Part shown: in pieces, positions 1 to 64,000 of the stretch
How the letters are laid out: every line of letters starts with the position of its first letter
Numbering within the stretch: position 1 is the first letter of the stretch
Assembly: GCA_964499225.1 (NCBI GenBank)
Contig: CAZCJR010000003.1
Location: 42,340-106,339, forward strand
Length of the DNA stretch: 64,000 bases
Direction of reading: 5' to 3'
Origin: an uncultured Cellvibrionaceae bacterium
GTDB taxonomy: Bacteria > Pseudomonadota > Gammaproteobacteria > Pseudomonadales > Cellvibrionaceae
Notes under the pieces: generated by a model
The model's input: the letters and a program-made list of their open reading frames with translations, nothing else
The model's database searches: none
What the model was told of the DNA's origin: nothing
Translations under genes and position numbers: made by a program

Positions 1-218
1 TTGCTTCAGGTACAATACCAATTTATTGGGGTACAAGAAGAATATCAGAATATTTTGATGATAATGGAATAATATATTTAGATGATAATTTTGATATTAG
101 TATGTTGACAGAAGAACTATATAAAAGTAAAATGAAATCAATAAAATATAATTTTGATAAAGTATTGGAATATGAAATACCAGAAGATTATATTTATAAA
201 AATTATATTAATGTATGA
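1..218 (+). CDS. 3' end of GT10 (alpha-1,3-fucosyltransferase-like) glycosyltransferase, truncated by window edge
   Basis: Frame from nt 3 reads ASGTIPIYWG...YINV*; GTIPIYWG is the GT10 C-terminal motif; TGA overlaps the next ATG. Confidence 0.7.
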   Translation, partial: ASGTIPIYWGTRRISEYFDDNGIIYLDDNFDISMLTEELYKSKMKSIKYNFDKVLEYEIPEDYIYKNYINV

Positions 219-970
219 ATTTTAAAGAACAAATGTCAAATAATATAAATGCTGATATAAAGTGGGAATTATTAGAATCATTATTTAATAAAAACTATAA
301 AAAATCCACAAATAATAAAATTCCAAAAATTATTCACCAAATTTGGTTAGGTGGTGAAATTCCAAAAATAAGTATAGAATTATCTAATAGAATGATGGAA
401 ATAAATTCTGATTGGGAATATAAATTATGGAATGAACAAGATATACAAGAAATTGGATTAAAAAATATAGAATTATATAATAATACACAAAATTACGGTT
501 CTAAGAGTGATATAGCTAGATATGAAATATTACAACGGTTTGGTGGCATATATATTGATACTGATTTTGAGTGTGTTAAATCTTTTAACGATCTATGTAA
601 CTTAGATTTTTTTGCTGGTAATGGTCATGTTGATACACCAGAATTATTTAATTCAATAATAGGTTCAGTACCAAATGGTAAAATTATAAATTCATTTGTT
701 GAAGGATTAAATGATGTAAAAAAATTCAATGAATATATAAATAATATTATGAATACTACTGGACCATATTATATAACAAGAACATATTTTGATAATACTA
801 CGATAGATGATAATAGTGTAATATTTCCTACTAAATTTTTCTTTCCTTTTCCAGCCGTATATAGACATACTGTTAGGAATTATTCTGAAATAGCCGAAAG
901 ATATGTTAAAACATTTATAAATGAAAATACATATTGTATTCATTTATGGCAGACTACTTGGCAAAAATAA
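215..970 (+). CDS. GT32 (OCH1-like, DxD) glycosyltransferase
   Basis: IPKIIHQIWLG, SDIARYEIL and GGIYIDTD motifs, plus TTGP. Confidence 0.9.
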   Translation: MNFKEQMSNNINADIKWELLESLFNKNYKKSTNNKIPKIIHQIWLGGEIPKISIELSNRMMEINSDWEYKLWNEQDIQEIGLKNIELYNNTQNYGSKSDIARYEILQRFGGIYIDTDFECVKSFNDLCNLDFFAGNGHVDTPELFNSIIGSVPNGKIINSFVEGLNDVKKFNEYINNIMNTTGPYYITRTYFDNTTIDDNSVIFPTKFFFPFPAVYRHTVRNYSEIAERYVKTFINENTYCIHLWQTTWQK

Positions 971-979
971 TAAAGAACA

Positions 980-1834
980 ATGATAAATACACCAAATCAA
1001 TTTATAGTTAAAACAAACCATACTTATCCACCAAATAATAATCAAATATTTGAGGAATATTTTTATGATTATTTCATTGAAAATAAAATAGAAACTGATA
1101 GAATATATTTACCAATTATGTGGACTAATTTATATTTAAGTAGGGGAAATGGTTCAGGTAATATGAATGACATACAAATATATTTAGATTCTTTAGATAG
1201 AAGAAAAAAATATTTTACATTATTACAATATGATGATGGTATATTACAAGATTTGAAAGATTTAGATATACAAGTTTTTTGTGCAGGTGGTGGTGGTCAA
1301 AAGATAGTTCCAGATAAAAATATAGGTTATCCTATTCCATTGATATGTCAACCTAAACCAAATATTAATAAAAATAGAGATCGAGATATATTATGTTCTT
1401 TTATTGGTGCAATAAAAGGAAGACATCAAGTAAGAGAAAGAATGAGAGATACTTTATCAAAAAGTGGATATTTAATAAAAGAATTGTCAGGTTATAATCA
1501 ATTTTCAGATGTACTTGAACGAAGTACATTTTCGTTATGTCCAAGAGGATATGGTTCAACATCATTTAGAATATGTGAATCTTTACAACATGGTAGTATT
1601 CCGATTTATATTTATGATAAAGATTGGACTCCATGGTATGATGAATTTAATTTTGAAGATATTGGTATAAAAATACATATTAATGATATTATGGACTTAC
1701 CAAAAATAATAAATAATATAACTTCTGAATCATTAAAATTGAAAAAAATAAATGCTGAACGGATATATAATGAATATTTTTCTTATGATGGATGTAGTAA
1801 AAAAATAATTGATAAACTTAATGGAATGGATTGA
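980..1834 (+). CDS. Exostosin-like (GT47) glycosyltransferase
   Basis: STFSLCPRGYGSTSFRICESLQHGSIPIYI. Confidence 0.85.
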   Translation: MINTPNQFIVKTNHTYPPNNNQIFEEYFYDYFIENKIETDRIYLPIMWTNLYLSRGNGSGNMNDIQIYLDSLDRRKKYFTLLQYDDGILQDLKDLDIQVFCAGGGGQKIVPDKNIGYPIPLICQPKPNINKNRDRDILCSFIGAIKGRHQVRERMRDTLSKSGYLIKELSGYNQFSDVLERSTFSLCPRGYGSTSFRICESLQHGSIPIYIYDKDWTPWYDEFNFEDIGIKIHINDIMDLPKIINNITSESLKLKKINAERIYNEYFSYDGCSKKIIDKLNGMD

Positions 1835-2429
1835 TGAGAAAATACTAAAGTATCTAAATTTTGATAATGGTATTTATATTGAATGTGGTGCAAATGATGG
1901 TATAAGACAAAGTAATACATATTTATTAGAAAATAGACAAAATTGGAATGGTATTTTAATAGACGCTTCAAAATCATCATTGGATAAATGTAAATTAAAT
2001 AGAAATGATAATAATTATTTTTTCAATTGTGCATTAGTATCATCAGATTATGATCTTGATTATGTTAGTGGAGATTTTGATGGTAATTTAATGTCTAGTG
2101 TTTTTGGTAAAAGATTAAATAGGAAATCCGATACTTTAGTAGAATCTAGAACATTGACATCTATATTAGATGAAGTAGGTGTTAAAAAAATAGATTTCTT
2201 TTCATTGGATGTTGAAGGATATGAGTTAAATGTTTTAAAAGGTTTAGATTTTAAAAAATATAAACCAACATATATTTTAATAGAAATATATGAAAAAGAT
2301 AAACAAGAAATAAATGAATATATGTTTGATAATGATTATGAATTGATATGTAATTTATCTGGATTTAATTTGGATAATAATCCTCATTGGGATGGTACAC
2401 ATAATGATTATTTATTTAAAATAAAATGA
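1821..2429 (+). CDS. FkbM-family SAM methyltransferase
   Basis: YIECGANDG and IDFFSLDVEGYELNVLKG; ATG at 1821 preferred over TTG at 1809. Confidence 0.9.
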   Translation: MEWIDEKILKYLNFDNGIYIECGANDGIRQSNTYLLENRQNWNGILIDASKSSLDKCKLNRNDNNYFFNCALVSSDYDLDYVSGDFDGNLMSSVFGKRLNRKSDTLVESRTLTSILDEVGVKKIDFFSLDVEGYELNVLKGLDFKKYKPTYILIEIYEKDKQEINEYMFDNDYELICNLSGFNLDNNPHWDGTHNDYLFKIK

Positions 2430-3088
2430 TTGATAAAATGATTGATAAAATTTATTTATTACACCATGAAGAGTATATTAATAGAGGTATTTTAATTAAA
2501 AATAGATTAAAAGAAGAAAATATTGAATTTGAAATAGTAACAAATTTTTCACCAGAAGAAATTAAACAACAATATGATAATTTAATAAATGATTATTGTA
2601 AGGATATTACAATAATACATCCATATGGTGAATATATAAATACACCAATTAAAATATCAATTGGTAGTTATAGTTTAATAAGGAAACATCTGTATTGTTT
2701 ACATGAACAAATAAAAAATAATTATGAAAATATTTTAATTTTAGAAGATGATGTTGATATACCAATAAATTTTAATCTTTATCTAGAAAATAATATGAGA
2801 GATTTTTTAGAATTAAAAAAGACCGAAAATGTTACAATGTTGATGATTGGTAAATCTCATAATTTTATATCTAAAAATTATAATCCTATTAAATTTGCAC
2901 ATTATAGTGTGAATCAAAAAACAAGGTGTACTCACGCATATATAACAAATATTGAAGCCACAAAAAAACTTGTAAGAAATTTTGAACCAATTAATTTACC
3001 AATAGATTTCAAATTAAATGAAATAATGCAAACAGAAAATATAAAAGTAGCTTGGTCTGAACCAGGTTTAATTCAAAAACCAATATAA
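2426..3088 (+). CDS. GT25 family glycosyltransferase
   Basis: ILILEDD and THAYI motifs. Confidence 0.75.
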   Translation: MIDKMIDKIYLLHHEEYINRGILIKNRLKEENIEFEIVTNFSPEEIKQQYDNLINDYCKDITIIHPYGEYINTPIKISIGSYSLIRKHLYCLHEQIKNNYENILILEDDVDIPINFNLYLENNMRDFLELKKTENVTMLMIGKSHNFISKNYNPIKFAHYSVNQKTRCTHAYITNIEATKKLVRNFEPINLPIDFKLNEIMQTENIKVAWSEPGLIQKPI

Positions 3089-3091
3089 AAA

Positions 3092-4018
3092 ATGAAAATT
3101 AAATTTATATCTTATTGTAATACAAATATAAATATTTATAATTTTATAAATGATATATGGAATCTTAATCACGAATATGATGATATACTAACATATGATG
3201 AAGATTTTACTCATTTAGTAATCTTAAACAAAGCTAATTTTAATTTTACTAAGGATAAAACATATGCAATTATATTAGAACCTTGTTGGTCACCTTATAT
3301 TGATATGAATCTTTCTAATAGAGTAAATAAAGTAATACATTATCAACCAGAAAAATTTAATACTGATAATGTTATTTTTTCACCATTATTAGGAACACAT
3401 AGATTATTTGATTGTCAATATCATGGTGAAATAATATTTAAAAAAAATAATACACAAGATATATTGAGTAATTTATATAATAAAAATAAAAAATTATCGA
3501 TTATTATAAATTATCATTATGATGTTCATAAAACCAAACAAGAACATCCAGAAACACGTTATTTAGAACGAGATAATTTAGTTAAAAAATTAATTGATAG
3601 TGATTTAGATTTTGATATGTATGGTCAAGATTGGTCTATTCATGATAGACGATATAAAGGATTTTTATCAAATAAATTACATGGATTAAAAGATTATGAA
3701 TATACTATTTCTTTAGAAAATTCATCCATTAGAGGTAATATAACAGAAAAATTAATTGATCCAATTTTATGTAATACTGTACCAATTTATAATGGACACA
3801 AATCAGTAGAGGAATTTTATCCGAATTGTTGTGAATATTTAGAATATGATGGTAACGAAATAAATAGAATTAAAGATATTATTAATAGTAATAAAACATT
3901 TAAAGATTATGATTTAGAAAATGCAAAAAATAAATATTTGAATATTTATAATCCGATAAAAATAATAAAAAATATAATAGAGAATGAAGATAACTGTATC
4001 AAAACATGTAATATTTAA
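3092..4018 (+). CDS. GT10 fucosyltransferase-like protein
   Basis: YEYTISLENS...ITEKLIDPILCNTVPIYNG. Confidence 0.85.
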   Translation: MKIKFISYCNTNINIYNFINDIWNLNHEYDDILTYDEDFTHLVILNKANFNFTKDKTYAIILEPCWSPYIDMNLSNRVNKVIHYQPEKFNTDNVIFSPLLGTHRLFDCQYHGEIIFKKNNTQDILSNLYNKNKKLSIIINYHYDVHKTKQEHPETRYLERDNLVKKLIDSDLDFDMYGQDWSIHDRRYKGFLSNKLHGLKDYEYTISLENSSIRGNITEKLIDPILCNTVPIYNGHKSVEEFYPNCCEYLEYDGNEINRIKDIINSNKTFKDYDLENAKNKYLNIYNPIKIIKNIIENEDNCIKTCNI

Positions 4019-4856
4019 TGTGTGTGAGCCACCATATTTAGTAAAATCACTTAATTATTTAAAAGAATTAAGTGATGATTATCACTTTATTATTAGTAGA
4101 ATAAATAATAAAGATGAAATAAATATAACTGAATCTTTGATAGAAATAGGTAAAAAAAATATACTAATATTATTATCAGATGAAGCAGGTATAATACCTC
4201 CAAATATAGATAAATATTTTTTAATTTTTAGAACATACGCAAGAAAATCATTGTTATCGGATAAAATTTATCCAATACCTTGTGGATTTTCTTGTAGTTA
4301 CGGTGGTTATTTTGGAAAAAATGATTGGATGTATGATGATATGGAAACACCAAAAACTAATCTTGTCGATAGAGAATATGATATATTTTATTCTGGTCAG
4401 ATATCACCAAACAGAATATCTTTTATAAATAAAATAAATAGTATTAAGAATAATTTTAATAGTAATATAAATTTAACGACTGGTTTCGCATCAGGTTTTC
4501 AATTAAATGATTATTATTCTATGATGCAAAATTCTAAAATCGCATTAGTTCCAAATGGTGCTGTTGTACCGGAATCATTTAGATATTTTGAAGCTGTTGA
4601 ATCAAATTGTATAATAATAACATCATATCCAATAAAAAATGATGAATATAATCATTGGTTTTATGATGGTTCACCAGCAATTTTCTTAAATGATTGGGAA
4701 GAATTGAGTATTGAGTTAATAGAATCTTTATTAAAAAAAGAAAAATTGGAAGAATATAATATAAAAAATAGAGAATATTTTGATAATAACATTTCAACTA
4801 AATCATTATCAAAATATATATTGAATATAATATATAAAAATAATGAAAAAATATGA
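3984..4856 (+). CDS. Exostosin-like (GT47) glycosyltransferase
   Basis: YDIFYSGQ and SKIALVPNG...SFRYFEAVESNCIII. Confidence 0.75.
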   Translation: MKITVSKHVIFNVCEPPYLVKSLNYLKELSDDYHFIISRINNKDEINITESLIEIGKKNILILLSDEAGIIPPNIDKYFLIFRTYARKSLLSDKIYPIPCGFSCSYGGYFGKNDWMYDDMETPKTNLVDREYDIFYSGQISPNRISFINKINSIKNNFNSNINLTTGFASGFQLNDYYSMMQNSKIALVPNGAVVPESFRYFEAVESNCIIITSYPIKNDEYNHWFYDGSPAIFLNDWEELSIELIESLLKKEKLEEYNIKNREYFDNNISTKSLSKYILNIIYKNNEKI

Positions 4857-6337
4857 AATGTTATGTAACAAATGTAGTAACTTCAGATGGTTACGGTTCA
4901 AAATTAGGTAGAATACTAAATTTAATGTATTTTACATTTTATGCTAAAGAAAAATATAATGTTGATATAGAGTTTTTATATTCGCCTTTAGATTATGAAG
5001 GATTTGGTGTAAAACTTTATGGTGATAAAGAAATAGCTTGTTATTATACAAGTAGAGAATCTTATATAGAAAGAGCTAAACAATGGGAAAATAAATTAAA
5101 ATATAATGGATTAAAAATTACTGATGTTGATATAAAAACATTGAAACTTATGTATAATGTAAATTATGATACATTAATAGAACATTTAATATCTAATAAT
5201 TACGATAATAGATTATTTGTTATTAATACGTTATTTGCAACTTTACCTAATTCAAAATATAATAGTGAAATAGAAAATCTCTTTAAATATAAGGATGAAG
5301 TAATTAAAAAATTTGATATGGTTAATCCATTTAAAAATAATAAGATCAACATATCATTACATATGAGAAGAAATAACGTAACTTCAACAAGTTATTTAAA
5401 TGAAAGATGGTTATCAGATGAATATTATTTAGATATAATAAAAATTATAGAATCTAAATTAAAAAAAGAAGATTATGAATTGACTATTTATACACAAACA
5501 AATAATTTTAATGTTGAAAAATTTAAAAAATATAATATTGTATATGATCAAACATCAGAAGATTATGATTGTTTTATGAATTTCGTATTTTCTGATATAT
5601 TAGTACTTGGTATAAGTAGTTTCAGTCTTACTGCGACATATATTTCAAAAAATATAGCAATAAATCCACCAACTAATTTATGGTTAAAACAAAAATCTTG
5701 GATAGAAACAAAGGATTTAGAAAAAACAATAGAATTAATGAGTGATATTCATACAGAAAACTTGATAAATAATTTATATAATAATAGTCATAAATTACAA
5801 ACAAAACAAGAATTCATAAATATTAAAAAATTATTAGTATTAACAAATGATATTGATGGTGATGTTGTTGAAGTTGGAGTATGTCAAGGTGACTCTGCAT
5901 TATTGATAAAAAATTTTATGAATAATGATAAAAAATTATATTTATTTGATACGTTTGATGGTATACAAGATGTTGGTGAATTTGATGGTACTTCACTAAC
6001 AAATAATTCATTTGTCGCATCATATGATACCGTGAAGATGAAATTTAAATATAAAAATGTACGAATTTATAAAGGATATTTTCCTGATTGTGTTCATATA
6101 AAATTTGGAGAAAAAAAATTTTCTTTTATTCATTTAGACGTTGATACTTACCAATCAACTAAAAATTGTTTAAATTATTTTTATGATAGAATGGTCGTGG
6201 GTGGAATAATATTGACACATGATTATACGAATCCGAGTGCAATAGGTGTACAAAAAGCATTTGATGAATTTTTCGAAAATAAAAAAGAAAAAATAATTAA
6301 ATTAGTTGATTCACAATCAATGATAATAAAAATATAA
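4853..6337 (+). CDS. Fusion: GT11/GT23-like glycosyltransferase domain + TylF/MycF-type O-methyltransferase
   Basis: N-half has ISLHMRR and SDILVLGISSFS; C-half has DGDVVEVGVCQGDS, LYLFDTFDG, FIHLDVDTYQST and GGIILTHDY. Confidence 0.75.
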   Translation: MKCYVTNVVTSDGYGSKLGRILNLMYFTFYAKEKYNVDIEFLYSPLDYEGFGVKLYGDKEIACYYTSRESYIERAKQWENKLKYNGLKITDVDIKTLKLMYNVNYDTLIEHLISNNYDNRLFVINTLFATLPNSKYNSEIENLFKYKDEVIKKFDMVNPFKNNKINISLHMRRNNVTSTSYLNERWLSDEYYLDIIKIIESKLKKEDYELTIYTQTNNFNVEKFKKYNIVYDQTSEDYDCFMNFVFSDILVLGISSFSLTATYISKNIAINPPTNLWLKQKSWIETKDLEKTIELMSDIHTENLINNLYNNSHKLQTKQEFINIKKLLVLTNDIDGDVVEVGVCQGDSALLIKNFMNNDKKLYLFDTFDGIQDVGEFDGTSLTNNSFVASYDTVKMKFKYKNVRIYKGYFPDCVHIKFGEKKFSFIHLDVDTYQSTKNCLNYFYDRMVVGGIILTHDYTNPSAIGVQKAFDEFFENKKEKIIKLVDSQSMIIKI

Positions 6338-6344
6338 AAAAAAT

Positions 6345-7304
6345 ATGAAAGATTTAAAAGTTCATTTTGCTAATTGGTATGATCCATTTATACCAAATTC
6401 ATCTAAAAATAATATATTTACATATTTACTTGGCAAGAATTTTAATGTAATTTTGGATAATATTAATCCAGATGTAGTTTTTTATGGTTTGGGTAATTAT
6501 GTACCGAATTTCCCAAGTAATTGTATAAAAATATATGTTACTGGTGAACCAGGTAGTGTTAATACATTACTTCATAATGAAAATATTCCGGATAGACATT
6601 ATTTACATATGAAAGAAGCTAATCATATTATATCATCATATCACTATACAAATAGGCAAAATTATACCTATTTTCCAATAGGTTTAATATGGCTTTATCA
6701 TCATTTATATATTTATAAATTTAATGATTTTCAAAATTCATTTGAAGATTTAATAAAAAGAAAAGAATTTACTGTTGATGATATAAAAAATAAAAAATTT
6801 TGTGTATATATGCACTGGCAAGTCGCAGCCGAAAAAAGAAATATTATACTGAAAAAATTAAGTGAATATAAAAAAGTAGATATTGTTAATTGTCCAATGG
6901 GTCATATTAATAAATTAAATGTATTTAAAGATTATAAATTTTCATTTGCATTTATGAATCATTTTTGGAAATATTCAAAATCTGAAAACGCTAAAATTCC
7001 AGGACTTATAGATGAGAAAATATTCGATTCTTATATTGCTAATACGGTTCCGTTATTTTATGGTAATGCCGAAATAGGAGATTATCTTAATAGTAAATGT
7101 TTTTTGAATTGGCATGATTATGATGATTTAAATATAAAAAGTGAAAATAGTTTTCTTGAAGCCGATGAAAAATTCATAGAAAAAATAATAGAATTAGATA
7201 ACAATGATGAATTATATTTAGAATATTTAAATAATAATTTTATATACAGTGTAGATGATTTATTATTAAATGATTTGTCTGAAAAATTAAAAAATATAAT
7301 ATAA
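6345..7304 (+). CDS. GT10 alpha-1,3-fucosyltransferase-like protein
   Basis: NPDVVFY, TGEP, YKFSFAF and DEKIFDSYIANTVPLFYG. Confidence 0.85.
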   Translation: MKDLKVHFANWYDPFIPNSSKNNIFTYLLGKNFNVILDNINPDVVFYGLGNYVPNFPSNCIKIYVTGEPGSVNTLLHNENIPDRHYLHMKEANHIISSYHYTNRQNYTYFPIGLIWLYHHLYIYKFNDFQNSFEDLIKRKEFTVDDIKNKKFCVYMHWQVAAEKRNIILKKLSEYKKVDIVNCPMGHINKLNVFKDYKFSFAFMNHFWKYSKSENAKIPGLIDEKIFDSYIANTVPLFYGNAEIGDYLNSKCFLNWHDYDDLNIKSENSFLEADEKFIEKIIELDNNDELYLEYLNNNFIYSVDDLLLNDLSEKLKNII

Positions 7305-8023
7305 TGAAAAAATTAATTAAAAAAATTATAGAATTATCATATGATAAAAAGGAAGGTCATATTGCTAGTTCTCTTTCAATATTGGATTTGTTATATGTTT
7401 TTTATGATAATATGTCAGAAAATAATAAACTTATATTGAGTAAAGGTCATGCTTCTTTGGGTTTATATGTTATATTAGATCATTTTGGTTTATTGGACTA
7501 TAATTTAAACGAATTTTGTGATTTTGATGGTCGTATTGGTGGTCATCCTTCAGATAGAATTAAAAATGTAGAAGCTTCAACAGGTTCATTGGGACATGGT
7601 TTACCAATAGGAGTTGGTATATCTTTAGGAAATAAAATAAATAATAATGATAGTAAAACATTTATAATTATTGGTGATGGTGAATCTAATGAAGGAACGA
7701 CTTGGGAATCAGCTATGTTGGCATCTGAACATAAATTAAATAATATTTGTTGTATTATGGATTATAATCATTCTGGTGATAGAGCCTTAAAAATAGATGA
7801 TGTTATGGAAAAATTTAAATCTTTTGGTTGGTGTTGTTTAGAAATAAATGGACACGATCATAATGAAATAATAAAATCTATGAATGTAAAGAGTGATAAA
7901 CCAATATTCATATTAGCTAATACTATCAAAGGTAATGGTGTGAAAATGATGGAAAATAATCCTGAATGGCATCATAAATTTCCAACTATAGAAGAGTATG
8001 AAGAAATAATTAATAATTTATGA
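7304..8023 (+). CDS. Transketolase, N-terminal (ThDP-binding) subunit
   Basis: LILSKGHA, GHP, STGSLGHG, GDGE...N ThDP motif and TIKG. Confidence 0.95.
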   Translation: MKKLIKKIIELSYDKKEGHIASSLSILDLLYVFYDNMSENNKLILSKGHASLGLYVILDHFGLLDYNLNEFCDFDGRIGGHPSDRIKNVEASTGSLGHGLPIGVGISLGNKINNNDSKTFIIIGDGESNEGTTWESAMLASEHKLNNICCIMDYNHSGDRALKIDDVMEKFKSFGWCCLEINGHDHNEIIKSMNVKSDKPIFILANTIKGNGVKMMENNPEWHHKFPTIEEYEEIINNL

Positions 8024-8895
8024 GAAAACAATTAACAAAAACTGTAGAAAATATATTAAGTTTTGATGATAAGACAGTATTATTATTGTGTGATATTGGT
8101 GTATTTGGTTTTAGAAATGCTTTTAAAAATAATATAAATAGAGTCTATAATATTGGTATATTGGAACAATCTACAATAGGTGTAGCTGCAGGTTTAACAA
8201 AAACAGGATTTATACCAATTGTTCATACGATAGCACCATTTTTGGTTGAGAGAGCCTATGAACAATTAAAAATAGATTTTGGTTATCAGAAATTAAACGG
8301 TAATTTCATATCCGTAGGTTCATCATATGATTATGCTGCATTAGGACCAACACATCATTGTCCTGGTGATGTATCAATATTAAAAAATATTCCAAATATG
8401 CAAATTGTAGTGCCTGGAAGTTCTATTGAATTTGATAAATTATTTAATGATAGTTATAATAATGGTTATCCAACCTATTATAGGTTGAGTGAATATGAAA
8501 ATGATGAAAGTGTGAATGTAGAATTTGGTAAATCCAATGTGATAAAAAAAGGAAAAACTGCTACAATATTATGTGTTGGTAATATGTTGAGTGTTGTACT
8601 TGATGCAACAGAAGATTTAGATGTGACCATATTGTATTATACAACTATATCACCATTTGATTCGGAAACATTATCTAATAATTTCAATGAGAATATAATA
8701 TTATGTGAACCATATTATGAAGGATGTTTAAATTATGAAGTTAATAAAGTTTTTTCTGATAAATCACATCGGATATTAAATATTGGTGTACCACACAAAT
8801 TTCTTACAAATTATGGTAAGAAAGAAGAACATGATGTTGATTTGGGACTTGATAAAAATTCTATATATAATAAAATAAAAAAGTTTTTATGTTGA
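8020..8895 (+). CDS. Transketolase, C-terminal (pyrimidine-binding) subunit
   Basis: NIGILEQ, RAYEQ, GPTHH and YYRL. Confidence 0.95.
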   Translation: MRKQLTKTVENILSFDDKTVLLLCDIGVFGFRNAFKNNINRVYNIGILEQSTIGVAAGLTKTGFIPIVHTIAPFLVERAYEQLKIDFGYQKLNGNFISVGSSYDYAALGPTHHCPGDVSILKNIPNMQIVVPGSSIEFDKLFNDSYNNGYPTYYRLSEYENDESVNVEFGKSNVIKKGKTATILCVGNMLSVVLDATEDLDVTILYYTTISPFDSETLSNNFNENIILCEPYYEGCLNYEVNKVFSDKSHRILNIGVPHKFLTNYGKKEEHDVDLGLDKNSIYNKIKKFLC

Positions 8896-9887
8896 ATATA
8901 ATACATAATGATATAAATAATATTGATATAGATTTAAGTAAAATGAAAAATAAATCAGTTTTGATAACTGGTGCATCTGGACTTATCGGTCTGTATATGT
9001 TGGCTGTATTAAAAAGAAAACAAAAAGAATATAATATTTCTATTTATACAATAAATAGAAATAAAATAAATGATATATATTTACCATTATTTGAAGATTG
9101 TTATAGAATAATAGCCGATATAACAGATAATTCAATTTATGAAACATTACCAAAATTTGATTATATTATACATGCAGCAGGTTATGGTCAACCAGGTAAA
9201 TTTATGTTAGATAAAATAAAAACTATAAAATTAAATACTACATCAACAATAAAATTATTAGAAAAGTTAAATATTGATGGTACATTTTTATTTGTTAGTA
9301 CTAGTGAATTATATAGTGGTTTAGAATTGTATAATATAACAGAAAATGAAATAGGTAATACAAATACAAATCATCCAAGATCTTGTTATATTGAAGGTAA
9401 AAGATGTGGTGAATCAATATGTCATTCATATATCGAAAATGGTGTAGATGTAAAAATTGCTAGATTAAGTTTAGCATATGGTCCTGGTACACAAATAGGT
9501 GATGCGAGAGTATTGAATTCATTAATTGAAAAAGGTATAAAAAATACTGAAATAAAATTAATGGATGGTGGACAAGCAATAAGAACATATTGCTATATAA
9601 CAGACACCATTGAAATGTTTTTAAATATTTTATTATTTGGAAAAGAACATACATATAATGTAGGTGGTAAATCTACTACAACAATATTGGATTTAGCTAA
9701 TATGATCGCTTATAAATTAAATAAAAAAGTAATAACACCAACTATTGTAGAAGAATTAGTCGGCAATCCAAAAATAGTTAATATATCAATTGATAAATAT
9801 ATAAATGAATTTGATAAAATAAGTTTTATATCATTGAATGATGGATTGGATAATACCATAAAATGGCAAAAAAAATTATATAAATGA
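8889..9887 (+). CDS. NAD-dependent epimerase/dehydratase (UDP-glucuronate decarboxylase-like extended SDR)
   Basis: ITGASGLIG, STSELY and RSCYIEGKRCGE (YxxxK). Confidence 0.85.
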   Translation: MLNIIHNDINNIDIDLSKMKNKSVLITGASGLIGLYMLAVLKRKQKEYNISIYTINRNKINDIYLPLFEDCYRIIADITDNSIYETLPKFDYIIHAAGYGQPGKFMLDKIKTIKLNTTSTIKLLEKLNIDGTFLFVSTSELYSGLELYNITENEIGNTNTNHPRSCYIEGKRCGESICHSYIENGVDVKIARLSLAYGPGTQIGDARVLNSLIEKGIKNTEIKLMDGGQAIRTYCYITDTIEMFLNILLFGKEHTYNVGGKSTTTILDLANMIAYKLNKKVITPTIVEELVGNPKIVNISIDKYINEFDKISFISLNDGLDNTIKWQKKLYK

Positions 9888-10798
9888 TGAATATAGTAGT
9901 AGATGATATTGAAAAAATATTAGGTTTTGAGTTAGAACAAAATATTAAAGATAGAATAATAAAATTTGATTTAGAATATGAATCTTTATCAAAAGATGAA
10001 AGAGATAGTTATTTATTGAATGTGTTAAATGTTTTATTAAATGACATAACTAAAAGTGGTAAACATAGAATAAATGAGTGGGAAAATGGTTGGAATCAAA
10101 ATTTAGAATTGTTTAAAGAAACAAAAAATATAGAAGATTTAATACCTAAATATCATGGTAAGAAGGATATTGTTAGATGGATGGGTGATGTAATAAAACC
10201 AATTACTGAAAATTTTGATTATAAGATACATATAATTATAGTTGATGCAATAATTCAATATTATTTAGGTGATATGTCAAATATTATTGAATTTGGATGT
10301 GGACCAGCTTATCATTTAATTAGACTTAATGAATATAAAAAAGATATAAAATTGTATGGTTCTGATTGGACTAAAACTTCACAAAACATAATAAATGATG
10401 TCAATGATGTTTTGGGTACAGATATAACACCATTTAATTTTGATTTTTTTAATCCTGATTATAATTTTAATATTCCAAAAAATAGTGGTGTATATACAGT
10501 TGCAGCTTTAGAACAAATAGGAGATAATATAGAGCCTTATATTAATTATTTGTTAGAGAATAAGCCAGAATTATGTGTCCATATGGAACCAATAGATGAA
10601 TTATTGGATGATGAATCATTGATAGATAAATTGTCAATATTATATTTTAGAAAACGAAATTATTTAAATGGATTTTTGCCATATTTAGAAAAATTAGAAA
10701 AAGAAAATAAAATTGAAATTATAAAAAAACAAAGAATTTATAGTGGTTCTTATTTTATCGAAGGACATTCTCTAATTGTTTGGAGACCAAAAAAATAA
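9884..10798 (+). CDS. Putative class I SAM-dependent methyltransferase
   Basis: IIEFGCGPAYH (motif I); glycan-island context. Confidence 0.6.
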   Translation: MMNIVVDDIEKILGFELEQNIKDRIIKFDLEYESLSKDERDSYLLNVLNVLLNDITKSGKHRINEWENGWNQNLELFKETKNIEDLIPKYHGKKDIVRWMGDVIKPITENFDYKIHIIIVDAIIQYYLGDMSNIIEFGCGPAYHLIRLNEYKKDIKLYGSDWTKTSQNIINDVNDVLGTDITPFNFDFFNPDYNFNIPKNSGVYTVAALEQIGDNIEPYINYLLENKPELCVHMEPIDELLDDESLIDKLSILYFRKRNYLNGFLPYLEKLEKENKIEIIKKQRIYSGSYFIEGHSLIVWRPKK

Positions 10799-10806
10799 AA
10801 AATAAA

Positions 10807-11724
10807 ATGAATATATTAATTACTGGTGGAGCCGGATATAAAGGAATATTATTGACTGAAAAGTTATTAATTATGGGATATACTGTGACTATTTTAGATA
10901 ATTTTATGTATGGTTATGAAAGTGTATTGCATTTGATTAAGTATAAAAATTTAAAAATTAAAAAATTAGACATAAGAAATATTACCGAAAATGATATAAA
11001 AAATTATGATGTTATTTATCATTTAGCTGGTATAAGTGGTATGCCTGCATGTGCTACTAATCCACATTCAGCAGAAAGTATTAATGTAGAATCTGTTTCA
11101 AAAATGGTTAAATTTTTATCTAAAGAACAAATTTTAATAAACGCTTCTACAACGTCATCATATGGTAATTGTGTTGGTTTAGTAAATGAAAAAACAGAAT
11201 TTTCACCAGTTAGTATATATGGTAAAACTAAACGAGAAGCGGAAAAGATAATTCAAAATAGAGAAAATAGTATATCATTAAGATTTGCAACTGTTTTTGG
11301 TACTTCTCCAAGAATGAGAAATGATTTAATGGTGAATGATTTTGTATATAAAGCAATACATGATAGAAGTGTTATATTATTCGCTGGTGAAACAAAAAGA
11401 ACATTTATTCACATAGATGATGCTGTTGATTCATATATATTTGCACTTAAAAATTTTTATGATATGAAAGGAGATGTTTATAATGTAGGTGATGAAGAAT
11501 TAAATTTATCAAAAATTGAAATAACAGATAAAATAAAAAATTATGTAGATTTTCAAGTTATTAATTCGGTTTTAACTGATTTGGATAATAGAAATTTTGA
11601 AATTTCTTTTCAGAAAATAAAAAAACATGGTTTTAATGTTACAAGAACATTAGAAGACGGTATAGTTGATTTGGTGAAATTATATAATTTTTACATTCAA
11701 TATACACCATATAAAGTAATATAA
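10807..11724 (+). CDS. NAD-dependent epimerase/dehydratase (extended SDR)
   Basis: MNILITGGAGYKG, ASTTSSYG, YGKTK and LRFATVFG. Confidence 0.9.
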   Translation: MNILITGGAGYKGILLTEKLLIMGYTVTILDNFMYGYESVLHLIKYKNLKIKKLDIRNITENDIKNYDVIYHLAGISGMPACATNPHSAESINVESVSKMVKFLSKEQILINASTTSSYGNCVGLVNEKTEFSPVSIYGKTKREAEKIIQNRENSISLRFATVFGTSPRMRNDLMVNDFVYKAIHDRSVILFAGETKRTFIHIDDAVDSYIFALKNFYDMKGDVYNVGDEELNLSKIEITDKIKNYVDFQVINSVLTDLDNRNFEISFQKIKKHGFNVTRTLEDGIVDLVKLYNFYIQYTPYKVI

Positions 11725-11725
11725 A

Positions 11726-12565
11726 ATGAGAATAATATTTTTTAATCATTATCATAATGGAGATATTCATTATTCGAGAGAATTTATCAAAGATATAATA
11801 AGAAAAACATCGGCTGATGAATATTGTTATTATCATATTAATAAATCAAATTTGTTGAAGGATATTGATGTTGCATATGGTGATCCACAAAATATAGATC
11901 GGCAAAAACAAATAATAGAAGTATCGGATAATATATTCATTAATACATGGATTGGTCAATGTGGTGCTAAATACATAACTAAAGATTGTTCAATTTATAG
12001 TAATTATAATATGTATAAAGATATTTTCAATTTTCTAAATATCGAAATAGAAGAATTAGAATATTATTTACCAAGTATAAATTATGATAAATTGGATACA
12101 ATAAACATAGAAGATTTTTTATCTAAAAATAAAAATAAAAAAATACTAATATGTAATGGTTCTGTATTATCTGGTCAATGTCCAAACTTCAGTTTTGATC
12201 AAATAATTTTTGATTTGTCATTAGATTTTCCTAATATAGATTTTATATTAACTAATAAAATAAATATATCTAATTTTAATATATTTTTTACAGATAATAT
12301 AATAAATATACCATTAAGTGATTTGAATGAAATATCTTATCTATCAACAAAATGCGATATTATTGTTGGTAGGGCATCTGGTCCACACGCATTTACACAC
12401 ATAAAAGAAAATTATAATAATATAAACAAAACATATATTAGTTTTGCTGATAAAATACTTGAAGGAAATTGGTATTCTAGTGATAAATGTAAACAAATAT
12501 GGTCTAATAATTATGATGAATCTTTAATAAAAGAAACAATAAAAAAAGAATTAGAAAAATTATGA
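11726..12565 (+). CDS. Putative GT-B (GT9-like) glycosyltransferase
   Basis: N-terminal GDIH and C-terminal CDIIVGRASGP resemble GT9 motifs; context. Confidence 0.45.
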   Translation: MRIIFFNHYHNGDIHYSREFIKDIIRKTSADEYCYYHINKSNLLKDIDVAYGDPQNIDRQKQIIEVSDNIFINTWIGQCGAKYITKDCSIYSNYNMYKDIFNFLNIEIEELEYYLPSINYDKLDTINIEDFLSKNKNKKILICNGSVLSGQCPNFSFDQIIFDLSLDFPNIDFILTNKINISNFNIFFTDNIINIPLSDLNEISYLSTKCDIIVGRASGPHAFTHIKENYNNINKTYISFADKILEGNWYSSDKCKQIWSNNYDESLIKETIKKELEKL

Positions 12566-12906
12566 TAGGAGAAAAAATAGAAGAACTAATTAAAATTAAA
12601 GTGTGTGAAATACTTAATAAAAATAAAAATATAGAATTGCCAGATGATTTAATAGAAACTGATAATCTTGGAGAGGTTATAGAAAAATTATCAATACTTC
12701 ATTGTAGAATGTGGTATTTGGAGGATGCTATGGCTGATGCTAAAACAGATTCGGAATTAGCGAATTTGAAAAGAAAAGTAGATATTTGTTTTAAACAAAA
12801 ACGACCAAAATATGTTCAAGCTATTAACAGAATGGTTGACAATGCTATTATAAATGAAAAAAGTCTTATTGAAGATTCTGTAAAAAAATATAAAGGTTAT
12901 GAATAA
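12562..12906 (+). CDS. Small helical protein, DUF4254-like
   Basis: ETDNLGEVIEKLSILHCRMWYLED resembles the DUF4254 core. Confidence 0.45.
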   Translation: MIGEKIEELIKIKVCEILNKNKNIELPDDLIETDNLGEVIEKLSILHCRMWYLEDAMADAKTDSELANLKRKVDICFKQKRPKYVQAINRMVDNAIINEKSLIEDSVKKYKGYE

Positions 12907-13687
12907 TTTAGTGATAGGAAATACATCACAATTATCATATTATTTTCCTGAAGATTATATAAAAATATCGTCAAGAAATATAGATTTCGAATATCATAAA
13001 ACACAAAAATATGATAGAATATTTTTGTGTTTTGCTGAACAAAGAACATTTATAGAAGATGATAAAAAATTATTTACTGATATAAATGTTGATTATACAA
13101 TAAAAGTTATAGATGAATTAAAAGATTGTTGTACTAAGATAGTTGTGTATTCAACTTGTGAATTGTGGAATAATTGTGATGGTCAAGTAAAAATCGAACA
13201 ATCATATAATTATAATTATTCACCATATATAGAATCAAAAGAGATGATGTCGGAATATATAATGAGTAATTATTCTTATGATGATGTGATAGTTTTATTT
13301 CCTTTTAATTTTAACTCACCACATAGAAAGCCAGGATTTTTATTTAGTAAAATATTCGATTCTATAATAAATAATAAAAAAATAGAAATAGGAGATACAT
13401 ATTTTTATAGAGATTTAGTACATCCAAAATATGTTGTTGAAAGATCAATATTAGAACAAGAACATGCCTTAGTTGGTTCTGGTAGATTAACATTTGTGAA
13501 TGATTTTATAAGAAAATTGTATTCTGGTATGGATATGAATTATGATGAATATGTAACTGAAAATTTCGATTGTAATCTTAAAGTTAAAAGAAAAACCTTT
13601 TGGGAAGAATCGAATATATGTAAGTATGAAAAAATAATTGATGATACGATAAATGAAATCAAAAAAATCAAAAATAAACTTAGTTAA
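12899..13687 (+). CDS. Atypical short SDR / NDP-sugar reductase-epimerase
   Basis: LVIGNTSQLS (degenerate Rossmann motif), YSTCELW, YIESK and FNFNSP. Confidence 0.6.
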   Translation: MNNLVIGNTSQLSYYFPEDYIKISSRNIDFEYHKTQKYDRIFLCFAEQRTFIEDDKKLFTDINVDYTIKVIDELKDCCTKIVVYSTCELWNNCDGQVKIEQSYNYNYSPYIESKEMMSEYIMSNYSYDDVIVLFPFNFNSPHRKPGFLFSKIFDSIINNKKIEIGDTYFYRDLVHPKYVVERSILEQEHALVGSGRLTFVNDFIRKLYSGMDMNYDEYVTENFDCNLKVKRKTFWEESNICKYEKIIDDTINEIKKIKNKLS

Positions 13688-14822
13688 AGATACTATTAAT
13701 AATGATGATATTGATAGTTTGATAGATTGGTTAAAGACCTATCCAAGACTAACTAAAGGAGAATTGACAATAGAATTCGAAAAAATATGGTCTGAATGGT
13801 TGGGTGTTAAGTATTCAGTTTTTATAAATTCTGGATCATCAGCTAATTTAGCTATGATATATTCCTTACTACAATCAAATAAATTAAAAAATAATAAAAT
13901 AATTGTACCAAGTGTTTCTTGGGTTACTACTGTATCTCCTACTATGCAATTTGGTATGCAACCAATATTATGTGAATGTGATGAAGATACTTTAGGTTTG
14001 GATATTAATCATTTTGAAAAACTTTGTAAAGAACATAATCCATCAGTAGTTATATTAGTTCATGTTTTAGGTTTTCCTAATAAAATGAAGGAAATAATGG
14101 ATATTTGTGATAGATACGGTGTTATTTTATTGGAAGATTCTTGTGAAACCGTAGGTTCATTGTATGATAATAAAAAAACTGGTACATTTGGTTTAATGAG
14201 TTCATTTTCATTTTATTTTGGACATCATTTATCAACGATAGAAGGTGGTATGATATGTACAGATGATAAAGAATTATATAATTTATTATTATCTATTAGA
14301 AGTCATGGCTGGAGTCGAGATTTAGATTTAGAAACTCAAAATAAGTTAAAAGAAGAATATGATATAGATGATTTTAAATCTTTATATACATTTTTTTATC
14401 CTGGATTCAATTTAAGGTCAACTGATTTACAAGCAAAAATAGGTATAGATCAAATGAAAAAAATCGATCAACATAATATAATTAGAAGTAATAATTTTAA
14501 AATATATCATGAGAATATTTTTAATGATTATTGGAAAATAAATCCAGTAGATGGTTTCATATCAAATTTTAATTATCCTATTATACATCCAAAAAAAGAT
14601 GAAATAGTTAAAAAATTAATGGAAAATAATATTGAATGTCGTCCATTAGTTTGTGGTTCAATTGGTAAACAACCATTTTGGAAAAAATTATATGGTGAAA
14701 CTAATTTTGAATTTGCTGATAAAGTAGATGAATTAGGTTTGTATGTACCTAATAATCATCAAATTACAGAAGAAGAATTATTTAGAATAATAGATACTAT
14801 AAATAGTGTCACAAAACAATGA
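13653..14822 (+). CDS. colD: PLP-dependent DegT-family enzyme, GDP-4-keto-6-deoxymannose 3-dehydratase (ColD)-like
   Basis: NSGSSAN and LLEDSCE; [14 protein letters not shown] has His at the usual Schiff-base Lys position; RSHGW; no Fe-S Cys insert of RfbH/E1; adjacent to gmd. Confidence 0.75.
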
Positions 14823-17119
14823 AAAAAATGAAAAAAGCGTTAATAACAGGAATAACAGGACAAGACGGCTCGTACTTGACAGAATTATTATTAAAAAAAG
14901 GATATGAAGTTCACGGTGTTGTGAGAAGAAGTAGTTCCATAAATACAACCAGAATAGATCATATGTATTCTAATTCAAAATTAACATTACATTATGGTGA
15001 TATGTCTGATTCATTGTCATTAGATGGTTTAATTAATTTAATCAAACCGGATGAAATATATAATCTTGCAGCTCAATCTCACGTTCATGTTTCTTTTCAA
15101 ATACCAGAATATACTGGTCAGGTTGATGCTTTGGGAACATTAAAATTGATAGAAGCTGTAAAAAAACATTGTCCTAATTGTAAAATTTATAATGCGACAA
15201 CATCAGAATTATATGGTAAAGTTCAGGAAATACCACAAACCGAAACTACACCATTTTATCCAAGATCGCCATATGGCGTTGCAAAACTATATTCATACTG
15301 GATATCTAAAAATTATAGAGAAAGTTATAATATGTTTATTTCTAATGGTATTTTATTTAATCATGAAACAAGTGCTGATTTTACTCCCATGATTTTTAAA
15401 ATTGATGATGAAATAGATATTAAGCCAATTTCTGAAATAGTTAAATATCATACTAATAAAGGAAAAACATCAATAGATGTAAATAAAAAAGAATATCAAG
15501 GAACAGAAGTTAGTGAAGATTTATATGTTTGGGATAAAAATGATTGGACAAAAGTAAAATTTGCATCTGGATATCCACATGATATAGAAAATGATAATAA
15601 AAATCCTAGATTTTTAATTAGTAAAAATGCTTCATATTTAGCTACATCATCTCATAAATGTATAATGGAAGATGAAAGTGAAAAAACATTTGGTGATATT
15701 GAAATAGGGGATAAAGTGAATTTAATTGAATATCCTATAATTTTAGAAAAAGAAATAGAATTATCAGAAAAAGAGTCAGAATTAATTGGTTTTATTGTAG
15801 GTGATGGTAATTATAATCAAAAAAGAAACAGTCTTAGATTAACAGGAAAAGAGACAAATTTTTTAGAAAAATATTCTAAAATATGGGAAGAACTTGGAGG
15901 TGATGTATATAAATATCAAAGTGTTTCAGGATTTAATGAAAATGAAAAAATATGGCAATATGATTTAAATTCAAATAAAGAATGGAATAAAAAATATTTG
16001 AATGATATATATGATGAATATAATAAAAAAAGAGTACCTAAATTTATATTAAATTCAAATAAAAAAATACAATTGCTTTTTCTTAAAGGTTATAATAATG
16101 CTGATGGTTTAAAATCTAATTCCTGTAAATATGAATTTAAGAATTTTAAAACAAATTCACACACATTATCTGCAGGTCTAATATATCTTTTAAAAAATAC
16201 AACAGGTCAAGACTATAATATTAATATTGAAAGAAAACATAATTTCGGTGAAGAAAGAATATATTATTCAATTAATATTTTAAGTGATTCTAATAAAGGA
16301 CAAAATCATAGAAATAATATAGATAAATATAATTTAGTGTTAAATTTAATAGAAGATGGATATTCACAAAGAAAAATACAAAGAGAAACAGGAATTAGTA
16401 GAACATTCATAAGAAAAATACAAAATGGTTATATACCGAATAATTCACATCATTTGGAAATAAATAAAAACACCATCAAAAAAATAATAGAGATGAAAGA
16501 TTATGATGGTTGGTTTTTTGATTTGGAAACTGAGAGTGGTACTTTTCATGCTGGTGTTGGTCAAGGACATATTCATAATAGTGAAAGAAGAGGTGAAACA
16601 TTTGTAACGAGAAAAATAACAATTGCTATATCTAAAATAGTTAAAGGAACACAAGAAATTTTGGAATTGGGTAATTTAGACTCTAAAAGAGATTGGGGTT
16701 ATGCTCCTGATTATGTTGAGGGTATGTGGAGGATTTTACAATCTGATAAACCAGATGATTTTGTATTAGCGACTAATGAAACACATTCTATTAGAGAATT
16801 TATAGAAGAAAGTGTTGAAGTATATAATGATTGGTTATATTATACCATTCGTGAACATAATTTATGTTTACCGGAATTTGATAATTTCCAATATATAGAT
16901 TTGGAATGGAGAGGTGAAGGAGTTAATGAAGTAGGTTTTTGTAAAAATAGAAATAAAGTAATAATTAAAATAAATCCTAAATATTATAGACCGGCTGAAG
17001 TAGATTTATTGTTAGGTGATCCAACAAAAGCAAAAGATATATTGGGTTGGGAACCAAAAACAAAATTTAAAGAATTAGTTGAAAAAATGATGATTCATGA
17101 TTTAAATTCTAAAAATTAG
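14819..17119 (+). CDS. gmd: GDP-mannose 4,6-dehydratase interrupted by an intein
   Basis: [31 protein letters not shown], and LFNHE|...|[32 protein letters not shown]. Confidence 0.97.
15368..16579 (+). mobile_element. 404-aa intein with LAGLIDADG homing endonuclease and extra HTH, in gmd
   Basis: Inserted between NHE and S of conserved NHES; block B ATSSH, block [10 protein letters not shown], block [11 protein letters not shown], block F WFFDLET, terminal HN/S; first residue is Thr. Confidence 0.93.
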
Positions 17120-17146
17120 TTATTCTCAAAAAGAATAACTAATTTT
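17112..17146. terminator. 15-bp perfect hairpin at the end of gmd
   Basis: aaaattagttattct-caaaa-agaataactaatttt followed by T-rich sequence. Confidence 0.7.
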
Positions 17147-17152
17147 GTTTTT

Positions 17153-17935
17153 ATGAAGAAAGTACATTTAGATAAATTATTACATATTGCTATTGTTGCC
17201 GCCTATGAAGCCGGTGTTGAAATTATTAAAGTAAGAAATAGTGTTGATATCGGTGCTGTTAAAAAGATAGATAAAAGTTATGTAACTGATGCTGATATAA
17301 ATGCAAATAATGTTATAATGTCAGCATTGAAACAAACAGGTATATCAATTATAAGTGAAGAAATTGATAATGATATCAAAAGAAGTAATATTGTTTGGAT
17401 TGTAGATCCATTAGATGGTACATCAGAATTTGTTGCTGGTGGAGAAGAATTCACAGTAAATATAGCCTTGATAGAAAATCGAAAAGTCGTATTAGGTGTA
17501 GTGTATGTTCCAATGACAAAAGAATTATATTTTGCTCATAAATATATTGGTTCATATAAAATAATAGGTGATGATATAGTAAAAGGTATTGATTATTTAA
17601 TAGATAAATCAGTTAAATTACCATATACTAAGACAGAAGTATATACCATCGTTGCCAGTAAATTAAATTTAGATAAGAAAACAAAATTCTTTATTGATAC
17701 TATAAGTGAAGGAAAAGAAGTAGTATATAAAAATAGATCAAGTTCGTTAAAATTTTGTATGATAGCCGAAGGAAATGCCGATATCTATCCAAGATATTCT
17801 TGTATTTTTGAATGGGATACCGCAGCATCTCACGCAATTGTTAAATTTGCTGGAAAAAATATATATACTTTATATGGATATGAATTAACATATAATAAAA
17901 AATATTTAATGAATCCGTATTTCATAGTAAAATAA
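17153..17935 (+). CDS. cysQ: 3'(2'),5'-bisphosphate nucleotidase
   Basis: VTDAD, IISEE, WIVDPLDGT, SSLKFCMIAEG and EWDTAA. Confidence 0.92.
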   Translation: MKKVHLDKLLHIAIVAAYEAGVEIIKVRNSVDIGAVKKIDKSYVTDADINANNVIMSALKQTGISIISEEIDNDIKRSNIVWIVDPLDGTSEFVAGGEEFTVNIALIENRKVVLGVVYVPMTKELYFAHKYIGSYKIIGDDIVKGIDYLIDKSVKLPYTKTEVYTIVASKLNLDKKTKFFIDTISEGKEVVYKNRSSSLKFCMIAEGNADIYPRYSCIFEWDTAASHAIVKFAGKNIYTLYGYELTYNKKYLMNPYFIVK

Positions 17936-17944
17936 ATTAAATAT

Positions 17945-18121
17945 ATGGATCAAGCTAAACATAATTATTTGAAGTCGATAGATATGGATTATCGACTTCT
18001 TGTTAGAAAAATAGAAGAATTAGAATCAAAAGATAAATTAGATTCTGGTGAAGAAGAACATTTAGATGTATTGATTCAGTTAAGAGATGAAAAATTAGAT
18101 AATATAGAATTAGGAAGATGA
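17945..18121 (+). CDS. 58-aa hypothetical protein with C-terminal LRDEKLDNI motif variant (not in ORF track)
   Basis: MDQAKHNYL...LRDEKLDNIELGR*; TGA overlaps the smpB ATG. Confidence 0.6.
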   Translation: MDQAKHNYLKSIDMDYRLLVRKIEELESKDKLDSGEEEHLDVLIQLRDEKLDNIELGR

Positions 18122-18585
18122 AAGATAAAGATAAAAATAAAATTATAAATATTAAAAATAAAAAAGCCTATTTCAAATATGAAATAATGGAGAATTATGT
18201 GTCTGGTGTTCAATTAGTTGGAACAGAGATTAAATCTATAAGAACTGGTGATGTTAGTTTTACAGATGCTTATTGTTATTTTAAAGATAATGAATTGTTT
18301 TTAAAAAGTTTTCATATTTCTGAGTATGAACAAGCTTCATCATATAATTCACATGAACCAAAAAGAGATAGGAAATTACTTCTTACTAAGAAAGAACTTA
18401 AGAAATTAAGTGATAAAGTAAAAGAAGGTGGTTTAACTATTGTTCCATTAAGATTGTTTATCAATGATAGAGGTTTAGCTAAATTTGATATTGGTTTAGC
18501 TAAAGGGAAAAAATTGTATGATAAACGGGAATCAATTAAAGAAAAAGATCTTAAACGATCAGAAGATAGAAAAATAAAATTATAA
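18118..18585 (+). CDS. smpB: SsrA (tmRNA)-binding protein
   Basis: NKKAYFKY, GVQLVGTEIKSIR, RDRKLLL, GLTIVPLRLF and GKKLYDKRESIK. Confidence 0.97.
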   Translation: MKDKDKNKIINIKNKKAYFKYEIMENYVSGVQLVGTEIKSIRTGDVSFTDAYCYFKDNELFLKSFHISEYEQASSYNSHEPKRDRKLLLTKKELKKLSDKVKEGGLTIVPLRLFINDRGLAKFDIGLAKGKKLYDKRESIKEKDLKRSEDRKIKL

Positions 18586-18589
18586 TTAT

Positions 18590-19312
18590 ATGTATAAATT
18601 AATTGATACTTTTTCTGAATTTATTTTAAATGAAACATTGAAGACACACGATGTTGATTTATCTATAAAAAATATTAATACGGAATTATCGTTAATGAGA
18701 TATAATTTTGAAATATCTAAAAAAGATAATATTATAGAATTATTACTCAAAGGATTTAGATATATTCAAAATCCTCATATTTCATTAGAACATATAAATA
18801 GTTTATTTATAGATAGACACGGTTGGTACCCATCAAAAATGATATTGTTTGATTTAGTAGGTTCAAATAATATATTATCATATGATGAAGAATATTTATA
18901 TGATAAAATACAATATTTAGAAACGGTCACAATAATATATGAACCTAAATTTGATCTTCTTATAAAAAATCCTAATAAATGTTATCATTTATCAATTCAA
19001 GAATATGAAAACTCTACACTTGGTAAAGGTTTAATGCCAAAATCTAAATCCAAATTATCTAGACATTTAGATAGAATATATTTGTGTAAAGATGTATCAG
19101 ATTGTTATAATTTGATTGCAAAGATGAAAGCTGATTATATGATTAAGAAAAAGGGAAAATCAAAAATAAACACAAAATGGATAATATATGAAATAAATAT
19201 GATTGGTAAAAAAATTGATTTATATGAAGATCCAAATTATAAAGATAAAGGATTTTATTGTGTTGATAATATTGAAAAAGATAGAATAAAAATATACGAT
19301 AAAGAAATTTAA
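18590..19312 (+). CDS. Putative ADP-ribosyltransferase/KptA-fold protein with CTS-like leader
   Basis: CYHLS...GLMPK...RIYLC pattern; N-terminus MYKLIDTFSEFILNE. Confidence 0.5.
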   Translation: MYKLIDTFSEFILNETLKTHDVDLSIKNINTELSLMRYNFEISKKDNIIELLLKGFRYIQNPHISLEHINSLFIDRHGWYPSKMILFDLVGSNNILSYDEEYLYDKIQYLETVTIIYEPKFDLLIKNPNKCYHLSIQEYENSTLGKGLMPKSKSKLSRHLDRIYLCKDVSDCYNLIAKMKADYMIKKKGKSKINTKWIIYEINMIGKKIDLYEDPNYKDKGFYCVDNIEKDRIKIYDKEI

Positions 19313-19956
19313 GCTAAAATAGTAATAGATACATCATCATCAGACAAAATCGCTTTAATTTCGTCATTATTCATAAATTTCTTAAAATTGTCAGATTCTT
19401 TATCACCTGATAATTGCCAGTCATTTCCAGAATTTGAAGTCACATAAACATATGTTTTACCACCTTTTTTAATTTCGATAGATTTGTTAGTCAATTTATC
19501 ATAAAAATGTTTCATATCAGCATTTACTTTATAACACTTAACGTCATTCCAGTTAGCATCATTTCTTTTTTTACTTTGATATATTATATATTTTGGTTGT
19601 TCCAATTCAGAAGCATCTTTATCATATAAAGAGAAAAATTTAATAAGTATTGTATTATCTATGAATGTTTCTGTTTCTTCGGTTGATTCTAATTCATTCT
19701 TTTTATAATCGTCTTTAGTTAGACTTTCATTGAATTTGTCATTTTCGTATAATTCCTCAATAGAAAAATCTGATTTTATATCATCCGGATTTAAAGTAAA
19801 TGTTTGATAAAGATCAACCTCTTCAGCTTTTATACTATTTAATAAAGCATCTGAATCAGTTACAATAGATTCAAGAATATCTGCATCATTGAATATTTCA
19901 ACCATTTCTATGGCATTTTCAAATATAAATGTATTATAGTTTTTTAAATTTTTCAT
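19309..19956 (-). CDS. Hypothetical protein with CTS-like leader
   Basis: MKNLKNYNTFIFEN. Confidence 0.75.
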   Translation of the reverse strand: MKNLKNYNTFIFENAIEMVEIFNDADILESIVTDSDALLNSIKAEEVDLYQTFTLNPDDIKSDFSIEELYENDKFNESLTKDDYKKNELESTEETETFIDNTILIKFFSLYDKDASELEQPKYIIYQSKKRNDANWNDVKCYKVNADMKHFYDKLTNKSIEIKKGGKTYVYVTSNSGNDWQLSGDKESDNFKKFMNNDEIKAILSDDDVSITILA

Positions 19957-20252
19957 TTATTTATATTGGATATTTTTTTAGACATTTTATTTCTTCTTTT
20001 TAACTCATTTAAGTATATTAATGATTCTTCGTCTATGATATTACCTTTTTTATAGATATCGTCTATTAGATCTATTAAATCTTCGTTATTTGTTATTCTA
20101 TAATAGAACTCATTTAAATATTCTGGTGAATTTTCTTTTATCTTTAATTTTATAGAATTTATCAATGGTGAAATGTCATCTATATTTTTTAAGAACCATT
20201 TAGTATAATCGTCTACTAATCTACTTTCGTTATATGATTTTAAATATTTCAT
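19953..20252 (-). CDS. Hypothetical protein with CTS-like leader
   Basis: MKYLKSYNES. Confidence 0.75.
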   Translation of the reverse strand: MKYLKSYNESRLVDDYTKWFLKNIDDISPLINSIKLKIKENSPEYLNEFYYRITNNEDLIDLIDDIYKKGNIIDEESLIYLNELKRRNKMSKKISNINK

Positions 20253-20253
20253 A

Positions 20254-20547
20254 TTACCAATCTTCGCTACTTATTATTTGATTATTCTGGTCTAGAATAA
20301 ATGTAGTATTACAATCTTCACCACTGCAACCACCACCATGACTAACTAATTTATATCCATTTTCACATAAAATACCAACAGCTTGAGCATAATATCCTTC
20401 TGGTGTAGTTTCAACATAAGATGTTATTTTTTGATCTTGTATATATTTATCAAATGTTTCATCAAATGTTTCATCAAATGTTAGACCTCTACCTAAATCT
20501 TTGTAATCTAAATCATGATGATCTTCAAATTTTTTAATATGTTTCAT
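20254..20547 (-). CDS. Hypothetical protein with CTS-like leader
   Basis: MKHIKKFED; contains a 12-bp tandem repeat (TFDE x3, 20449-20482). Confidence 0.75.
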   Translation of the reverse strand: MKHIKKFEDHHDLDYKDLGRGLTFDETFDETFDKYIQDQKITSYVETTPEGYYAQAVGILCENGYKLVSHGGGCSGEDCNTTFILDQNNQIISSEDW

Positions 20548-20615
20548 AATAATTGGTTCTATTTTACATTATATATATAAAAAAACAAATACAATAAAAA
20601 ATAATATAATGATTT

Positions 20616-21254
20616 ATGAATCCATTTGATTTTTTCGAAGAAATATACTGTATCAATCTCGATCATAGATCGGATAGGTGGGCGTTAGCACAAGAAGAAT
20701 TTGAGAAACTTGGTATTAAAGATAGAGTTAAAAGATTTTCTGCAATAAAACATGAAGATGGTAGAGTTGGTGTTATAAAATCTAATTTAGAAATTGTTAA
20801 AATTGCAAGACAAAAAAATTTAAAAAATGTTTTGGTTTTTGAGGATGATGTGAAATTTATATTTGAAAATGAACCATTATTAAATTTAGAAAAATCTCTA
20901 AAACAGATAGTTGGGTTTAAATGGAAATTATTTTATTTGGGTGCAAATACACATTCTAAATTGATTAAAGTATCAAATAATTTAATTTTATTGAAAAATG
21001 CTTTTGCTGTACATTCAATGGCTTATAATCAGTCTATATATGATAAATTTATATCATATGCTACAAAAGTAGATAAAATAATGAATAGTAAAGATATATT
21101 AGATGTTTGGTTGGCACAAGAAATACAATCTAAAGATATTGTTTTAATGGTTAATCCATTACTGACTACACAACGGGAATCATATTCGGATATAGAACAT
21201 AGAAATGTTAACTATAGTTTCATAGAAGAAAGATTTAAAAATAATATAAAATAA
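20616..21254 (+). CDS. GT25 family glycosyltransferase
   Basis: YCINLDHRSDRW, RFSAI, VLVFEDD and LFYLG. Confidence 0.88.
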   Translation: MNPFDFFEEIYCINLDHRSDRWALAQEEFEKLGIKDRVKRFSAIKHEDGRVGVIKSNLEIVKIARQKNLKNVLVFEDDVKFIFENEPLLNLEKSLKQIVGFKWKLFYLGANTHSKLIKVSNNLILLKNAFAVHSMAYNQSIYDKFISYATKVDKIMNSKDILDVWLAQEIQSKDIVLMVNPLLTTQRESYSDIEHRNVNYSFIEERFKNNIK

Positions 21255-21300
21255 ATGAATATAGTGGATAATCATAGTCTGATATTTTATATATAGTAAT

Positions 21301-22365
21301 ATGGAGAAAGAAGAATTTATAGAAAAGGCTAATGTAGTACATAATTATTTTTATAATTATGATAAAGTTAATTATAAAAATAATAAAACAAAAATTATAA
21401 TTTCTTGTCCAAATCATGGTGATATCGAAGTTAGACCAGATAATCATTTGCGAGGTATTAAATGTAAATATTGTTCCAATAATAATATAAAATATACAAT
21501 AGATGATTTTATTATCAGATCAAATAAAATACACAATAATAAATACAAATATGATAAAGTTGATTATGTTGATACACATACAAAAATAAAAATAATTTGT
21601 GTAGAACATGGTATTTTTGAACAAAAACCATATAAACATTTAAATGGTCAAGGATGTGTAAAATGTTCAAAAAATTGTAAGAAAGATTTCGATTATTATT
21701 TAGTAAAATTTAATAAATTATATGATAATAAATATTCATATGATAATATTTTTATAAATTTAAGAACTAAAATAAACATTTGTTGTAAAGAACACGGTTG
21801 GTTTAAAAAGAAAATATTAGATCATTTATATGGACAAGGTTGTCCTTATTGTAATTATAAAACCAATCAACAAGATTTTATAAATATGTCGAATATAATA
21901 CATAATAATAAATATGATTATTCATTGGTTGAATATAGTAATAATAAAATAAAAATAAAAATTATTTGTCCTAATCATGGTGTTTTTGAAACATCACCAA
22001 GGCAACATTTGATAGGTCAAGAATGTAAATTGTGTTCAAATAAAAACATGAGATTAAAAATGATAAAAAGAATTGAAGAAAATAAAAACAATGGTTATCA
22101 AATTTTTCCAAATTATAATAAAAATGCATGTAAATTGTTTGATGAAATTTCATTGAAAGAAAATATTCATATTCAACATGCAATGAATGGTGGAGAGTAT
22201 TATATTAAAGAATTAGGTTATTGGATTGATGGTTATGATCAAATAAATAATGTAGTTTATGAATTTGATGAAAATTATCATAAATATCAGAAAGAAAAAG
22301 ATTTAATAAGACAACAAGAAATAGAAAATTTTTTAAATACAAAAATAATAAGAATATATGAGTAA
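21301..22365 (+). mobile_element. Free-standing homing endonuclease-like gene: CxxHG/CxxC repeats + C-terminal PD-(D/E)xK (Vsr-like) nuclease
   Basis: Repeated YDYSxVxY...IICxxHGxF...HLxGxGCxxC units; YWIDGYD...VYEFDENYH; inserted between two GT genes. Confidence 0.75.
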
Positions 22366-23149
22366 AATAAATTGGTGTCTATTCTCAAAAGACCGTGCAA
22401 CACAACTTGAATTATTGTTAAGATCAACAAAAGAATATTTTAAAGAATATTATGATACTAAAATAAATGTATTATATACATATTCAAATGATTCTTTTAA
22501 GGAAGGTTATGATAAAGTTAAATTAGAATATCCGGAAATTAATTTCATTAAGGAAAGAAATTTTAAAAAAGATGTAATATCTTTGGTAGATATTAATAAT
22601 AAATATACTATATTCTTTGTTGATGATCAAGTTTTTAAAGAAACGTTTGAAATGTTTGAAATAATAAATTTTGAGAAAAATGAGCATATTTTGTGTGTTA
22701 GTTTAAGATTACATCCAAATATGACTTATTGTTATACTGCAAATGTACAAATGACTCCAATAAAAAATAATGTGTGGTCTTGGAGAGGATTACCAGGAGA
22801 TTATGGATATCCTATGTCTTTGGATTCACATGTGTTCTTGACACAAGATATACTACCATATTTAATAAATGTTGATTATAAAAATCCAAATTCATTAGAA
22901 TCTATAATATCATCATATCCAATAAATAAGACTCTTATGATGTGTTTTGATAAGTCTAAGACATTTAATAATCCTTGTAATAAAGTACAAACAAACAATC
23001 CTAATAAACATGGAAACATAACAGCCGAATATTTAAACCAAGAGTTTTTAAATGGTTCGATAATAGATTTAACTCCTTTTAGAGGATTAAACAATGAATC
23101 TTGTCATAAGGAGATGCCAATAAAAATGATTAAAAAATTAAATATATAG
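22358..23149 (+). CDS. Putative GT-A glycosyltransferase
   Basis: FSKDRATQL, FFVDD and YPMSLD. Confidence 0.6.
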   Translation: MSKINWCLFSKDRATQLELLLRSTKEYFKEYYDTKINVLYTYSNDSFKEGYDKVKLEYPEINFIKERNFKKDVISLVDINNKYTIFFVDDQVFKETFEMFEIINFEKNEHILCVSLRLHPNMTYCYTANVQMTPIKNNVWSWRGLPGDYGYPMSLDSHVFLTQDILPYLINVDYKNPNSLESIISSYPINKTLMMCFDKSKTFNNPCNKVQTNNPNKHGNITAEYLNQEFLNGSIIDLTPFRGLNNESCHKEMPIKMIKKLNI

Positions 23150-23168
23150 ATAAAAAATAATAATACTT

Positions 23169-23516
23169 ATGAGTTGGAATGAATATGATGATAATGAAGA
23201 TGATTTTGATCAAGATGGTGAAGATACTATTGATAATTGGGAAGTAAGATTTAATGGTGAGAAATTAGATGTTTTTGAAACAAAGGAAGACGCTTTGTGG
23301 TGTATTTTCGATGAATTAGAACAAGTTATTGATTTTTATGATAAAGTAGAAGATTTGGGTTATAATGATGAAATAGAGTTGGTAGAGTCGTTATTGGATA
23401 TGTGTTCAACTGATTTTTATGATGAATTTGATAGAATCATAAAATTTTTTAAAATTAAAGATGTTTATAAGATAATAAATTTAGATAATGAAGAACCAGA
23501 ATTCGGGGAATTATAA
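23169..23516 (+). CDS. Highly acidic hypothetical protein
   Basis: 115-aa ORF rich in D/E. Confidence 0.7.
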   Translation: MSWNEYDDNEDDFDQDGEDTIDNWEVRFNGEKLDVFETKEDALWCIFDELEQVIDFYDKVEDLGYNDEIELVESLLDMCSTDFYDEFDRIIKFFKIKDVYKIINLDNEEPEFGEL

Positions 23517-23546
23517 TTAATATATAAGTAAAATAAAAAATACATT

Positions 23547-23798
23547 ATGAAAATATTAAAATTTAATGAATCTGTTGATACTATAATAGATCATGTTTGG
23601 AAAAATGGTAGAAATGTTATAGGAATTGTTGCAGTAAGAACTTCACAAGGTTGGATAGCATATATTGGTGTAGGTGAAGGACGCGATGAAAAACAAGATC
23701 TAAATTTTATTGCTGATTATGGTTCAAAATTGTTAGAAGATGAAGGTCGAGCTTTTTTTCCTAGATTGAAAAGTTTGGAATATGATATAGACGCATAA
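23547..23798 (+). CDS. Hypothetical protein with CTS-like leader
   Basis: MKILKFNES; TAATATATA at 23518-23526. Confidence 0.75.
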   Translation: MKILKFNESVDTIIDHVWKNGRNVIGIVAVRTSQGWIAYIGVGEGRDEKQDLNFIADYGSKLLEDEGRAFFPRLKSLEYDIDA

Positions 23799-23812
23799 AA
23801 ATAATACTATAT

Positions 23813-24151
23813 ATGAAAAAATTAAAAACATTTGAAAATTTTAGTCAAGACACAAAAAACCTTGGAGTAGATATATATGATAAAACAAGAAATTTAATAC
23901 AAGAATATCCTCAACTTTTAGATGAAATAGAACCAGGACAAATAGGTATTTATATAGGTTATGTTACAAGTATGTTCTTTTCATCATCCTTTACAGATTT
24001 TGATGATAATTCAGAAAAAATATATGTTCAATATCATCTTGATAAAGATGAAGAAGATTCTGTTGGGTTTGTAGATGATTTGGTTGAATTAAATGATTTA
24101 GATGAAGATTCAGTAGAAACAATATATGATTATTTAAAAAGTAAAATGTAA
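23813..24151 (+). CDS. Hypothetical protein with CTS-like leader
   Basis: MKKLKTFENF. Confidence 0.75.
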   Translation: MKKLKTFENFSQDTKNLGVDIYDKTRNLIQEYPQLLDEIEPGQIGIYIGYVTSMFFSSSFTDFDDNSEKIYVQYHLDKDEEDSVGFVDDLVELNDLDEDSVETIYDYLKSKM

Positions 24152-24153
24152 TA

Positions 24154-24390
24154 ATGCCTGGAGAAAAATCAATACATACCGCTAAATGGGATAGATGTGT
24201 TAAGATTGTAAAGTCTAAAAGCCCAGAAGCTAATCCATATGCAATTTGTTCATCATCAATAGATGATGGTGGTGTTAAAAAATCACATCAAAAGAAATCA
24301 GGAAAAGGTTATTATTCTAATCGTAAGAAATCAGAACAAAAGAATGAAATGATAATTTCATTTAATGATTTTATTAATAAAATACTGTAA
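24154..24390 (+). CDS. Small basic hypothetical protein
   Basis: 78-aa ORF with two Cys (WDRCVK, YAICSS). Confidence 0.65.
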   Translation: MPGEKSIHTAKWDRCVKIVKSKSPEANPYAICSSSIDDGGVKKSHQKKSGKGYYSNRKKSEQKNEMIISFNDFINKIL

Positions 24391-24511
24391 CTATGAATGA
24401 ATATAACGATAGATGGACAAGAGAAAAATTCGTAGAATATAGAAAACTCAAAAAAAGTGGATATACTGAAAAGATGTTGGTAATAAATATTTTCTTTATA
24501 AAGTTTAAGAA

Positions 24512-25549
24512 TTAATTAGTTCTAAAAATTATTTTCTTTTTTGGTTTTTGTTCAGTTTCATCTTCTTTTTCTGGTTCATTCTCTTTCAATTTACCATAAG
24601 AACGAGGTTTAAATTTCAATTTACCATAAGATCTTGGTTTAAATTTCAATTTACCGTAAGAACGAGCTAAAAAACTTTTCTTTTCTTCTACAACATCTTC
24701 TATTTTTCCTTCTATTTTTTCATTTTTAAGATTAAAAATAAGATCTGAGATGTGATTAAAAGCTAAAAGTAATGCAATAGCCATAGGGTCGAATACGAAT
24801 ATGATTAATAATATTAAATAGTTGACAACTCTATCCATAGGTATATTTGATATTTGACTAATATATTTAAGTGGTCCTAAATCAGTATTGTATTCATTGT
24901 TATTTAATTCTAATATTTTACTATCATATTTACTTAATGAATCGGTTAGTGAAGATATATCAGAATTAAATTTAGTTATTTCATTATTTAATGTTTCGAT
25001 AGTTTTATTAGATTCTTTAATATTTTCTTCTGTATTTTTTGCATTTTTTGTACTTGACCAAGTATTTCTTTTGTATAATGTATCTAATCTTGTTTCTTGT
25101 TGATTTCTTAAATCGGTCAGTTGATTTATTCTTTTATCTCTGAAGTCAACTTGTTTTTTCAAATTATCTATTTGATTTGTGAACATATTTTGTTTATTCT
25201 CTATGATTTTTATTTCATTGTTTATCATACCAAGGTTGGTTGATGTTGATTGATAAGATGCACTTAAAAATCCATATATACCCATAGAAGTAAGTAACAT
25301 TAAAATAACAACACCAAAAGTCATATAAGTTTTTCTAAACCAGTCTATTGTACTCCAATATCTATGTAAATAACTTACAGCTATAATTTTTCCAAATTCT
25401 AATCCACTAAATAATATTATACCGGCTAATGCTGCACCAATAAACAATTTAGATAGACCAAAAATAGAAAAATATGCAGCGGAGCCAGCTAATATAAGAG
25501 CGCTTAAACCAACCAATATTTGATAAATTCTATGTCTTAATATTTCCAT
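24512..25549 (-). CDS. Multi-pass membrane protein with long coiled coil
   Basis: Three N-terminal hydrophobic segments, a heptad region and a C-terminal TM (LIIFVFDPMAIALLLA). Confidence 0.8.
   Translation of the reverse strand: MEILRHRIYQILVGLSALILAGSAAYFSIFGLSKLFIGAALAGIILFSGLEFGKIIAVSYLHRYWSTIDWFRKTYMTFGVVILMLLTSMGIYGFLSASYQSTSTNLGMINNEIKIIENKQNMFTNQIDNLKKQVDFRDKRINQLTDLRNQQETRLDTLYKRNTWSSTKNAKNTEENIKESNKTIETLNNEITKFNSDISSLTDSLSKYDSKILELNNNEYNTDLGPLKYISQISNIPMDRVVNYLILLIIFVFDPMAIALLLAFNHISDLIFNLKNEKIEGKIEDVVEEKKSFLARSYGKLKFKPRSYGKLKFKPRSYGKLKENEPEKEDETEQKPKKKIIFRTN
24584..24666. repeat. 30-bp tandem repeat (~2.8 copies) encoding RSYGKLKFKP
   Basis: tttcaatttaccataag...ggtttaaa units at 30-bp period. 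Confidence 0.9.
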
Positions 25550-25619
25550 AACTATTATATATTAAAATTATGATGTTTAAAAAATATTTAGTATATTTGT
25601 AGAAATAAAAATAAAAAAT

Positions 25620-26240
25620 ATGGAAAATATAGATTATACACAGGATTACTCGGAGATGGTGTTGGTTAGTGGTAAAGATTTTGAAAGACTAAGATTTGGA
25701 AATGGACCTGCCGGATTTGGATATCAAATTTTTGATAGAAAAACTAAAAAAATGATTTATCATACATCAACGAAAGAAAAAGCTGCTGAAGCTGTTAATT
25801 GTTTACGTGAAGGTAGAAAAGTTCCATCGACAGAAGGTGATGTGTTTTCTTCAAAGATTTTAATTTTAAAGGAAAAACATTCAGAACAATATATTCTTGT
25901 TCCGGATCATAAAAAATTATTAGAAATTTCTATAAAAATCATTAAATCACGATTAACACAAAATTATTATTACAAACCAACAAAACCAAATAAACAAGAA
26001 ATAACACAAGAAGATATTGATAAATTTCCTGAAGGTAAATATAAAGAACAAGCAAAGAAAGATTTATTGTCTTATGTGAAAGAATTAAAAGATTATAATA
26101 ATGAAATGTCTGATTATTCTTTAATTGAAAGAGGATGTAATGGAGATGGTAATGCCGCTTGGGCATTTCTAAGTGAAAGAAGTGGATATCAATATGAAGA
26201 AATAGAGTTAATTGAACCAGACATAGATTATCATGGATAA
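25620..26240 (+). CDS. Hypothetical protein
   Basis: 206-aa ORF with an A-rich start context. Confidence 0.7.
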   Translation: MENIDYTQDYSEMVLVSGKDFERLRFGNGPAGFGYQIFDRKTKKMIYHTSTKEKAAEAVNCLREGRKVPSTEGDVFSSKILILKEKHSEQYILVPDHKKLLEISIKIIKSRLTQNYYYKPTKPNKQEITQEDIDKFPEGKYKEQAKKDLLSYVKELKDYNNEMSDYSLIERGCNGDGNAAWAFLSERSGYQYEEIELIEPDIDYHG

Positions 26241-26253
26241 TTAAAAATAAGTT

Positions 26254-26454
26254 ATGATAGGTAGAGAATGTAAACATATAAAAACAGGGCATATTGGTAA
26301 AATTACTAAAGAAATGGATGGTACTAAAGATTTTTCAGAACAATGGGGTATCTATTGGTATAGTGGTGCAGAAGGAAAAGAACATGCGATAAGAATAAGA
26401 ACTATTGGTATGTTGAATCATTGGCAAGATAAATCTATAATTGAAATATTATGA
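26254..26454 (+). CDS. Hypothetical protein
   Basis: 66-aa ORF, ATGA-coupled to the next gene. Confidence 0.6.
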   Translation: MIGRECKHIKTGHIGKITKEMDGTKDFSEQWGIYWYSGAEGKEHAIRIRTIGMLNHWQDKSIIEIL

Positions 26455-26777
26455 TTAAAAATATGAGTAATAGAGAAATGAAAGATTTATTAGTAAAATC
26501 TCATATACATATTAATAAAAAATCTCATAACTTATATAAATATGTTTTTAATATAAGTGATATTTCTATGGCTGGAGATCACATGACTTTATGGATACCA
26601 AGTGTTTATGATTTAGGATTTAGGTATGTTTTTTTTAATGATATATTGTGGAATCTTACAAAAGATTATAATGCTTATCAAACAAAATATAATTTAGTAA
26701 AAAATACTGAAGATGAAATATTAAAATTTATTATTTCAGAATTAAGAATAAAAAAATTGGAAAGAATTATAAAATGA
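26451..26777 (+). CDS. Hypothetical protein with C-terminal RxxKLxRI motif
   Basis: ends ELRIKKLERIIK*. Confidence 0.75.
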   Translation: MIKNMSNREMKDLLVKSHIHINKKSHNLYKYVFNISDISMAGDHMTLWIPSVYDLGFRYVFFNDILWNLTKDYNAYQTKYNLVKNTEDEILKFIISELRIKKLERIIK

Positions 26778-26962
26778 CAAAACTTTATACTGTGGCACAT
26801 ACTATATTTTATACATACCATGATGCTATGGTATATGCAAAATATAGATATAGTAGAGGAATGATGGATTATGAAGTTACAGTTGATAATATATACACCG
26901 AAGAAGAAAAAAAGAGAAAAAACAGAGAGAAAAAATTAAAAAGAATTTTATTTAATGGATAA
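26774..26962 (+). CDS. Hypothetical protein with C-terminal motif
   Basis: ends NREKKLKRILFNG*. Confidence 0.75.
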   Translation: MTKLYTVAHTIFYTYHDAMVYAKYRYSRGMMDYEVTVDNIYTEEEKKRKNREKKLKRILFNG

Positions 26963-26992
26963 TTATCCTTATATTTACATAAATTAAAAAAT

Positions 26993-28228
26993 ATGACTAT
27001 TAAAGAACAATGTGAACTATTTTTAAGATATAAATTTGAATATTATATCTTAAATAAGCCTACTATTAGTGATTCTATTTTTGATAAATTTGAATCAGCA
27101 TTAAGATCTACAGGTGATTCGTTAGCCTTGGAAGTTGTTGATTTAACGGATTTTCCAACTTTTGAAGTTATTAAAAAATTAGGTTTAGATATAGATAAAA
27201 TTGCACCAGAACAGAAAGTAAAAAATGATGAAAAATATCATAAACATTGGACAATGATGTTAAGTATTGCAAAATTGCAAGTTAATGATGAAGAAAATAT
27301 ACCATATACGGAATTAGATAGATTCTTATCTAAAAGAAAAACAGAAAGATACGAGTGTAGTTGTAAATATGATGGTAACTCTATGAGTTTGATGTATGAT
27401 AATGGTGTATTAATTCAAGCATTAACAAGAGGTCATGGTGATGAGGGTAAGGATAGAACAAAAAAAATGAAATTATTAGTTCCGAATAGAATTTCGATTA
27501 CTGGTAAAGTTGAAGTTCGTGGTGAAGTAGTGATATCAAAAAAAGTTTGGAAAGATAAATATTATGATGAAGAAAACTTAAGTAATGAGAGAAATTTTGT
27601 TGGAGGAGCGTTAAATAAAGAAGATTATAACGTTGAAGAAATAAATGATTTAGTTTTTGTTGCGTATTCTTTGGTGTCTGTTGAAGATAAAATAACATAT
27701 ATTGATAATACTATGAATGTGTTAGAAGAATTGGGTTTTAATAAAAAACATAAACCGTTTTTAAGTTATATTAAAGACTCTTCAGAATTTGAAAAAATGT
27801 ATTTTGAGTTTAAAGAATATAGAGAAAATTGTGAGTTTTTACTTGATGGTATTGTTATAAAATATCCTGAGAATGCAAGAACTAAAATGATTTCTAAAAC
27901 TAAATATCCTGCTTGGTCACTTGCTATTAAATTTGAAAGTCAATTTGCAGAAACTTTATTGCAAGAATTTGAGTGGTCTAATAGTAAAACTGGTGAATTT
28001 TGCCCTATTGCCCTATTGGAGCCTGTTGAATTAGGAGGCACAATGAATCGGAGAGCATCTTGTCACAACTTATCTTTTATTATTAAAAATGGTTGTTTTC
28101 CTGGTTGTATTGTTAAAATTCGTAAGGCAGGTGAGATCATAAATCAAGTAGTCGAAATAGTTAAGAAATCGCCAAATCATGATGAATATATGAAACAGTT
28201 TGAAGATTTCATTAAACAGAGTAAGTAA
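26993..28228 (+). CDS. ligA: NAD+-dependent DNA ligase, minimal (Ia + adenylation + OB domains only)
   Basis: PTISDSIFD, CKYDG (KxDG), ALTRG, EVRGEV, DGIVIK, AIKF, RASCHN and KAGEII; ends right after the OB fold. Confidence 0.9.
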   Translation: MTIKEQCELFLRYKFEYYILNKPTISDSIFDKFESALRSTGDSLALEVVDLTDFPTFEVIKKLGLDIDKIAPEQKVKNDEKYHKHWTMMLSIAKLQVNDEENIPYTELDRFLSKRKTERYECSCKYDGNSMSLMYDNGVLIQALTRGHGDEGKDRTKKMKLLVPNRISITGKVEVRGEVVISKKVWKDKYYDEENLSNERNFVGGALNKEDYNVEEINDLVFVAYSLVSVEDKITYIDNTMNVLEELGFNKKHKPFLSYIKDSSEFEKMYFEFKEYRENCEFLLDGIVIKYPENARTKMISKTKYPAWSLAIKFESQFAETLLQEFEWSNSKTGEFCPIALLEPVELGGTMNRRASCHNLSFIIKNGCFPGCIVKIRKAGEIINQVVEIVKKSPNHDEYMKQFEDFIKQSK

Positions 28229-28237
28229 ATTACTCTG
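28217..28237. terminator. Hairpin between convergent ligA and endonuclease genes
   Basis: cagagtaa-gtaaa-ttactctg followed by a T-run. Confidence 0.55.
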
Positions 28238-29453
28238 ATTTTTTTATCATATGAACACATATTTTATCTAACCATTTATTTGTCATTGATTGTTGATAAC
28301 AACCTCCTGCATTTAATTTAAACTCTTTTTTAGTTTTATATTTTTTTGATTCTAATTCACAATTTTCAAAAGTCCAATAACCTGATGGTTTTATTTTTGG
28401 TTTTTTCATGTGTGAACATATCATATCTATTATTTTTCTTTTCTTTGCAACATTGTATATTTTTGTACTATTGTTTTTAAAATCTACTTTTGTTTCATAT
28501 TTTAGTGCATCCATATGACAAAAATCGTCTGTATATTTCTTTGTTTTGCCACCACCTACACCACCGGTTTTCAATATATTCAACATTGTCCAACCACTAT
28601 TTTTATACTCTTGAAAATAATATTCTTCTTTTAATATTGCATCATTAATTAAAATATAATCAGTCAATTTTTTTAATATTGGTTCATAGTTTGTTTTTGA
28701 AAAATGTTTATAAACTGGACCTCTTTCAAAATGTTCTTTATTTCTTTTGTTTATATTATATGTTAGACCAACATATGCATGATTATCTGGAAATTCATAA
28801 ACATAAATACATCTATTGTATAAATTCCCTTTTTCCTCCATATGTGAACAAATTTCTTTAATCCACCCTTTTGATAATGATTTTGAATATGCTGATGAAT
28901 CATTATTATAAAAATCTGTTTTAGTTTTATATTTCAATGCTAATTCTTTACATTTTTCAAAAGAAAAATATCCATTTGGTTTCTGTTTTTCTAACATATG
29001 ACAACAAATATCAGATAACCAATTATTTTTTAAAGTAACTGTGTATGAACCTTTACCATATTTTTGAAAATCTGTTTTATTTTCATATTTTAATGCTTCT
29101 TCTTTACATTTTTCAAATGTCCAATAATTCTTTTTGTTTTGTTTAAGTAACATATATTTACAAACAATATCTACCCAATCATTTTTAACACATATTCTAT
29201 ATAAATTTGGTTCATTTTTTATAAAATCTATTTTATATGTATATGTTTCTGATTTTTTAATACAATAATCAATAGTGTATTCTATTTTTTTATTCATATG
29301 TTGACATATATCATCTATCCATTTTTCTGTTAGAGATTTAGTATATGCTGATTTACATCTTTTTTCAAATTCACTTTTAGAATTACATAATAATGCTTCT
29401 TCATGACATCTTTCTTTTGTCCAATAACCATTTGGTTTCCTTTTATTTTTCAT
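28230..29453 (-). mobile_element. GIY-YIG homing endonuclease-like gene with repeated WTxExCxEEAxKY...W...IC.HM modules
   Basis: RCIYVYEF...YVGLTYN...R...E...LN GIY-YIG core flanked by ~45-aa repeats. Confidence 0.8.
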
Positions 29454-29623
29454 TATATTATTATTTTTTTTAATTTTTCATCATCTGGATTAATTATTTT
29501 AAGATCTTGGTATATTAGCCATTCTATATATTCTGATTTATTTGCAAATGTTTCGTTCAAAATTTCATTCATTTGTTTATTGAGTGATATTGTTATTATA
29601 TCTTTTGTTTTTTTGCGTTTCAT
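29453..29623 (-). CDS. 56-aa ribbon-helix-helix DNA-binding protein (not in ORF track)
   Basis: MKRKKTKDIITISLNKQMNEIL...NKSEYIEWLIYQDL; TAATG-coupled to the endonuclease. Confidence 0.65.
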   Translation of the reverse strand: MKRKKTKDIITISLNKQMNEILNETFANKSEYIEWLIYQDLKIINPDDEKLKKIII

Positions 29624-29744
29624 AATTAGAGTTTCTTTTATAGTATATATTAAATAATTAAAGTCAAAAAGTCATAATTGTGAATTATTTTTGAAATAAA
29701 ACAAAAATATTTTTTCGATATATAATAAACAAAAACTTATTTTT

Positions 29745-29930
29745 ATGTCAAATAAATTAAAACCTGGTAGAGAGAAGAAACCAAAAATATCTATTTCTGT
29801 GGATAGTGTGTTAAATGAAGTATTAACAGAACATTTAGATACAAATAATATAAATAGATCAAAGTATATAGAGAATTTGATTAAAAAAGATTTAGAAAAT
29901 AGAGGATTTAAAATAGATTCTAAATATTAA
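29745..29930 (+). CDS. Ribbon-helix-helix DNA-binding protein
   Basis: KISISVDSVLNEVL...NRSKYIENLIKKDL. Confidence 0.7.
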   Translation: MSNKLKPGREKKPKISISVDSVLNEVLTEHLDTNNINRSKYIENLIKKDLENRGFKIDSKY

Positions 29931-29984
29931 TTAGGTTAATATATAATTATTGTATAAATTTGTATTTAAAATAAAATAAAAAAT

Positions 29985-30545
29985 ATGAAAAAATTAATTA
30001 TGATGATAACACTAATGATGTGTTTTGTAGTAATGTCTTATGGACAAGAAAATAATCAAGATGATATTAATAAACAAGATACTATTATTACTACTGATGG
30101 TAGAGTAATTTTAGGTACACAGATAAAATTAAACAACAAATACATCCGATATAATACTAGTGGTGATAAGCAAATAGTATACAATTATATAGATATCGAT
30201 GGTAATCAGAAAACTATTCTATCTGATAAAATAGAACGAATAAGTTCTATTAAATCATTTGTCAGTCTTGATACAGAAATGAAGTTATCAGATGAAAAAC
30301 CTCTTTCTGATAATGATCTAAATCTTGGTGGTCGATATATAGAAAAGGGTGGAATGACCAAGAATCTGGCATTATTTATAAACTTAGCAGGAATTTCCGC
30401 TGTTGGACTAGGAGTTACCGAAGGTAGTAGTATACTTATCAAATTTGGTGCTGCACTCACACTTATATCAATACCCATCAACATATCAGGTAACAATCAG
30501 ATTTCAAAAGGCGGAAGACTGATTAAAAATTATAAAGTTAAATAA
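29985..30545 (+). CDS. Exported/membrane protein with Sec signal peptide
   Basis: MKKLIMMITLMMCFVVMSYG|Q; C-terminal hydrophobic hairpin. Confidence 0.75.
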   Translation: MKKLIMMITLMMCFVVMSYGQENNQDDINKQDTIITTDGRVILGTQIKLNNKYIRYNTSGDKQIVYNYIDIDGNQKTILSDKIERISSIKSFVSLDTEMKLSDEKPLSDNDLNLGGRYIEKGGMTKNLALFINLAGISAVGLGVTEGSSILIKFGAALTLISIPINISGNNQISKGGRLIKNYKVK

Positions 30546-30566
30546 TAAATAATAACAAAAACAAAC

Positions 30567-31835
30567 ATGAAAAAATTAATTATGATGATGACACTAATGA
30601 TGTGTTTTGTAGGAATGTCTTATGGTCAATGTGTATCAAATGCTGGAACAGATGATACGTTAAATTGTTCAACTTCATCAGTAGTTTTAGATGGTTCTGG
30701 TTCTTCATCTGGAATGAATTATTTGTGGACAACTACAACAGGAAATATAGTTGCAGGGAATACTACTATATTTGCTTTGGTGAATGCTCCTGGTGTATAC
30801 ACATTAACTGTTACAAACACCACTAATGGTTGTGTAAATTCTGATGATGTGTTAGTTTCAATAGATACAATCAAACCAATTGCTAATGCTGGTTTAGATA
30901 TGATAAGAAATTGCTATAATCCAACAATTATTTTGGATGGCACAAGTTCTTCTTTAGGTTCAAATATTACTTATTTGTGGTCAGGTTCTTCTATTACAAA
31001 TGGAAATACTGCTACGACAACTATTAGTGGCACAGGAAATTATATATTAACAGTTACTAATACTACTAATGGCTGTACAAGTACAGATGTATCGGTTGTA
31101 ACATCAAACTTTACACAACCAGGGGCAAATGCAGGAGGTTTAGATACTATATGTTCAGGAAATAGTTTAGTTTTAAATGGAACAACTACCACTGGTGATG
31201 TTTATGTTTGGACAACTTCTACCGGAAACATTGTATCTGGAGGCTCAACTTTAACACCAACAATTAATACAGGAGGAACATACACATTAACTACCACTAA
31301 TACCACAAGTGGTTGTACTAATTCTTCAAATGTATTTATTCATGAAACTTTTGTTTCTGCAATAATTGTAGCCGATCCTATATCAGGTCAAGTTCCATTA
31401 ACCGTTAATTTTATGATTAATGGAATTGCAGATAGTTCGTATTGGAATTTTGCAAATGGTCAAATTTTTGGAGATACCAGTAATTTAAGTATTCCTTCTC
31501 CAGTTATTTATGAAACCCAAGGAACATATGTTGTAAGCTTAACTTCGACTAATGGACAGTGTTCTGCAACAACTCAAATTACTATAAATTGTGTAGATTC
31601 TACTATTAGTATCAACGAATATAAATTCGATAATTATAATATTTATTTAAAAAATAATAAAATAGTTATTAAATTAAATGATAATGAAAAACACGATATT
31701 ATTATTTATAATATTTTTGGACATACTATACTAAATAGTATATTTTTTGATAATGTTGAATATGATTTTAATGTTAAAAATGGTTTATATATTATTATGA
31801 TAGATGAAACCATACCATATAAAATAATAAAATAA
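30567..31835 (+). CDS. Secreted PKD/Ig-like repeat protein with T9SS C-terminal sorting domain
   Basis: Signal peptide; ANAG.D...L.G..S repeats, Y.WTT..GNI and GxYTLTVTN..NGC; CTD IIIYNIFG...GLYIIMI...KIIK. Confidence 0.8.
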   Translation: MKKLIMMMTLMMCFVGMSYGQCVSNAGTDDTLNCSTSSVVLDGSGSSSGMNYLWTTTTGNIVAGNTTIFALVNAPGVYTLTVTNTTNGCVNSDDVLVSIDTIKPIANAGLDMIRNCYNPTIILDGTSSSLGSNITYLWSGSSITNGNTATTTISGTGNYILTVTNTTNGCTSTDVSVVTSNFTQPGANAGGLDTICSGNSLVLNGTTTTGDVYVWTTSTGNIVSGGSTLTPTINTGGTYTLTTTNTTSGCTNSSNVFIHETFVSAIIVADPISGQVPLTVNFMINGIADSSYWNFANGQIFGDTSNLSIPSPVIYETQGTYVVSLTSTNGQCSATTQITINCVDSTISINEYKFDNYNIYLKNNKIVIKLNDNEKHDIIIYNIFGHTILNSIFFDNVEYDFNVKNGLYIIMIDETIPYKIIK

Positions 31836-31845
31836 AATAGAATAA

Positions 31846-31995
31846 ATGGAAAACTTGGGTGTGTCATTTTATTATGAACTTGTTCATGATGATATGTATA
31901 AAAGTGTTTGGATTCAAGATGAATTGTATAATGAAGAAATGATAAGAAGAAAACAAAAAATTAGAGAAAAGAAATTAAAAAATATAATATTATGA
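31846..31995 (+). CDS. 49-aa hypothetical protein with C-terminal motif (not in ORF track)
   Basis: ends IREKKLKNIIL*; TGA overlaps the next ATG. Confidence 0.65.
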   Translation: MENLGVSFYYELVHDDMYKSVWIQDELYNEEMIRRKQKIREKKLKNIIL

Positions 31996-32459
31996 TATTA
32001 ACCTATGTATTTGCGTGTTTATTTGTTGCAGGATTAATTTTATCTGCATATTTATACATTATATTGAAAAAGACAAAAAGTGTTGTAGAAGTCTTAAAAA
32101 ATAGTATAAATGTTTTAAAAAATTCAATAGAAGTAGAATTAATAAAATTAAATCATAGAGAAGGTTTTTATGATGGTAGTTTTAATTTGGTTTCTGCTAA
32201 AGACGAACATCACACATACAATTATAGGCTTTATGTTTATGAAATGGAAAAATATAAAAATGGATATTCAAAATTAAAAATTCTGAAAATTGATATTGTT
32301 CGAGGTTTTGATAATAAACAATACGAATATATCAAAAAACTTGCTACTGAAAATTTCTTAGAGATACAAGAAACAAAGAATATAACATTTTTAGATAGGG
32401 ATATAGATATCACACAACTTAGAAAAGATAAATTAGAAAGAATACTTAAAGAAGAATAA
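31992..32459 (+). CDS. Membrane-anchored hypothetical protein with C-terminal motif
   Basis: N-terminal TM; ends LRKDKLERILKEE*. Confidence 0.75.
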   Translation: MILTYVFACLFVAGLILSAYLYIILKKTKSVVEVLKNSINVLKNSIEVELIKLNHREGFYDGSFNLVSAKDEHHTYNYRLYVYEMEKYKNGYSKLKILKIDIVRGFDNKQYEYIKKLATENFLEIQETKNITFLDRDIDITQLRKDKLERILKEE

Positions 32460-32460
32460 A

Positions 32461-33009
32461 ATGGGATTAGATATAGGTTATGGTGTTATAAAACAGATTG
32501 ATAAAAAAGAAGATATAGATGTTCATTATGAAAATGGTGATTTTGTTATATTGAATAATAGTGGCTTTATATATCAGTTGGGTTCATTGAAACAAAATAG
32601 TGTATATGAATATTGTGGTAATGGAAGTTTTCGAGCTGGATCATATAGTGGTTATAATTCATTTAGAAAAGAATTGTTGGCTTTAGTATCAAGTGAAAAT
32701 ATAGAAGATTATTGGAAAAATAATTCAACATTTATAGAATATAGATATATTGATATGAATAGAGAAAAAAAATTAAATAATATCTTAGAAAATGGTAATT
32801 CGAAAATAAAAATAACACCATTTTTAGAACTTATTTATTTTTCAGATTGTGAAGGATTAATTGGACCAGAAATATGTGAAAAATTATATAAAGATTTCAT
32901 AAAATATAATGATGTTGCAAAAGAAAAATTGAGTGAATGGCATTATGAATTATATTGTGAATTTATGAAATCGACAAGTATTACAGGTTGTGTTCTTCAT
33001 TTTCATTAA
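32461..33009 (+). CDS. Hypothetical protein with internal RxxKLxxIL motif
   Basis: internal NREKKLNNILE; FRAGSYSGYN and FSDCEG. Confidence 0.7.
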   Translation: MGLDIGYGVIKQIDKKEDIDVHYENGDFVILNNSGFIYQLGSLKQNSVYEYCGNGSFRAGSYSGYNSFRKELLALVSSENIEDYWKNNSTFIEYRYIDMNREKKLNNILENGNSKIKITPFLELIYFSDCEGLIGPEICEKLYKDFIKYNDVAKEKLSEWHYELYCEFMKSTSITGCVLHFH

Positions 33010-33067
33010 TAAAAATATTGTATTAGACTACATAAAAACAAATATATAATAAAAAATAATTTTATAT

Positions 33068-33658
33068 ATGAGTGATGAAACAGTAAAAATAAATATTGCG
33101 ATACTTACTTCGGGTGAAGATCACAATACAGAAAATTTAATACAATATTTTGAACCTTTTTTAGACGCTGATATATCTTGTATTATTTCGAATAATGATA
33201 TATCAAATAATTATAGAAGATATAAAATACCAAAATACATAACTGAATGGTATATTGAGATTGATCAAATTCTAACCAAACATAATATACATTATGTTGT
33301 ATTGTGTGGATATTCAGATAAAATACCAGTTAATTTCTGTAATAAGTACAAATGGAAGATGGTAAACATACAATCTTGTTTACCAAAACATATTGGTGTA
33401 AGTTTAAATTCAGATGATATTCATAAATCGGTTATTAGAAGTGGTGATGAAGAAAGTGGTATAACAATACATTTTGTTGAGAGTGAATATAATAATAGTT
33501 CAATAATATTTCAAAAAACTATAAAGGTTGGTAATGATACTTGGGAAGAATTGAAATCCAGAATTAATGATTTAGAACATAAGTTTTATCCAACAGTCGT
33601 AGAAAAATTAATAAAAGGTACGTATTCGTATCTATATAACGAAAATGGAACGAATTAA
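33068..33658 (+). CDS. PurN/formyltransferase-fold protein, catalytically degenerate
   Basis: IAILTSG, VVLCGY, NIQSCLPK (NIHPSLLP in PurN), SGITIHFV and IIFQ. Confidence 0.75.
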   Translation: MSDETVKINIAILTSGEDHNTENLIQYFEPFLDADISCIISNNDISNNYRRYKIPKYITEWYIEIDQILTKHNIHYVVLCGYSDKIPVNFCNKYKWKMVNIQSCLPKHIGVSLNSDDIHKSVIRSGDEESGITIHFVESEYNNSSIIFQKTIKVGNDTWEELKSRINDLEHKFYPTVVEKLIKGTYSYLYNENGTN

Positions 33659-34013
33659 AAATATAAAAGAATTATCCATTCATTTAGAAAAAAATGGATA
33701 TAAAGAAGAAGATATAAATGATTTTGTTGAATTGGTAAAGCCGTTTTATGAATTTTATGATTATATGTCAGAAACATATAAAATGGATTATGATCAAGTA
33801 GAAGAAGATTCATCAAAATATTCAGAATCTATATTCAATGAATATTTAGAAGATATGTCTACTTCTGAATCACCAATGAAATTTATGATGGAGATAAGTG
33901 GTAATATAATGGAAAGATATGCTAAAAAATATGAGTATGTCGATTCTGAAAAAGTTAAAATAGCTTTGAATACATATACTGAAATATTAATTAAATCAAC
34001 ATTAGGTAAATAA
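33645..34013 (+). CDS. Acidic hypothetical protein
   Basis: 122-aa ORF overlapping the upstream stop. Confidence 0.65.
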   Translation: MERIKNIKELSIHLEKNGYKEEDINDFVELVKPFYEFYDYMSETYKMDYDQVEEDSSKYSESIFNEYLEDMSTSESPMKFMMEISGNIMERYAKKYEYVDSEKVKIALNTYTEILIKSTLGK

Positions 34014-34016
34014 ATT

Positions 34017-34313
34017 ATGGAAAAAATAAAGGCAATATTAAACAAGATTAAACCAGTTATTAATAAAACATTATCGATAATTATATTGGTGACATCTATG
34101 ACAATATCTTTTTTAATAGGGACTAAATATGAAAGTATAGTGAATGTTAAAAAGAACATCGTTAAAATCAAAAAGGAACAGGTTAATATAGCTGTTGATG
34201 AGAATAATCATTTGATTATTATTGATAATAAAACAGGTGATTATATCATATATCAAGATTCAATAGGTCAGACAATATTTAAGTTATATGCTAAAAATAT
34301 TTGGGTAAAATGA
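34017..34313 (+). CDS. Single-pass membrane protein
   Basis: TM LSIIILVTSMTISFLIG. Confidence 0.7.
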   Translation: MEKIKAILNKIKPVINKTLSIIILVTSMTISFLIGTKYESIVNVKKNIVKIKKEQVNIAVDENNHLIIIDNKTGDYIIYQDSIGQTIFKLYAKNIWVK

Positions 34314-34840
34314 ATAATGTTGTATCGTATTTCATATTAATATTATCATTTTTGACATTATATTTATGTTTGGTTGATAATAGGGCTAATGTAGTAGGTG
34401 ATTTGGATATGTCAAATGGTTCAGTAAATACAACAAAGTCTATACGTACATATGAGTTGATAGAGAGTTATTCAAATAAATATAAAATACCAAAATATAT
34501 AGCTTATAATATTGCATACAAAGAAACAAGATATAAAGGTCCATTTCATAAAGATTATGATCCGGAACAAACATCAAATATGGGTGCTGTTGGACCAATG
34601 CAAGTTATGATCGAAACCGCTAATGGAATAAATAATGGTAAGGTTAGTCGAGAAGAATTAAGAACCAATTTGTCTATTAATATAGAAACAAGTATGAAAT
34701 TATTGAACAGATTATATAAGAAGTATGGTCGTTGGGATATAGTTTGTGGTTGTTATAATACTGGTAGACCAATGATAAATGAATATGCTGTATTTTGTTC
34801 AACAAATAAAGATTATAAAAATAATTGGGATGTTAATTAA
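34310..34840 (+). CDS. Lytic transglycosylase (SLT domain) with N-terminal TM/SAR
   Basis: IAYKETRY (catalytic E), GAVGPMQVM and YNTG; hydrophobic N-terminus. Confidence 0.85.
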   Translation: MNNVVSYFILILSFLTLYLCLVDNRANVVGDLDMSNGSVNTTKSIRTYELIESYSNKYKIPKYIAYNIAYKETRYKGPFHKDYDPEQTSNMGAVGPMQVMIETANGINNGKVSREELRTNLSINIETSMKLLNRLYKKYGRWDIVCGCYNTGRPMINEYAVFCSTNKDYKNNWDVN

Positions 34841-34856
34841 TAAAAAATAAAAAATT

Positions 34857-35306
34857 ATGAATATAGGTAGTGGTTCAAAATATCCTGCAAACGCATTAAG
34901 TAATTTTTCACCACACACTTTTGTTTTAGATGGTGTTGTGTGTAATAGTTTTGAAGGCTTCATTCAGAGTGTCAAATTTAAATCACCTGAAATGCAGGTT
35001 GCTGTGTGCGCTCTTGTTGGTAAAGCTGCAAAATTTAAAGGTAAAGGTAAAAAATGGTTTAGAACACAAATACTTTACTGGAGAGGTGTTGAAATTGAAA
35101 GAGAATCTGATGAATATCAAGAGTTGTTAGATAGAGCTTATAATGCTATGTATGAACAATCTCAATCATTTAGAAAGGCTTTGGCTGCATCAGTTGGTGC
35201 GACATTGACTCACACTATGGGTAAAAATAAAAAAAGTGAAACTGTTTTAACAACACAAGAATTTTGTTCAAGACTAACGATATTGCGAGATTATGGTAAA
35301 TTATAA
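34857..35306 (+). CDS. T4 gp30.3-like NADAR-family protein
   Basis: ALSNFSPHTFVLDG...EGFIQSVKF, LYWRG and LTHTMG match gp30.3. Confidence 0.85.
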   Translation: MNIGSGSKYPANALSNFSPHTFVLDGVVCNSFEGFIQSVKFKSPEMQVAVCALVGKAAKFKGKGKKWFRTQILYWRGVEIERESDEYQELLDRAYNAMYEQSQSFRKALAASVGATLTHTMGKNKKSETVLTTQEFCSRLTILRDYGKL

Positions 35307-35349
35307 ATAATTGAGGCAACCTTTTTAATAATAAATATGTCTTATTAAT

Positions 35350-35433
35350 ATGGATAAGAAAGATAAAAAATTTTTGATAGGTATGGGAACAATAATATTG
35401 ATAATATTATTGGCTATATTTTTAACAATGTAA
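35350..35433 (+). CDS. 27-aa single-TM micropeptide (not in ORF track)
   Basis: MDKKDKKFLIGMGTIILIILLAIFLTM*. Confidence 0.5.
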   Translation: MDKKDKKFLIGMGTIILIILLAIFLTM

Positions 35434-35438
35434 AAAAT

Positions 35439-35633
35439 ATGCAAGATATTAAAAAGATATTTGATTTAGTTGAATTGAAAAAATTGAAAAACGATGCGGC
35501 AATTAATCAAAAATATGAATTAGCTGCGATTTTAAGAGATCATGAAAGATTTTTGGAATCTGAAAAAGGTTTAGAATTTATTAATAATTGTAAAAGAGAA
35601 ATTAGAGAGAAAAAATTAAAAAGACTTTTTTAA
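35439..35633 (+). CDS. UVR-domain microprotein with C-terminal motif
   Basis: AAINQKYELAAILRD; ends IREKKLKRLF*. Confidence 0.75.
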   Translation: MQDIKKIFDLVELKKLKNDAAINQKYELAAILRDHERFLESEKGLEFINNCKREIREKKLKRLF

Positions 35634-36124
35634 CCATATTTTTTTAATATTTTTTTAATTAATTTTTCATCTTCAATTTTTAGTGTATCGATAATTAATA
35701 TTGTATTATATATTGTATCGTTGATTATTATTTTGTTGTGTTCTGGTTCTTCATATTTTTCAATTTTAGAAGAAACTATAATATCTTCTGAATCGTCATC
35801 TTCTACAGATGCAGGAGTTCTTACAGGAGTTCTTGAAGACTTTGATCTATTTAATGTTTTGATATTTTTGATGTCTGATATGAGTGAATTTATTGTTTTG
35901 TTGTTTTCTAAATTTTTATTTTCTAATATGTCAGCGTCTTCAACCGTTGATTGTATTTGATAACTTAATGAATCAATCATTTCAATCTGATTTTTATTAT
36001 TATTCTTGAAATTATTGAATTCGTATGATTTATATGAATTATATAATTTATCACCTATGAAAATAGATAATACTATAATTATTATTGATATAATTAAAAT
36101 TTTTTCTATTTTTACTATATTCAT
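35630..36124 (-). CDS. Membrane-anchored coiled-coil protein (spanin-like candidate)
   Basis: N-terminal TM followed by a coiled coil. Confidence 0.55.
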   Translation of the reverse strand: MNIVKIEKILIISIIIIVLSIFIGDKLYNSYKSYEFNNFKNNNKNQIEMIDSLSYQIQSTVEDADILENKNLENNKTINSLISDIKNIKTLNRSKSSRTPVRTPASVEDDDSEDIIVSSKIEKYEEPEHNKIIINDTIYNTILIIDTLKIEDEKLIKKILKKYG

Positions 36125-36348
36125 TTTTTACTTAAGTCAGCTATTTTTATACTCAATGTTGTTATATCATCTTGTAATTTTTCAATTTTAATATCTTTTG
36201 TTGTATTTTGTTCCATTAGATATTTAATTTGATCAGCTTGTGTTACTTTATTATCAACATATAAATATATAATGGCTATTAAAGCTAAATATAATATAGC
36301 TTTCGTTGGGTCTTTTGAAAATTGTTTGAATGAAACAGGTAATTCCAT
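36121..36348 (-). CDS. Small TM + coiled-coil protein (holin-like candidate)
   Basis: Probable start 36348 MELPVSFKQFSKDP..ILYLALIAIIYLYVD; TTATATATA 20 nt upstream. Confidence 0.5.
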   Translation of the reverse strand: MELPVSFKQFSKDPTKAILYLALIAIIYLYVDNKVTQADQIKYLMEQNTTKDIKIEKLQDDITTLSIKIADLSKK

Positions 36349-36414
36349 AAAATATTTTATTTTAATTTTATATATAAAAATTGAAATATAGAAAATAATT
36401 ATTATCTTTACAAA

Positions 36415-36552
36415 ATGAAAGTACATAGAAAAGAAAAAATTGATTCTGCTGAGTTCGGTAGATTGAAAGAAATACGATACAATTATCATAAATTTTTATA
36501 TGGTAAATTTAAAAGACGAATTAGAATAAAAAGATTAAAAAATATTAAATAA
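36415..36552 (+). CDS. 45-aa basic hypothetical protein (not in ORF track)
   Basis: ends RIRIKRLKNIK* (motif variant). Confidence 0.5.
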   Translation: MKVHRKEKIDSAEFGRLKEIRYNYHKFLYGKFKRRIRIKRLKNIK

Positions 36553-36602
36553 ACTTTTTTAGACAAATAAAATATAATATATAAATACAAATAAACATTA
36601 AG

Positions 36603-36665
36603 ATGTTATAGATTAATACATACATAAATTACAACAGAAGTCATTGCGGCTTGTACTATACTTGA
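36603..36665 (+). promoter_or_regulatory. Leader ORF with amber codon at position 3 (ML*INTYINYNRSHCGLYYT*)
   Basis: ATG TTA TAG ATT...TGA; overlaps the 5' arm of the hairpin; TAATATATA at 36575-36583. Confidence 0.6.
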
Positions 36666-36695
36666 AAGAGTTGTGCAAGGTGCAATGGCTTTTTT
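36638..36695 (+). terminator. Long GAAA-capped hairpin with U-tract (attenuator-like)
   Basis: aagtcattgc/gcaatggctt, cttgtac/gtgcaag and actt-GAAA-gagt stems with G-U pairs, then 6 T; GC-rich against background. Confidence 0.75.
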
Positions 36696-36735
36696 GCGTT
36701 ATATAAAAAATTAAAAACAAATAAATAAAAATAAG

Positions 36736-37092
36736 ATGAAAATAGAAGTAGAATTAGAAGAAAGATATAAATTAACATTTGAAAATAGTAGTATGTGTAT
36801 GGGACAGTATTATGCAGAAGATGACTGGAGTATTATTGTTTATGGTAGAAGTATTATAGATGATGTATTAGAAATGAAATATCATTATAGATATAGTGAT
36901 TTACAGTATAATGGTGGTGATATAGAAAAAGTAGATGTGATATTATATGATGGTAATATTATTGAAATTCCAAATACGGAAAAAGAATATAAAGAATACA
37001 CAATGTATCAAATATATGAAATGACTTTTAAATCAACAGAAGAATTGAAACAATTATTGAGAGAAGAAAAATTAAATAGAATATTATCATGA
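36736..37092 (+). CDS. Hypothetical protein with C-terminal motif
   Basis: ends LREEKLNRILS*. Confidence 0.75.
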   Translation: MKIEVELEERYKLTFENSSMCMGQYYAEDDWSIIVYGRSIIDDVLEMKYHYRYSDLQYNGGDIEKVDVILYDGNIIEIPNTEKEYKEYTMYQIYEMTFKSTEELKQLLREEKLNRILS

Positions 37093-37304
37093 GTTGGAAA
37101 TGTAGTGTATGTTTTTATAGAGAATCCGGTATGTGTTATAATGATAAATTTGCTATAATAGAAGAAATACCATTGAATAGAAAAGGAGAAAAACTGGAAA
37201 CGGCTATAATAAAATGTGAAAATTATAGCAATAATATTAAAAATAAGAGATTATTAAAATTAAGAGAAGAAAAATTAAATAGAATATTAAAAAAAATAAA
37301 TTAA
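37089..37304 (+). CDS. Cys-rich hypothetical protein with C-terminal motif
   Basis: CSVC...C...C; ends LREEKLNRILKKIN*. Confidence 0.75.
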   Translation: MSWKCSVCFYRESGMCYNDKFAIIEEIPLNRKGEKLETAIIKCENYSNNIKNKRLLKLREEKLNRILKKIN

Positions 37305-37310
37305 GAAAAC

Positions 37311-37685
37311 ATGAATTAGATTAAAAAATTAAGAGTGGTTACACATCGTAACTTAGACTTTGGTCAACAAGCCGTTCAATTAGGACATGCTGGTATTACA
37401 TTTCAACATGAACATCCGGAAATTTCAAAAGATTGGTACACAAATTCCAATTATTTGATATTTTTATCAGTTGAAAATGAAATAGAATTATCAAAATTGA
37501 TTCAGAAATGTAAAGATAAAAATTTAGAACATACAGTATTTATCGAACCGGATTTAAACGATTCAATTACGGCAGTTGCTATTGGACCATCTAATGTCGC
37601 TAGAAAAATTACAGGTCATTTACCAAAAGCGTTTAAAGAGATAAAAATAAATCAAAATTATGAAATCGAAAATAACATTAAGTAA
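37311..37685 (+). CDS. Pth2-like peptidyl-tRNA hydrolase with in-frame TAG at codon 3
   Basis: ATG AAT TAG ATT AAA AAA TTA AGA GTG GTT ACA CAT CGT; GQQAVQLGHA, LIFLSV and FIEPDL...TAVAIGP. Confidence 0.8.
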
Positions 37686-38001
37686 TTTGGAAGACAAATC
37701 AAATAAAAAATTGATGAGTATGATAAATAAGAATAATATCAGAATCAGTAGATTAGAAGATATTATTAAATTTTCAAATGATTTTGATATTGAATTGTGT
37801 GAAGTTCAAAGAAATATGATTAATGATAAAATAAAATTTTATACTGAACAGGTTTATAAAATAACATATTTTATGATATGGAAAAATTATAAAGTTAAAG
37901 ATGAAAATTTTATTTGTTTTTGGGATATTAAAAAAGAAGAAGTTGAAAGATTAAGACAAAAATATAGTAGAGTAAATAAATTTAAAAGAATATTAAAATG
38001 A
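37660..38001 (+). CDS. Hypothetical protein with C-terminal motif
   Basis: ends SRVNKFKRILK*. Confidence 0.7.
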   Translation: MKSKITLSNLEDKSNKKLMSMINKNNIRISRLEDIIKFSNDFDIELCEVQRNMINDKIKFYTEQVYKITYFMIWKNYKVKDENFICFWDIKKEEVERLRQKYSRVNKFKRILK

Positions 38002-38199
38002 AAGAATTAGCAAAAGATATATGTGATAGTATTTCACACAACCTTTATAAACATGAAGATTATTATGATTACACTCAAGGAATGAGACGTTTTAATGATG
38101 ATGAAGAAAAAGAAATTCAAGAACTATATTTTAGAAAAATATGAAAATAGAAAAAGAGAAAATAAATTAAAAAGAATATTAAAGGAGGAAAAATTATGA
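37998..38199 (+). pseudogene. Frameshifted small gene; motif-bearing C-terminus lies in another frame
   Basis: Frame 0 stops at 38144; removing one A near 38113 gives ...DEEKEFKNYILEKYENRKRENKLKRILKEEKL*. Confidence 0.55.
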
Positions 38200-38480
38200 G
38201 TGTAGTAAAACAAAACGAAGTATATGTGACATATGGTAGATTTACAGATAATTCTACTTGTCAAGAGTGTAAAAAACCGGATAAATATTTAGTATTATCT
38301 GGTGGTGGTCAATTATCAAATTTGGAAGGAAATTGTTGTGATGATCATTTGAATTATTTTATAGAAGAAGGTAAAAAAACTTTATTGAAATATAAAAGAA
38401 CAGATATTAAAGTAAAATATCACAAAATAATACTTAGAGAAAATAAATTAAAAAGAATATTAAAGGAGGAAAAATTATGA
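38155..38480 (+). repeat. Perfect 45-bp direct repeat (38155-38199, 38436-38480) flanking one gene
   Basis: agagaaaataaattaaaaagaatattaaaggaggaaaaattatga occurs twice. Confidence 0.95.
38196..38480 (+). CDS. Hypothetical Cys-containing protein with C-terminal motif
   Basis: CQEC...CCDDH; ends LRENKLKRILKEEKL*; AAGGAGG 7 nt upstream. Confidence 0.8.
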   Translation: MSVVKQNEVYVTYGRFTDNSTCQECKKPDKYLVLSGGGQLSNLEGNCCDDHLNYFIEEGKKTLLKYKRTDIKVKYHKIILRENKLKRILKEEKL

Positions 38481-38884
38481 AATTAACAGAAAAAAATTTA
38501 AAAGATTATTTAAAAACAAAAGAAGAAATGGATTATTTGATACATGAACGAATAACGGAGATAACAAAAAAATTAATTGAATATGGTGCATATAGTTTTA
38601 TGAAAAATTGGAGTGTAGATAATATAGAATATGATGAAGACAATGTTTTAGTTACAATATATGAATCATGGGCTTATGGTGGCTACGATTCTTCAAATAT
38701 ATCTTTACCACAAAGTTATTTATATGATGATAATTATGAAGAAAAAATTAAATTAGATTGTGAAAATAGAAAAAAGTTAAAAGAAGAAAATGATATATTG
38801 AATAAAGCGAAGAAAGAAAAAGAAAAAGAAGAAAAGGAAAAAGCTGAATTCATCAGATTAAACCAAAAATTTGGTAAAAAATAA
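38477..38884 (+). CDS. Hypothetical protein
   Basis: 135-aa ORF; AAGGAGG 7 nt upstream. Confidence 0.75.
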   Translation: MKLTEKNLKDYLKTKEEMDYLIHERITEITKKLIEYGAYSFMKNWSVDNIEYDEDNVLVTIYESWAYGGYDSSNISLPQSYLYDDNYEEKIKLDCENRKKLKEENDILNKAKKEKEKEEKEKAEFIRLNQKFGKK

Positions 38885-38901
38885 TTAAAAAGGAGGGTAA
38901 T

Positions 38902-38931
38902 ATGATGTAGATTATTAGAGCACCAACGTAA
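38902..38931 (+). promoter_or_regulatory. SD-led minigene with amber at codon 3 (MM*IIRAPT*)
   Basis: AAGGAGG 38890-38896, then ATG ATG TAG ATT ATT AGA GCA CCA ACG TAA. Confidence 0.55.
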
Positions 38932-38990
38932 TGTTGTTTGATAACACAAAGAATTAAAAAAATTAAAAATAAAAAATAAATAAAAAAATT

Positions 38991-39419
38991 ATGAAAAGAA
39001 TAGAATCAAACAACAGCGTAGAAATATTTAACACAGTTAAAGAAGTGATTAATCACGTAGAAACAATTTTAAAAGACGAAAGATATGAATTATCTGGTAG
39101 TTTAACACAATTCAAAACAATGGATATGATGAAGGTTGTATCAGAATTGGGTGTAAGAGATAAAAAAAGATTAAAAAGAAGATTGAATAAAATTATAAGT
39201 AAAAACACATTAAAGTCAATCAATTCTTTATTAAGATTTTTATCTAAAAAATCTAATATTGATATTGTTAGAATTGATGAACCAAAACATGAAGAAATTC
39301 AAAAATTAAGAAAAGATTGGAAAGTATTACAAGCACAATCAGATGCCGCACTTTTAAAATATAAAAATTTAAAAGGTGATTATTATAAAATAATAATAGA
39401 ACAAAAACAAGCAGCATAA
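38991..39419 (+). CDS. Basic hypothetical protein
   Basis: 142-aa ORF. Confidence 0.7.
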   Translation: MKRIESNNSVEIFNTVKEVINHVETILKDERYELSGSLTQFKTMDMMKVVSELGVRDKKRLKRRLNKIISKNTLKSINSLLRFLSKKSNIDIVRIDEPKHEEIQKLRKDWKVLQAQSDAALLKYKNLKGDYYKIIIEQKQAA

Positions 39420-39423
39420 AAAA

Positions 39424-39474
39424 TTATAGTGTCTGGGACGGATAAACATACTTTATCCGTCCCAGACACTATAA
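39424..39474. repeat. Perfect 23-bp inverted repeat (5-nt loop)
   Basis: ttatagtgtctgggacggataaa-catac-tttatccgtcccagacactataa. Confidence 0.95.
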
Positions 39475-39492
39475 ATAAAATAAATATTTGAT

Positions 39493-39816
39493 ATGAAAAA
39501 TAATATAATAAGAAATAAATATGGTTATGATTGTAATTTGAATAAGAAATACGGTGTTGAGTGGGGTTTATACGGTTATGAGAATGGTATAAAGACAAAA
39601 AATAAAATACATTGGTGTAATTGGAAAAGATATAATACATTATTATCATCGATTCAAGCTTATATGGATTTTACTAAAGATGGCTCTATGTATAGAGTAG
39701 TTGAAATAATCTATGATGAAAGTGAATTTCCAGGATTTTATTCTAAACCATTTGACCTTAAAATTTTAGAACGAGAAAATAAATTAAAAAGAATAAATGA
39801 AAAAAAACCTGAATAA
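39493..39816 (+). CDS. Hypothetical protein with C-terminal motif
   Basis: ends ERENKLKRINEKKPE*. Confidence 0.7.
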   Translation: MKNNIIRNKYGYDCNLNKKYGVEWGLYGYENGIKTKNKIHWCNWKRYNTLLSSIQAYMDFTKDGSMYRVVEIIYDESEFPGFYSKPFDLKILERENKLKRINEKKPE

Positions 39817-39828
39817 AATTCAGGTTTT
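39804..39828. terminator. Bidirectional terminator between convergent units
   Basis: aaaacctgaat-aaa-attcaggtttt. Confidence 0.7.
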
Positions 39829-39837
39829 AATTGTTTA

Positions 39838-40290
39838 TTATAATAAGTCAGCTAACAAAATATCTACATCTCTCAATTTATCATCAAGAATTTTAAATAC
39901 AATTTTACCTCTTTTATTGTGTATAAAAGATTTACCTTCCTCTGTATTTGATATATTTGTATATTCATAAATATTATTTCTAATACTATTTAATATATCT
40001 TCAAATGGAGAATCAACAGCTTCCATTTCTTCGCATACATATTCTATATTGTTTTCTTTCAACATAAGAATATATCTATCATCAACAACTTTAACAATAG
40101 CATCTTTATATGTTTGTTTAATATTTGATATTGTAGAATCAGCTACTTGGCTAACTTTACCCAAATCAATAGAACCGCCTTTTGGACCTTCTTTTAATTT
40201 TGATATTTGACTTTTAACGTCTAATGTCATAGATGGGCTATCACCACTACTTTCGTTGAATTGTTGCCAATTTTTTATCATTTTTATCAT
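39838..40290 (-). CDS. Hypothetical protein with CTS-like leader
   Basis: MIKNWQQFNES. Confidence 0.75.
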   Translation of the reverse strand: MIKMIKNWQQFNESSGDSPSMTLDVKSQISKLKEGPKGGSIDLGKVSQVADSTISNIKQTYKDAIVKVVDDRYILMLKENNIEYVCEEMEAVDSPFEDILNSIRNNIYEYTNISNTEEGKSFIHNKRGKIVFKILDDKLRDVDILLADLL

Positions 40291-40291
40291 A

Positions 40292-40534
40292 TTATTTTTT
40301 TAAAAATATTTCAATACCATTAACATCTATTCTTATGCCTTCGATATTATCTATATTCGTATGTGCTGCATTAGCAATGAAAGGTTTTAATCTAGACCAT
40401 GAACAATAATTTGTTATGTGTGTTCCTTTATTTGCAAGTTCTTTATCAGAAATATCATCATCAAAAGATTTAACGATTTTTCCATTATCATCTTTAAACA
40501 TACCCCAAGATTCGAATTTTTTTAAGTGTTTCAT
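40292..40534 (-). CDS. Hypothetical protein with CTS-like leader
   Basis: MKHLKKFES. Confidence 0.75.
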   Translation of the reverse strand: MKHLKKFESWGMFKDDNGKIVKSFDDDISDKELANKGTHITNYCSWSRLKPFIANAAHTNIDNIEGIRIDVNGIEIFLKK

Positions 40535-40546
40535 ATTTGAATTTTT

Positions 40547-40792
40547 TTATTTATGACAAGATATATAATATACTTCATCAATATAAAAATTTTCACCACA
40601 ATTTTCACAATCCTGATCATGAATTTCCTCACTGAATAAATTTGCTGGATTTTCATCTTGTTCAGTTCCACAATAAGGACAATACATTTCATTTGGTTCG
40701 CAAACAATTTCTTCTGTATTCTCATCCACATTTTTCTTTTTTGGTGTCCAATTACTTTCTTCGTTAAGTTCGTTAAATCTTTTTAGTTTCAT
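40547..40792 (-). CDS. Zn-ribbon protein with CTS-like leader
   Basis: MKLKRFNELNEE; CPYC...CENC. Confidence 0.75.
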   Translation of the reverse strand: MKLKRFNELNEESNWTPKKKNVDENTEEIVCEPNEMYCPYCGTEQDENPANLFSEEIHDQDCENCGENFYIDEVYYISCHK

Positions 40793-40810
40793 TTTATCCG
40801 TATTTTATTT

Positions 40811-41263
40811 TTATCCTATTACACTACCTGATGAATAACCTGTTATATTCTTTGGAAAATCTTGTTCTGATTCAACATAATAACCATTTGGACTTGCAAC
40901 AACAACATAATCATCACCTAAATCTAATCCTAATCCATTTTCTACACCTTGGTTATGATCATATTTCATTTGATCAACCATATCTTCACCCGTTTCTTTC
41001 CATTCTCTTTTAGATTCTGCCATAGCATCTTCTCTTGACATTGGTCCTCTTCCTCCACTTTTTCTATTTTCCCATCTTTCAGATTTTTTATAATGAACCT
41101 TAATCATTCTATTAGATACCCAAACATCCACAATATCTGAACCAACTAGTTCATCTACATATTGTTCAACCCATTTTTGAATTCGGTTATTTCGTTCTTC
41201 ATCTGTTTCACGAATTGGTGTTTTCTCATAATATACATCTTCAAAACTTTTTAAGTATTTCAT
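40811..41263 (-). CDS. Hypothetical protein with CTS-like leader
   Basis: MKYLKSFED. Confidence 0.75.
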   Translation of the reverse strand: MKYLKSFEDVYYEKTPIRETDEERNNRIQKWVEQYVDELVGSDIVDVWVSNRMIKVHYKKSERWENRKSGGRGPMSREDAMAESKREWKETGEDMVDQMKYDHNQGVENGLGLDLGDDYVVVASPNGYYVESEQDFPKNITGYSSGSVIG

Positions 41264-41266
41264 TGT

Positions 41267-41533
41267 TTATTTTTCTTTTTTACCACAAATATCTTCTTCG
41301 ATAGCTTCTAAAGATTTTGTACATCCTTTTCCTTTAACCCAATATTTTTTGATATTGTCAAAGAATTCTGATTTTTTTTCATCTGAAAGTTTAGATGGAG
41401 ATGAAACATCATAGCATTTAAGCATATGTTTAAAGTATTCTCTATATTCAGTTTGTAATTTAGATAAAGCTTCATTTATTGCATCCGTGTTTTCTGTAAC
41501 GTTTTCGTTGAATTGTTTCCAATTTTTAATCAT
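41267..41533 (-). CDS. Hypothetical protein with CTS-like leader
   Basis: MIKNWKQFNEN; TAATATATA at 41563-41571 (minus strand). Confidence 0.75.
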   Translation of the reverse strand: MIKNWKQFNENVTENTDAINEALSKLQTEYREYFKHMLKCYDVSSPSKLSDEKKSEFFDNIKKYWVKGKGCTKSLEAIEEDICGKKEK

Positions 41534-41590
41534 AATTTTTAATTATTTTTTGTTATTGTTGTTATATATTAAATTAAATATTCATTTTTT

Positions 41591-41656
41591 TTAATTCATT
41601 TTTTTTTGTGCATTGATATTTCCTTTATATGTTTCAAAACTTTTTAAATGTTTCAT
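41591..41656 (-). CDS. 21-aa micro-ORF consisting mostly of the CTS-like leader
   Basis: MKHLKSFETYKGNINAQKKMN*; ATGA-coupled to the NUDIX gene. Confidence 0.45.
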   Translation of the reverse strand: MKHLKSFETYKGNINAQKKMN

Positions 41657-42240
41657 AAGTTATAATCTTTTTTTAATTTAGTGATAAGATATTGACTAAC
41701 CATGTCATTAACTTTAATTTCATCTATGTCAGCAATACTTATTTTTAATGTTTTTGATAATTTTTCTTTAGTTGAACCATCACCTGGTGCAGTAACTAAT
41801 TTATATTCATTATAATTAAGTTCAATTATACAAGTATAAAATTGTGATGATGTACCTTTTGAGTGAAAGTAAGGACCTTCAATATCGAAATTATAAAATT
41901 CGTTTAGAACTATACCAGCTTCTTCATATAATTCTCTTCTTAAACAGGCTTGTGGTGATTCACCATCTTCAATAGTTCCTGAAACAACAGTTAAGAAACG
42001 ACCAGATAATTTATTTATATTGTTTTTATATTTATATTGCCAAGGTGTAACTGGCTCAGATCTCATTAAAATATAACCTTCATCTTTAAAATATATTAGA
42101 CAAGTAACACAATCTTTATCGACTACAAATTCATATTCATTCTCTTTGATAACTTTTATATAGCCATCATAAACAACAGAATCAATATCTTTTTGAACTT
42201 GTGTAGCTTGTGCTTTCTTAACTTTTGTAAATTTTTCCAT
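41653..42240 (-). CDS. NUDIX hydrolase
   Basis: Nudix box GTIEDGESPQACLRRELYEEAG. Confidence 0.9.
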   Translation of the reverse strand: MEKFTKVKKAQATQVQKDIDSVVYDGYIKVIKENEYEFVVDKDCVTCLIYFKDEGYILMRSEPVTPWQYKYKNNINKLSGRFLTVVSGTIEDGESPQACLRRELYEEAGIVLNEFYNFDIEGPYFHSKGTSSQFYTCIIELNYNEYKLVTAPGDGSTKEKLSKTLKISIADIDEIKVNDMVSQYLITKLKKDYNL

Positions 42241-42297
42241 TATAATATTCTATTTCTTTTAATTCTATATATTATATATTTTCTAAACATATATAAT

Positions 42298-42573
42298 TTA
42301 TTTAATTACATATTTTGGTACTAAAATAGTAGTAACAGGATATTCTTTATAACCTTTTTCTTCATCCCAAATAAGAAAATATGATTCATAATCATGTTCC
42401 AATTCAGTGAAACCATTGCATTTTATAGGATATGTATTTTTACTTGCATTAGGATAAAACACATCACTCAAATATCTTGATATTTTGTTTATATTCTGTT
42501 CATATTTAGACTGACCGTTAATGAATTTATCTTTAGTATCAATAAATCCTTCTAATTTTTTTAAATGTTTCAT
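42298..42573 (-). CDS. Hypothetical protein with CTS-like leader
   Basis: MKHLKKLEGF. Confidence 0.7.
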   Translation of the reverse strand: MKHLKKLEGFIDTKDKFINGQSKYEQNINKISRYLSDVFYPNASKNTYPIKCNGFTELEHDYESYFLIWDEEKGYKEYPVTTILVPKYVIK

Positions 42574-42771
42574 TTATTTTAATTTTCTTTTTATATCTGT
42601 TAATTCATCTATTTGTTTTACCAGATCTTTATTTGAAATATTCAATTCGATAAAATCTGTTATTTCTGATAAAGCATTATTTTTATCTAATTTTTTACCA
42701 ATTATATCAGAAGCTTTATCTAAATCGGAATTAGTCATTTCAAATGTTTCAAATGTTTTTATATTTTTCAT
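42574..42771 (-). CDS. Hypothetical protein with CTS-like leader
   Basis: MKNIKTFETFE. Confidence 0.7.
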   Translation of the reverse strand: MKNIKTFETFEMTNSDLDKASDIIGKKLDKNNALSEITDFIELNISNKDLVKQIDELTDIKRKLK

Positions 42772-42778
42772 TTGTTTT

Positions 42779-43084
42779 TTATTTTTTATATGGTACTAAT
42801 TCATAGTCATATAAACTTGAATGTATATCTTCACCAGTTTCATCATCTACAAAATCATATAATCCTTGACCTTTAATAAAATCATCATATCCAGGATGTT
42901 GATTTGTATTTGTAGCTACGTGAGTAATTCTTAATGGTCTGTTTCTAAAATCATCATAATTTTCATTATCATTATTAGGTTCAACCATTACTACATCTCC
43001 TTCTGTATAATCAGGATATGCTATATCTTCATCAGTATCTTCATCAGATTCGTAAAAATATTCATATGTTTTTAAATGTTTCAT
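42779..43084 (-). CDS. Acidic hypothetical protein with CTS-like leader
   Basis: Probable start 43084 MKHLKTYEYFYES; TAATATATA at 43108-43116. Confidence 0.7.
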   Translation of the reverse strand: MKHLKTYEYFYESDEDTDEDIAYPDYTEGDVVMVEPNNDNENYDDFRNRPLRITHVATNTNQHPGYDDFIKGQGLYDFVDDETGEDIHSSLYDYELVPYKK

Positions 43085-43133
43085 ATTTTTTTTTATTAGT
43101 TTTTTATTATATATTAAAAATGATAATTGATTT

Positions 43134-43790
43134 TTAAAGTTTATCGCCTTTTTTAGTATTACATTCACTGCACATTGTATCTAAATTATTAATACTATCT
43201 GAACCACCTTTACTTTTAGGTTTTATGTGGTCAATCGTCATTAATTTAAAATCTTTTGTATATAAATCAATATGAATTGCACCAAACGAATCCTTTGTTT
43301 TTATTAGATATTTACCAATTCTTGGACAAGAAACACATTTAAGTCCTTTGTAGTGAAATACTCGCAATCTTCTATGTTTTTTATATGTGGTGTCTAATAA
43401 TTCGATAGGTAATATTTCAATAGGTATATATTTGTGTCCGATTCTAATTGGAACTAATATAGTATCACCATTGTATGTTAATGGTATTGACATTATATAT
43501 TTATTTTGTTTGTGTTTGTAATGTTGTTTAACATCTTTTTTGTATTTATCTAAAATATTAGAATATTTAATTTTAAAAAAAGTCATAGATTTTCTCATGA
43601 TAGTATGTTTGTCTTTTATCTTATAATAATCAGACACTATTTTATAAATGTTAGAATCTTCTTTGTCTTTTTTCAATGAAACGATTTCATTGTATATGAA
43701 TGATGAGTCATCATTACCAATAATATCTTGTATATTATTCATATCATTATTAAAGTCTTCGAAAAATGCGTAAGTTATAAGATATTTCAT
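43134..43790 (-). CDS. HNH endonuclease with CTS-like leader
   Basis: CVSC...TIDHIKPKSKGG...NL..MCSECN..K; MKYLITYAFFED. Confidence 0.85.
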   Translation of the reverse strand: MKYLITYAFFEDFNNDMNNIQDIIGNDDSSFIYNEIVSLKKDKEDSNIYKIVSDYYKIKDKHTIMRKSMTFFKIKYSNILDKYKKDVKQHYKHKQNKYIMSIPLTYNGDTILVPIRIGHKYIPIEILPIELLDTTYKKHRRLRVFHYKGLKCVSCPRIGKYLIKTKDSFGAIHIDLYTKDFKLMTIDHIKPKSKGGSDSINNLDTMCSECNTKKGDKL

Positions 43791-43841
43791 TTAACTATAT
43801 ATAAAAAAATAAAAAAACAAAACAAGAATAGATTTATATAA

Positions 43842-44696
43842 ATGATTATGACTTATATAAACACACCATTCAATTATACTGGTTCGAAATTTAAATTACT
43901 TGAACAAATTATACCAAAATTAGACTACAATAAAGACTATTTTGTTGATTTGTTTTGTGGTGGTGGCTCAGTATATACGAATGTTGTAGACAAATATAAG
44001 AAGGTATTAGTCAACGATATAATAACAGAATTGATAGGAATACATAAGGGATTAGTATTATCAGATGATATTATAGAACAAACAAAATTATTATGTCCTG
44101 ATAAAGAAGATTCACAAGCCTACGATAAATTAAGAAATAGTTTCAATGAAGATAAATCACCTGAAAAACTATGGGCACTTATGCTAAGTTGTACAAACAA
44201 TATGCTTAGATTTAATCAAAAAGGTGGTTTTAATCAAACTTTTGGTAAAAGAAGTTGGAATGATAGTACAACGAAGAAAGTGGACACATTTACAGAACAT
44301 ATAAGACAATATAAAGACAAATTGATATTCACATCTAAATCATTTAAAGAAATCAATTTAAACAAACCTTCGATGGTTTATATAGATCCTCCTTATGGTT
44401 ACGTGAAAGAAAAAAATGGTAATATTGGTACTAAACAAATAAGCGAAGCTGGATATAATAATTATTACTATCAACAAGACGATATAGATTTATATAATTA
44501 TTGTCACAAGTTAAATGATAATAGTTCATCATTTATGATTTCTGGTGTTTTGAAACATGATGATAAAATATGTTGGATATTGGATAAATTAATTTCAGAT
44601 GGTTTTAACTATAAAGTTTTGAATTTTGATTATAATAAAGTCAGTAGAAAAGGTGATAAAGAAACAACAGAAATAATTATAATGAATTATGAATAA
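43842..44696 (+). CDS. dam: Dam-like DNA adenine methyltransferase
   Basis: TPFNYTGSK, DLFCGGGSV and YIDPPY. Confidence 0.9.
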   Translation: MIMTYINTPFNYTGSKFKLLEQIIPKLDYNKDYFVDLFCGGGSVYTNVVDKYKKVLVNDIITELIGIHKGLVLSDDIIEQTKLLCPDKEDSQAYDKLRNSFNEDKSPEKLWALMLSCTNNMLRFNQKGGFNQTFGKRSWNDSTTKKVDTFTEHIRQYKDKLIFTSKSFKEINLNKPSMVYIDPPYGYVKEKNGNIGTKQISEAGYNNYYYQQDDIDLYNYCHKLNDNSSSFMISGVLKHDDKICWILDKLISDGFNYKVLNFDYNKVSRKGDKETTEIIIMNYE

Positions 44697-44883
44697 AAAT
44701 GTATATGTAAATAATAATATATTTCTTCATTGTCCAAAATGTAAAACAGCTTTTTATCCTCTAAAGGGATTTTTTGAGGATAGACAAAATTGTATTTGGT
44801 GTGGGTCAAAATATCTTGTTTTTGATAGTAGAGAAGATTATAAAAATTATTTAAGAAATTTAAAATTAAAAAGATTAACTTGA
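44689..44883 (+). CDS. Zn-ribbon microprotein with C-terminal motif
   Basis: CPKC...CIWC; ends LRNLKLKRLT*. Confidence 0.7.
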   Translation: MNKNVYVNNNIFLHCPKCKTAFYPLKGFFEDRQNCIWCGSKYLVFDSREDYKNYLRNLKLKRLT

Positions 44884-45419
44884 TAAGAGAAAATTATGTG
44901 TTACATTCTGGTGGTGCAAAAGGTGCAGATTCTCAATTTGAAATTATTGGTAGAGAATTTGGGTTGATTCATTTTAATCATTATTGGTATCAAAAGAAAA
45001 ATCCATTTTCTAAAATAGAAGATGAGATTTCAAAAGAAGATTATCAAGAAGGTGTAAAAATGGTTTATGAATCAAATAAAATACTTAAAAGACAGAATAT
45101 CGATAAGTATATGCACTTATTAGCAAGAAATTGGTCTCAATGTAAATATTCTGATGCAATCTATGCCATTTCAACTTTTAAATCTAATAAAGAGGTTAAC
45201 GGTGGAACTGGTTGGTGTGTTCAATTCGGAATATTAACAAATAAAGAAGTATATGTTTTTGATCAGGAAAAAGAACAATGGTATTATTGGAATGGTAAAT
45301 TTGAAGTTTGTGTGACTCCAAAATTAACTGAAAACTTTGCTGGTATAGGAACAAGAGAGATTAATGAAGCCGGTAAAAAAGCTATAAGAAATGTCTATGA
45401 AAAAACATTTAAGAAATGA
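44880..45419 (+). CDS. SLOG-superfamily-like protein
   Basis: HSGGAKGADS, ARN, GGTGW and FAGIGTR. Confidence 0.6.
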   Translation: MIRENYVLHSGGAKGADSQFEIIGREFGLIHFNHYWYQKKNPFSKIEDEISKEDYQEGVKMVYESNKILKRQNIDKYMHLLARNWSQCKYSDAIYAISTFKSNKEVNGGTGWCVQFGILTNKEVYVFDQEKEQWYYWNGKFEVCVTPKLTENFAGIGTREINEAGKKAIRNVYEKTFKK

Positions 45420-45700
45420 TAAGAGTTGAAACAATAGAAGATGATTTAATAATAAATAAATATTATTATGATCATGGATTCAAATGGATTTCTGTCGAAA
45501 CTTTTGAAAAATATAAAGAAAAAAGATTAAATAGAAAAGTATTCCTTGTATATTATATTTGGGATTTAGAAAGTATGAAAAAACAAAGAAATAAATTCAA
45601 TGATTCAACGATTAGAAAAAATGATATGTATGTAATGAGTTCATCAGAATATATTCAACAAATAAGACAAAAAAAATTAGAAAGAATATTAAATATTTAA
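45416..45700 (+). CDS. Hypothetical protein with C-terminal motif
   Basis: ends IRQKKLERILNI*. Confidence 0.7.
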   Translation: MIRVETIEDDLIINKYYYDHGFKWISVETFEKYKEKRLNRKVFLVYYIWDLESMKKQRNKFNDSTIRKNDMYVMSSSEYIQQIRQKKLERILNI

Positions 45701-45939
45701 AGTTCACCTTCTCTAACAGGAACCGGAATATTATTTGTTGAATCAAATTCATGTTTGTTATCTTGTTCAGGATCAGTTATTAATGGTTTTCTACCAACTG
45801 GTTTAGAATTAGGATTAGAATTTAATAATAATTTATCAACGTTTTGATCAACAAATTTATTTATATCTTTGATTATAAATTCATTGTGAACTTTTTTTGT
45901 TTCGTTGCAAAATTCTATAAATATTTTAATTTTCTTCAT
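45697..45939 (-). CDS. Hypothetical protein with CTS-like leader
   Basis: MKKIKIFIEFCNE. Confidence 0.65.
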   Translation of the reverse strand: MKKIKIFIEFCNETKKVHNEFIIKDINKFVDQNVDKLLLNSNPNSKPVGRKPLITDPEQDNKHEFDSTNNIPVPVREGEL

Positions 45940-46556
45940 TTAAGTTTATGTGCGATATCTCGTCTTTTGGTTTTATCGAAATGTTGGGAATTATCAACAA
46001 TCCAAGCATTATCATATAAAGGGAATAGTGTATCAAAAGTTTTTTTAACTCTATTGTGATAATCGATAACAACTTCATCAGAAAGTTTTCGTTCTCTTCT
46101 TTTATTTCTTTCTAAAGCTGTGTCTATATCACAATTAACAAAAACCATGGTTGTTACATAACCTTTTTCTTTTGCAATATTAATAAGTTCTCTAATTAAA
46201 TCTACGTGAGTGCCTACGGTATCAAATATAATATTTGATAAATGTTTATCGGTATTCATTAGAGTAGACCTTAATAATTTTATTGTTCTATTTCTTGGGT
46301 CTGTTGATGAGTGTGTATGTTTTAATATTTTTTCATTATCTTCTGGAACATTTAGATTAAGACCTACTTTTTTAGCTACTGTTTCTCTTTCACTATCAAC
46401 ATTAAATGTTTTTGCATCTCTAATATTGAATAAATTTCTTGAAACCGTCGATTTACCCGAGCCTGGTCCACCAAGAAGAATTATAAAATTTCCTTCATTT
46501 TGGTTTTCAAAATTAACGACTTTACCCTCATTTATAAAATTAAAATATGATTTCAT
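45936..46556 (-). CDS. P-loop kinase (AAA_33/PNK-like) with CTS-like leader
   Basis: GGPGSGKST, IIFDT and ALERNKRR lid; MKSYFNFINE. Confidence 0.85.
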   Translation of the reverse strand: MKSYFNFINEGKVVNFENQNEGNFIILLGGPGSGKSTVSRNLFNIRDAKTFNVDSERETVAKKVGLNLNVPEDNEKILKHTHSSTDPRNRTIKLLRSTLMNTDKHLSNIIFDTVGTHVDLIRELINIAKEKGYVTTMVFVNCDIDTALERNKRRERKLSDEVVIDYHNRVKKTFDTLFPLYDNAWIVDNSQHFDKTKRRDIAHKLK

Positions 46557-46648
46557 ACACTATATATTTTTTTATTAAAGTAAAATTTCGTATTTTTGTA
46601 TATTAATAAACAAAATATAAAATAAAAGATAAATAAAATAAAAAATTT

Positions 46649-47077
46649 ATGAATTTGATAATATTTGATTGTGATGACACCTTTTGGGAATTACCATATG
46701 ATGAAAATGATAAGTATATGAAATTACCAGAGAGTTTGAAATATAATTTTAAATACAGACAAGAAATAGTTGATATTTATAATGAAAGGAGAAAAGATCC
46801 AAATAATAAATTTGTGATATTAACAAATAGAACAGAAAAAGTACAAAAAATTGTTCTTGAAAAATTAAAAAAAGAACAAGATGTTGAATTTGATTATTAT
46901 TTATTTAGAAATAAGGATAGAAATAAATCACATAGGTTAAAAGAACTATTATTATCTTTGAAAGGTGTTAAGTTGGTAGAATTTTATGATGATAAACAAC
47001 GACATGTTGATAGTGTGAGTAAATTGAGGTGGTATTGGAGATTTTTAATGATAACATTTAAAACATATAAAGTATGA
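46649..47077 (+). CDS. HAD-superfamily phosphatase (PNKP/RNA-repair type)
   Basis: IIFDCDDT, LTNR, K and FYDD. Confidence 0.8.
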   Translation: MNLIIFDCDDTFWELPYDENDKYMKLPESLKYNFKYRQEIVDIYNERRKDPNNKFVILTNRTEKVQKIVLEKLKKEQDVEFDYYLFRNKDRNKSHRLKELLLSLKGVKLVEFYDDKQRHVDSVSKLRWYWRFLMITFKTYKV

Positions 47078-47364
47078 AAATTTTTAAAGTAAGAATTGAT
47101 AACGATCCGGGAGGATGGAAATCAGGTGAAGATCACAGTGAATTAGTTTTAGCTGAAACTGAAGAAGAAGCGATCAATAAAGTAAAAAATGGTTGGGGTA
47201 ACACATATAATTATAAAAATAATTATCGAGAATATGGTATTGGTGAAAAATTTAACGCACCACATATCAGTAAATTTGCAGATATATCTGCATCGGAAAT
47301 AAAATTCGATGGTGTTGAGATAACAACAGTAAGAGAAGAAAAACTTAAAAGATTATTGAAATGA
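47074..47364 (+). CDS. Hypothetical protein with C-terminal motif
   Basis: ends VREEKLKRLLK*. Confidence 0.7.
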   Translation: MKIFKVRIDNDPGGWKSGEDHSELVLAETEEEAINKVKNGWGNTYNYKNNYREYGIGEKFNAPHISKFADISASEIKFDGVEITTVREEKLKRLLK

Positions 47365-48098
47365 AAACTAAAGTAAGATTATCTGGTACTACGAATTCTA
47401 AATTGGCTGTTGTGAAAGCACTAAAAATATATAGTGGTTTAGGTTTGAAAGATGCCAAAGATGCTTGTGATAATTTTCTTTATGATTTAAAAAAATATTT
47501 TGAATTTGAAATGGAACAATCTTTGGTATCAACAGCTAAAATAGAGTTTGAATCATTCGGTATAAAATTTAATATACAGAATTCAAGAGAACAAAAAATG
47601 AAAAGAATATTATATGCAGATCAAACTATGTGTATAAAAGATTTAATGAATGATGTTTCTCATTGGGAAACATTGGGAGTTATATCAGAAGAAGATAAAG
47701 AAAAACTTACGTATAATCAGTGTAGAGAAAAAGCTGTTGAAATAATATATGATAGATATGCGGAATATATTAAGGGTGATAAATTTTCTCAATTATATAA
47801 AGATGTTAGAAAAATAAATAATAAAGAACAAAAATCTATCGAATTAAAAATTTTAAAATTTAATAAAGAATTTGGTGAATTTGTTAATGAGTTTATGAAG
47901 TTTAATGAATATGAATATAAATCTTTGTATAATAAATCTGAACTCAGAACAGAAATGGTTGATGTTTTACAAGTTTTGATGTCAATATATAATCAAATAG
48001 AAGATGAAAGTGGTATCACTATGAGTGAGATTTTACAAGATATGGTTGATAAGAATAAAAAATGGTTAAATGAGATTAACAACGATGTAATAAATTAA
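47361..48098 (+). CDS. Ribosomal L7/L12 CTD-like domain + internal motif + MazG-like domain
   Basis: KLAVVKALKIYSGLGLKDAKD; SREQKMKRIL; KEFGEFVNE...TEMVDVL. Confidence 0.6.
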   Translation: MKTKVRLSGTTNSKLAVVKALKIYSGLGLKDAKDACDNFLYDLKKYFEFEMEQSLVSTAKIEFESFGIKFNIQNSREQKMKRILYADQTMCIKDLMNDVSHWETLGVISEEDKEKLTYNQCREKAVEIIYDRYAEYIKGDKFSQLYKDVRKINNKEQKSIELKILKFNKEFGEFVNEFMKFNEYEYKSLYNKSELRTEMVDVLQVLMSIYNQIEDESGITMSEILQDMVDKNKKWLNEINNDVIN

Positions 48099-48102
48099 AA
48101 AT

Positions 48103-48567
48103 ATGAAAACAATAGAAGAATATATGGCTATGCCATTAGATAAACGAATGTTGATATTGAATGATATTGATGATGTTGAATTACGAGCAAAAATTAAATG
48201 TTTGAGTGTTGAAGAAACAAAGAAAGAGAAGAAAGAAAAATATGATGAATATTGGAGAAATTATAATAAAAAATTTATTAATAATTATGACATACCAACT
48301 ATTCCTGTGCCTATTGAGCAATTGCATATTGATAAGTTGATAGAACTAGGAGCTATTACTAAGAAAGATTTAATTATTGGTAAATATTATTATGGTAAAT
48401 GTAGAAATGCTGATGTGTGTATGTGGGATGGTAAAGTATTTCAACATATGAGATATAAATTTGGTTATTATAATGATAATGTTAATCATTTTGAGGATGA
48501 TAATGGTTATGATCTTTTTGTGCCATTAAGAATTACTGAGCCAAAAGAAAATGAAATTATAAAATAA
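48103..48567 (+). CDS. Hypothetical protein
   Basis: 154-aa ORF; YYGKCRNA..WDG motif. Confidence 0.7.
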   Translation: MKTIEEYMAMPLDKRMLILNDIDDVELRAKIKCLSVEETKKEKKEKYDEYWRNYNKKFINNYDIPTIPVPIEQLHIDKLIELGAITKKDLIIGKYYYGKCRNADVCMWDGKVFQHMRYKFGYYNDNVNHFEDDNGYDLFVPLRITEPKENEIIK

Positions 48568-48616
48568 AACATTAACAAATAATAGTAATATAAATTTCAC
48601 AAATCAAATATAAAAT

Positions 48617-50641
48617 ATGAATATAAAAAAAGATGTTAGTAGTAAAATACTCGAAAAAGATATATTATTTAATGTAGTTAAGAAACAATTAAAAGAAGAA
48701 TATATTGGTTTAGATGATGTTATAGATGAAATATGTAATTTAGTAGAACCTTGGTATTTATTTCCTAATGCTCAATTAAGACCAACTATTATAAATCTTT
48801 GGGGATTAACTGGTGTAGGTAAAACGAGTCTTATTATAAGAATGTTTTCGTTATTGGGAATTAATAATTTATTAAAGTTTGATACTGGTGAGTGGGTTGA
48901 TAAAGATGATTTTCAATTAACTGAAAAAATATCTGGTCAATTGAATAAGCTTAAAAAAGATAATATGATACCTATATTTGTATTTGATGAATTTCAACTT
49001 GGTAGAACAAAAAATGAAATAGGTGTAGAAATAGATAGAACAAGTTTAAGAGTCGTTTGGGATTTATTAGATTCTGGTAAATTTAATATAATTGAAGAAA
49101 AATGGGAAACATCAAGTATAATGAAACTATATAAGAAATTACAATATCTCTTATATGATAAAAATGTTATTGTTAAATGTGGTCGAGTGACTAATAAAAA
49201 AGAAGATTGGGATTTAATATTTGTGGAAGAAGATAGTGATGAAATGGTATCAAATGATATTACAGAAATAATAAATAAATATTATTCTGAAGATGCTTTT
49301 ATACCGTCAGCTTATTTATATACTTTAAGAACTATGAATGATGATATTTTTTATTCTGAGGTTGAAGTGGCTAAATATTTATTGACTTTAAGTGGAGATG
49401 AAATATTGACCTTTATCGAAAAAAGTATAGTGAAATCTACTGTTCCAATAGAACATGATTTTTCAGATTCTATTATATTTATTATTGGTAATTTAGACAA
49501 AGCATATTACAATAGTGATGAAATGGATCCAGATGTTGATGCTGATTCATTATATGAACACACAAAAAAGATAACACTATCCGATATTAAAAAAACTTTG
49601 ACACATCTATATAGACCTGAACAAATTTCACGGTTGGGTAATAATCATGTTATTTATAAATCTTTCAATAAAAAAATGTATCAAGATATAATTAAAATGG
49701 AATTGAATAAAATTGTGGATAGAGTATCTATGAAATTTGATTTTAATATAAATTTTGATAGTTCTATAAATGATTTAATTTATACTGAGTCTGTTTTTCC
49801 AACACAAGGTGTAAGACCAATATTTTCTACAATTACATCATTAATAGAATCATATATTGGTAGAATCGTTGTAAATTCTTTAAAAAATAAATTGGATATT
49901 ATATCATTGAATTGGAGTTATTTAAATGAAGAATATATAATAAAGTTAAATACTACAACAGTTGATAAAATTTTAAAATATAAAGTTGTGTTGAAGATTG
50001 ATAATGTTAGAAAGTCTAAAACAGATGATATGCAAGCACTTGTAGGAATACATGAAGCTGGTCACGTTATAACATCTATTTATGCTTTAAATCTTTTACC
50101 AAGAAGTGTGTTGAGTAGAACCGCTAATGGTAATGGTGGTGTAACTTTTATTGATTTACCTGATTATGAAACAAAAGAATTATTAATCAATAGTATTATT
50201 ATGTTGATTGGTGGTTACACGGCAGAAAAAATGATATTTGGTGATAATAATTTAACAAGTGGATCATATTCTGATTTGGAACATACAACTAAAACAGCTT
50301 TAAAAATAGTTAAAGAATATGGTATGAATGGTATTCCATTGCAATTTTCTACACCAGATTTTAGAATAAGTGATAGTTCTATATGTCTTAATAATGATGA
50401 TTTAGATCTAAGTGCAATAGAATTGGTAAAAAAATGTCAAACGAAAACAGAACAAATATTGAATGATAATATGGTATTGTTGCTTCGAATGGGAGAATAT
50501 CTTACGAATAATTCAAAAATGAATTCAGATGAAATAAAAAAAATGGTTGAAAAATACGGTAGTAAAAAGCCAATATATAAAACCAAAGATAATTATTTCG
50601 ATTATAAAAAAGTATTAATGGATAAAATAAAAAAAATATGA
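48617..50641 (+). CDS. Soluble AAA+ ATPase fused to peptidase M41 (FtsH-type) domain
   Basis: GLTGVGKT (Walker A), FVFDEFQ (Walker B), ISRLG, QGVRP; HEAGH, GGYTAEKMIFG and SGSYSDL; no TM segments. Confidence 0.85.
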   Translation: MNIKKDVSSKILEKDILFNVVKKQLKEEYIGLDDVIDEICNLVEPWYLFPNAQLRPTIINLWGLTGVGKTSLIIRMFSLLGINNLLKFDTGEWVDKDDFQLTEKISGQLNKLKKDNMIPIFVFDEFQLGRTKNEIGVEIDRTSLRVVWDLLDSGKFNIIEEKWETSSIMKLYKKLQYLLYDKNVIVKCGRVTNKKEDWDLIFVEEDSDEMVSNDITEIINKYYSEDAFIPSAYLYTLRTMNDDIFYSEVEVAKYLLTLSGDEILTFIEKSIVKSTVPIEHDFSDSIIFIIGNLDKAYYNSDEMDPDVDADSLYEHTKKITLSDIKKTLTHLYRPEQISRLGNNHVIYKSFNKKMYQDIIKMELNKIVDRVSMKFDFNINFDSSINDLIYTESVFPTQGVRPIFSTITSLIESYIGRIVVNSLKNKLDIISLNWSYLNEEYIIKLNTTTVDKILKYKVVLKIDNVRKSKTDDMQALVGIHEAGHVITSIYALNLLPRSVLSRTANGNGGVTFIDLPDYETKELLINSIIMLIGGYTAEKMIFGDNNLTSGSYSDLEHTTKTALKIVKEYGMNGIPLQFSTPDFRISDSSICLNNDDLDLSAIELVKKCQTKTEQILNDNMVLLLRMGEYLTNNSKMNSDEIKKMVEKYGSKKPIYKTKDNYFDYKKVLMDKIKKI

Positions 50642-50748
50642 TTATAATAATAGGATTAGTAGTTATTAATGTCATAATGGCATTAGCCTTGGTGTTTGTA
50701 TATTATAAAAATAAAAATAAAAATGACTGATAACGAATGTCTGATATA
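50638..50748 (+). CDS. 36-aa single-TM micropeptide (not in ORF track)
   Basis: MIIIIGLVVINVIMALALVFVYYKNK...; ATGA-coupled to the protease gene. Confidence 0.5.
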
Positions 50749-51132
50749 AGATTTTATGAAATTAATGGTGAGATATTAACAAAAATTATAAATCCAACTG
50801 GTGGATTAAAAGATTGGTTAATTTCTAATGGTTTGAATCCAAATAAATATAGTGTTTTGGATAGCCCAGTTGGTGTTTTGAGGTATTGTATCAATAATAA
50901 AGATTCTATGATTAAAGGTAGTATTTGGTCAAAAAATATTAAACCTGATTCATATGATATATCTGATATAGATATAGAAGAATTGGAATGTTGTTCATCT
51001 ATTATTTTTATTTTTAAAAATCCATTTGATTCTGATTCAGAATTGAGAATTACACCAATTGTTGATAGTGATTCTGTCGTTAGGTTTTCAAGATATAAAA
51101 AATTAAGAAGAGTATTATGTCAATTAAACTAA
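50737..51132 (+). CDS. Hypothetical protein with C-terminal motif
   Basis: ends SRYKKLRRVLCQLN*. Confidence 0.7.
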   Translation: MSDIRFYEINGEILTKIINPTGGLKDWLISNGLNPNKYSVLDSPVGVLRYCINNKDSMIKGSIWSKNIKPDSYDISDIDIEELECCSSIIFIFKNPFDSDSELRITPIVDSDSVVRFSRYKKLRRVLCQLN

Positions 51133-51803
51133 CAAAAATATTATCATATGATATGATAACAAAAATATTATCATATGATATGATGAATCCAGGATTTTCG
51201 AATGCTTCTTTTAATGAGTTGTTATCAAGTGATGCTATAAAATACTTTTCTGATAAATTTTCAAATAATTATAAAGGTAAAGGTGTTATTAAAAAATTTC
51301 CAGTTGGTTTAAATTCACATTTTATGAATTTATTATTTAATATTGTTGATTATGAAAGATGTAAAAAGAATGATGGTCATTTATTAGATATCTTAATAGT
51401 TGATAATAGTAATGTTATGTCTAAACAAACAGAAGATTGTTTTTTCGATCATTATGTAAATAAGTTGGTTAATCGTAAAAAATCACAATTATTTTTAGAT
51501 AATTGTGAAATAGAATTCACAACATCTCAAAAATTAAAAAATCAGAGACATTATTTATTATCAAATTTATTATCAAGTGATCCGGTTGACCTTGTTATAT
51601 TCATTGATTGTGTTGAAAAAAATTTAAAAAATGAATTAACATATAGAAAAAAAATAAATGGTGAACCATTAGTAAAAACTATATATTGTAACGATGTTGA
51701 TGTAGATAGTGATTTTTATTTTGAAGATTTAAATAAGTGGTCAAATGAATCATATAAAAAACTTTTAAGAATAGATAAATTAAAAAGAATTTTAAATGAT
51801 TGA
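51117..51803 (+). CDS. Hypothetical protein with C-terminal motif
   Basis: ends LRIDKLKRILND*. Confidence 0.7.
   Translation: MSIKLTKILSYDMITKILSYDMMNPGFSNASFNELLSSDAIKYFSDKFSNNYKGKGVIKKFPVGLNSHFMNLLFNIVDYERCKKNDGHLLDILIVDNSNVMSKQTEDCFFDHYVNKLVNRKKSQLFLDNCEIEFTTSQKLKNQRHYLLSNLLSSDPVDLVIFIDCVEKNLKNELTYRKKINGEPLVKTIYCNDVDVDSDFYFEDLNKWSNESYKKLLRIDKLKRILND
51130..51183 (+). repeat. Perfect 27-bp tandem duplication
   Basis: taacaaaaatattatcatatgatatga x2. Confidence 0.95.
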
Positions 51804-51996
51804 GTATTTTAAAAATATTAAAGGAGTGAAAATATATACAGATGAATATATGGAAGAAGATAAAATTATTAGAGGAATAAAAGGGAATACTATTTATTTT
51901 GTCGCTAATCCAAAAACAGGAAATTATTGGTATGCTGAATATAAAAAATATTTAAGAGTAAAAAAATTAGAAAGAATTTTAAATGGAATTGATTGA
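51796..51996 (+). CDS. Hypothetical protein with C-terminal motif
   Basis: ends LRVKKLERILNGID*. Confidence 0.7.
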   Translation: MIEYFKNIKGVKIYTDEYMEEDKIIRGIKGNTIYFVANPKTGNYWYAEYKKYLRVKKLERILNGID

Positions 51997-52276
51997 AACA
52001 AATATAAAAACTGATGAAACAGTTGATCACGTTACTGGAGAAAAATACACTGAAGTAATTAGAAGTTGGAAAGTAAAAATTGATAATGTAATATATGTAA
52101 GATGTTTAAATAAAAAAGGTGTTGAATGGTATGATGAGACTCCACAAATGAATTATTTATTCGGGTTAAATACAACTTCTTCATCGTCAACATACTTAGA
52201 ATCTAAATATTCTAATAATCAATTAGAATCATTTTTCAAAACAATGTTTAGAAAGAAAAAATTAGAAAGGTTATGA
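51983..52276 (+). CDS. Hypothetical protein with C-terminal motif
   Basis: ends FRKKKLERL*. Confidence 0.7.
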   Translation: MELIETNIKTDETVDHVTGEKYTEVIRSWKVKIDNVIYVRCLNKKGVEWYDETPQMNYLFGLNTTSSSSTYLESKYSNNQLESFFKTMFRKKKLERL

Positions 52277-53163
52277 AAACATTAACAAAGAAAGAATTTA
52301 TACCATATCTTAAAAAGATATCTGATATATTAGATAAAGAAGAAATTATACACGAATTACCATTTTGTCATATCGATAAAATGGATTTTAATCAAATGTT
52401 TATAATTATTCCTGATCATGTTCAGTCATATGATATTAGTCGATTATTTACGTGTTCTACAATAAAAGAACAAGAAGGTATAATTTATACAATTATTGAT
52501 GATATAAGCGTGAATTTCATAAAAACAAGTGGTGTTGAATGGTTCTATACTTTATTTTATTATTCCTGGAATATATTAAATGTTTTTGTTGATATATTAT
52601 TGTCTGAAAGTTTCAATTTAAGATACACTCGAAAAGGTTTAAAATATAAATATGAAGATAAAAATATAGACATAACCAATAATATGAAAGATATTTTTGA
52701 ATTCTTAGAATTAAAATTTCATATGGTGAATAATGGATTTCCAACAGATTATACAATTTTTGAATTTATACAATCGTCACCATATTATGATTCTACTTAT
52801 TTTACAATGGATAATTTTGAAAAACATGATATAAATTTCGAATATAATAAACATTATTATGAAAAATTTATAGAATATAGATTAGAGAATAAACCTGATA
52901 AAAAATCAATTGATGAACAGATAATTTATATTGATGCTTATTTTATGAAATCTAATTTTTTAGAAAAATTGAGTAGTATTCAAATGAAGAAAGAATTTCC
53001 TGATATAAAATTTAAAAAAATTATTATCGAACCTAAAGTTAAAACAATAGAAGAATTAAAATTAGAGAAGGAAGAAGAAATTAAATTAAATCGAAAAAAA
53101 ATAAGTCTTAAAAAGATGGTTGAAAATAAAGATGATGAAGATTTTGATTTTAATATAGAATAA
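52273..53163 (+). CDS. Hypothetical protein, possibly a degenerate Pol-beta-type nucleotidyltransferase
   Basis: DFNQMFII at the position where GDxD is expected; ...IFEFLEL...IFEFIQSSPYY. Confidence 0.4.
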   Translation: MKTLTKKEFIPYLKKISDILDKEEIIHELPFCHIDKMDFNQMFIIIPDHVQSYDISRLFTCSTIKEQEGIIYTIIDDISVNFIKTSGVEWFYTLFYYSWNILNVFVDILLSESFNLRYTRKGLKYKYEDKNIDITNNMKDIFEFLELKFHMVNNGFPTDYTIFEFIQSSPYYDSTYFTMDNFEKHDINFEYNKHYYEKFIEYRLENKPDKKSIDEQIIYIDAYFMKSNFLEKLSSIQMKKEFPDIKFKKIIIEPKVKTIEELKLEKEEEIKLNRKKISLKKMVENKDDEDFDFNIE

Positions 53164-53176
53164 AAAAATAAAAAAA

Positions 53177-53299
53177 ATGGAAGCATATATTGATATCGAA
53201 TGGATAATGAAAAATATTTTAAAATATAGTGATAGTGATATAAGAGAACATAAGAGAAAAATAAGAGAAGATAAATTAAAAAGAATATTAGGCTTATGA
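53177..53299 (+). CDS. 40-aa protein with C-terminal motif (not in ORF track)
   Basis: ends IREDKLKRILGL*; ATGA overlap with the next gene. Confidence 0.65.
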   Translation: MEAYIDIEWIMKNILKYSDSDIREHKRKIREDKLKRILGL

Positions 53300-53568
53300 C
53301 AATTTATGACCAAAAATTAGAAGAATTTAAAAATGAATTAAAACAATATTTGAGAAGTGTTACTGATGTAAATTTGTATTATAGAATTATTAAAATTAAC
53401 ATTAAATTACAACAGGATGTAGATAGAATGAATTTATATGATTTTCTTGTTAAGGATGAAGGTGGTTGGTTAAGAATATATTTTCATTTTAGAAAAGGTG
53501 GACAACCAGTATGGTTAGATGATATACTCACACAAAGAAGAAATAAATTGGAAAGGATATTAAAATGA
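53296..53568 (+). CDS. Hypothetical protein with C-terminal motif
   Basis: ends QRRNKLERILK*. Confidence 0.7.
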   Translation: MTIYDQKLEEFKNELKQYLRSVTDVNLYYRIIKINIKLQQDVDRMNLYDFLVKDEGGWLRIYFHFRKGGQPVWLDDILTQRRNKLERILK

Positions 53569-54308
53569 AATATATTGGTAGTAAAAGTAAATTAATAAAT
53601 AAGATTAAACCGATTATAGAATCATATATAACAGATGATACAGTTGCATATTTGGAGCCTATGGTTGGTGGAGCTAATTCTATCGTTGAAATTGATTGTA
53701 AAAAACGAATAGGTATAGATATTAATCCTTTAGTGATTTCTTTATTAAAAAAAGCAAAAACTGATTTAGAGTGGTTTGAGACTTTGCCGGAACTACCAAC
53801 AAAAGAACATTATATTGATGTAGTTAAATATCCAGAAAAATATTCATTAGAATATAGAGCCGCAATTTTATGTTTTGGTTCATATAATAATAGATCAAAT
53901 GGTGGATATTATGGTGCTTGTGCTACATCAAAAACAGGTAAATTTAGAAATTATTTTGATGAGGCAAAAAGAAATTTGATAAAACAATCAACAAAATTAA
54001 AAAATATAGAATTTCATTGTTCTGATTATAAAAAATTACCTATCGAAAACATTAAAAATTTTGTTATTTATTGTGATCCACCATATAGAAAATCATATTA
54101 CAAAGACAAAGTATATAGTAAAGATGGTTTTGATTATGAAGTATATTATAAGTGGTGTATTGATATGTCCAAAGATAATGTTGTATTGATGTCAGAATAT
54201 AATATGCCTGAAGAATTTGAATGTATTTGGGAAATAGAAACAAAAACATCAATGGATAAACAAAATAATCAACAAAAAAGAATTGAAAAAATATTTAAAG
54301 TAAAATGA
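53565..54308 (+). CDS. Second Dam-like DNA adenine methyltransferase
   Basis: MKYIGSK, EPMVGGANS and YCDPPY. Confidence 0.88.
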   Translation: MKYIGSKSKLINKIKPIIESYITDDTVAYLEPMVGGANSIVEIDCKKRIGIDINPLVISLLKKAKTDLEWFETLPELPTKEHYIDVVKYPEKYSLEYRAAILCFGSYNNRSNGGYYGACATSKTGKFRNYFDEAKRNLIKQSTKLKNIEFHCSDYKKLPIENIKNFVIYCDPPYRKSYYKDKVYSKDGFDYEVYYKWCIDMSKDNVVLMSEYNMPEEFECIWEIETKTSMDKQNNQQKRIEKIFKVK

Positions 54309-54580
54309 AAGATAGTATTTTATTTTTATTAAATAAATATAAAAATGATGAAGTTGGGTTTAAAGAAGCTTATATGTCGTTAGATATGCCTTTTAAAAAA
54401 TCTGAAAGAGAACTATTAGAAAATATAGAGGATGAATTATTAGCACAATTCTCAGAAGATATTGCATACGGAATAGATAAACATATTTTATCTGAACTTA
54501 TTTGGATGTGTAAAGATGATTATCTTAGAAAGGGATTAAGAAAATATAAATTAAATAGAATTTTAGATGGAAAGAAATAA
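54305..54580 (+). CDS. Hypothetical protein with C-terminal motif
   Basis: ends LRKYKLNRILDGKK*. Confidence 0.7.
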   Translation: MKDSILFLLNKYKNDEVGFKEAYMSLDMPFKKSERELLENIEDELLAQFSEDIAYGIDKHILSELIWMCKDDYLRKGLRKYKLNRILDGKK

Positions 54581-54589
54581 AATGAGAAA

Positions 54590-55340
54590 CTATTTTTTCA
54601 TATGAGAACATATTTCTTCTAACCAACCTTGTGATTTTGATCTTTTAAATGACCCTGGTGAATTTTTTTCAAAATGAGTTTTTACTATATTTTAATGATT
54701 CATTTTTACAATTTTCATAATTCCATTTTATATAAACACCACCTAAATTACCAGTTTTTGATTTATTTAAAATGTTCCAACCATTATTTTTATATTCATT
54801 GAGTATTTCTCCTTCTTTGTTAGATGCTAATTCTACATCGATATACTCTGTTATTTTTCTCAAATATGGTTGTAAATTAGTTTCTAATATATGTTTATAT
54901 ACCGAACTTCTTTTATCTCTTAAATGCCTATTATTTCTATCATTAATGTTAAATGTTAAACCAACATACACATAATTATCACTAAATTCATATGAATATA
55001 TACATCTTTTATATTTATGTCCAATTGTTATCATATGAACACAAATATCATCTAAAAAATTGTTAATATATGCAGAGTTATATGCAGATGTAGATTTTTT
55101 TTGAAATTCAGATTTTGTTTTGTATTTTAATGATTCTTCTTGACATTTCTCTTTTGTCCAATAATTAGATTTCTTTTTTATTTCTATCATATGTTTACAT
55201 ATATCATCTAACCAATTGTTTATATATGATTTATAATATGAACCTTTGGAATTTTTTTGAAATTCAAACCTGGTATTATATTTTAATGATTCTTCTTGAC
55301 ATTTCTCTTTGGTCCAATAATTTCTATTTTTTCTTATCAT
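54590..55340 (-). mobile_element. GIY-YIG homing endonuclease-like gene, paralog of 28230-29453, frameshifted in its last repeat
   Basis: YWTKEKCQEESLKY repeats; CIYSYEF..YVYVGLT; stop at 54669, but EKNSPGSF..GWLEEICSHMKK* continues in another frame to 54590. Confidence 0.75.
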
Positions 55341-55417
55341 TTCTATTTTTTCTTATTTTATAATCTTTTTTTTGTTTATAGTATATATTAAAAACAAACA
55401 TCTACATTTTTGGGAAT

Positions 55418-55453
55418 AAAAAAAGACGATAAATTTAAATTTATCGTCTTTTT
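55418..55453. terminator. Perfect palindromic terminator downstream of csp
   Basis: aaaaaagacgataaattt/aaatttatcgtctttttt with flanking A/T runs. Confidence 0.75.
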
Positions 55454-55473
55454 TTGTAATTGAAATATAGATA

Positions 55474-55659
55474 TTATATTAGTTTTACACTAACGGCATT
55501 TAAACCTTTTTTACCTTCTTTTAATTCAAAAGAAACTTCATCATTTTCTCTTATTTCGTCAATAAGACCTGTTGCGTGTACGAAGTACTCTTGTTCATTT
55601 TCATCTTTAATAAAGCCAAAACCTTTAGATTCATTAAAAAATTTCACTGTTCCATTCAT
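55474..55659 (-). CDS. csp: Cold-shock protein
   Basis: GTVKFFNESKGFGFI (RNP1) and FVH (RNP2); short Bacteroidota-type form. Confidence 0.95.
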   Translation of the reverse strand: MNGTVKFFNESKGFGFIKDENEQEYFVHATGLIDEIRENDEVSFELKEGKKGLNAVSVKLI

Positions 55660-55799
55660 TTGTTAATTGTATTTTTTTTTAAGTTGTCAAGCCATTTTTT
55701 ATATTTTGCAGCGGCTTCATAATCTTCATTTTTTACTGCGTTTTCCAATAAATCTTCATAAGTTTGAATTATGATATCTTTTATTTTTTTATCTTTCAT
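55656..55799 (-). CDS. 47-aa UVR-domain microprotein (not in ORF track)
   Basis: LLENAVKNEDYEAAAKYK; ATGA-coupled to csp; TAATATATA 6 nt upstream. Confidence 0.7.
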   Translation of the reverse strand: MKDKKIKDIIIQTYEDLLENAVKNEDYEAAAKYKKWLDNLKKNTINK

Positions 55800-55811
55800 A
55801 TTAAGTATATA

Positions 55812-57080
55812 TTAAATGTCCCAAAAAGAATCTGAATTTTCTTCTTCAATTTCTTCAACAATTTTATTAGACACTATCTCTAACGTGTTATCATCTTCTT
55901 CCAAATCATCTTCCATTGATTTTTTCATATCTTCATCTAAATTCCAAAATGAATCTGGATCAAAATCTTCTGAAGGTTTTTCCATTCTGAATTGTTCCGG
56001 AATATCTTCTTTAATTACATCTTTGAAAAAATCTTCATTCTCTAATTTAGATTCCAAATTTTCAATCGTATGATCAATAACTCTATTATTTATAAGATTG
56101 AAATGATTTTTCATATTATCGAATGTGATAGTAGGCATATATTTAGGATCTAAAATCATCATAGTTCGATTGAAGATTAAATTATCTCTTATTATGTCTT
56201 TAGCTGTCGTGTCTTTAATCTTTTTGTAATAAATGATGACATCTACTAGATTATTAATAAATGTGTCTGAATCTATGTTAATTGGATTTGGATGTATCTC
56301 TTTATATAATTTATAGACTGTTAAAGAACCATCTTTACCTATTCCTCTACCATCATCATTCATTTTACAATCTTTTACTTTAACACAAGTAGGTATATTA
56401 TCACCTTTATCACCTTGTAATAACTTACAAAAAGCAAATTCTTCGGCTATAATAGATTTTGTTTTAGTTCTATTCATTAAATTTTCAACATAAATGATAA
56501 AATCTGAACTATTATCTAATTCGAAGATATTTTCATTTCGTGTATTTGAAATATGATTGATTGCTAATTGATAATTTTCTGGTAAATAAAGTCTTTCATC
56601 ACTGAATTTATAATTCCATTGTATATTTATGAATTTTTTATTTAGATCGAATTTAAGAACTTGGTTAATATCAACATCCGAAGCTATAATAACATTAGAA
56701 TAACCTTGTTCATTTGTTTCTTTTACTATATGTGCAATAAAATCATCTCCTTCTAAACCAGGTAATTCTAAATATTTTACTTGTTTTAAATTTTTTATTA
56801 TATCTTTTACTTCTTCATATGTTTCATAAACGAAATCCCAATCAATTGTTTCATCTTTTTCTCTTTTACCTTTATAATCTTTATATAATGTTTTGCGCCA
56901 GTTTCCACCTCTGGAATCTGAAACAAAGTATAAGTTATCGAAAGGAAAAGATTTTGATAGTTTTTTGAAGTCGTTTAGTAGTAGTTCTTTTAAATCTTGT
57001 TTTATTCTTCTTAGTTTTTTGAGTATAAAAACTTGGCGATAAAGTAGGTAATTTCCATCAATTATTATATTTACTAGCAT
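55812..57080 (-). CDS. rnh: T4 RNase H-like 5'-3' exonuclease
   Basis: IIDGN, VSD...WRK..YK.YKG.R, EGDD, SDVD and GDKGDNIP. Confidence 0.88.
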   Translation of the reverse strand: MLVNIIIDGNYLLYRQVFILKKLRRIKQDLKELLLNDFKKLSKSFPFDNLYFVSDSRGGNWRKTLYKDYKGKREKDETIDWDFVYETYEEVKDIIKNLKQVKYLELPGLEGDDFIAHIVKETNEQGYSNVIIASDVDINQVLKFDLNKKFINIQWNYKFSDERLYLPENYQLAINHISNTRNENIFELDNSSDFIIYVENLMNRTKTKSIIAEEFAFCKLLQGDKGDNIPTCVKVKDCKMNDDGRGIGKDGSLTVYKLYKEIHPNPINIDSDTFINNLVDVIIYYKKIKDTTAKDIIRDNLIFNRTMMILDPKYMPTITFDNMKNHFNLINNRVIDHTIENLESKLENEDFFKDVIKEDIPEQFRMEKPSEDFDPDSFWNLDEDMKKSMEDDLEEDDNTLEIVSNKIVEEIEEENSDSFWDI

Positions 57081-57129
57081 TCAAGTCAATTCTTTTTTAC
57101 ATATAGTACTTATTTACTATTATGTTTTT

Positions 57130-57420
57130 TTATCCTATTAAAAATGTTTTTGTAATAGGAAATGGTACAGTTAAACCAGGCATCACTTCTCTATCAACTG
57201 TGAATACTATAGTTAAAGATTCAAGAGTTTCAACTTTTTTTGGTTCTTCGTTAGACTCATTCAGTATAGTTTCGGTTACATAATTTAATTTAACAGCTGG
57301 TTCTTCACCTAATTTATTTTTAAGTTCTGTTTTTATTTGAGTTGGGTCAATATTTTCCATATCAATACTTGAAATATATTCATTGATTTGTTTTTCTTTA
57401 AACATTTGTAATTCATCCAT
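57130..57420 (-). CDS. Hypothetical protein
   Basis: 96-aa ORF in the minus-strand unit. Confidence 0.7.
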   Translation of the reverse strand: MDELQMFKEKQINEYISSIDMENIDPTQIKTELKNKLGEEPAVKLNYVTETILNESNEEPKKVETLESLTIVFTVDREVMPGLTVPFPITKTFLIG

Positions 57421-57425
57421 TATTT

Positions 57426-57971
57426 TTATTGTTTCTTTTTTGGTCTTATGAACATTATCATTTTTTTACCTTCTAATATAGGTGTAACGTTATCTGGTGT
57501 TCCGACATCACTTAATTCATTTGCAAGACGAAGAAGTATTATTTCTCCTTTTTCTTTGAATTTTATTTCTCTACCTTTAAAAAATACACACGCTTTAACT
57601 ATATCATTTCTTTTTAAGAATGTGTCGGCATGTTTTAATTTGAAATTGAAATCATGATCATCTATATTTGGTCCGAATTTTATTTCTTTAATTTCTTGTG
57701 CATTTTCTTTTTGTTTTTTATCTTGATCTTTTTGTTTCTTTTTTAATTCATATAAAAATTTATTATAATCTATTAATTTGCATATTGGTGGAACTACATT
57801 ACTATTTATTTCTACTAAATCTACACCTAAATTTTCAGCCATATTCAATGCATCTCTTAATGATAATACAGAACCACTGTTTTCTATGTCGCCAATCAAT
57901 CTTATTTCATTAGATCTAATAAATTGATTTATTTTGTGAGTAATTTCTTTTTTTAATATTTTTTTTGCCAT
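57426..57971 (-). CDS. infC: Translation initiation factor IF-3
   Basis: IN..IR..EIRL, DLVEI, PPICKLIDYNKF, KEIKF..NIDDHDF..K and FKGRE. Confidence 0.95.
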   Translation of the reverse strand: MAKKILKKEITHKINQFIRSNEIRLIGDIENSGSVLSLRDALNMAENLGVDLVEINSNVVPPICKLIDYNKFLYELKKKQKDQDKKQKENAQEIKEIKFGPNIDDHDFNFKLKHADTFLKRNDIVKACVFFKGREIKFKEKGEIILLRLANELSDVGTPDNVTPILEGKKMIMFIRPKKKQ

Positions 57972-58252
57972 TAATTTTTTATTTTTTCCTTTGTTTTTTC
58001 AATCAATGTATCTACATTTTCATCTTCAAATGTTTCCCATTTACTATCAATTAAAATTTTTACTTTTGGTGATATTTTAATTTTTTCTGTTGATATGACA
58101 TTTGGTAATTCGAAGAAGAATGTTTTTTGATTTAATTCTTTTTGAGTATTTTTTTCCCAGAAAAAAATAACCCATTCACATGTTGTAGTTTCCATATCAT
58201 ATCTATGTTCAGGAAAAGATTCAGTTATTTTTTTTATGATAGAACGCATCAT
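57971..58252 (-). CDS. Hypothetical protein
   Basis: 93-aa ORF; TAATATATA at 58274-58282. Confidence 0.65.
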   Translation of the reverse strand: MMRSIIKKITESFPEHRYDMETTTCEWVIFFWEKNTQKELNQKTFFFELPNVISTEKIKISPKVKILIDSKWETFEDENVDTLIEKTKEKIKN

Positions 58253-58272
58253 TATTTTATTATTATTTTTAT

Positions 58273-59286
58273 TTATATATTATTTACCAAATCCTTTAAT
58301 TTTGTAATAAATGTTACTAAGTGCATTTCCGGATCAATTGTTGTTGTGTATTCTGAATTAAACTCTTTAGTTAAATCTAAAATTTTCATACCATTTTTCA
58401 TTATAATATTTTCATAATTTTCGATTAAATATTTAAAAAATGGTCTTGATAGATTATTCAATAAATCTTCTGTTTTATCTTTTGGGTAATTATCAGCGAC
58501 AAAGAAAAAATTCTCATTTACTTTATTTTCACCATTCAATATAAATGTGAAAACATCCAAATTTATAGTGTCTTTATTTTTTAAATATGTTTCAAAGTCA
58601 CCAGAAATATATATTTCTTGTAGTAATTGAACGGTTGATCTAAAATTAGGAAATGTTCTATTGATTAACGATTCTAATACTTTATCATCTATTATAAATT
58701 TCATAGATTTACAAATAGATCTTAAATAATTTATTTGATATTTTTTAAGGTAAGATATTTCTTCTTGTGATTGAGGATCAAAATCAACGATATTAAATCT
58801 TGATAATAAAGCTTTATCTTCTTCACTTCTACTAATTTTTTGTATATTATTTACAGTAGCTACAAATCTGACATTCGAATTGTCTTCTATGAACGCTCTT
58901 AAAGCCCCTCTCATGTCAGGTGTAGATTTATCAAATTCTTCTAGCCAAACTAACTTAATACCATTAACATCACCTCTTTTACGACCTTTCTTTTTAAATG
59001 ATATAGAATAATTTTTACAATGATCTTCAATAACTTCTGATATATCTATACTTCTACCATCTTTTGATGAACAATTTATTCTTAATGTATCAAATGATTC
59101 TGATATAATATTGATGTATGATGTTTTACCTAAACCACCACTACCAGTAAGAATAAGATTTAATTCTAATTCTTTTTCAAGTAATTTTCTAAGTCTTGGT
59201 AATAGAATAATTGGAATTTTACCTTTTTCGGGTATTATAGTATTTGGTCTGAACTTCTCCCAGAACAATTGTTGCTTTAAATTCAT
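58273..59286 (-). CDS. Clamp-loader AAA+ subunit (T4 gp44/RFC-small-like)
   Basis: WEKFRP, GSGGLGKTS, LEEFD, LSRF and FPNFRS. Confidence 0.88.
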   Translation of the reverse strand: MNLKQQLFWEKFRPNTIIPEKGKIPIILLPRLRKLLEKELELNLILTGSGGLGKTSYINIISESFDTLRINCSSKDGRSIDISEVIEDHCKNYSISFKKKGRKRGDVNGIKLVWLEEFDKSTPDMRGALRAFIEDNSNVRFVATVNNIQKISRSEEDKALLSRFNIVDFDPQSQEEISYLKKYQINYLRSICKSMKFIIDDKVLESLINRTFPNFRSTVQLLQEIYISGDFETYLKNKDTINLDVFTFILNGENKVNENFFFVADNYPKDKTEDLLNNLSRPFFKYLIENYENIIMKNGMKILDLTKEFNSEYTTTIDPEMHLVTFITKLKDLVNNI

Positions 59287-59362
59287 AGATATATTTTTAA
59301 TGTTTCTTTTTATATAAAAAAGTTGTGGGAAGGTTTAAATAAATAGTAAAATACAAGTTAAA

Positions 59363-59530
59363 TTATAAATCTTCTATTGGTATTCGTATATTTTTACCAT
59401 TTTTAAATTGTGTAGGTGTTAATCCAGTTTCATTTTTAAACTGATGTGATAAATGAGAAACACTACTATAGTGCATTATATTGTACAATTTGATATTGTA
59501 TATTTTTTTTTGATTACATTTTTTATATCA
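59363..59530 (-). pseudogene. Remnant of a Bacteroidota-type AraC HTH gene
   Basis: IMHYSSVSHLSHQFKNETGLTPTQFK..RIPIEDL*; upstream KYTIS lies in another frame. Confidence 0.65.
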
Positions 59531-59538
59531 TATTTATT

Positions 59539-60216
59539 TCATATATTGATAAATTCTTTATTTAATAAAACATTTTTTGTTCCTATAAGTTCGGTTGTAG
59601 CTCTTAAAAAATCAGCTACGAAATCTTTATTTTCTGATAAGAATTTACTATATTTATCAGATTTTGAATCTATGATCGTTCCATAAGAACCATTATCTGT
59701 GAAGTTTAATTCCCAAGAACCAGAAAATTTCAATTTAACACTATTACCATTTTCGAAATATTTGGTAGCATTTGAAAGATTTACAAAATCCATATAATCT
59801 GTTGGTATATTATTTAATGATTTTAAAATGATTGTATCTTCTTGTATTTGTTCAAAATCTTCAGTTGAAAAAATATCTTGAGGTAAAGGTATGACATCAG
59901 AATAAATTTTAGAATTTTCTAATTTTATTTCTTCATTTAATGATTTTTGATCATATTGATTACCAAATCTATATTTTAATGTTTCAGATAAATATGTTTC
60001 AGTTTCAGTTTTTGATTTTTCAATTAATGAATTTAATTTTTCAACTAATTCATCTGAACCAGATATTGTAAGTTTTTTTGTGATAGCTTCATCAACATCA
60101 CCATCATAAGTTACTTGTACATTTTCTTTTATAAGAAAATCAACAAGTTTGTTTATTTTAGGTTTTTGTTCTGTTAAAACCTTATTTTTTTCATCTACAT
60201 TACTAAATTTTTTCAT
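59539..60216 (-). CDS. Hypothetical protein (weak CTS-like leader)
   Basis: MKKFSNVDE. Confidence 0.7.
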   Translation of the reverse strand: MKKFSNVDEKNKVLTEQKPKINKLVDFLIKENVQVTYDGDVDEAITKKLTISGSDELVEKLNSLIEKSKTETETYLSETLKYRFGNQYDQKSLNEEIKLENSKIYSDVIPLPQDIFSTEDFEQIQEDTIILKSLNNIPTDYMDFVNLSNATKYFENGNSVKLKFSGSWELNFTDNGSYGTIIDSKSDKYSKFLSENKDFVADFLRATTELIGTKNVLLNKEFINI

Positions 60217-60563
60217 CTGTATTGTTTTATTTTTTTTGTTTCTTTTAAACTTTTTTCTTTTTTCTTAAGTTCTTTCATTAATTCATTGGCTCTATTTACG
60301 TAATCTGTACTCATTTCTACGTGTCTTTGAGACACCCAATCTTTATTATTAACGTTTTTGTATTTATTGAAGAAATTATGAATAAGTTTTTCACAAGCAT
60401 CTATTTGTGCTTGTGTTTCACAAGTTTTTACTGATCCAGCAACTTTTTTATAATCTTCTATAATTTGTTTTTCAGCTTTTTTATCTTTAACGTTTAATTT
60501 AGTAGCTGTTGGCACAACATCAACAGATTCAAGAAAAGATTTCCAATTTTTAATAGTTTTCAT
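60213..60563 (-). CDS. Hypothetical protein with CTS-like leader
   Basis: MKTIKNWKSFLES. Confidence 0.75.
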   Translation of the reverse strand: MKTIKNWKSFLESVDVVPTATKLNVKDKKAEKQIIEDYKKVAGSVKTCETQAQIDACEKLIHNFFNKYKNVNNKDWVSQRHVEMSTDYVNRANELMKELKKKEKSLKETKKIKQYR

Positions 60564-61090
60564 AATTTATTTATTTTTTTTTGTTTAAATATTAAAATTC
60601 AATTTTAAAATATTTATTTTTTTTGTTTTTATTTATTAATCTATGCTTTTATTCAAACCACGACTTTCCTCCTGCTACTTTTTTATATTTTTTACCTTTA
60701 TTATGCAATTCTCTTTCATTTTCATTAGTATAATCTCCAAATACTATAAAATCTGTATCCCAATTATCACTTTTACTTTTCAATTTATCATATTCTAAAC
60801 CTTCATCATTAAGATAATTTTCAAATTGATCAACATCTTTTTCATATTGAAATGAATACATGGTTCGATTAATATTTTCGGTATTCATATGTCTAATACT
60901 TGTTGATGGAAATTTTATACCAGGTGTTCTTGTAGTAACTATTCCTGCTTTTTGAATTAATGTATTTTTTGAATTGATATATTCTAATTCAGCATCACCA
61001 TCAAAATTATTATATTTTGATGTACCATCCATAGGATCTATTTCAACAGATTCAAGAAAAGATTTCCAATTTTTAATAGTTTTCATAATT
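60520..61090 (-). repeat. Perfect 48-bp direct repeat (60520-60567, 61043-61090) encoding the shared leader
   Basis: tcaacagattcaagaaaagatttccaatttttaatagttttcataatt occurs twice. Confidence 0.95.
60649..61086 (-). CDS. Hypothetical protein with CTS-like leader
   Basis: MKTIKNWKSFLES. Confidence 0.75.
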   Translation of the reverse strand: MKTIKNWKSFLESVEIDPMDGTSKYNNFDGDAELEYINSKNTLIQKAGIVTTRTPGIKFPSTSIRHMNTENINRTMYSFQYEKDVDQFENYLNDEGLEYDKLKSKSDNWDTDFIVFGDYTNENERELHNKGKKYKKVAGGKSWFE

Positions 61091-61736
61091 AATTTTTTGT
61101 TTCATTAACTAAATCTGTAAGACTTTTTGATTCATTTGCATCCTCACCAAATACATCTTTAAATTTATTATTATATACTTCTTCTGAATCTTCATCAGCT
61201 TCTTTTCTCCAATCATTTGGATTTTCAACTCTTTCAATAGGTATTCCCATACCAAATTCTATTATATCACCAATTGACATATTTCTAACTTGTTCAAATT
61301 CTTCAGGAGTTAATATTGGACCATTTTTATCATCTGAATTAATTTCATAAAATTCTTGAAATGTTATAGGTGATTCATTCCACACAGATAACCAAATGTT
61401 TTCTTTATCTTCTAATTCATTTAAATTTTCTTGATTAGTTTCTAAAACCAATGAATATAGATCATTTTTAGTTTCAATTTTTTCTTGAATAATGTTTGGA
61501 TTACCTTTATATGATTCTAAAATCTTTATTTTAGATTTAATTATTTGGTTTTCAACAAGTTTAGAAAGTTCTTTAACCAAATCATCTTGTCCAATAAGAG
61601 ATACTTTATCAGAATCTTCTCCATCCATCTTAGGACTTAATGACTCTTGTATCATGTTATATATTTCATTATACAATTTCATATCACCTGCGTAATGATT
61701 CGTATTTTCGTTAATATTTTCAGTAAATTTTTTCAT
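61089..61736 (-). CDS. Hypothetical protein with CTS-like leader
   Basis: MKKFTENINEN; TAATATATA at 61759-61767. Confidence 0.75.
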   Translation of the reverse strand: MKKFTENINENTNHYAGDMKLYNEIYNMIQESLSPKMDGEDSDKVSLIGQDDLVKELSKLVENQIIKSKIKILESYKGNPNIIQEKIETKNDLYSLVLETNQENLNELEDKENIWLSVWNESPITFQEFYEINSDDKNGPILTPEEFEQVRNMSIGDIIEFGMGIPIERVENPNDWRKEADEDSEEVYNNKFKDVFGEDANESKSLTDLVNETKN

Positions 61737-61764
61737 TCCTGTATCTTTATTTTTTTATTATATA

Positions 61765-62550
61765 TTAAATATTAATTTCATTTTTTAATATTCTTTGTAA
61801 TTTCAATTTTCTATAAAACATTTTACCATTTCCAAATATAGTATTGAGTTTCAATAATTTAACATCACCTAACATACAATTAAGTGTGATTACACCTCTT
61901 TTCATATAGTTTGGAATCTTTTCATATAGATCATCTGGTCCAAAAATATTACTAAAATCTTCTTTTATATATTCATTGTATCTTATATCAATAGTATTTA
62001 GATCTATATATGAATAATTACTCATATAAATATGTTCCAATTTTTCAATATAGAAAAACTTTATACATTTATATTCACCAATACAACCATTACGTATATG
62101 AATATCTTCAATAAGATGTTTCATGAATGGAATACAATTATCACCAAAATATAAATATTTTATTGATTCTAATTGATAATTATTCGCATCATCCATATTA
62201 TCTCGTTTATGTTCAATAACATAATCAAGATATTCTTTTATTTCTATACTTGATGAAAGAGATAATTGATTTGTTAGATAGATATTATTAATTTTGAATG
62301 GTTCTATTTTTGTTATAGCTGAATAAATTAAAGATTCTATTGATTCGTCAATTGTCATATCTATAACATCATCTTCTGTCACACCTGTATTTTCTAAATC
62401 ATATTCATATTTTACTCGAATCATATTCTTAGTGAATGGGATATTTAAAAATCCTTCAAAATTTTCTATATCATCTTTTATTTTATTTGTTAATTTATTG
62501 TTAATATATTCAGCCTTTTCTGAATAATATTCTTTTGTTGTTTCTATCAT
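61765..62550 (-). CDS. Hypothetical protein with C-terminal motif
   Basis: ends YRKLKLQRILKNEINI*. Confidence 0.7.
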   Translation of the reverse strand: MIETTKEYYSEKAEYINNKLTNKIKDDIENFEGFLNIPFTKNMIRVKYEYDLENTGVTEDDVIDMTIDESIESLIYSAITKIEPFKINNIYLTNQLSLSSSIEIKEYLDYVIEHKRDNMDDANNYQLESIKYLYFGDNCIPFMKHLIEDIHIRNGCIGEYKCIKFFYIEKLEHIYMSNYSYIDLNTIDIRYNEYIKEDFSNIFGPDDLYEKIPNYMKRGVITLNCMLGDVKLLKLNTIFGNGKMFYRKLKLQRILKNEINI

Positions 62551-62624
62551 AATTATTTGAATTTATTTTTTTAATTGATATTATTTGTATATATTTGTAA
62601 TTATAATGTTTAAAATATAAAAAT

Positions 62625-63278
62625 ATGAACATAACTCTATCAGAAGCATTAAAACTCAATATTGATAATAAATTTCAAGTTGAAACATTATTAAAAACTA
62701 AAGAAGAAGTTGATAAAATAAATAAATTTTATCCTTGTGAATGTTTTTGTGAAGTACATAAAAATTCAAATGATGGATATTATTTAGATCATACAGATAT
62801 ATTTTTAATAAATGATGTGTGTAAGATTAGAATAAATTATAGTAGTTATACTAAGAAATATTCAATCTATTATAATTCAAATTTTAATAATATATTGGAT
62901 CATAATAAAATAAGTGAAGTTAGAAAAAAATTTAAAGAACCACAAAAAATTGGTGTGTTAACTACTAAGAAGATTGAAAATTGGATTAAACATGAACAAA
63001 ATGTATATTTGGCTCTTGCTAAAGAAGATGAAAGATTAACGAATAATGTTGAAAATTTCTTAAAAACATTAATCGGTGAAGATGTTAAATGGTATAATAA
63101 CAATAAATCTGGTGAAATAGTTAGAAATGGTGTTAGATATAGTTTTAGTATTGATAAAGGTTACGTTAGTCAAAAAGTTGAATTACATTATGGTGTTGAA
63201 AATACATTAGAATCATTCAGATTATTATCTGATAATAAAATAAATAGAGTAAGTAAATTAGAAAGAATCACAAAATGA
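62625..63278 (+). CDS. Hypothetical protein with C-terminal motif
   Basis: ends NRVSKLERITK*. Confidence 0.7.
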   Translation: MNITLSEALKLNIDNKFQVETLLKTKEEVDKINKFYPCECFCEVHKNSNDGYYLDHTDIFLINDVCKIRINYSSYTKKYSIYYNSNFNNILDHNKISEVRKKFKEPQKIGVLTTKKIENWIKHEQNVYLALAKEDERLTNNVENFLKTLIGEDVKWYNNNKSGEIVRNGVRYSFSIDKGYVSQKVELHYGVENTLESFRLLSDNKINRVSKLERITK

Positions 63279-63562
63279 AAACTAAAATAGGGCATTATTA
63301 CATTTTTTTCTCAGAAGTAGAATTTTGGAAAAAAGTAAACTATTGGAAATCTAAAGGTCGAACTTGGATTCAAGAAAGTCATGAGAATTATAATCCAAAA
63401 GTAAAACAAGAAGATATGCCTTGTGTGTTAAATGTTGATGATTATTATATGATTCAGGGTAAGGTTCATTCTAATGAAAAATTATATTTTTCTGATCCAA
63501 CTTTTGTAAAATTGTATAATAAAACATTAAGAGAATTAAAAATTAAAAGAATATTAAAATAA
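63275..63562 (+). CDS. Hypothetical protein with C-terminal motif
   Basis: ends LRELKIKRILK*. Confidence 0.7.
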   Translation: MKTKIGHYYIFFSEVEFWKKVNYWKSKGRTWIQESHENYNPKVKQEDMPCVLNVDDYYMIQGKVHSNEKLYFSDPTFVKLYNKTLRELKIKRILK

Positions 63563-63565
63563 AGA

Positions 63566-64000
63566 ATGAAAACATTTATAACATCCGATACACATTTTGG
63601 TCATTCAAAAATGATAACTTGGGATAGTATGCCAAAAAGATATATATTCAACTCACAAAAAGGAATACCAACATTTATTACAGAAAATGGTAATGTTATA
63701 TCAAATCCAGCCTTTGATAAAAAAATATTAAATGAAGATTTAATAAAAATGGATGAAATATTAATATCAAATTGGAATTCTGTTGTTGGTAAAGATGACC
63801 TTGTTTATCATCTTGGTGATTTTGCATTTGCATCTCACCAGAGAATAAGAGAAATTGTTGGTAGATTAAATGGTAAAATTTATTTGATAGAAGGTAATCA
63901 TGAAAAACAAAAAGTGCTGAGAAAAGTATCGGACTTATTTGTTTCAATAGATAAGTATCAAGAAATAAAACATACATATGATGGAGAAACATATTTAATT
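63566..64000 (+). CDS. Calcineurin-like metallophosphoesterase (runs off window)
   Basis: SDTHFGH, WN..V...D.VYHLGDF and GNHE. Confidence 0.9.
   Translation, partial: MKTFITSDTHFGHSKMITWDSMPKRYIFNSQKGIPTFITENGNVISNPAFDKKILNEDLIKMDEILISNWNSVVGKDDLVYHLGDFAFASHQRIREIVGRLNGKIYLIEGNHEKQKVLRKVSDLFVSIDKYQEIKHTYDGETYLI

Follow-up and report, generated by a model that had tools for sequence, protein, structure and literature searches.

A perfectly repeated tag-and-start module in a huge AT-rich phage and its possible occasional use as a crossover site

Huge phages carry hundreds of ORFans, and how these genes turn over is poorly understood. A small operon in what we treat as one such phage raises the question of whether a short stretch of coding DNA, repeated perfectly at the two ends of a gene, could act as a site at which neighbouring genes are exchanged. 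An earlier note, made from the sequence alone, had proposed that the DNA encoding a C-terminal peptide tag doubles as a recombination handle, through which incoming reading frames would gain both the tag and translational coupling without the need of an integrase.

The repeated module and its setting

The window, which is the whole stretch of 64,000 nucleotides that was analysed, is part of contig C3 (positions 42340-106339) of a 5.0 Mb metagenome-assembled genome (MAG). The contigs of this MAG have a GC content of about 48%, with eight exceptions at 24-26% (C3, C5, C10, C47, C58, C93, C97 and C148) that sum to 401 kb. We treat these eight as one huge AT-rich phage mis-binned with the bacterium, because of the gap in GC content, the phage-type genes (in the window a gp44-like clamp loader, a 5'-3' exonuclease, an NAD ligase and a large glycan-synthesis island) and the presence of the same DNA in a groundwater metagenome contig (run SRR2177968). 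The ends of C93 and C148 overlap by 55 nt and those of C58 and C97 by 40 nt, and these pairs may be joinable.

The locus is a tightly packed operon of small ORFan genes, for which no Pfam or PHROG matches were found. The features referred to throughout, all on the forward strand, are listed here, L021 and L031 being related metagenome contigs.

37060..37086, +, tag core REEKLNRIL of g36736; shares 27/27 nt with the tag core of the next gene; neither L021 nor L031 has g36736
37263..37289, +, tag core REEKLNRIL of g37089; the orthologues have REKKLERII (L021) and REKKLKRII (L031)
37660..38001, +, g37660, a 113-aa ORFan with the tag RVNKFKRILK before its stop; 51% amino acid identity to L021 1211-1564
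37969..38154, +, 186-nt segment present in the window and not in L021; bounded by the first codon of tag copies, in register
37998..38144, +, geneA, a 48-aa ORF in frame 2 that stops 10 nt before copy 1
38155..38199, +, R1, repeat copy 1, with AAGGAGG and ATGA; supplies the start of geneB, its tag frame being orphaned from geneA
38196..38480, +, geneB, a 94-aa ORFan with conserved C-x2-C ... C-x2-H residues
38436..38480, +, R2, repeat copy 2; the in-frame C-terminal tag of geneB, then AAGGAGG and the ATGA start of geneC
38477..38884, +, geneC, 135 aa, untagged and translationally coupled to geneB
39772..39828, +, tag RENKLKRINEKKPE and stop of g39493, then a terminator-like hairpin (39804-39828); no downstream gene

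Queried with the locus, geneB and geneC, neither blastn nor tblastn gave a match in the INPHARED phage records. IMG/VR gave none for geneB, geneC or the tandem paralogue family, and the exact pattern of the repeated module was not found in IMG/VR or GTDB genomes. Beyond the tag, geneA, geneB and geneC show no mutual relatedness. A predicted model of geneB, of low confidence (pLDDT 65), places beta strands at the N-terminus and, after them, a long C-terminal helix that would include the tag. No Rfam family was detected between 35 and 41 kb, the only matches being sub-threshold ones to a hairpin at 39424-39474; this hairpin, a perfect inverted repeat of 23 bp around a 5-nt loop, is situated between g38991 and g39493 and is kept in L021 (2777-2834).

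The sequence AGAGAAAATAAATTAAAAAGAATATTAAAGGAGGAAAAATTATGA occurs at 38155-38199 and again at 38436-38480, with 45/45 positions identical, a spacing of 281 and an identity that ends exactly at both edges of the 45 nt. As the earlier note had described, it encodes RENKLKRILKEEKL and a stop codon, holds AAGGAGG and finishes in ATGA. The module thus joins the last 14 codons of a tagged gene (RENKLKRIL + KEEKL), an SD-like AAGGAGG lying 7 nt before the ATG, and a stop/start overlap. In 30 Markov-1 simulations of the window the longest exact repeats were 17-22 nt, and the 45-bp repeat is far beyond chance. It ranks among the dozen longest exact repeats in the 401 kb, where the longer ones that were inspected, not all of them with their flanks checked, are paralogous genes, tandem repeats or contig-end overlaps.

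The two copies play different parts. R2 holds the last 14 codons and stop of geneB together with the ATG of geneC (38477), and R1 holds the ATG of geneB (38196), so the gene is indeed bracketed as had been claimed, except that the tag of R1 is out of frame with the ORF that precedes it. The R1 tag lies in frame 0, which is open for only 23 codons upstream, while geneA lies in frame 2 and ends at the TGA at 38142-38144. The gene with which the R1 tag is in frame is g37660, 186 nt (62 codons) upstream. If the A5 run at 38135-38139 were one A shorter, geneA would, to judge from the reading frames, be fused to the copy-1 tag as a 67-aa protein, and geneA may once have been tagged. A programmed +1 frameshift at AUA-UGA joining geneA to R1 was considered and set aside, there being neither slippery re-pairing nor a stimulator, and is only remotely conceivable.

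Assembly error would be a trivial source of such a repeat. The source bin is clearly chimeric at the contig level, which is all that speaks for an artefact, and against it 45 nt is shorter than the reads and the k-mer (k127) assembly word, the ENA contig k127_184758, deposited separately from run SRR2177968, is identical over 34196-42884 (8.7 kb), and L021, from another run, has geneB flanked in the same layout by modules that are 41/45 identical. For these reasons we take the repeat to be no artefact, a possibility that the earlier note had held would undo its reading and to which we attach next to no weight.

An RNA structure in the repeat was considered and rejected, since folding of the sequence around each copy showed none (MFE -4.15 and -2.8 kcal/mol; z -1.08 and -0.02). 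No promoter-like sites lie within 38155-38199 or 38436-38480, the count for the region being 48 against 49.8 in shuffles, and no terminator-like site was found around the copies. The SD-like motif is unusual for this genome. A weak-or-better motif was found for 8 of the 447 ORFs of at least 100 aa (2%), below the 4% background, upstream regions being A-rich, and the canonical AAGGAGG precedes a genuine ATG about five times in the 401 kb, three of these being at 38196, 38477 and 38902. These three starts, of geneB, geneC and an MM leader ended by an amber stop, are consecutive within 700 bp. L021 keeps AGGAG at equal spacing despite a changed encoded residue. The motif is thus real and conserved, yet atypical for the phage, what had been called an SD sequence being present in a phage that hardly uses such sites.

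A C-terminal tag on unrelated genes

The tag is not confined to this locus. The consensus ending R-E-x-K-L-K-R-I-L is found on about 90 phage ORFs. With the strict pattern R-[EK]-x-K-L-x-R-[ILV]-x, a six-frame search of the phage contigs gave 57 matches, 56 of which lie 0-6 residues from a stop, while the other 4.6 Mb of the MAG gave two C-terminal matches; a looser pattern gave the ~90 tagged ORFs, 20 of them within the window. The bodies of the tagged genes are unrelated save for a few paralogue families.

The tagged gene and the next ATG overlap in 53/89 cases, 36 of these by the 4-nt ATGA, and in 8 more the ATG is at most 20 nt away (61/89). Some tags, however, precede terminator hairpins and not starts, and within the tag there is synonymous variation at Leu, Arg and the last hydrophobic position. 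For these two reasons the tag is first of all a peptide feature, and a pure RNA or ribosome-binding element was rejected as its explanation. The tag of g39493, which has no gene downstream, leads to the same conclusion. We infer that the tag serves a protein-level function. Its codons are more uniform than genome usage would give, with AAA at 79/79 positions against 71.9 expected and TTA at 59/69 against 44.5, which fits their location, the sequence ahead of starts being kept A-rich and G-poor in this phage.

The tag was also found on the IMG/VR contigs L028-L030 and on the JGI contig L031, while more distant relatives are without it: no tags were seen in ten distant Pth2 neighbourhoods (L009-L018) or in relatives with 73% and 61% identical Pth2 (L022 and L023), all of them too distant for the mapping of breakpoints. 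Contig L034 (2766-4973), also from a more distant relative, has degenerate tags in the same Pth2-g38991 slot (RKEKLEKLERI, RKTKLNEIDK, RKEKIMEIEL and RKEKLDLIKNI, each ahead of a stop), of the form RKEKLxxI, and one of these is on a geneB homologue. Elsewhere, a 35.7-kb contig of 28% GC, JALOAD010000034.1 (L045/L046), binned as 'Candidatus Muiribacterium halophilum', has 13 C-terminal RExKLxRIL tags in two 8-kb stretches; it, too, probably comes from a phage of the tagged clade and has been mis-binned.

Two further observations concern related structures. On the minus strand of the window, 60520-60567 and 61043-61090 form a 48-nt exact repeat over the start region of two genes beginning MKTIKNWKSF..., an N-terminal-tag counterpart of the 45-bp repeat. 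On C47, at ~12379 on the minus strand and 74 nt past another tag, there is a 21-aa mini-ORF, MSYNYEKFKKYLRELKLKRLL followed by a stop, which looks like a near-empty cassette or the scar of a deleted gene body.

Comparison with the closest relative

Among 5.8 billion proteins geneB has one relative, at 93% identity on L021, and for geneA only geneA itself was found. A search for variant contigs with the proteins of L021 led back to L021 and to no other contig. The base-level comparison rests on this one close relative, a short Logan metagenome contig, the mosaic relatives L028 and L030 being too diverged for base-level mapping of indels. L021 843-1561 matches window 37289-38009 and L021 1520-3203 matches window 38155-39806, with the single tag of L021 (1520-1564) aligning both to the end of g37660 (37969-38001) and to copy 1 (38155-38199). 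Global alignment leaves one clean gap, window 37969-38154, of 186 nt or 62 codons.

The L021 orthologue of g37660 ends in RENKLNRILKGEKL and a stop and directly abuts geneB; its final stretch reads ...YIRENKLNRILKGEKL, its ATGA starts geneB, and geneA is absent. As the tag in L021 abuts geneB with no geneA between them, copy 1 corresponds to the 3' module of g37660 in L021. In the window copy 1 is split from g37660 by a segment made up of a replacement tag end (RVNKFKRILK and stop, 37969-38001), geneA and 10 nt more. The event may have been a gain of geneA in the window lineage or a loss in that of L021, as none of the outgroups examined has g37660 and geneA has no relatives.

The identity between the two genomes also changes at this point. 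It is 0.60-0.80 across Pth2 and g37660, steps at the tag from ~68% to ~94%, and is 0.88-0.98 from the tag through geneB, to the right of which it falls (geneC ~0.87, g38991 ~0.83, g39493 0.55-0.75). The step is seen in the third codon positions, with an identity of 0.59 to the left of the tag and 0.86 to the right (p=7e-5), and in the use of the same codon at identical residues, in 232/270 cases from geneB to g38991 against 76/105 in g37660 and g39493 together (p=0.004). For geneB against g37660 alone the synonymous-type identity is 0.88 versus 0.71 (p=0.03). Differing constraint on the proteins accounts for part of the step. It is unlikely that L021 is an in-silico chimera of strains joined at the tag, since a few dozen bases suffice to link the variants in its tag to both flanks.

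In L021 the pair equivalent to R1 and R2 is 41/45 identical. R2 itself is 45/45 identical between the two genomes, while the orthologue of R1 differs at 4/45 positions. The pair of modules must therefore be old, and the perfect identity of R1 and R2 in the window suggests, at the level of the sequences, either conversion or very slow change.

Beyond the g39493 orthologue, L021 (3288-6116) encodes a secreted-looking protein of 943 aa on the plus strand (MKKLKNLFKK...HIPGGNITYQC), where the window has minus-strand MKxLKxFE genes, a further rearrangement adjoining a tag and terminator.

Exchange at tag-coding DNA and its likeness to known systems

One account of the repeat would be common descent and purifying selection only, with the same tag peptide, a rare SD-plus-start module and extreme codon bias keeping the copies alike and no recombination between tags. 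The 45/45 conservation of R2 between genomes whose flanking genes differ by 6-32% demonstrates that selection alone can hold the module constant, and the uniformity of tag codons beyond usage (AAA 79/79, TTA 59/69) is in keeping with this. The 4/45 differences in the R1 orthologue, on the other hand, indicate that the module tolerates change, and as the tag frame of R1 ends no preceding ORF, selection on the peptide should spare its first 27 nt. Ordinary pairs of tags share 19.7/27 positions of the core (73%) and just 7.2/18 of the tail (40%), against 18/18 in the tails of R1 and R2, and the 45-nt exact run of this pair is the maximum among 4086 pairs of tags on unrelated genes, the next being 29. 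Selection alone would also leave the in-register 186-nt indel and the step in identity unexplained, and we consider it an unlikely explanation.

Other signs of exchange are scattered. The exact 27-nt identity AGAGAAGAAAAATTAAATAGAATATTA, which had been pointed out at the ends of genes 36736 and 37089 (37060-37086 and 37263-37289), was confirmed, and g37089 thereby bears in the window the tag of a window-specific neighbour, its orthologues in L021 and L031 bearing others. In tandem or nearby paralogues the identity has a U-shaped profile, being 100% for 30-63 nt at the tag end and 0.47-0.70 in the middle of the gene. Orphan tags or mini-ORFs that can be read as scars are R1, the tag at ~487-512 of L021 and the mini-ORF at 12379 of C47. 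Unrelated neighbouring tags (at most 1.2 kb apart) share longer exact runs (10.35 nt versus 8.61, p=2e-4). Genome-wide, tag cores resemble each other as much in far pairs as in near ones (19.7 and 20.1 of 27), and in four other tagged contigs there are no pairs of tags with exact runs of at least 20 nt, so that exchange between tags would be rare or occasional.

The machinery is consistent with such exchange. A UvsX-like recombinase is encoded on the phage contig C93 (phrog_97, 7e-59). In agreement with the integrase-free mechanism that had been proposed, no tyrosine integrase (PF00589) was found on the eight phage contigs, which at ~401 kb are an incomplete phage, all matches being on host contigs of 44-50% GC.

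On another reading, illegitimate or microhomology recombination would take place anywhere and selection would keep those cuts that fall at gene borders, where the tags merely happen to lie. Amplifications and deletions in T4 do occur at 6-10 bp microhomologies (PMC9391042), and as 61/89 tags overlap the next start (53) or come within 20 nt of it, a border cut would commonly fall near a tag. The slot between Pth2 and g38991 is empty in L031 and contains one gene in L022, three in L021 and four in the window, and several local indels have at least one breakpoint outside a tag. These are g36736, whose indel starts at the end of a conserved promoter-leader element; the whole Pth2-g38991 slot, which when empty in L031 joins the end of Pth2 to an SD-led leader; and a 108-aa tagged gene, intact in L031, that in L021 has been deleted internally with its tag left behind (a stop and then EQKLKRII, ~487-512). 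Since nearly all genes here end in a tag, whole-gene indels end near tags by default, and only the in-register duplicate, the step in identity and the perfect repeat discriminate between mechanisms. The geneA indel, however, starts and ends exactly at the first codon of the tag with both copies in the same frame, R1 and R2 have 45 nt of perfect identity and unrelated neighbours 27/27, and the ends of paralogues are homogenised, all of which speaks against this reading; we regard it as improbable.

A conserved intergenic module at 36545-36735, L021 55-240 and L031 2712-2935 precedes differing first genes (g36736, the g37089 orthologue and a geneC-like gene, respectively). Its parts are AAACTTTTTTAGAC-N8-ATATAATATATAA, a minigene of the form ATG-NNN-TAG-ATTA, and a hairpin, CATTGCG...TGCAATGG, accompanied by a T run, and as a whole it is PeSL-like in the sense given below. 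The homologue of geneC in L031, at a different position, is a probable one.

On balance we lean towards tag-coding DNA having served, occasionally, as an in-register crossover site for UvsX-type recombination, a leaning that comes from comparing the sequences. The tag peptide, held on ~90 genes under extreme codon bias, would provide the 3' ends of genes with 27-45 nt of near-identical in-register DNA directly adjoining the following start codon. Occasional crossing over or conversion between two tags by UvsX-type homologous recombination could insert or delete geneA between its two tag copies, give orthologous bodies other tags, bring R1 and R2 to identity in the window genome as against 41/45 in L021, and homogenise the ends of tandem paralogues. 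In every product the upstream gene would stay tagged and the downstream gene coupled.

The proposal that tag DNA is a recombination handle thus survives in part: the 186-nt in-register indel, the step in identity and the outlying R1/R2 pair speak for it, while conservation is mostly at the level of the peptide and long identity is rare. The comparison of breakpoints in relatives, which had been suggested as a check, likewise gave a divided answer, with the geneA indel at the first codon of two tags and other local indels partly outside them. What did not hold is the idea of geneB as an incoming cassette, for it is no recent arrival, being tagged in the same slot in L021 and having a 37%-identical homologue with a degenerate tag in that slot of L034. 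Most likely the use as a handle is an occasional by-product of a protein-level tag, with no dedicated system behind it. More doubtful is a stronger version, in which the joint of tag and start would have been selected as a 'plug-and-play' module, equivalent to PeSL or attC yet protein-coding, that makes some hundred ORFans exchangeable within a clade of huge AT-rich phages. If this were true, a recombined ORF would gain a C-terminal address peptide, recognised by some common reader, and its neighbour's translation start region in one step, and the uniformity of tag codons beyond codon usage would be explained by a uniform site of recombination and initiation.

Several known systems bear comparison. 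T4-type phages recombine at conserved junction cassettes (PMC2839356) as well as at 6-10 bp microhomologies (PMC9391042), the cassettes being promoter-early stem-loops, or PeSLs (Arbiol et al. 2010, PMC2839356; Comeau et al. 2014, PMC4122927). Like these, the module is a short conserved junction repeated beside ORFans in variable regions, and indels between close relatives end in it, as does the 186-nt geneA indel; exchange would be by the phage's own homologous recombination with no integrase, and an incoming gene would inherit expression signals. PeSLs, however, are non-coding promoter-plus-terminator modules between genes, whereas the unit repeated here is coding DNA for a C-terminal tag and the next start codon, with neither a sigma-70-like early promoter in it nor a stem-loop terminator adjacent to it. 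PeSL cassettes are also marked by mini-circles, excised when the flanking repeats recombine.

There is also a likeness to amplification in T4 and in the poxvirus 'genomic accordions' (Elde et al. 2012, cited in Srikant et al. 2022, PMC9391042). As far as that citing paper relates it, when two short direct repeats recombine, the segment they enclose is added or removed and one copy is left, and tandem arrays of tagged paralogues are found in this phage (C5 74555-75039 and 77184-77935). The geneB unit is likewise bounded by short direct repeats (45/45, 281-nt spacing), though head-to-tail copies are absent from this locus and are seen elsewhere, on C5. By the same account, the T4 and poxvirus events use arbitrary homologies of 2-10 bp and amplify one gene under selection, in contrast to the 27-45 nt functional module common to unrelated genes found here. 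Like an integron, the locus is an array on one strand in which units of one gene each, without promoters, are set off by a recurring site. It differs in that IntI integrase and attC are features of integrons, whereas the phage contigs are without integrase, no attC-like hairpin or imperfect palindrome lies at the end of the cassette, and the recurring site is translated.

As regards the tag itself, the genes for the internal proteins of T4 sit in a variable locus. These proteins share a capsid-targeting sequence (CTS; PMC3012670), so that both cases have unrelated small proteins with one short terminal address peptide, encoded in variable regions. Whereas the CTS stands at the N-terminus and is cleaved off by the prohead protease, this tag, known here from genes alone, is C-terminal (56/57 within 0-6 residues of the stop), which is not the arrangement of a CTS.

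Taking these likenesses together, the unit would be best called a protein-coding variant of junction-mediated modular shuffling, one that works like a PeSL yet without promoter and stem-loop. The locus offers a testable case in which a peptide tag at the ends of genes may also give in-register homology for gain, loss and replacement free of integrase. If general, this would link the shared terminal tags on unrelated phage proteins with modular shuffling at conserved junctions, and the PeSL idea, so far one of regulatory DNA, would come to include coding DNA. The tag on ~90 proteins of this phage stands out in its own right as an unexplained address signal.

What the first reader, a model, noticed from the sequence alone, without database searches (positions are those of the whole stretch)
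38890..38931. Third amber element: SD-led minigene MM*IIRAPT
Seen: AAGGAGG then ATG ATG TAG ATT ATT AGA GCA CCA ACG TAA in the 106-nt gap before gene 38991. Known: arrest peptides such as ApdP/ApdA end in RAPP and ApcA in RAPG. Inference (weak): readthrough yields an IRAP-containing peptide that could stall ribosomes or tune the downstream gene, while without readthrough it is a drop-off minigene that loads the Pth.
Basis: partly seen in the sequence, partly recalled or inferred. Interest (0 to 1): 0.7.

Follow-up and report, generated by a model that had tools for sequence, protein, structure and literature searches.

The report
Amber-gated leader peptide in a phage
The tiny "MM-stop-IIRAPT" reading frame is real and conserved in more than fifteen related phage lineages, and it most likely lets the next gene be translated only when a phage amber-suppressor tRNA reads through the TAG stop codon, which would be a natural sensor of the genetic-code state.

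Summary
AAGGAGG (38890-96) is the strongest ribosome-binding site in an otherwise SD-less 64-kb phage window. It is followed by ATG ATG TAG ATT ATT AGA GCA CCA ACG TAA (38902-38931), 59 nt before gene 38991.

The element is not chance. The same ORF (M-x-TAG-I-(I/V)-I-R-[A/G]-P-T-stop, or K-x-P-P / R-A-P-P variants) sits upstream of 38991-family genes in about 20 metagenomic loci.
- TAG is always codon 3.
- Ile, Ala, Gly, Pro and Thr codons vary synonymously.
- Indels keep the reading frame.

In every lineage but one, the last codon, the stop and the next ~10 nt are complementary to the start region of the downstream gene. The arm sequences are lineage-specific and co-vary.

Relatives carry tRNA(CUA) amber-suppressor genes next to the locus. 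A PTH2 peptidyl-tRNA hydrolase gene in the same operon also has a conserved TAG at codon 3 (window 37311).

Best reading: an amber-suppression-gated leader (possibly RAPP-like arrest) peptide. A ribosome reaches and melts the masking helix only after TAG is decoded.

All evidence is computational. No tRNA(CUA) lies inside the window, and stalling is inferred.

The parts
38890..38896 (+). Shine-Dalgarno AAGGAGG of the leader ORF, 5 nt before its ATG. It is the strongest SD in the window.
   Evidence: SD-like sequences also precede the leader in L003, L005, L007, L011, L020.
38902..38931 (+). Leader minigene ATG ATG TAG ATT ATT AGA GCA CCA ACG TAA (M M amber I I R A P T stop).
   Evidence: Homologous ORFs are found in ~20 loci.
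38908..38910 (+). In-frame amber codon TAG at codon 3, followed by A (TAG ATT). This is the proposed gate.
   Evidence: TAG is codon 3 in all leader homologs. tRNA(CUA) genes lie next to the locus in relatives.
38917..38928 (+). AGA GCA CCA ACG = R-A-P-T, a RAPP-like core at the C-terminus of the leader peptide.
   Evidence: Relatives have R-G-P-T, R-A-P-T, R-A-P-P and K-x-P-P, with synonymous codon variation. Motif literature: PMC12992588, PMC7897499.
38926..38942 (+). 5' arm of the long-range helix: ACGT (last sense codon plus the first base of the stop) and TGTTGTTTGAT, with the AA of the stop codon bulged out.
   Evidence: MFE fold -16.6 kcal/mol, z = -3.0. It is the best partner of the 3' arm within +/-700 nt. 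Covariation with L011.
38943..38990 (+). A-rich spacer looped out by the helix. It contains the SD-less translation initiation region of gene 38991.
39005..39019 (+). 3' arm of the helix, ATCAAACAACAGCGT (+15 to +29 of gene 38991; codons 5-10).
   Evidence: The TCAAACAACAGCGTAGA stretch is invariant at synonymous sites in four homologs. L011 keeps ACAACAAC in a different reading frame.
38991..39419 (+). Regulated gene: a 142-aa helical protein of unknown function (the '38991 family').
   Evidence: Homologs lie downstream of the leader in 17 loci (window, L003, L005, L007, L008, L011/L012, L015, L019, L020 and eight loci). In 5 lineages a tRNA(CUA) follows the homolog. AF2 pLDDT 80; no Pfam, PHROG, NCBIfam or PDB match.
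37311..37685 (+). PTH2 peptidyl-tRNA hydrolase gene of the same operon. It starts ATG AAT TAG ATT AAA..., the same M-x-amber module fused in frame.
   Evidence: The TAG is conserved at codon 3 (codon 5 in L008) in L003, L004, L005, L007, L008, L009, L011, L015.
36603..36696 (+). Third copy of the module: ATG TTA TAG ATT AAT... (ORF to TGA at 36665). It reads into the 5' arm of a strong hairpin followed by a U run, upstream of the first gene of the operon (36736). Candidate amber-gated transcription attenuator.
   Evidence: The L003 homolog keeps the module, and its hairpin stem differs in sequence yet still folds (-31.6 vs -31.5 kcal/mol).

Best explanation
The minigene is a translated regulatory leader ORF whose third codon is an amber stop. 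It works as a sensor of amber suppression.

OFF state: without a tRNA that reads UAG, ribosomes loaded by the strong SD terminate (or drop off) after two codons at 38908-10. That is about 16 nt upstream of a helix formed between the leader's last codon/stop/next ~10 nt (38926-42) and codons 5-10 of gene 38991 (39005-19). The helix stays closed and hinders initiation on the SD-less gene.

ON state: when a phage amber-suppressor tRNA(CUA) decodes the TAG, the ribosome continues through I-I-R-A-P-T to the TAA. The R-A/G-P core resembles RAPP/RGPP arrest motifs and probably makes the ribosome dwell there. The ribosome then sits on the 5' arm and melts it, freeing the start region so the 38991-family protein is made.

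The same M-x-amber module gates the phage PTH2 gene (37311). It probably also gates an operon-leader terminator (36603). The operon would therefore be tied to the switch to amber suppression.

Shown here: conservation of the ORF, of the TAG and of the peptide motif; the lineage-specific complementary arms; the linkage to tRNA(CUA) and PTH2.

Inferred: that TAG is decoded in this phage, that the ribosome stalls, and that opening the helix activates translation.
For: 1. Conservation. The ORF is present upstream of 38991-family genes in L003, L005, L007, L008, L011/12, L015, L019, L020 and in 11 more IMG/VR loci. Flanking proteins are only 30-72% identical.

2. Translation past the TAG.
- TAG is codon 3 in all homologs.
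- Codon 2 varies freely, while I, R/K and P are kept.
- Synonymous codons are seen for Thr (ACG/ACA/ACT), Pro (CCA/CCC/CCT), Gly (GGA/GGT), Ala (GCA/GCC) and Ile (ATT/ATC/ATA).
- The distance from TAG to the Pro codon is 6, 9, 12, 15 or 21 nt, always a multiple of 3.
- 14 of 36 hits to a pattern that did not specify ATG have ATG exactly 6 nt upstream.

3. Helix.
- Window MFE has z = -3.0.
- The stop-region segment pairs with the downstream start region better than local control windows in 10 loci (Fisher 5e-14) and in 6 further lineages (2e-5).
- The arm sequences differ between lineages but stay complementary. The partners are +15..+29 of the ORF, the AUG itself, the region upstream of the AUG, or (L014) the SD GAGGTGAT.
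- 4 of 10 pairs change on both sides between the window and L011.
- The 3' arm is kept in a different reading frame in L011.

4. Suppressor linkage. tRNA(CUA) genes lie next to the module in L009/10, L011, L015, L018-20, L025, L043 and L052.

5. The SD is the strongest in a window where 102 of 104 genes lack one, and gene 38991 has none.

6. Literature. RAPP and RGPP are versatile arrest cores. After R-A-P, Thr is among the best A-site residues after Pro (PMC12992588, PMC7897499).
Against: - No tRNA, and so no tRNA(CUA), is found in the 64-kb window or in the closest relatives L003, L005, L007. Decoding of TAG in this phage is therefore assumed from relatives.
- All evidence is comparative. 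There are no expression or ribosome data; the only runs holding the sequence at high share are DNA.
- Many arms are AU-rich, and individual p-values are weak in some loci (0.05-0.17). L023 pairs outside the tested window. Loci are not phylogenetically independent.
- L004 and L018 have the gene without the leader. L004 still keeps the 3'-arm sequence, so that stretch has some further constraint.
- Published RAPP arrest needs an N-terminal adjacent region and an Arg (PMC12992588). Here the nascent chain is only 7-8 residues, and three lineages have Lys (K-x-P-P).
- ATT follows TAG in every leader, which also fits reinitiation at AUU.
Confidence: 0.6

Rival explanations
1. Termination-reinitiation without suppression. 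Ribosomes translate the two-codon ORF, terminate at TAG and restart at the adjacent ATT. They make (f)M-I-R-A-P-T, and PTH2 starting at the ATT. The TAG would then tune reinitiation rather than sense a suppressor tRNA.
For: ATT directly follows TAG in all leaders and in 8 of 9 PTH2 modules. No tRNA(CUA) is in the window. The helix-melting step would work the same way.
Against: - The PTH2 gene of L011 has TAG AAC, with no ATT.
- The modules are physically linked to tRNA(CUA) genes in at least 9 lineages.
- AUU is a poor start codon.
- An A after UAG is a context known to favour suppression (own knowledge: Bossi 1983; Miller and Albertini 1983).
Confidence: 0.12
2. A bar-like two-codon minigene. 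Its only function is to produce fMet-X-tRNA that drops off and sequesters tRNA or loads peptidyl-tRNA hydrolase. The sequence after the TAG is untranslated.
For: SD, ATG, one sense codon and a stop is literally the architecture of the lambda bar minigenes (own knowledge). A PTH2 gene lies in the same operon.
Against: - Codon 2 is not conserved, so no specific tRNA is targeted.
- Codons after the TAG show amino-acid-level conservation with synonymous changes and frame-preserving indels.
- PTH2 is itself amber-gated.
Confidence: 0.07
3. An RNA-only element. The conserved sequence is a structured RNA or a protein/sRNA-binding site (for example an operator for the 38991-family protein), and the ORF is incidental.
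For: A long-range helix with covariation is present. Some lineages have direct plus inverted repeats in the spacer (L008, L025, L043, L052) that could bind a dimeric protein.
Against: - Within the ORF the variable positions are third codon positions. Pro is CCA/CCC/CCT and Thr is ACG/ACA/ACT, so no fixed RNA motif is kept there.
- ATG, TAG and the stop keep one frame despite indels of 3, 6 and 9 nt.
- No Rfam family matches.
Confidence: 0.07
4. An evolutionary relic. It would be a decayed copy of the repeated gene-junction cassette (..AGAATATTAAAGGAGGAAAAATTATGA..) or of the PTH2 5' end, with no function.
For: The SD-ATG part resembles the junction repeat that precedes genes 38196 and 38477. 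The M-x-TAG-ATT start resembles the PTH2 start.
Against: It is retained with its peptide motif and a matching anti-TIR arm across lineages whose neighbouring proteins are 30-70% identical, in contigs of 17-429 kb from many environments.
Confidence: 0.03
5. The 9-residue peptide is itself the product (a signalling or inhibitory micropeptide). Its position upstream of 38991 reflects operon membership only.
For: The peptide sequence is conserved.
Against: It explains neither the obligatory amber codon at position 3 nor the co-varying complementarity between the stop region and the next gene's start region. The peptide has no export signal, and its length and C-terminus vary (7-15 codons).
Confidence: 0.04

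Closest known systems
Leader-peptide translational attenuation (ermC/ermB, cat and cmlA leaders)
   Same: A short leader ORF with its own RBS. A ribosome held at the 3' end of the leader opens a helix that masks the translation initiation region of the next gene.
   Different: In those systems the inducer is an antibiotic bound in the ribosome tunnel. Here the proposed input is decoding of an in-frame UAG at codon 3, with no drug involved. The masked region varies by lineage: +15..+29 of the ORF, the AUG, the region upstream of it, or the SD.
RAPP/RGPP-type ribosome arrest peptides (ApdA, ApdP, ApcA; SecM RAGP)
   Same: A C-terminal R-[A/G]-P core next to the end of a small ORF upstream of a regulated gene. 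L014 has exactly R-A-P-P. Thr is a permissive A-site residue after R-A-P (PMC7897499, PMC12992588, PMC10951233).
   Different: The peptide has only 9 codons, with no membrane or secretory domain and no force-sensing. The fourth residue is Thr in most lineages, and three lineages have Lys instead of Arg. An amber codon sits inside the ORF. Arrest has not been demonstrated.
Stop-codon recoding in phages (code 15, TAG->Gln) and 'code-change modules' (Borges et al., bioRxiv 10.1101/2021.08.26.457843)
   Same: A phage-encoded suppressor tRNA(CUA), with in-frame TAG used to delay expression of particular genes until suppression is on.
   Different: There, TAG is spread through many late, structural and lysis genes. 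Here, reading TAG as sense does not raise coding density (0.939 vs 0.942). The only clean in-frame TAGs are at codon 3 of a leader ORF and of PTH2, which makes them dedicated gates. The environment is groundwater/freshwater rather than gut.
Lambda bar minigenes (SD-AUG-AUA-stop)
   Same: A strong SD and a two-codon ORF ended by a stop. There is a functional connection with peptidyl-tRNA hydrolase.
   Different: bar toxicity depends on a specific last sense codon and its tRNA. Here that codon is free to vary, and the sequence after the stop is conserved as codons.
prfB (RF2) autoregulatory in-frame UGA
   Same: An in-frame stop codon near the 5' end of a gene reports on the cell's capacity to terminate or decode that stop codon.
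   Different: prfB is resolved by a +1 frameshift and senses RF2. Here no frameshift is needed, the proposed signal is suppressor tRNA (or RF1 competition), and one copy acts through a separate leader ORF.
Engineered 'Uaa transcriptional switch': TAG placed in tna/trp leader peptides (reviewed in PMC6412442, section 6)
   Same: [quoted passage not shown]
   Different: That is a synthetic construct acting on Rho/rut-dependent transcription. This would be a natural counterpart acting mainly on translation initiation. The 36603 copy may act on an intrinsic terminator.

Membership tests
Leader-peptide translational attenuators (erm/cat type) | Short ORF with its own ribosome-binding site immediately upstream of the regulated gene. 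| tested here: met
   SD AAGGAGG plus a 9-codon ORF, 59 nt before gene 38991. The same arrangement occurs in ~20 loci.
Leader-peptide translational attenuators (erm/cat type) | RNA helix that sequesters the downstream initiation region and overlaps the mRNA covered by a ribosome at the 3' end of the leader. | tested here: met
   Window helix 38926-42 x 39005-19. Lineage-specific complementary arms in 15 of 16 lineages. 4 of 10 pairs are compensatory.
Leader-peptide translational attenuators (erm/cat type) | Signal-dependent ribosome stalling on the leader that induces the downstream gene. | not testable with these tools
   Needs toeprinting or reporter assays with and without tRNA(CUA).
RAPP-like arrest peptides | C-terminal core R-A/G-P followed by Pro (or a permissive residue) in the A site. 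| tested here: inconclusive
   The window has R-A-P-T. Most relatives have R-G-P-T, L014 has R-A-P-P, and L008, L019 and L020 have K-x-P-P. Thr is permissive in ApcA and ApdP. Arg mutants lose arrest.
RAPP-like arrest peptides | An adjacent N-terminal region in the exit tunnel is required for arrest. | tested here: inconclusive
   Only 4-8 residues precede the core. Conserved Ile/Val residues directly precede R. Sufficiency is unknown.
RAPP-like arrest peptides | Monitoring-substrate architecture: an N-terminal signal or TM segment, with arrest released by the localisation machinery. | tested here: not met
   The peptide has 9 codons and no hydrophobic segment.
RAPP-like arrest peptides | Demonstrated elongation arrest with peptidyl-tRNA(Pro) in the P site. 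| not testable with these tools
   Biochemical assay required.
Lambda bar-type toxic minigenes | SD followed by AUG, one sense codon and a stop. | tested here: met
   AAGGAGG-N5-ATG ATG TAG.
Lambda bar-type toxic minigenes | Conserved last sense codon that defines the tRNA sequestered as peptidyl-tRNA. | tested here: not met
   Codon 2 is ATG, TTA, ACA, AAA, AAT, AAC, ACT, AGA or AAG in different loci.
Lambda bar-type toxic minigenes | Toxicity in Pth-limited hosts. | not testable with these tools
   Genetic test required.
Stop-codon-recoded (TAG-reassigned) phages | Phage-encoded suppressor tRNA with anticodon CUA. | tested here: inconclusive
   None in the window or in L003, L005, L007. Present beside the homologous locus in L009/10, L011, L015, L018, L019, L020, L025, L043, L052. 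About 42 kb of the source contig lies outside the window.
Stop-codon-recoded (TAG-reassigned) phages | Many in-frame TAG codons in (late) genes, with coding density rising when TAG is read as sense. | tested here: not met
   Coding density is 0.939 under the standard code and 0.942 with TAG as sense. The only clean in-frame TAGs are codon 3 of PTH2 and of the leader.

The most novel reading that the evidence does not exclude
The leader, the amber-gated PTH2 gene, the 38991-family gene and the adjacent tRNA(CUA) form a natural 'genetic-code-state' switch. A little amber suppression opens the leader-controlled helix, and the 38991-family protein then reinforces or exploits suppression. It could do so by antagonising RF1 or aiding the suppressor tRNA. 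Alternatively, translation of its ORF could prevent polarity on the co-transcribed tRNA(CUA). Either way this gives positive feedback that commits the infected cell to a changed code. Here TAG would serve purely as a regulatory signal rather than as a reassigned codon spread through genes.
Probability: 0.3. Interest if true: 0.9.

Novelty: new variant of a known kind. Interest (0 to 1): 0.82.

Why it matters
Phage stop-codon recoding is thought to time late gene expression, but no dedicated cis-acting sensor of suppression has been described. None turned up in the full-text searches. This element would be such a sensor: a 9-codon leader that reports whether UAG is being decoded and passes that information to the next gene.

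It would also extend RAPP/RGPP-like motifs to very short phage leaders and to functions unrelated to protein localisation. It links a phage PTH2 hydrolase and an uncharacterised, suppressor-tRNA-associated protein family to code switching. It is a natural counterpart of engineered amber-codon leader switches.

The system is compact (about 130 nt) and can be tested directly in E. coli suppressor and non-suppressor strains.

Tried and rejected
- tRNA and Rfam scans of the window found nothing.
- Megablast of 36-42 kb against GenBank phages found no match. The ligase protein search showed only distant jumbo-phage relatives.
- Scans of viral contigs with the two flanking proteins found nothing. 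A strict DNA pattern also found nothing.
- Three look-ups aimed at DNA beyond the window ends, to search for a tRNA(CUA), failed or returned only short contigs.
- I first took the Gln at the TAG position in PTH2 homologs (P0006, P0010, P0014 and others) as evidence that TAG means Gln. I rejected this when L008 showed that P0006's 'Q' is a TAG translated by the depositor's pipeline. The inserted amino acid is unknown.
- L007 lacks the GTTGTTTGA arm, so I doubted the helix. L007 turned out to pair a different stop-region sequence with the AUG region, and this held in other lineages.
- TAG readthrough fusing GDP-mannose dehydratase (14819-17119) to the in-frame inositol monophosphatase (17153-) was considered. 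I judged it a coincidence because these are two complete, unrelated enzymes.
- Fold and profile searches for the 38991 protein gave no hits. L014's downstream gene is not detectably homologous.
- Reads and contigs from other metagenomes gave no informative microdiversity. The sequence was identical apart from a 1-nt deletion in the SD G-run in one run.
- MAFFT misaligned the arms of L011. I therefore re-aligned the arms alone with artificial G/C anchors before counting pairs.

Full report
**What is there**

The window is a 23.9% GC phage contig from a groundwater metagenome. Its recognisable genes are phage-like: T4 gp30.3-like, SLT, HNH, Dam methylase, NAD-ligase, 5'-3' exonuclease and PTH2.

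- gene 38477-38884 ends in TAA;
- AAGGAGG lies at 38890-96;
- the codons are ATG ATG TAG ATT ATT AGA GCA CCA ACG TAA at 38902-38931;
- a 59-nt A-rich spacer follows, then gene 38991-39419.

The genome is essentially SD-less. Across 104 predicted genes the median SD/anti-SD energy is +0.5 kcal/mol, and only two genes reach -6 kcal/mol or better. The minigene has the best SD in the window (-12.1) and gene 38991 has none (+1.6). TAG ends only 2 of 104 genes.

**Conservation**

Exact and homology look-ups of the downstream protein gave contigs from other samples. Pattern and profile scans of IMG/VR and GTDB gave more.

The leader ORFs found:

| Locus | Leader peptide (* = TAG) |
|---|---|
| window | M M * I I R A P T |
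| L003 | M L * I R G P T |
| L005 | M T * I I R G P T |
| L007 | M M * I I R G P T |
| L011/12 | M K * I I R G P T |
| L015 | M K * I K I T I R G P T Y L F |
| L014 | M N * I I R A P P |
| L008 | M N * I I K I P P |
| L019 | M T * I K P P |
| L020 | M T * I K Q P P |
| L023 | M T * I R G P T |
| L025/40 | M K * I I R G P T |
| L028/33/47/49/53 | M R * I V I R G P T |
| L043 | M M * I I R G P T |
| L052 | M R * I I R A P T |
| L054 | M K * I V I R G P T |

Patterns in this set:
- TAG is always codon 3 and is always followed by ATT. Codon 2 is unconstrained.
- The conserved residues use different synonymous codons: Thr ACG/ACA/ACT, Pro CCA/CCC/CCT, Gly GGA/GGT, Ala GCA/GCC, Ile ATT/ATC/ATA.
- The TAG-to-Pro distance takes the values 6, 9, 12, 15 and 21 nt, always in frame.
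- 14 of 36 hits to a pattern that did not include the ATG have ATG exactly two codons before the TAG.

This is the signature of a translated peptide that includes the part after the amber codon. It also shows selection to keep the amber codon itself.

The neighbouring proteins are only 30-72% identical, and the host contigs range from 17 to 429 kb. Two homologous loci (L004, L018) lack the leader.

**The helix**

In the window the MFE fold pairs ACGU (38926-29) and UGUUGUUUGAU (38932-42) with AUCAAACAACA-GCGU (39005-19). The 5' arm is the last sense codon, the U of the stop codon and the next 11 nt, with the two A's of the stop bulged out. The 3' arm is codons 5-10 of gene 38991. The fold is -16.6 kcal/mol with z = -3.0, and this is the best partner within +/-700 nt.

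L007 at first seemed to contradict this, because it lacks that arm. There, however, CAUAAUUUUAAUUUA at the leader stop pairs with UAAAUUUAAAAUUAUG at the next gene's AUG. The same principle holds elsewhere, each time with different sequences:

| Locus | 5' arm (leader stop region) | 3' arm (next gene's start region) |
|---|---|---|
| L011 | GTTGTTGTCA | TGACAACAAC |
| L015 | TTGTTTTAAATT | AATTTAAAACAA |
| L020 | CATAATTATT | AATAATTATG |
| L008 | CCGTAATC | GATTATGG |
| L014 | ATCACCTT | GAGGTGAT (the SD) |
| L025 | CTTAAGTTTT | AAAACTTAA |
| L043 | CTTAAGTTTA | TAAACTTAAG |
| L052 | CTTAAAGTTTATT | AATAAACTTTAA |
| L028/L054 | CTTAATATTTT | AAAATATTAA |
| L023 | TGTTATTAT | ATAATAACA |

I compared the stop-region segment against all other 24-nt windows of each locus. 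It is among the best binders of the downstream start region (per-locus p from 0.0009 to 0.17). Fisher combination gives 5e-14 for ten loci and 2e-5 for six further lineages. The loci are not fully independent and many arms are AU-rich, so these numbers overstate the case.

Between the window type and L011, four of ten pairs change on both sides. 97.5% of cells are paired, against 20-60% when one arm is slid. In L011 the 3' arm ACAACAAC is read as Thr-Thr-Thr rather than Ser-Asn-Asn. That points to an RNA-level constraint.

A ribosome stopped at the TAG (P site 38905) would cover mRNA to roughly 38920 and leave the arm free. A ribosome at Pro8, Thr9 or the stop would sit on the arm. This step is inferred from standard ribosome footprint dimensions.

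**The amber system**

The same module heads the PTH2 gene: ATG AAT TAG ATT AAA AAA TTA... at 37311. No conserved alternative start follows it. The TAG is kept in L003, L004, L005, L007, L008 (codon 5), L009, L011 (TAG AAC) and L015.

A third copy (36603, ATG TTA TAG ATT AAT...) lies just upstream of a -31.5 kcal/mol hairpin with a U run (z = -4.7) and reads into its 5' arm. Both the module and the hairpin are conserved in L003, whose stem differs in sequence yet folds equally well. ATGNNNTAGATT occurs 7 times against 2.6 expected. The three + strand copies in 36.6-38.9 kb are the only ones at ORF starts.

Relatives encode tRNA(CUA) genes directly beside these modules:
- upstream of PTH2 in L009/L010;
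- 30-620 nt downstream of the 38991-family gene in L011, L015, L018, L019, L020;
- just upstream of the leader in L043 (two copies), L025 and L052 (two copies).

L008 and L014 have tRNA-like cloverleaves with a CUUCUAAAC loop that the tRNA finders do not call.

Reading TAG as sense does not merge or extend genes elsewhere (coding density 0.939 vs 0.942). TAG is therefore used here as a sparse regulatory gate, not as a generally reassigned codon.

No tRNA lies in the window or in its closest relatives. About 42 kb of the source contig is outside the window and could not be fetched.

**Comparison with known systems**

The architecture (RBS-bearing leader ORF plus a start-region-masking helix under the leader's 3' end) is that of erm/cat translational attenuators. 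I count it as working like them.

The R-[A/G]-P core recalls RAPP/RGPP arrest peptides. These cores are versatile and depleted from proteomes, and after R-A-P the best A-site residues are Pro, then Cys, Thr, Asn and Ser (PMC12992588, PMC7897499, PMC10951233). Membership is not established, for three reasons:
- the nascent chain is very short;
- three lineages have Lys;
- there is no localisation domain.

The P-P-stop variants could slow termination by another route.

The literal bar-minigene architecture is present, but its defining conserved sense codon is not.

The closest conceptual precedents are the in-frame UGA of prfB, the 'code-change modules' of recoded gut phages (bioRxiv 10.1101/2021.08.26.457843) and synthetic TAG-containing tna/trp leaders (PMC6412442). 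Six full-text searches found no description of a natural amber-gated leader peptide (plus the RAPP search).

**Verdict**

The best-supported explanation is an amber-suppression-gated leader, possibly an arrest peptide, that unmasks the start region of an uncharacterised gene associated with suppressor tRNAs (confidence about 0.6).

Main rivals are reinitiation at the ATT without suppression, a pure drop-off minigene, and an RNA-only element.

What remains inferred: decoding of UAG in this particular phage, ribosome dwelling on the R-A-P-T-stop sequence, the activating direction of the switch, and the function of the regulated protein.

Noticed in passing
window 37311-37685: The PTH2 peptidyl-tRNA hydrolase gene starts ATG AAT TAG ATT.... 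The TAG at codon 3 is conserved in relatives (codon 5 in L008). In L004 and L007 the same TAG is also the stop codon of the in-frame upstream 125-aa gene, so readthrough could give a fusion protein.
   Followed up: yes
window 36540-36735 (homolog L003 64-244): A conserved block AATAAACTTTTTTAGAC..TATAATATATAA is followed by ATG TTA TAG ATT AAT.... That ORF reads into a -31.5 kcal/mol hairpin with a U run, ahead of the first gene of the operon. It is a candidate amber-gated transcription attenuator or a small RNA. The simple promoter/terminator scan did not call it.
   Followed up: partly
window, e.g. 37048-37092, 37262-37304, 37968-38001, 38154-38199, 38435-38480, 39773-39816, 26.4-27.0 kb, 45.4-53.6 kb: Eleven of 111 predicted small proteins, all on the + strand, end in a C-terminal (E/N)KL(K/N/E)RIL motif, against 0.12 expected. 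At the DNA level this is a repeated junction cassette (AGAGAAAATAAATTAAAAAGAATATTAAAGGAGGAAAAATTATGA) that overlaps the next gene's start. It is also seen in L003, L007 and L011. Its function is unknown; it could be a protein tag, a recombination site or a coupling element.
   Followed up: partly
window 39424-39474: A perfect 23-bp inverted repeat (TTATAGTGTCTGGGACGGATAAA / TTTATCCGTCCCAGACACTATAA) lies right after gene 38991. In several relatives a tRNA(CUA) gene occupies this position. It looks like a bidirectional terminator.
   Followed up: no
window 14819-17935: GDP-mannose 4,6-dehydratase carries a LAGLIDADG/HTH insert (a likely intein). It ends in one of the two TAG stops of the window and is in frame with the following inositol monophosphatase gene, with 11 sense codons between them. 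I judged this a coincidence, but readthrough would fuse the two.
   Followed up: partly
window 37998-38199: The 48-aa ORF 37998-38144 is followed, in the +1 frame, by a 35-codon ORF (38095-38199) that carries the KLKRILKEEKL tail. The overlap region holds several short A runs. This could be a frameshifted gene, a programmed shift or a sequencing error.
   Followed up: no
L008 1446-1933: A GOLLD RNA (Rfam RF02032, 156.8 bits) with an embedded tRNA-Lys lies immediately upstream of the tRNA(CUA)-like element and the amber-gated PTH2 gene of a relative.
   Followed up: no
L052 3364-3723; L043 605-830; L052 11205-12112: One relative encodes a tmRNA. Two relatives carry two tRNA(CUA) genes flanking a tRNA-Cys, right next to the PTH2 gene and the leader.
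   Followed up: no
window, whole: The genome is almost free of Shine-Dalgarno sequences (102 of 104 genes) and TAG is rare as a stop (2 of 104). This suggests a host with SD-independent initiation, and it makes the three AAGGAGG sites at 38182-38896 stand out.
   Followed up: partly
L008 2648-2700; L025, L043, L052 spacers: In several lineages the spacer between the leader and the gene holds two direct copies of an 8-12-nt word followed by its inverted complement (for example CATAGACA, CATAGACA, TGTCTATG). This could be an inner hairpin that scaffolds the long-range helix, or a protein operator.
   Followed up: no
window 38895 in run X5: A contig from another groundwater metagenome is identical over the leader except for a one-base deletion in the G run of the SD (AAGGAGGG).
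   Followed up: no
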